A DNA stretch of 14,252 bases from Verrucomicrobiota bacterium (GTDB lineage: Bacteria; Verrucomicrobiota; Verrucomicrobiia; Chthoniobacterales; UBA6821), in the NCBI GenBank assembly GCA_008932965.1, contig WBXG01000042.1:1-14252 (forward strand), written 5' to 3'. Positions 1 to 14,252 of this stretch are shown piece after piece; position 1 is the first letter of the stretch; every line of letters begins with the position of its first letter. Position numbers and translations under genes: made by a program. The notes beneath the pieces are model-generated. The model was not told where the DNA came from and searched no databases. It saw only the letters and a program-made list of their open reading frames with translations.

Positions 1-789
1 AGTTGTTCGTAAAGAGATTTCTCCGCTAAGATGAGCTTGTATTTCACGTAATCCAAGAGCCATGGAGGCTGTTTTGCTTATGGATTGAGAGTCCAGTGCT
101 GCAACTTCATCAACAACACCATGAAGGAACATATTTTTAACATTCAATTCTAGGCGCTTGTAGAGTTCTTCTCGTTCACGGAAGAGAAAAAAACCAAAGG
201 AGGGAGGAAGGGGTTCTCTTTTTTTCCTCCATACCTCATGGAGTGGGGATCCAGATTGAATTACAATTTCAAGCGCCCGTTCGATACGACGCCGGTTTTT
301 AATATCAATCAAGTCACTGGCAGTGGGATCGAGTTCTTTTAAGCGAGCTATTAATGCTTCCTGTGAAAGAAGAGCAAAGGAGGCTCTGAGTGTTTCATTC
401 CCTTTTGGGAGAATATCTAGAGGAGAGATCAGAGAGCGAATATAAAGCCCTGTCCCACCCGTAATCATCGGAAAACGATTTCGGGTTTCTATTTTGTGAA
501 TGGCTTGAAGTGCCATCTCACGATAGAGAGCAGCATCACATAGTTCTGTGATAGGAAGTATTCCAATAAGATGGTGATCAACGCCTCTTTGCTCTTCCTG
601 GCTTGGCTGTGAGGAGAGAATCGGCAGATCACGATAAATCTGGAAAGCATCTGCTCCAACGATTTCACCACCGATCTGGAGGGACAGTAAGGTTGCAAAC
701 GCAGACTTACCAACTCCAGTCGGTCCGGTGATATATATCGGTGTCAGTTTATTGAGTTTCTTCAGAAAGGTTTTCTGGACGACCTTCAT
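1..789 (-). CDS. miaA: tRNA dimethylallyltransferase (MiaA); N-terminal ~263 codons, C-terminus runs off the left window edge
   Basis: Absent from the ORF track because it is open at the edge. My minus-strand translation from ATG 789-787 gives MKVVQKTFLKKLNKLTPIYITGPTGVGKSAFATLLSLQIGGEIVGADAFQIYRDLPILSSQPSQEEQRGVDHHLIG...ITGGTGLYIRSL...NRRRIERALEIV. It has the P-loop GPTGVGKS and GGTGLY and RRxxRALE-type motifs typical of MiaA. The frame is open to nt 1 (789 nt = 263 codons). The start overlaps the 3' end of the upstream RRM gene by 41 nt. Confidence 0.85.
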   Translation of the reverse strand, partial: MKVVQKTFLKKLNKLTPIYITGPTGVGKSAFATLLSLQIGGEIVGADAFQIYRDLPILSSQPSQEEQRGVDHHLIGILPITELCDAALYREMALQAIHKIETRNRFPMITGGTGLYIRSLISPLDILPKGNETLRASFALLSQEALIARLKELDPTASDLIDIKNRRRIERALEIVIQSGSPLHEVWRKKREPLPPSFGFFLFREREELYKRLELNVKNMFLHGVVDEVAALDSQSISKTASMALGLREIQAHLSGEISLRTT

Positions 790-1330
790 TGCGTGATTCC
801 ATCCGATTTTCAGGAAGTGCCTTTGCACCACTAACAACAAGCTTACGTCCCATGTATTCTTTATCATGAAGCTCCGTAACAGCACGCTTCGCCTCTTCAA
901 GAAGAGTCATTTGGACAAATCCAAAGCCTTTAGAGCGATGTGTGTCTCGATTGGAAACTAACTCTACATTTTGAACCTGACCAATCCCGCTAAAAAGTTC
1001 AAAAAGATCGCTCTCGGTTGCATCAAAAGATAGATTGCCAATATAGAGGCGTGGGCTTGATACCTCGACAAACTCGGGTTTGCGAGGGGTACGAGGTGTT
1101 CTTTCTTTTGTGGAACGGCTTGTTTTGGTAGCAACTGTTTTTTTAGTAAGCCTTTTGTGAGAACTGCCAATTCCCAAAAATTCTAAAACTTTGCTAAAAA
1201 AGGAAGTTTTAGTGGGTTTATCAGATTGCATGTGAGTAGAACGCTGTGGTTTTTTTGATGGTCCAGCGGGACGGCGGCTGCCATTGCGAGGACGTTGACT
1301 GCGGCGTGAAGATGAATAGGAAGCTGGCAT
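749..1330 (-). CDS. RRM-type RNA-binding protein with a long basic low-complexity N-terminal region
   Basis: ORF 749..1405. C-terminal RRM with RNP-2 LYIGNL and RNP-1 KGFGFVQM. The preceding ~95 aa are rich in R/S/T/K/P (SSSRRSQRPRNGSRRPAGPSKKPQRS...). I place the start at ATG 1330-1328 (MPASYSS...). The 25 extra ORF-track residues (MNVVHDNCFYLLQSLPYFPYSTYLL) look non-coding, and the conserved motif at 1366-1384 falls inside them. Confidence 0.8.
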   Translation of the reverse strand: MPASYSSSRRSQRPRNGSRRPAGPSKKPQRSTHMQSDKPTKTSFFSKVLEFLGIGSSHKRLTKKTVATKTSRSTKERTPRTPRKPEFVEVSSPRLYIGNLSFDATESDLFELFSGIGQVQNVELVSNRDTHRSKGFGFVQMTLLEEAKRAVTELHDKEYMGRKLVVSGAKALPENRMESRNEGRPENLSEETQ

Positions 1331-1365
1331 AAGTAGGTAAGTTGAATACGGGAAATAGGGTAATG

Positions 1366-1384
1366 ATTGCAGAAGATAAAAACA
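1366..1384 (-). promoter_or_regulatory. Conserved 19-nt upstream motif (minus strand TGTTTTTATCTTCTGCAAT), copy 1
   Basis: ATTGCAGAAGATAAAAACA at 1366-1384 matches ATTGTAGAAGATAAAAACA at 3776-3794 in 18 of 19 positions, with an exact 14-mer AGAAGATAAAAACA. It lies 40 nt upstream of the RRM ATG (1330). The other copy lies 39 nt upstream of the asnB ATG (3741). Confidence 0.3.
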
Positions 1385-1599
1385 GTTATCATGTACAACG
1401 TTCATAGAAGAACGAAGAAGGTGTCTTTATTTGAGTCATCCCAGTGAGGTTATGTGAATTTTCAGGTAATGTGTTCTAGCACTTTTTGTTTTATTATCCC
1501 TAAAATAATGAGGAAGTACCAAAAAACGTTATGGTCCATTCTACCTATTCAGGAAAAAAAAGTAGTAAGAAGATTGAAAAGGGAAATTGGGATCCCTGC

Positions 1600-1775
1600 T
1601 TTGAGCAAGAATTACCTGAATCTCCGTCGGCATGAGCAGACCCAACCCGGTTTTCTATCTACTATTTTCCTGTCCGTTCCTGCGAGCGGATGTGTTCGAT
1701 GTGCTGGGAGATTCTCTTGCAAGGAACCGGAGGTGATGCAGAGATCTATGATAAATCTTAGCATGAAAAACCAAC
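1600..1775 (+). repeat. Possible degenerate copy of the MITE-like element in the long non-coding spacer
   Basis: CGGCATGAGCAGACCC (1628-1643) resembles CGGCATGCGAGAGCC of copy D. ATGAT..AGCATGAAAAACC (1749-1772) resembles ATGATCAGCATGAAATATCC of copy B. The spacing between these blocks (about 140 nt) is similar to copy B (about 135 nt). The termini are badly eroded. Confidence 0.25.
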
Positions 1776-1869
1776 TCATTCATTGGAGAGGATCAGGTCC
1801 CATCAATAGAGACACCTGAAAAGGAAAAGTTATCATGGAGTAAAAAGGAATAAGAACAAAGCAAAATAT

Positions 1870-3741
1870 TTATATCTCCTTTAAAACCATCTCCTCATTT
1901 CCTCTTGCCAGTTTTTCTAGTGAAAACATAAGTACTATGAGCATCCAGGTTAGTTCATCAAGACGATGATCCTTCCGAGCCTGATTTAAAAAAACTGTCA
2001 GGCTTTTTGCTGAGAGCTGTCCCGAGGTCAATGAAGAGAGCGCGCGAGGGAGCTCATCGTAAATAGGAGCGAATGATTTTTGATGAAGCCATGCATGCAA
2101 CGGAGGATTAAACCCACGCTTGGGTCCAACTAATGCATGAATGCCAATTTGTTGTTGCAGGAATTGTTTTGGAGGTTGTGTAAAACGTTCTTGAAGTGGC
2201 ATCCCTAGAACAGCTTCAAAAAAACGATGGTCCAACATGGGACTTCGAAGCTCTAAGCCATGAGCCATGCCACAGAGATCTGATTTTTTTAAAATATATT
2301 CTGGTAGATAATTGAGGCGGTCACACTCAAGCATCCATGCCATTGGGGAAAGTGCTTTGCTAGGGCGCCTCCAATAACTCGTTTCTACTGAAATATCAGG
2401 TTGTAAAAAAGCTCGTGAAATTGGATCAAAGGCAGCAAAGCGTAACGCATAGGACTCTTCCCATCCCAGTTGATAACTCAGTAATGTTCTCTTGAGGCGT
2501 CCATAACGTGCGGTTTTAAGAGACAATGAAGAGGCATTCCAGGAGCGTTTTTTTCCATAGCGAGGAAGAAAAAAAGCCCCACGTTGATGCACGTGATAAC
2601 GTTTATAACCTGCAAAAAGCTCATCTCCACCATCACCAGAGAGTGCCACAACGATTTTTTTGACAGCAGCTTGGCATAAGTACCATGTAGGGATAGCTGA
2701 AGGGTCGGCAAAGGGTTCATCAAGGTCACCCACAATAGTGGCTAGATCTTCTACCTGCATTTTTATAGGAAGTGCCGTTTGTGAGAGACCTAATCGATGT
2801 GCAATTTCACCTGCTGCACCGGACTCATCATAGGAATTACTATTTGGAAAAGATGCGGTGAAGGTCGGAAGTTCAGGTAGCATTTTCCCGTGTGCAATGA
2901 GAGCTGCGATGGCTTGAGAGTCGATACCACCACTTAGAAAAAGGCCTAAAGGACGATCTGAGATAAGACGAAGGCGAATCGATTCCTTTAGGAGAGCTGC
3001 TGGATTGTCATGAGGGGAGGGTTGTGGTTTCCAGTATTCTTGTGGTTCCGCAGCAACAGGAATACCACTCTCTAGAGAAACAACCAGAGAGTGAGCTGCT
3101 GGTAATTTGCAAAAACCCTCTATGATGGAAAGGGGGGCGGGAATGTAGCGGTGTGTTAAAAATGCATCAATTGCATTGGGATTCCATGAGTGAGTCGTTC
3201 CCACAATTTTGGAAAGTGCACCTACAGTACTTGCAAAGGCAAAGAGATTATTTTTAACGGTATAAAAAAGAGGTTTTTCCCCAAGGCGATCACGCGCGAG
3301 GAAAAGACGTCGTTTTCGTAGATCTAGGATGGAAAAGGAGAACATGCCCCGAAGATGTTCTAATACAGCATCTCCCCATTCTTCATAGCCATGCAAAATA
3401 AACTCGGTATCAGAATGACTTTTAAAATGATGACCCTGGTGTCGCAAACCTTGGGCCTCCTCTTCCCATCCATAAATTTCACCATTATAAATAATCCAGA
3501 GAGAACCATCTTCATTACCCATCGGTTGTCCTGCGGCGGTCGAGAGATCACGAATGCTGAGGCGCCTATGAATCAAAGCAGCAGAACCAATAGCAGCGTG
3601 ACGCCATCCTTGTTCTGGAGAAAAAGAAAATTGTTCAGAGCCCCAGCTATCTGGCCCGCGCGCCTGAAGTGACGTTTGTGCTCCTTCAATTTGAGCAGGA
3701 GTCACCCATTTCTCAGAGATAATACCAGCAATACCACACAT
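1870..3741 (-). CDS. asnB: Asparagine synthase (glutamine-hydrolysing), AsnB family
   Basis: 623-aa ORF. N-terminal MCGIAG carries the Cys2 nucleophile of class II glutamine amidotransferases. The PP-loop LSGGIDSQ lies in the synthetase domain. Length is typical of AsnB. Confidence 0.9.
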   Translation of the reverse strand: MCGIAGIISEKWVTPAQIEGAQTSLQARGPDSWGSEQFSFSPEQGWRHAAIGSAALIHRRLSIRDLSTAAGQPMGNEDGSLWIIYNGEIYGWEEEAQGLRHQGHHFKSHSDTEFILHGYEEWGDAVLEHLRGMFSFSILDLRKRRLFLARDRLGEKPLFYTVKNNLFAFASTVGALSKIVGTTHSWNPNAIDAFLTHRYIPAPLSIIEGFCKLPAAHSLVVSLESGIPVAAEPQEYWKPQPSPHDNPAALLKESIRLRLISDRPLGLFLSGGIDSQAIAALIAHGKMLPELPTFTASFPNSNSYDESGAAGEIAHRLGLSQTALPIKMQVEDLATIVGDLDEPFADPSAIPTWYLCQAAVKKIVVALSGDGGDELFAGYKRYHVHQRGAFFLPRYGKKRSWNASSLSLKTARYGRLKRTLLSYQLGWEESYALRFAAFDPISRAFLQPDISVETSYWRRPSKALSPMAWMLECDRLNYLPEYILKKSDLCGMAHGLELRSPMLDHRFFEAVLGMPLQERFTQPPKQFLQQQIGIHALVGPKRGFNPPLHAWLHQKSFAPIYDELPRALSSLTSGQLSAKSLTVFLNQARKDHRLDELTWMLIVLMFSLEKLARGNEEMVLKEI

Positions 3742-3775
3742 TTAAAATAAGCTTGGAGATAGAAGCTGAAGGTAC

Positions 3776-3794
3776 ATTGTAGAAGATAAAAACA
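3776..3794 (-). promoter_or_regulatory. Conserved 19-nt upstream motif (minus strand TGTTTTTATCTTCTACAAT), copy 2
   Basis: See 1366-1384. This copy lies 39 nt upstream of the asnB ATG, inside the 175-bp asnB/queD divergent intergenic region. Confidence 0.3.
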
Positions 3795-3916
3795 ACATAT
3801 TAGTAGGATGGGAATCCTAAGAGAAATATCCCAAAAAGTGTATACTTGTTTTCAAGTAATTTTTTCATTTTGATTGTCGCTTTTAGTTTTCATCTTTAAT
3901 CTAGTGGGCTTTAACT

Positions 3917-4279
3917 ATGCAAGCTTGCCTTACGAAGACCTTCACGTTCGAAGCCGCTCAAACTATTCCTCACCTTGAGGCCACTCATAAATGCACACGT
4001 ATGCATGGCCATAGTTTTAAAATTGAGATTTCTGTCCAAGGTGAGGTTGATCCTCATATTGGTTGGGTTTATGATCATGCAAATATCTCCAAGGCGATGG
4101 CCCCTTTACTAGCATTAGTTGATCATTCCTACCTCAATGAGATTGAGGGCTTAGAAAATCCAACTATTGAAAATATGTGTGCTTGGTTTTGGAAGAAGCT
4201 CACTCCGTCACTTTCCGGTCTCTTTGAAATCGTTCTTCATGAGACTCCAACTGCACGGTGTAGTTATCGCGGAGAATAA
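3917..4279 (+). CDS. queD: 6-carboxy-5,6,7,8-tetrahydropterin synthase (QueD / PTPS family)
   Basis: 120-aa ORF with CTRMHGHSF (CxxxHGH zinc/catalytic motif) and HETPT near the C-terminus. Size and motifs are typical of QueD. Confidence 0.85.
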   Translation: MQACLTKTFTFEAAQTIPHLEATHKCTRMHGHSFKIEISVQGEVDPHIGWVYDHANISKAMAPLLALVDHSYLNEIEGLENPTIENMCAWFWKKLTPSLSGLFEIVLHETPTARCSYRGE

Positions 4280-4285
4280 GGTTAA

Positions 4286-4464
4286 CCCGCATATTTCACA
4301 CTAAATCTATTACGGCTTGTGGAAAGCTCATCATTACTGCGTTGGTCTCGAATTGTGATTTGGGCAGTATGAAACATACAGCCCGGCATCCCAATCCTTT
4401 GCCAGCCTTGTACTAATAAGCTTTGCGCGGCGCCTCATGACACTTCAGTATGAAATATCCGGGC
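4286..4464 (+). mobile_element. MITE-like palindromic element, copy A (best preserved, intergenic)
   Basis: Left end AACCCGCATATTTCACACTA (4285-4304) matches the reverse complement of the right end CAGTATGAAATATCCGGGCT (4446-4465) in 16 of 20 positions. A symmetric inner inverted pair is AAAGCT (4323-4328) / AGCTTT (4419-4424). TAA flanks both sides (4283-4285, 4465-4467). The right end shares an exact 16-mer ATGAAATATCCGGGCT (4450-4465) with copy B (6437-6452). Confidence 0.8.
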
Positions 4465-5510
4465 TAAGAACCCCTCTGTTGCTGCATCAAGAAGGCAATG
4501 TGCTGATCGCGCTGCTCAATATTTTGATGAAGTCCTGCTACAAATTGAAATTTTTCCATGATTGTTTTATTAAGATCAATAATGGTTTTAAGTTGATCTT
4601 TATTCGTTGTTTGAAGATTTTCATTGATCTCCATCAATTGATGAATGGATTGGTTGTTTTTTTCCTCTAATAACAGAAGTGATTTGACGAAGGAGAATTG
4701 GGTTTTCCATTTTGGGAGAGATTTTTCTAGCTCTTCAAAGCTAATACGATCTGTAGCAACCGCATGGAGTTTTTCATAAATCTCGAAGGCGAAAGTGTAG
4801 CAAGAACTATTTTTGAGGTGGCTCGCTTGTTCTTCATAAAAGTGACGTAATGAAGGATCGATGAAATCACAGCTGTAAGATCTCAATACTTTAGGAAGAA
4901 GCGGAAGCATGAATGACTCAGCAACGCGCTCCATTTGATACTTTGGATTTTTTATAAGTTCATCATAATCGACAACACTTCGCTTCGTGCCTTGAGTGTA
5001 TTCTATGCAGCTTAGAAGATACGATATCCAGACCCACAAAGATTTTTCATAGTGTTGATTTTTATAATATTCGTGGGAGGCAGGAACATTCGATGGATTT
5101 CGTAGAGCTATCACAAAAGAGACATCAACTTCACAGTGATTAAAAACATGCCTCCAAAAAGGAAGTAAAAGGGAAAAACGAGGGTCTTTGATACCAAGAA
5201 GATGATTTTCCGAAAGTTTGTTAGATAGTAATTCTGAGGCAACTGATAAGTAGCCGCACTGCAACAGGTGGGTTGCTTCCTCCTCATCAATAGAAAGAAT
5301 ACGCCTCAAACGATCCTCATAGAAATCAAGTATGAAGCCATTAAAGCCATGAAAATCGGCATCCTCCCAGAACCCTTTTTCATTAAAAATATTAGAAGGA
5401 ATGAAGGTGTTGCCTAGAGATACGCCCATTGTCTCAAGGCCTTTTGTAATAGCGCTTGTGCCACTGCGAGGCGGGCCGACAACAACAATAACTCGATCTT
5501 TTTTATTCAT
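4464..5510 (-). CDS. Sulfotransferase-family protein with C-terminal coiled coil, paralog 1
   Basis: ORF 4464..5534. I prefer the ATG at 5510 (MNKKDRVIVVVG), which matches the N-termini of the paralogs ([24 protein letters not shown]). GPPRSGTSA resembles a 5'-phosphosulfate-binding loop and ALRNPSNVPAS a 3'-phosphate-binding motif. Also present are NEKGFWED, KDPRFSLLLPFW and SLWVWISY. The last ~80 aa are heptad-like and rich in Q/E/K/L. Confidence 0.75.
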   Translation of the reverse strand: MNKKDRVIVVVGPPRSGTSAITKGLETMGVSLGNTFIPSNIFNEKGFWEDADFHGFNGFILDFYEDRLRRILSIDEEEATHLLQCGYLSVASELLSNKLSENHLLGIKDPRFSLLLPFWRHVFNHCEVDVSFVIALRNPSNVPASHEYYKNQHYEKSLWVWISYLLSCIEYTQGTKRSVVDYDELIKNPKYQMERVAESFMLPLLPKVLRSYSCDFIDPSLRHFYEEQASHLKNSSCYTFAFEIYEKLHAVATDRISFEELEKSLPKWKTQFSFVKSLLLLEEKNNQSIHQLMEINENLQTTNKDQLKTIIDLNKTIMEKFQFVAGLHQNIEQRDQHIAFLMQQQRGS

Positions 5511-5515
5511 TACAT

Positions 5516-6946
5516 TTATGCAGCAATCAAACAATTCTGTATTTCCGAAGTTTGTCTGAGCTGGAAGAGTTCTTTATCAAGTGCTGATTGCGCTTGTATA
5601 AGAGCGGCAATTTGAGACTCACGTTGATCGGTTTCTTTTTTGTAATGAGTGATAGAATGGGAATTTTGATTAATAGTTTTTTGTATTTGGTAAATGGATT
5701 CATCAAGGTTTGTTATTTTTTCTTGAAGCTGATTGATCGTGGCATCTTTTTTTTCAGCTAGAACTAAAAGATCGTTAGCTTCCAAAAAAGCTTTTTTCCA
5801 TTTTATGAAGGACTTTTTTAATGACTCAAAAGGTTTCTTATCCTGAGTCACTTCAAGTAGTTTTGTGTATATTTCTAAAGTAAATTGCTGATAAAATCCC
5901 TCTGATTTCAGCTCCTCTAGTGCTTGATGGTAATGACGCCGGGAAGGGTCAATGTACTCGCAGTAGGATGCTAGAGACTTCTGTTCTAAGGTCAGGTCAA
6001 GTGTATGAGCAACTCTTGTCATTTGATGCATGGGGTTTTCGATAAGCTCGTCGTAATCTACGAAAACACGTTGATAACCATTGGAATGTTCCAGGCAACA
6101 TAAGATATAAGAAATCCAAACCCAAAAAGATTTTTCTAGATATTCTTTTTTGGAGGCCGCCACACTCCAGGGATTTCTGAAAGCGATCACAATAGATACT
6201 TCAAGATGACACTTCTGAAATACTTGTTTCCAAAACGGAAGTAAGAGTGTGAAAAGAGGGTCATGAAGGACTAATTCGGATATTGCATCCTCATCTACTA
6301 CGGAAGCTGGGAAGTCAGATGGTTCCTGCGTTAGACTCACATTTTTACTTGGGCCGTAGGGACTCATACAGCCGTCGTCAGACTTCATCACGTACCTTAA
6401 CTCATCAGCCTTTGCGGCCTCCTCATCATGATCAGCATGAAATATCCGGGCTGGAGGCGACTTATGAGCCATCTGTTCTAATAACAGCTGAGTGGCTCTC
6501 GTGAAAAAGCCCTCGTTTTTTAAGAGTGCGATTTCTTTTTTAGTAATGGAGATAATGCACCGGTGACGTTCTTGGAAAAAATGGAGCATTTCCCAATTCA
6601 GTGAATGAAACACAGAATCGTTCCGATTTTTTTTTGGAGGAAAATAATGGAGGGTGATTTGTGCTAAATCTAATTCGGATATTTCATGGCGATCACCTCT
6701 AAACGCTGAGTAGCCTGTTGGATATTGCGTTAAAATCTTATTTGGATCTCGTAAGTATCTGCTTATAGAGTCCTGTAAAAAAACAGGTGACTGGCTAGTC
6801 CCATCGAGCATGGCAGATTCCTCGTCAACATTAGTATCAATGATATGGGATAAAAAGCCCCCCATGGTTTCAAGTCCTCTTGAGAGGAGGTTGATGCCAC
6901 TATGGGGCATTCCAATAATTAAAATGATGCGTGGTTTCTTCTTCAT
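5516..6946 (-). CDS. Sulfotransferase-like paralog 2, enlarged by two in-frame element insertions, with degenerate nucleotide-binding motifs
   Basis: 476-aa ORF. It is collinear with paralogs 1 and 3 once the inserts at 6275-6460 and 6674-6850 are removed. It keeps LLLPFWKQVF, AFRNPWSVAAS, FWVWISY and the coiled-coil tail. It has GMPHSGINL instead of PRSGTS/HRSGSS and lacks the KGxWED block. Its stop (5516-5518) lies 5 nt before the paralog 1 ATG. Confidence 0.8.
   Translation of the reverse strand: MKKKPRIILIIGMPHSGINLLSRGLETMGGFLSHIIDTNVDEESAMLDGTSQSPVFLQDSISRYLRDPNKILTQYPTGYSAFRGDRHEISELDLAQITLHYFPPKKNRNDSVFHSLNWEMLHFFQERHRCIISITKKEIALLKNEGFFTRATQLLLEQMAHKSPPARIFHADHDEEAAKADELRYVMKSDDGCMSPYGPSKNVSLTQEPSDFPASVVDEDAISELVLHDPLFTLLLPFWKQVFQKCHLEVSIVIAFRNPWSVAASKKEYLEKSFWVWISYILCCLEHSNGYQRVFVDYDELIENPMHQMTRVAHTLDLTLEQKSLASYCEYIDPSRRHYHQALEELKSEGFYQQFTLEIYTKLLEVTQDKKPFESLKKSFIKWKKAFLEANDLLVLAEKKDATINQLQEKITNLDESIYQIQKTINQNSHSITHYKKETDQRESQIAALIQAQSALDKELFQLRQTSEIQNCLIAA
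6275..6451 (+). mobile_element. MITE-like element, copy B, in frame within paralog 2
   Basis: Left end CGGATATTGCATCC (6277-6290) matches the reverse complement of the right end (CGGATATTTCATGC) in 12 of 14 positions. Length is 177 nt. CTCATACAGCC (6363-6373) recurs in copy D (10629-10639). The ORF stays open across the copy. Confidence 0.8.
6674..6850 (+). mobile_element. MITE-like element, copy C, in frame within paralog 2
   Basis: Left end TTCGGATATTTCATGGC (6674-6690). An exact 14-mer CTAATTCGGATATT is shared with copy B (6670-6683 and 6271-6284). The interior aligns with copy D (AGCCTG.TG.ATA.TGCGT...CTT(G)ATTTG). The right end is diverged (TTAGTATCAATGATATGGGA). Flanked by TAA at 6671-6673 and 6851-6853. 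Exactly 177 nt = 59 codons. Confidence 0.75.
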
Positions 6947-6952
6947 TTTAGT

Positions 6953-6967
6953 CTTGAGAGTCTCAAG
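6953..6967 (-). promoter_or_regulatory. Small perfect palindrome/hairpin 6 nt upstream of the paralog 2 start codon
   Basis: CTTGAGAGTCTCAAG. On the mRNA strand this reads CUUGAG-ACU-CUCAAG, a 6-bp stem, placed where a ribosome-binding site would be. Confidence 0.3.
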
Positions 6968-6985
6968 GAATAATGAGGCTTGCTA

Positions 6986-7007
6986 CTTGACTCATTGTTG
7001 AGTCAAG
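6986..7007 (-). promoter_or_regulatory. 9-bp perfect stem-loop spanning the paralog 3 stop codon
   Basis: CTTGACTCA-TTGT-TGAGTCAAG. It overlaps the stop codon at 6992-6994. No U-tract follows on the mRNA strand, so it is not a canonical intrinsic terminator. Confidence 0.35.
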
Positions 7008-8050
7008 AGACGGATTTCTTGATTACATTGTTCGTAATGATGTTCTAGAAATGCAATTTGAAGATTTTTTTGATGTAATTTCTTGCAAGAATCAGCAATG
7101 GAATATAACTGATTATTGACCATTTTACCTAAGTTAAAAATGGTTTGTTCTCTCTTGAAAATGATATCCTCGAGTTTACCTATTTTCAGATTATTCTTTT
7201 CAGTCATGACTAAAAGCGCATCAGTTTGAAGAAATTGTTTTTTCCATTGGTGCATCAGTCTTCCTATATCGTGAAAAGAGGTTTGATCTTGAGCAATAGA
7301 AAGGAGTGTTTCATAAATTTCCATTGCAAATTTTTTGTAAAAACAGTCGTTATCCAAAGTTTTTTTTTCTTCTTGATAGTGACATAAGGAGGGATCAATA
7401 AATTCCTCGCAATACTCTTGGAGTGCCTCCGAGTTGATTGTCAGCCTCAAGGCATGAGCAACTCTTTGCATCTGATGTGCCGGATCTTTTAGCAGTTCTT
7501 GATATTCTACTATAATACGATCATAGCCTGAGGAATGCTCCAAGCAACTTAGGAGATAGGAAATCCAGGACCAAAAAGCAACCTCTTGATCCTTTGTTTT
7601 AAGATAAAAATAAGAAGACGTAGCAACATTCCATGGATTTCTTAATGTGATTACAAACGAAAGATCGATATCATTTGCATGAAAAACTTTTTTCCAAAAA
7701 GGAAGCAGAGGAGAAAAATTGGGGTTTTTAATCCCGAATATTTTGTGATCAGAGATTTTTTGAATCAAAAGATCAGAGGCTTTACAAAAAAAATCATGCC
7801 GACACAACCGCTCTCTCTCCTCCTCATTGATAGCTCGTATCCGTTGATCACGATTTCCCAAAAAATCTAATAGGCTAACATTTAATTTGTTAAATTCAAA
7901 ATCTTCCCAATGGCCTTTCTGATTATAAGGATTTGCTCCAATTAATGAATCACCCAATGAAACCCCCATTGATGTGAGTCCTTTTGTGAAGGCACTTGAT
8001 CCACTTCGATGAGTTCCAATAACAATAATAACTCGTTTTTTCTTGTTCAT
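6992..8050 (-). CDS. Sulfotransferase-family protein with C-terminal coiled coil, paralog 3
   Basis: 352-aa ORF with [47 protein letters not shown] and a coiled-coil tail. Its ATG overlaps the fumC stop (ATGA, 8047-8050). Confidence 0.75.
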
Positions 8051-9477
8051 GAAGCTCCGGTCATCTTAGAGGGGACAACCCAAGTATCAAATTGCTCGCT
8101 CGTGAGATATCCTAATGCAAGAGCTGCTTCTTTGAGACTCATCTTCTCGGCATGAGCTTTCTTGGCTACCTGAGCGGCTTTATCATAGCCTATGTGGGGA
8201 TTGAGCGCAGTAACAAGCATGAGCGAATGATGCACGTGCTCTGCAATCTTTTGATGATTGGCTTGAATTCCTACAATGCAATGGGTGGTAAAGGAGTAAC
8301 AGGCATCACTTAAGAGGCGTACTGAATGAAGAAAATTATGAATGATGAGTGGCTTGAAAACATTGAGTTCAAAATTTCCAAGTGAAGCCGCAATGCCAAT
8401 TCCAGCATCATTACCCATCACCTGAACAGCAACCATTGTGACTGCTTCGCATTGGGTAGGATTGACTTTTCCAGGCATGATTGAGGAGCCAGGTTCATTT
8501 TCTGGAAGTGTTAACTCTCCTAATCCGCAACGAGGGCCTGAGGCAAGCCATCGAAGGTCATTAGAAATTTTCATGAGTGAAGCAGCCAACGACTTGAGTG
8601 CTCCACTTGCAAAAATATACTCACCATGACTGGCTAAGGCTGCAAATTTATTTTCAGCAGAAGTAAATGGGATGTTGGTATATTCGGAGAGATAACGAGC
8701 AACCTGATCTCCAAATCCAGGAGGAGCATTGAGGCCTGTACCTACAGCTGTTCCTCCAATAGCAAGAGATGATAGGCCATGGAGAGATTCTTCAATTTGC
8801 TTTAGATCATCATCCAACATGGCAACATAACCAGAAAATTCCTGACCTAAGGTCAGTGGTGTTGCATCTTGCAAATGGGTGCGTCCAATTTTCACAATAG
8901 TAGAAAACTCTTTTGTTTTTTCGTAGAGAGCGGCACGAAGTTTCTTGAGTGCTGGTATGAGATATTCATGAATCATCATCACTGCAGCAACATTCATCGC
9001 GGTAGGAAACGTATCATTGGAAGATTGAGATTGATTCACATCGTCATTCGGATGAATCGGTGTTTTAGATCCAAGAACACCTCCTGCTAGTTCAATTGCA
9101 CGATTAGCAATGACCTCATTAGCGTTCATGTTGCTTTGTGTTCCGCTTCCTGTCTGCCAGATTCTCAAAGGGAAATGATCATTGAGTTTTCCTGAAATTA
9201 CCTCCTCGGAAGCTCGTATAATCAATACTGCCTTTTCAGGAGATAATTTTTTTAGGTCGCAATTAGCTTGAGCACATGCCTTCTTCAAAAGACCAAGTGC
9301 TTTAATAAGTTCCGGAGGTTTTAGGTCATTGCCGATATTGAAATGAATTAAGGATCGTGCTGTTTGAGCTCCATAATATCGATCATGAGGAACTGAGACG
9401 CTCCCCATACTATCGGATTCTTCTCGAGTGAATGGAGAAGAAGGAGATTTTTTTTTGTCTTGATGGGGAGATGTCAT
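8047..9477 (-). CDS. fumC: Fumarate hydratase, class II
   Basis: 476-aa [19 protein letters not shown] matches the fumarate-lyase signature GSxxMxxKxN. [21 protein letters not shown] is the typical FumC N-terminus, preceded by a ~20-aa K/S/P-rich extension. Confidence 0.92.
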
Positions 9478-9502
9478 ATTTTTTGAAGTTCCAGTTTTAG
9501 CT

Positions 9503-9536
9503 GGATTGCGATTACGTTTTCTGTAATCTCAAATCC
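9503..9536. promoter_or_regulatory. Nested imperfect palindrome in the fumC / coiled-coil-gene divergent intergenic region
   Basis: GGATT-GC-GATTAC-GTTTTCT-GTAATC-TCA-AATCC. Arms of 5 and 6 bp pair symmetrically within the 76-bp divergent region. Confidence 0.2.
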
Positions 9537-9553
9537 AATCAACATTTTATTTT

Positions 9554-10302
9554 ATGTCAAAATTTCTTTTCTATATTTCTATTGTTCTTTTCATAGGAGC
9601 TGCATTTTTTGGGTATTTTAACGAACATCGTTTAAAAGAGATCATTCTGAGTCAAGAGACGATCATTCAGGAGCAGCATGATAATGTTTTTGCAGCAGCG
9701 AAAGAGCTCCAGGACATTAAAGAGAGTCTTGCTTCAAAATCTAACGATCAAGATAATAATAAAAAAGAACTTCAAGATGCTCGTGAAGCAGTCGCTAAGG
9801 CATCCAATGAGTTGACACAAACCCAAAAACAATTAGCAGATAAAGAGACGGAGTTGGTTCAGCTGAAAAGTGACCTTGCTGTTAAAACAGAGAGTGTTCA
9901 AGAGCTTGAGTCCACAGTTCAACTACTCTCTCAATCTAAAGAAACATCTCAGTCCAAGAAAAGCTCTACTAAAAGAAAAGCAGTGCATTCAGAGATAAAA
10001 AAGAGACTCCCAAAAATGAAATCTCTTCAAAAGAGGTCGAAACTAATTTTCAGGAAGGAAAGGTTGTTGCCATCAATAACACTTGGAACTTTGTGGTGAT
10101 TAGTATTGGAAGCCAAGATGGAATGGTGGCTGGAACTGAGATTTCTATCAAACATAATGACCAGATCATTGCACACGCTAAAGTCACCTCTGTTGAGGTT
10201 TTAACCTCTGGTGCTGACCTAGTGATGAGCTCCCTTGCTCCAGGTTCAACAGTTCAAATTGGAGATCAGGTATTAGTTTCTGATAAGGAAATTGGGAAAT
10301 AA
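9554..10302 (+). CDS. Membrane-anchored coiled-coil protein, reading frame interrupted (-1 shift needed at 9997-10003)
   Basis: ORF 9554..10099 has an N-terminal TM helix (FLFYISIVLFIGAAFFGYF), a coiled coil and an S/K-rich linker. The second frame is open from 9973 and encodes ...EGKVVAINNTWNFVVISIGSQDGMVAGTEISIKHNDQIIAHAKVTSVEV..., which looks like a native domain beginning upstream of the ORF-track GTG start at 10093. The zero-frame tail after 10003 (RLPKMKSLQKRSKLIFRKERLLPSITLGTLW) looks out of frame. Confidence 0.6.
9997..10003 (+). other. A_AAA_AAG slippery heptamer, in phase with the upstream ORF
   Basis: Zero-frame codons are ATA(9995-97) AAA(9998-10000) AAG(10001-03). A -1 slip continues at GAG (10003-05) in the downstream frame. 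A weak hairpin CTCTT-CAA-AAGAG lies at 10023-10035. Confidence 0.4.
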
Positions 10303-10348
10303 AACAGACTTAGGATGCTTCTCTCTGAGTCCTCTAAAACAATTTCTT

Positions 10349-10531
10349 ATGCAATTGCTACTCTCAATATCGGTATTGTTCCTAGTTTCAATACTCTTTA
10401 CTAGCTGTGAGTCTGTTGGAAATGGTTCCGAAAATACTACTTCCTCTGCAAGTGCTATTCCTTGGAACAAGCCTGCATCCTGGGAGGGAGCCGGTGCTTT
10501 AGGTGGGCTGGGTTTTCAAGGGACCCACTAA
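10349..10531 (+). CDS. Small putative lipoprotein (60 aa)
   Basis: From ATG 10349: MQLLLSISVLFLVSILFTSC. This is a hydrophobic signal peptide followed by a lipobox-like FTS-C. The ORF-track TTG start at 10292 adds a non-signal-like extension. Confidence 0.5.
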   Translation: MQLLLSISVLFLVSILFTSCESVGNGSENTTSSASAIPWNKPASWEGAGALGGLGFQGTH

Positions 10532-10538
10532 AAGGGCT

Positions 10539-10715
10539 TCCAGATATTTCTTGCTGATTTTGCTACGGCATGCGAGAGCCTGATGTATACTGCGTCAGCC
10601 TTGATTTGCTCCTCGGGTAATGTGGTGCCTCATACAGCCCGTCGTAGTTCATCGACCCTCTTGTACTAACACCTTAATTCTGCAGTCGAGAAAAAATTGT
10701 ATGGTTCCTATTTTC
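10539..10715 (+). mobile_element. MITE-like element, copy D (right end decayed), between the lipoprotein gene and ruvC
   Basis: GATATTTCTTGCTGAT (10543-10558) matches the reverse complement of copy B ATCAGCATGAAATATC in 15 of 16 positions. CTCATACAGCCCGTCGT (10629-10645) matches copy B CTCATACAGCCGTCGT. TTGTACTAA (10661-10669) is shared with copy A (4409-4417). The right boundary is only estimated from the 177-nt unit length. Confidence 0.55.
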
Positions 10716-10770
10716 CCAAGAGATAGGTTGCTTCCTACGCTACGCCTTGAATTTGACCTTAGTTCATTTT

Positions 10771-11310
10771 ATGCGCCTCCTTTCCATAGATCCATCATTA
10801 CGCGGAACTGGCTTTGCCATTTTAGAAGAGCAGGGAACCGCCGTTCGCTGTTTGCAATATGGAGTGATTCAAAATCCTCCAAAACGTAATATATCAGATT
10901 CATTATTAACCATTCACGATCGATTGCTAACAGCTATTTCAGAGTACCAACCTGAGGTTGTCGTTTTAGAAAGTATCATCTATGTTCAAAGTCATTCTAC
11001 TGCAATTGTTCTAGGAGCTGCTCGCGGAGTCGTTTTATTACTAGCAGCACAACATGGGATACCAATCTATGAGTATCCCCCAAGACGTGTTAAGCAGGCT
11101 GTTGTTGGATTTGGGGGAGCAGAAAAAAAACAAGTAGCCTTTATGGTACGGGCGTTGCTGGGATTGAGAGAAACCCCTCCAAGTGATGCTGCAGATGCCA
11201 TCGCTATTGGATTAACTCACTTACATACTGGTTCTATACTTGTTTCAAAAAAAAGAGATTCTAAAAAGAGAGGTTCTTGGAAAAACTTTATTGAGCAGCA
11301 AATAAAATGA
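10771..11310 (+). CDS. ruvC: Crossover junction endodeoxyribonuclease RuvC
   Basis: MRLLSIDPSLRGTGFAILE (catalytic Asp), VVLESI (Glu) and SDAADAIAIGLTH (Asp/His). I prefer ATG 10771 over the ORF-track TTG 10747. The short K/R-rich C-terminal tail is atypical. Confidence 0.88.
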   Translation: MRLLSIDPSLRGTGFAILEEQGTAVRCLQYGVIQNPPKRNISDSLLTIHDRLLTAISEYQPEVVVLESIIYVQSHSTAIVLGAARGVVLLLAAQHGIPIYEYPPRRVKQAVVGFGGAEKKQVAFMVRALLGLRETPPSDAADAIAIGLTHLHTGSILVSKKRDSKKRGSWKNFIEQQIK

Positions 11311-11348
11311 CCTGTTAACGAGTAAAGTGTAACAGCGAACAAAAAATC

Positions 11349-13178
11349 ATGATATCGATTGGCACTTCTCGTCCTCGTAATGTTGATTGGCCTCGAGCTG
11401 CAGCCATCCTCTATGGTGATTTAGGAACAAGCAAAGCGTATGTCATTGGACTTGCCTTTGCTGTTGCAGGTTACAGTTCCTTTTGGCTCCTACTGCCGAT
11501 GTGTATTTTGACAACTTTAGTCGGCATCAATTACATGACTATTTGTCGTCTCTATCCCAATGGTGGAGGTGTCTATGCAAGTGTGCGTCATCGCTCGGAG
11601 GTTCTTTCTATTGTTGGAGCATTCCTTCTTATCGCAGACTATCTTGTCACTGCAGCATTAAGCGCCTTATCGGCATTTCAATATTTAGGAGTTCCTAAAC
11701 CGGCCTATTGTGCAGGAGCAGCTATTGTGATTATTGGCTTTTTGAATTTCTTTGGGCCTCGAAAAACGGCTTTTTTAGCAATACTTATCTCAATACCAAC
11801 CGCACTCATTGTTCTTCTTATCTCCATTTTTGCATTGCCACATATAGGAGCAGCAGTTGCTCATCTTCAACCCTTACACGGAAGTTTCGGTCATAGCTGG
11901 ATTAGTTTTGTAGGTATGGTCCTTGCATTATCGGGAATTGAGGCGGTTGCCAATACCACAGGCATTATGAAGCTAGATCCAGGAAGTTCTTTAGAGAATC
12001 CAGTTGTAAAAAAAACATCTACAAAAGCTATCTTTGTGGTTCTTCTGGAAGTCGTCTTCTTTACCGCTTTTTTGGGGCTGTTGATGCTCGCTTTAAAGGG
12101 GCTCACAATCGTTCATGGTGATGTTAATGCTCCTGGAGCAGAGGGGGTACGTGACTACATGTTACGCTATATGGGAGAAATTTTTGTGGGAAACATCTTG
12201 GGAACCCACTGGGGAATCCTTGCTGGCTGCATCATCAGCATCGCTTTTGCACTACTCCTTCTCTCAGCCGTTAATACAGCCATCATCGATTTGATTGCCA
12301 TCTGTTTTTTAATGTCTAAAGACCAAGAGCTGCCCCCTTTTTTTTCCAAACTCAATCAGTTTGGTGTTCCTCACTTTTCCCTAATACCTATGACGCTCAT
12401 TCCTGCTGCACTGGTGATCAGTATAGGTGATATTGCAGCTCTAGCAAATCTCTATGCGATTGGTGTTATAGGGGCCATTGCTACAAATTTAGGATCCACT
12501 TCTACCGACTGGAAACTTCCTATGTTACGACGAGAGCGCTTGCTAATGTTAATGGCATTTGTCGTATTACTCGCCATTGAAATAACTCTTTTTATTGAGA
12601 AACCCAATGCACGTATTTTTGTCGTTACTACATTAGCAATTGGTTTAATCCTGCGTGGTCTCGCTAAAGAGTATGGGCTTCGCAAAGAAGTAAAAGAGAT
12701 GAGCCATTCTATTGAAGATAGTACTACTATTATTACTCCAAGTAGTAATCAAAGTGATGTTGAAAACCGAAAGAAACCTTCTTCTCCTCCCATTTTAGTT
12801 GCCGTAAAAACAAAGTGTAAAACGCTCGATTATGCTTTAAGAGAATCCGATAAAACTGGAAGCCCTCTCTACGTTTTATTTATACGGCAACAACCGATCA
12901 TTACCTCTAAAGATAAAAAAAGAAATTGGCAGAAAGACAAACAAGCAAAAGCTCTCTTTGAAAGTCTAGACCCACAGATGTTAGGAAAAACTATTTTCCC
13001 ATGCTACGTGGTGAGTGATTCGCCGAAGGATACCATTTTAGAGATGATATCAACTCTTGGTGCAGAGTCTCTTATTGTTGGGCCTTCACGCAGGAATGGA
13101 TTAATTCGTATTCTGAGAGAAAATTTAATTGAAAGTCTTTCAAAAAGTCTTCCAGAGAATATCGATCTTGTGGTTTGA
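11349..13178 (+). CDS. APC-superfamily permease fused to a C-terminal universal-stress-protein (USP)-like domain
   Basis: 609-aa ORF. The first ~440 aa are polytopic and hydrophobic, with YPNGGGVYASV typical of amino acid/polyamine permeases. The C-terminal ~140 aa (PPILVAVKTKCKTLDYAL...LYVLFIRQQ...ESLIVGPSRRNGLIRIL) follow the USP alpha/beta pattern. Confidence 0.7.
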   Translation: MISIGTSRPRNVDWPRAAAILYGDLGTSKAYVIGLAFAVAGYSSFWLLLPMCILTTLVGINYMTICRLYPNGGGVYASVRHRSEVLSIVGAFLLIADYLVTAALSALSAFQYLGVPKPAYCAGAAIVIIGFLNFFGPRKTAFLAILISIPTALIVLLISIFALPHIGAAVAHLQPLHGSFGHSWISFVGMVLALSGIEAVANTTGIMKLDPGSSLENPVVKKTSTKAIFVVLLEVVFFTAFLGLLMLALKGLTIVHGDVNAPGAEGVRDYMLRYMGEIFVGNILGTHWGILAGCIISIAFALLLLSAVNTAIIDLIAICFLMSKDQELPPFFSKLNQFGVPHFSLIPMTLIPAALVISIGDIAALANLYAIGVIGAIATNLGSTSTDWKLPMLRRERLLMLMAFVVLLAIEITLFIEKPNARIFVVTTLAIGLILRGLAKEYGLRKEVKEMSHSIEDSTTIITPSSNQSDVENRKKPSSPPILVAVKTKCKTLDYALRESDKTGSPLYVLFIRQQPIITSKDKKRNWQKDKQAKALFESLDPQMLGKTIFPCYVVSDSPKDTILEMISTLGAESLIVGPSRRNGLIRILRENLIESLSKSLPENIDLVV

Positions 13179-13187
13179 GGGTAATCC

Positions 13188-14252
13188 CTATTTGAACATA
13201 TCCCAATAAGCTTTTCTTTGATCCTCTGAATATCCTGCCACAGTATATTGCCACATCTCCTGAATAAGCCTGTTGAGAGGGTGCTCTTTTAAAATACTAG
13301 CAGCTCCACACGAGAGCCGTGCAAGCAAGGCGCACTCTTCTGCCAGTTGTAAACCTTCAGAACGCAAGGTGAGAGGATGATGTACTCCCTCAATGACCCT
13401 TTGGTGGTAATGATTGGATCGCTCTTCTAATGATGCGTATTTTTCAAGAACTTGGGGAGTCGATCCATATTGTCCTTGAAGAATGACTTTGAGTAAGGCT
13501 TTGGAGATTCCTGCAAAATTATACATGCTGGGATGCTCTGAGATTTTTTTAGGTTCCACTCGATGCCTGGCAAGGAGATCATTTTCTTTAATAAGCCACT
13601 GATTTAATGTGATGCTGTGACTCGGGACAGCATTAAAAACTACTGTTTCTATTTTAGGTGAGAGCGTGATTCTTCCTTCCTCCATTTCTAAAGGTTCCAA
13701 AGGCAGCAGTGTATAAAAAAGGATTCCTTCATATTCAAAGGAAAAAAGAAGGTGAGAAAAAAAACTAAAGCCTGTGGTCCAGAGAAATGTTCCTGAAAGG
13801 CGATATCCTTGCGGTACTTTCTCGACTCGAAGCAACTCTTTGTTTTTTTGTAACGCTAGTCCAATTCCTTGATTTTTTAATACAAGTGATTGAAGTAATG
13901 ATTCAACTTTGGGATCAGGTAACAGTTTATTAAGTTGAGCAATAGAAAATTGGTGCTGTGCTTGGAGAAATAAGAGTGCTCCCGAGTATTGAGACATCAA
14001 CACGTTGTACTCAATCCAATGGCGACGTTCTCCTCCAAAGCCTCCAAGATGAGCAGGAATAAGAAGTTTTAAACATCCAAGCTCTACGAGGCGACCGTAG
14101 AAATGACGAAATAAATCCTCTTCGTGATCAAGACGATTGGCAATAGGTGCTATTTCTAATTTTAAGAAAGATTCAAGATTCTGAAAAAAATGATGAGAGT
14201 GATTCCTGAATTCTACTTCTGATGGTAATGAGGAGGCTAGCCCGGATATTTC
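13188..14252 (-). CDS. Acyl-CoA dehydrogenase-family protein; 5' end beyond the right window edge
   Basis: The ORF-track entry 13188..14003 starts at a GTG, but the frame stays open to nt 14252 (355 codons). My translation upstream reads EISGLASSLPSEVEFRNHSHHFFQNLESFLKLEIAPIANRLDHEEDLFRHFYGRLVELGCLKLLIPAHLGGFGGERRHWIEYNV. This has the ACAD N-terminal domain pattern (...P.a...D....f......l.elG.l.l..P...GG.G). Confidence 0.6.
   Translation of the reverse strand, partial: EISGLASSLPSEVEFRNHSHHFFQNLESFLKLEIAPIANRLDHEEDLFRHFYGRLVELGCLKLLIPAHLGGFGGERRHWIEYNVLMSQYSGALLFLQAQHQFSIAQLNKLLPDPKVESLLQSLVLKNQGIGLALQKNKELLRVEKVPQGYRLSGTFLWTTGFSFFSHLLFSFEYEGILFYTLLPLEPLEMEEGRITLSPKIETVVFNAVPSHSITLNQWLIKENDLLARHRVEPKKISEHPSMYNFAGISKALLKVILQGQYGSTPQVLEKYASLEERSNHYHQRVIEGVHHPLTLRSEGLQLAEECALLARLSCGAASILKEHPLNRLIQEMWQYTVAGYSEDQRKAYWDMFK
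14239..14252. mobile_element. Terminus of a further MITE-like element copy (E), truncated by the window edge
   Basis: AGCCCGGATATTTC is the exact reverse complement of GAAATATCCGGGCT at the right ends of copies A and B, and is preceded by TA (14238-14239). Orientation cannot be fixed from the terminus alone. Confidence 0.55.

Follow-up and report, generated by a model that had tools for sequence, protein, structure and literature searches.

Short palindromic repeats that are read as part of proteins, or "coding palindromes," have so far come mainly from Rickettsia, whose elements RPE-1 to RPE-10 were described by Ogata et al. (2000, 2002) and are summarized in PMC10969869 and PMC2229807. These dispersed repeats form one long stem-loop, have cores of 105 to 146 nt with listed inverted repeats of 12 bp, and carry an open frame that is fused in frame to many unrelated genes, including the gene for the phenylalanyl-tRNA synthetase beta subunit (PMC3767692). 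The peptides that they add seem to be accommodated in loops, and their target duplication is listed in the review as "?". Intragenic in-frame copies also occur among ERIC (127-bp form), Correia/NEMIS (107-bp form), and QMITE1 and QMITE2 of Coxiella burnetii, which end in inverted repeats, duplicate their target, and are transcribed into a stem-loop. Occasionally they are fused in frame to a gene or extend a protein at its C terminus, and copies of QMITE are found across stop codons as well.

The element that we describe here was recognized in a window of 14,252 nt (the whole stretch of DNA analyzed, contig WBXG01000042.1) from an uncultured freshwater Verrucomicrobia bacterium. Like the Rickettsia elements, it is a short, palindromic, dispersed repeat with one long stem-loop and an open frame, is fused in frame to many unrelated genes, among them that for phenylalanyl-tRNA synthetase beta, and adds peptides that seem to be tolerated in loops. 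It differs from them in its hosts (Verrucomicrobiota of the order Chthoniobacterales), in its longer core (176 nt) and inverted repeats (~25 bp), and in its defined 4-bp duplication of the sequence YTAR; unlike them, it is also read through in both orientations and occupies sites that are polymorphic (filled or empty) between related genomes. A reading of the window from its letters and open reading frames (ORFs) only, here called the sequence-only reading, had compared the insertions with Rickettsia palindromic elements. The comparison holds for an in-frame palindromic repeat in unrelated proteins but not for family membership: by analogy, the element would resemble RPE-1 to RPE-10 without belonging to them, and its Chthoniobacterales/Spartobacteria hosts set it apart. 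Judged by host lineage, it would thus represent an independent origin of coding palindromes in another phylum. It shares the features listed above for ERIC, Correia/NEMIS, and QMITE, except that those systems mostly duplicate TA or 7 to 9 bp rather than YTAR and that in-frame fusion is occasional in them, in contrast with 18/91 full-length copies read through and 20/91 located on a stop codon here.

Two in-frame insertions in sulfotransferase paralog 2

Three sulfotransferase paralogs form a tandem array on the minus strand of the window (ORF list). Paralog 1 (4464-5534; 356 aa from a TTG start or 348 aa in the JGI call) and paralog 3 (6992-8050; 352 aa) are without inserts and serve as internal controls, whereas paralog 2 (5516-6946) is a 476-aa ORF that exceeds both neighbors by 120 codons and, in a protein alignment of the three, contains two blocks that are unique to it. 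The ORF list and this alignment confirmed the paralog sizes given by the sequence-only reading, and the alignment and a profile of the element family bore out its proposal of two in-frame element insertions. Its 177-nt spans for these included one surplus base at the 5' end (the true unit is 176 + 4 nt), and its insert sizes of 59 and 62 aa had to be replaced by 60 and 60, the remainder being other small indels.

Insert 1 (6670-6853, minus strand; residues 32-91) consists of the flank TTAT (6853-6850), a 176-nt core (6849-6674), and the flank TTAG (6673-6670). Insert 2 (6271-6454, minus strand; residues 165-224) consists of the flank CCAG (6454-6451), a 176-nt core (6450-6275), and the flank TTAG (6274-6271). 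In both inserts, the flanks have ceased to match each other perfectly (TTAT/TTAG and CCAG/TTAG), and a target duplication is presumed for both from the properties of the element family. Insert 1 is 61% identical to the family consensus (nhmmer E=1.7e-16, also given as 2e-16), and insert 2 is 80% identical (nhmmer profile E=8e-50). The two align with each other without gaps, with 107/197 columns identical, such that the earlier claim of related insert peptides is well founded; the peptide of insert 2 is also 51 to 69% identical to segments in the unrelated proteins P0029, P0031, P0033, and P0034. As the sequence-only reading had stated, the inserts share orientation and frame and exit through ...EISEL and ...AISEL, and neither contains a stop codon in this frame. 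The predicted junction peptides in paralog 2 are ...LETMGGFLSHIIDT..., ...HEISELDLAQ..., ...MAHKSPPARIFHADHDEE..., and ...DAISELVLHDP....

Pfam and AlphaFold both placed paralog 2 with PAPS-dependent sulfotransferases, in family and in fold. Paralog 2 matched PF00685 with 23.3 bits (cut-off, 22), paralog 3 matched PF13469 with 36.2 bits (cut-off, 27), and the top PDB neighbors of the AlphaFold model of paralog 2 were all PAPS sulfotransferases. The core of the model is confident, with pLDDT values of >90 over the C-terminal two thirds, and values of <50 are essentially restricted to residues 35-107 and 168-217 (three pieces). The insert-bearing stretches are therefore the only low-confidence loops of the sulfotransferase fold; the sequence-only reading had proposed this structural check. 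The Pfam search of paralog 2 gave no match over insert 1 or insert 2. A precomputed Pfam annotation of paralog 2 was absent from the protein collection. Since the same 476-aa protein is recorded from 3 contigs and 6 member sequences (NCBI, JGI, and GEM), the ORF is not a one-off product of assembly.

Structure of the element family

The element comprises a 176-nt core and a 4-nt target-site duplication, so that each insertion adds 180 nt, or exactly 60 codons; 176 nt was the commonest core length (44/91 full-length copies). The inverted ends are ~25 bp long (CCCGGATATTTCATACTGATC...) and complementary (e.g., in L002 3408-3591), and the window contains 5 occurrences of the end motif CATGAAATATCCG, relative to 0.47 expected by chance. 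At both sides, the flanks give the logo Y-T-A-R, with TTAA, CTAG, and TTAG as sites. Among the 91 full-length copies, the flank pairs were TTAA/TTAA in 31, CTAG/CTAG in 16, and TTAG/TTAG in 5, and TTAG/CTAA was found in none. Since the two flanks of a copy co-vary, they represent a direct duplication rather than additional inverted-repeat sequence.

On each strand, the consensus is open in exactly one frame (frame 0), over 61 codons, which on a rough estimate is unremarkable for a palindrome (a chance on the order of 0.1). The 60-residue segment that it inserts is hydrophilic, starting with L(T/A)RIFHTD and ending with (Y)EI(S/C)GL. As RNA, the consensus forms a hairpin of nearly full length (-93.4 kcal/mol, z=-10.6). 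The terminal stem is retained in 43/43 aligned copies, and RNAalifold recovered only the terminal and apical stems from these 43, because the arm sequences differ between subfamilies and are not brought into register by the alignment. Young copies within coding regions still have hairpins of -70 to -103 kcal/mol. Selection of coding copies for a weaker hairpin was considered and found unsupported (mean of -85 kcal/mol for embedded copies versus -84 kcal/mol for the others; residual p=0.25). In insert 1, the 5' inverted repeat and the hairpin have decayed (RNA fold z=+0.3), and insert 2 folds with -52 kcal/mol (z=-1.6); these hairpins are weak because both copies are old.

Copies in the window and wider distribution

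The window contains four copies of the element. In addition to the two in paralog 2, a full-length third copy (4282-4467, minus strand; nhmmer E=1.8e-46) takes up the entire spacer that separates queD (stop at 4277-4279) from paralog 1, the two genes being convergent. It consists of the flank TTAG (4467-4464), a 178-nt core (4463-4286), and the flank TTAA (4285-4282), with a hairpin of -74 kcal/mol (minus strand) or -60 kcal/mol (plus strand). Its flank TTAG includes the stop codon of paralog 1 (TAG, 4466-4464). The fourth copy (10537-10688, minus strand; nhmmer E=4.7e-16) is truncated at its 5' end, covers profile positions 48-179, and lies in the spacer upstream of ruvC.

Beyond the window, a scan of genome contigs returned at least 84 stretches, nearly all of them, among the matches listed, from four Chthoniobacterales/Spartobacteria metagenome-assembled genomes (MAGs). 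With nhmmer, we obtained 217 matches across ~600 kb (four Chthoniobacterales MAGs plus related metagenome contigs), although densities and proportions in this set are biased because its loci were picked for containing the element. Copies occupy intergenic DNA as well as genes, both in the window and elsewhere, and are found in both orientations; in-frame copies also occur in ENA assemblies in addition to the four independently assembled MAGs. In the MAGs, copies are often located at contig ends.

Two candidates outside the order did not hold up. The Saprospiraceae contig L027 gave a weak 40-nt nhmmer match (E=9e-4) and is unconfirmed as a copy, and the Coxiellaceae contig L055 gave no nhmmer match. 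The PLSDB plasmids contained no match to the element, and the profile confirmed none of four 18-mer matches in IMG/VR. A search with the peptide yielded 27 short ORFs, all called in free-standing copies, and zero long host proteins, which makes it unusable as a census.

Target phase sets the outcome of insertion

The element integrates at YTAR tetranucleotides and duplicates each, and the outcome of insertion is set by the phase of the target YTAR. Where YTA forms a Leu codon, the ORF continues through the element and gains 60 hydrophilic residues; given that each strand has a single open frame, in YTA-codon phase, this read-through applies to either orientation. Where TAR is the codon, it is necessarily a stop, which the duplication rebuilds, leaving the gene unaltered. 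In the third phase, the ORF terminates after ...NPDISY. One phase rule thus explains read-through, stop-codon insertions, and truncations alike.

All three outcomes were observed in our element-selected set. In the 18 copies that long ORFs read through in frame, the core is always 176 nt in length and in frame 0; 13 of them have the plus and 5 the minus orientation. Their hosts include PheT, PyrF (OMP decarboxylase), AroD (3-dehydroquinase), GlnD, OprB, ResB, a PD-(D/E)XK nuclease, and PMT-type glycosyltransferases. Twenty copies, the third window copy among them, coincide exactly with the stop codon that ends an ORF of ≥100 codons; stop codons make up only 1.5% of free YTAR sites. Eight of the 91 copies end an ORF after NPDISY and a stop codon. 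One in-frame copy, in asnB of L069, contains an in-frame TAG. Both copies in paralog 2 are old insertions of the first phase, in the same orientation.

Empty sites and uninterrupted orthologs

In asnB (asparagine synthase) of the window, an empty target site, TTAG (2946-2949, minus strand), includes codon 265 (TTA, Leu). The asnB ortholog in MAG Tobar2m-G38 carries the element at this codon-265 site, flanked by CTAG...CTAG. When the nucleotides of filled L069 1292-1490 were aligned to the empty window at 2746-3148, CTAG-element-CTAG stood against a single TTAG. A low-molecular-weight phosphatase gene provides a second pair, filled in L025 and empty in L016. In these pairs, the element accounts exactly for the difference between the filled and the empty site.

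Paralog 2 itself has an uninterrupted counterpart. In the syntenic locus L004 (fumC, ST3, ST2, ST1), its ortholog P0002 is 357 aa long, is without either insert, and has the same C terminus as paralog 2 (...EIQNCLIAA). The treatment of the extra segments as insertions rather than ancestral sequence by the sequence-only reading therefore stands up to comparison with an ortholog.

Alternative explanations

The in-frame status of the inserts is no proof of a working protein, and on its sequence paralog 2 may be inactive. We regard it as a possible, if rather unlikely, explanation that the paralog is decaying and nonfunctional and that its frame is still open because function was lost only recently. 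Of 72 conserved columns, 13 are changed in paralog 2, compared with 3 in paralog 1 and 6 in paralog 3. Paralog 2 lacks the conserved phosphosulfate-binding loop, its cofactor P-loop reading GMPHSGIN (R15H, T18I, and S19N) instead of the G-x-x-R-S-G-T-S of the subfamily, and residues beside the inserts are also altered (W108R and E109N in the WED motif beside insert 1; K228H beside insert 2). Two intact sulfotransferase paralogs adjoin it, and differences from the consensus within its inserts show no codon-position bias (23/25/23 over the three positions in insert 1 and 14/12/11 in insert 2). Given this even spread, sequence constraint on the inserted peptide is unsupported. On the other hand, the ORF is open across 476 codons in a genome of ~38 to 40% G+C, and both inserts are stop-free despite divergences of 39% (insert 1) and 20% (insert 2), for which the chance of the open frame surviving random substitution is 0.078 and 0.24, respectively (jointly ~0.02, as a product). 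Furthermore, 10 to 11 of the conserved columns are already changed in the insert-free orthologs P0002 and P0003. Much of the divergence is thus a trait of the lineage rather than a sign of decay, and the high pLDDT over the C-terminal two thirds also counts against a decayed paralog.

The insert peptide recurs in several proteins and, taken alone, resembles a shared domain; nevertheless, it is highly improbable that the additional stretches of paralog 2 represent ancestral protein sequence or a domain-shuffled module. Noncoding DNA contains the same sequence, which occurs in both orientations, ends in inverted repeats, and is bordered by 4-bp direct flanks that co-vary; a filled site differs from its empty counterpart by the element alone, the syntenic ortholog is without both segments, and Pfam is silent over both inserts. 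We give just as little credence to removal of the element after transcription or translation, in the manner of an intron or intein. Although stable hairpins such as those of the young coding copies (-70 to -103 kcal/mol) could be processed by RNase, hairpin cleavage would destroy the mRNA instead of splicing it, and the translated peptide, inspected by eye, is without intein-like motifs. An Rfam search over 4000-7200 at E values up to 1 gave one sub-threshold chance match and no intron, ribozyme, or other family, which rejects an intron or ribozyme reading. Embedded copies are also always of ORF-preserving length and frame, which is sensible only if they are translated. It is likewise very hard to maintain that repeats were mis-joined into paralog 2 during assembly. 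The source is a metagenome contig, and repeats are frequent at contig ends in MAGs, but the copies differ by 20 to 39% from the consensus and from each other, such that collapse or mis-joining of copies is not expected. The identical protein from 3 contigs and the in-frame copies in four independent MAGs and in ENA assemblies argue against it as well.

Mobilization and implications

We conclude that paralog 2 was, in all likelihood, struck twice and independently by a nonautonomous palindromic miniature element (MITE), with its frame kept. The element has the properties of a MITE: it is small, is without transposase-coding capacity, has inverted ends and a target duplication, leaves filled and empty sites, and is dispersed in many copies. 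A 4-bp direct duplication of YTAR is a hallmark of IS5 itself and its subgroup. By analogy with these, from the duplication and the terminal inverted repeats, the element is probably mobilized in trans by a DDE transposase of the IS5-group type, although it differs from the IS5 group in that the loci examined yielded neither a transposase gene nor a longer element with matching ends. Pairs of inverted-repeat ends 0.3 to 4 kb apart enclosed ordinary genes and no transposase, and an all-against-all comparison of 480 ORFs, from loci that are fragments of draft MAGs, recovered inter-MAG orthologs only and no multicopy ORF.

The inserted peptides are likely tolerated passengers rather than functional additions, and paralog 2 could presumably take two hits because its function is redundant and may already have been lost. 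Since the unit is 60 codons long, each orientation has a stop-free frame, and the target always contains TAA or TAG, two of the three insertion phases in a gene would be nondisruptive. We therefore suggest, tentatively and as the less probable case, that the element is adapted to life inside the genes of gene-dense genomes; if so, it is the element itself that would have adapted, in convergence with those of Rickettsia. Target, duplication, phase rule, and polymorphic sites make insertion legible here, unlike in the Rickettsia elements, and with its clear target duplication and empty sites the element could become the first tractable model for the spread of coding palindromes. Additions of 60 residues to essential enzymes (PheT, PyrF, AroD, and GlnD) amount to a natural experiment on the tolerance of loop insertions, and the element is a source of new protein sequence. 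It also affects annotation: free-standing copies are called as "hypothetical proteins" of 57 to 107 aa, and embedded copies lengthen proteins and disrupt domain searches.

Two in-frame element copies in sulfotransferase paralog 2

The three paralogs, arranged in tandem and encoded on the minus strand, all gave sulfotransferase-family matches: paralog 1 (4464-5534; 356 aa from a TTG start, 348 aa in the JGI call), paralog 2 (5516-6946; 476 aa), and paralog 3 (6992-8050; 352 aa). When paralog 1 is read from the TTG, it has 19 nt (5516-5534) in common with the 3' end of paralog 2; the JGI protein starts at a downstream ATG and therefore does not overlap. ORF calls and an alignment of the three paralogs bore out the sequence-only reading that paralog 2 owes its greater length to two extra blocks, both of which are confined to it. 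These blocks are related, as had been proposed, since a gapless alignment of their DNA has 107 identical columns out of 197. Common to both is the end motif CATGAAATATCCG, present 5 times across the window relative to the 0.47 occurrences expected by chance.

Insert boundaries were set by reading the window sequence against the consensus of the element family. Insert 1 (minus strand, paralog 2 residues 32-91) consists of a 176-nt core (6849-6674) between a 5' flank of TTAT (6853-6850) and a 3' flank of TTAG (6673-6670), and insert 2 (minus strand, residues 165-224) consists of a 176-nt core (6450-6275) between CCAG (6454-6451) and TTAG (6274-6271). Given that each core brings a 4-nt flank with it, the net gain per insertion is 180 nt, or 60 codons; the initial sizes of 177 nt and 59 and 62 aa were close approximations but not the actual gain. 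The claim that both inserts are multiples of 3 and free of stops held, with neither having acquired a stop codon. The identical 476-aa protein is recorded from three contigs (NCBI, JGI, and GEM). The presence of two element inserts in paralog 2 is thus confirmed, and their interpretation as in-frame copies of a mobile palindromic repeat is supported.

A palindromic element family in Chthoniobacterales

The window comes from a JGI lake metagenome and is also deposited within a "Verrucomicrobia bacterium" MAG (locus tags DVB29_). It contains two further copies, both on the minus strand. A full-length copy (4282-4467) fills the spacer between the convergent queD and paralog 1 genes and aligns best in the orientation shared by inserts 1 and 2; its TTAG flank includes the TAG stop codon of paralog 1. 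This copy retains a hairpin (-60 kcal/mol on the plus strand and -74 kcal/mol on the minus strand), through which it could affect both the queD and the paralog 1 transcript at their 3' ends. The other copy (10537-10688), in the intergenic spacer upstream of ruvC, is truncated at its 5' end (profile positions 48-179, E = 4.7e-16).

Searching with paralog 2 also returned unrelated proteins that resemble it only across insert 2 (51-69% identity), namely, a ResB-like protein, an OprB porin, and two unassigned proteins, one of them from the window's own MAG. An end-motif scan of species-representative genomes found at least 84 stretches, nearly all in four Chthoniobacterales/Spartobacteria MAGs; among the matches listed, two fell outside that order, and the profile matched one of these only weakly, over 40 nt, and the other not at all. 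In ~600 kb from MAGs and related metagenome contigs, nhmmer identified 217 non-overlapping matches, of which 96 span 170 nt or more. No match to the element was found in Rfam or among plasmids (PLSDB), and none was confirmed among viral sequences (IMG/VR).

Among the 91 copies with recognizable ends, the commonest core length was 176 nt (44 copies), and the four bases on either side of the core read Y-T-A-R. The two flanks of a copy co-vary (TTAA/TTAA in 31, CTAG/CTAG in 16, TTAG/TTAG in 5, and TTAG/CTAA in none), which identifies them as a direct target-site duplication rather than an extended inverted repeat. The inverted repeats themselves are ~25 bp, and the full consensus folds into a single hairpin (-93.4 kcal/mol, z = -10.6). 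With its flanks, the consensus has one stop-free frame per strand, the frame in which the flanking YTA is a codon (frame 0); the other four frames contain three to five stops apiece. The two open frames encode LTRIFHTDRDEEAAKADG...DQYEISGL and LTRIFHTDLLRSPGSQMDAAL...DQYEISGL.

In an alignment of 43 copies, the arms on either side of the element fell into three or more types. The left and right arms match in most of these copies, such that each subfamily retains its own hairpin, and arms of unlike types are combined in some (e.g., those of loci L011, L003, and L053). At pair 89-98 of this alignment, A-U is replaced by G-C in five copies.

Filled and empty sites and the mechanism of insertion

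The asparagine synthase gene of the window is an empty site, with a single TTAG at 2946-2949 (codon 265, TTA). At this point, the ortholog in MAG Tobar2m-G38 (L069 1292-1490) reads CTAG-[element]-CTAG, and the flanks are 79% identical on both sides. The copy lies directly before the SGGIDS motif and is in frame on both sides, with one in-frame TAG in place of the consensus CAG; the Tobar2m-G38 gene may be broken. A low-molecular-weight phosphatase gene provides a second pair, filled in contig L025 and empty in contig L016.

For paralog 2, the proposed comparison with a related genome also yielded an empty site. In contig L004, fumC is followed by orthologs of paralogs 3, 2, and 1, and the middle gene encodes a 357-aa protein (P0002) that is 56% identical to paralog 2 and has the same end (...EIQNCLIAA) but carries neither insert. 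The L004 ortholog of paralog 3 contains a 72-nt in-frame element remnant in the opposite orientation (2391-2462; LTRIYPTNHLRNPGSQMDAAL), which takes the place of the WED-motif loop, within a few residues of the position of insert 1 in paralog 2. Two paralogs have thus received independent hits in this loop.

The element integrates at YTAR with a 4-bp duplication, which is typical of the IS5 group, and it would be mobilized in trans by a DDE transposase of that group. No cognate transposase gene was detected in the loci examined by searching for distant inverted-repeat pairs, analyzing their ORFs, and looking for multicopy ORFs.

Divergence of the inserts and state of paralog 2

Insert 2 is 80% identical to the consensus and insert 1 is 61% identical, and their hairpins are largely gone (z = -1.6 and +0.3, respectively). 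Differences from the consensus are spread evenly over the three codon positions (14/12/11 in insert 2 and 23/25/23 in insert 1), which indicates that the insert peptides are without sequence constraint. The chance of remaining stop-free under random substitution is 0.24 for insert 2 and 0.078 for insert 1.

An AlphaFold model of paralog 2 (31-sequence alignment) had a mean pLDDT of 77, with 262 residues above 90, and its nearest solved structures were all PAPS sulfotransferases. Values below 50 were essentially restricted to the insert-bearing stretches (residues 35-107 and, in three pieces, 168-217); the proposed modeling check places both inserts in low-confidence loops. Insert 1 follows the P-loop helix in the model, and insert 2 precedes strand 224-228. 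The inserted peptides probably sit in surface loops as neutral passengers.

Among 72 conserved columns, paralog 2 differs at 13, paralog 3 at 6, and paralog 1 at 3. The departures of paralog 2 at nearly invariant residues include R15H, T18I, and S19N in the P-loop (cofactor loop). Residues adjoining the inserts are changed as well, W108R and E109N following insert 1 and K228H following insert 2. Insert-free orthologs already depart from 10 to 11 conserved columns. We therefore regard a paralog 2 that is catalytically dead with its reading frame still open as possible but less likely than not.

Target phase and the fate of copies in genes

The phase of the target decides whether an insertion is read through, restores a stop codon, or truncates the gene. 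Read-through inside long ORFs was observed for 18 of the 91 full-length copies (one porin gene being counted twice, from two assemblies), all with a 176-nt core and in frame 0, 13 in one orientation and 5 in the other. The hosts include phenylalanyl-tRNA synthetase beta, OMP decarboxylase, type I 3-dehydroquinase, GlnD (two copies), an AddB-like nuclease, two PMT-type glycosyltransferases, OprB, ResB, and the L025 phosphatase. Hairpins persist in these embedded copies (mean, -85 kcal/mol), whose sequences lie slightly nearer the consensus than those of the remaining copies (P = 0.017). For another 20 copies, including the one at the end of paralog 1, the insertion site is the stop codon itself, in each case of an ORF with 100 codons or more, and 8 end an ORF after NPDISY*.

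We compared the full-length copies with free YTAR sites within the same loci, which were picked for containing the element, so the proportions are indicative only: the Leu-codon phase in genes accounts for 38% of free sites (2969) and 18 of 91 copies, the third phase for 31% (2401) and 8 copies, intergenic sequence for 29% (2284) and about 45 copies, and stop codons for 1.5% (120) and 20 copies. The strong enrichment on stop codons and the depletion in the disruptive phase are as expected if selection sorts copies after insertion.

Reviews describe in-frame fusions for the RPE, ERIC, Correia, and QMITE elements and set RPEs apart by the high frequency of such fusions; one lists 12-bp inverted repeats for RPEs and their target duplication as unknown. 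The likeness to RPEs drawn in the sequence-only reading stands insofar as the present element works in the same way. It is not, however, a member of the RPE family, being found in another host phylum, longer, and equipped with a defined target duplication. Full-text literature searches turned up no description of such MITEs in Verrucomicrobia. While in-frame palindromic inserts are themselves established, our findings show this rare phenomenon in a new phylum, where its mechanics are clearer.

In a contig from the window's metagenome (L002), the C-terminal part of a 654-aa protein (P0031; 3401-3644) is a full copy plus a partial second copy that directly adjoin, with a TTAA flank in common; the pair is read in frame and represents a tandem or nested insertion. 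Another L002 copy (11617-11809) runs across the annotated start of a minus-strand epimerase gene (10694-11758), whose N terminus either is supplied by the element or reflects a wrongly called start codon. Where copies stand alone, their open frame is annotated in NCBI, JGI, and ENA as "hypothetical proteins" of 57 to 107 aa (P0036-P0062, e.g., DVB29_04665).
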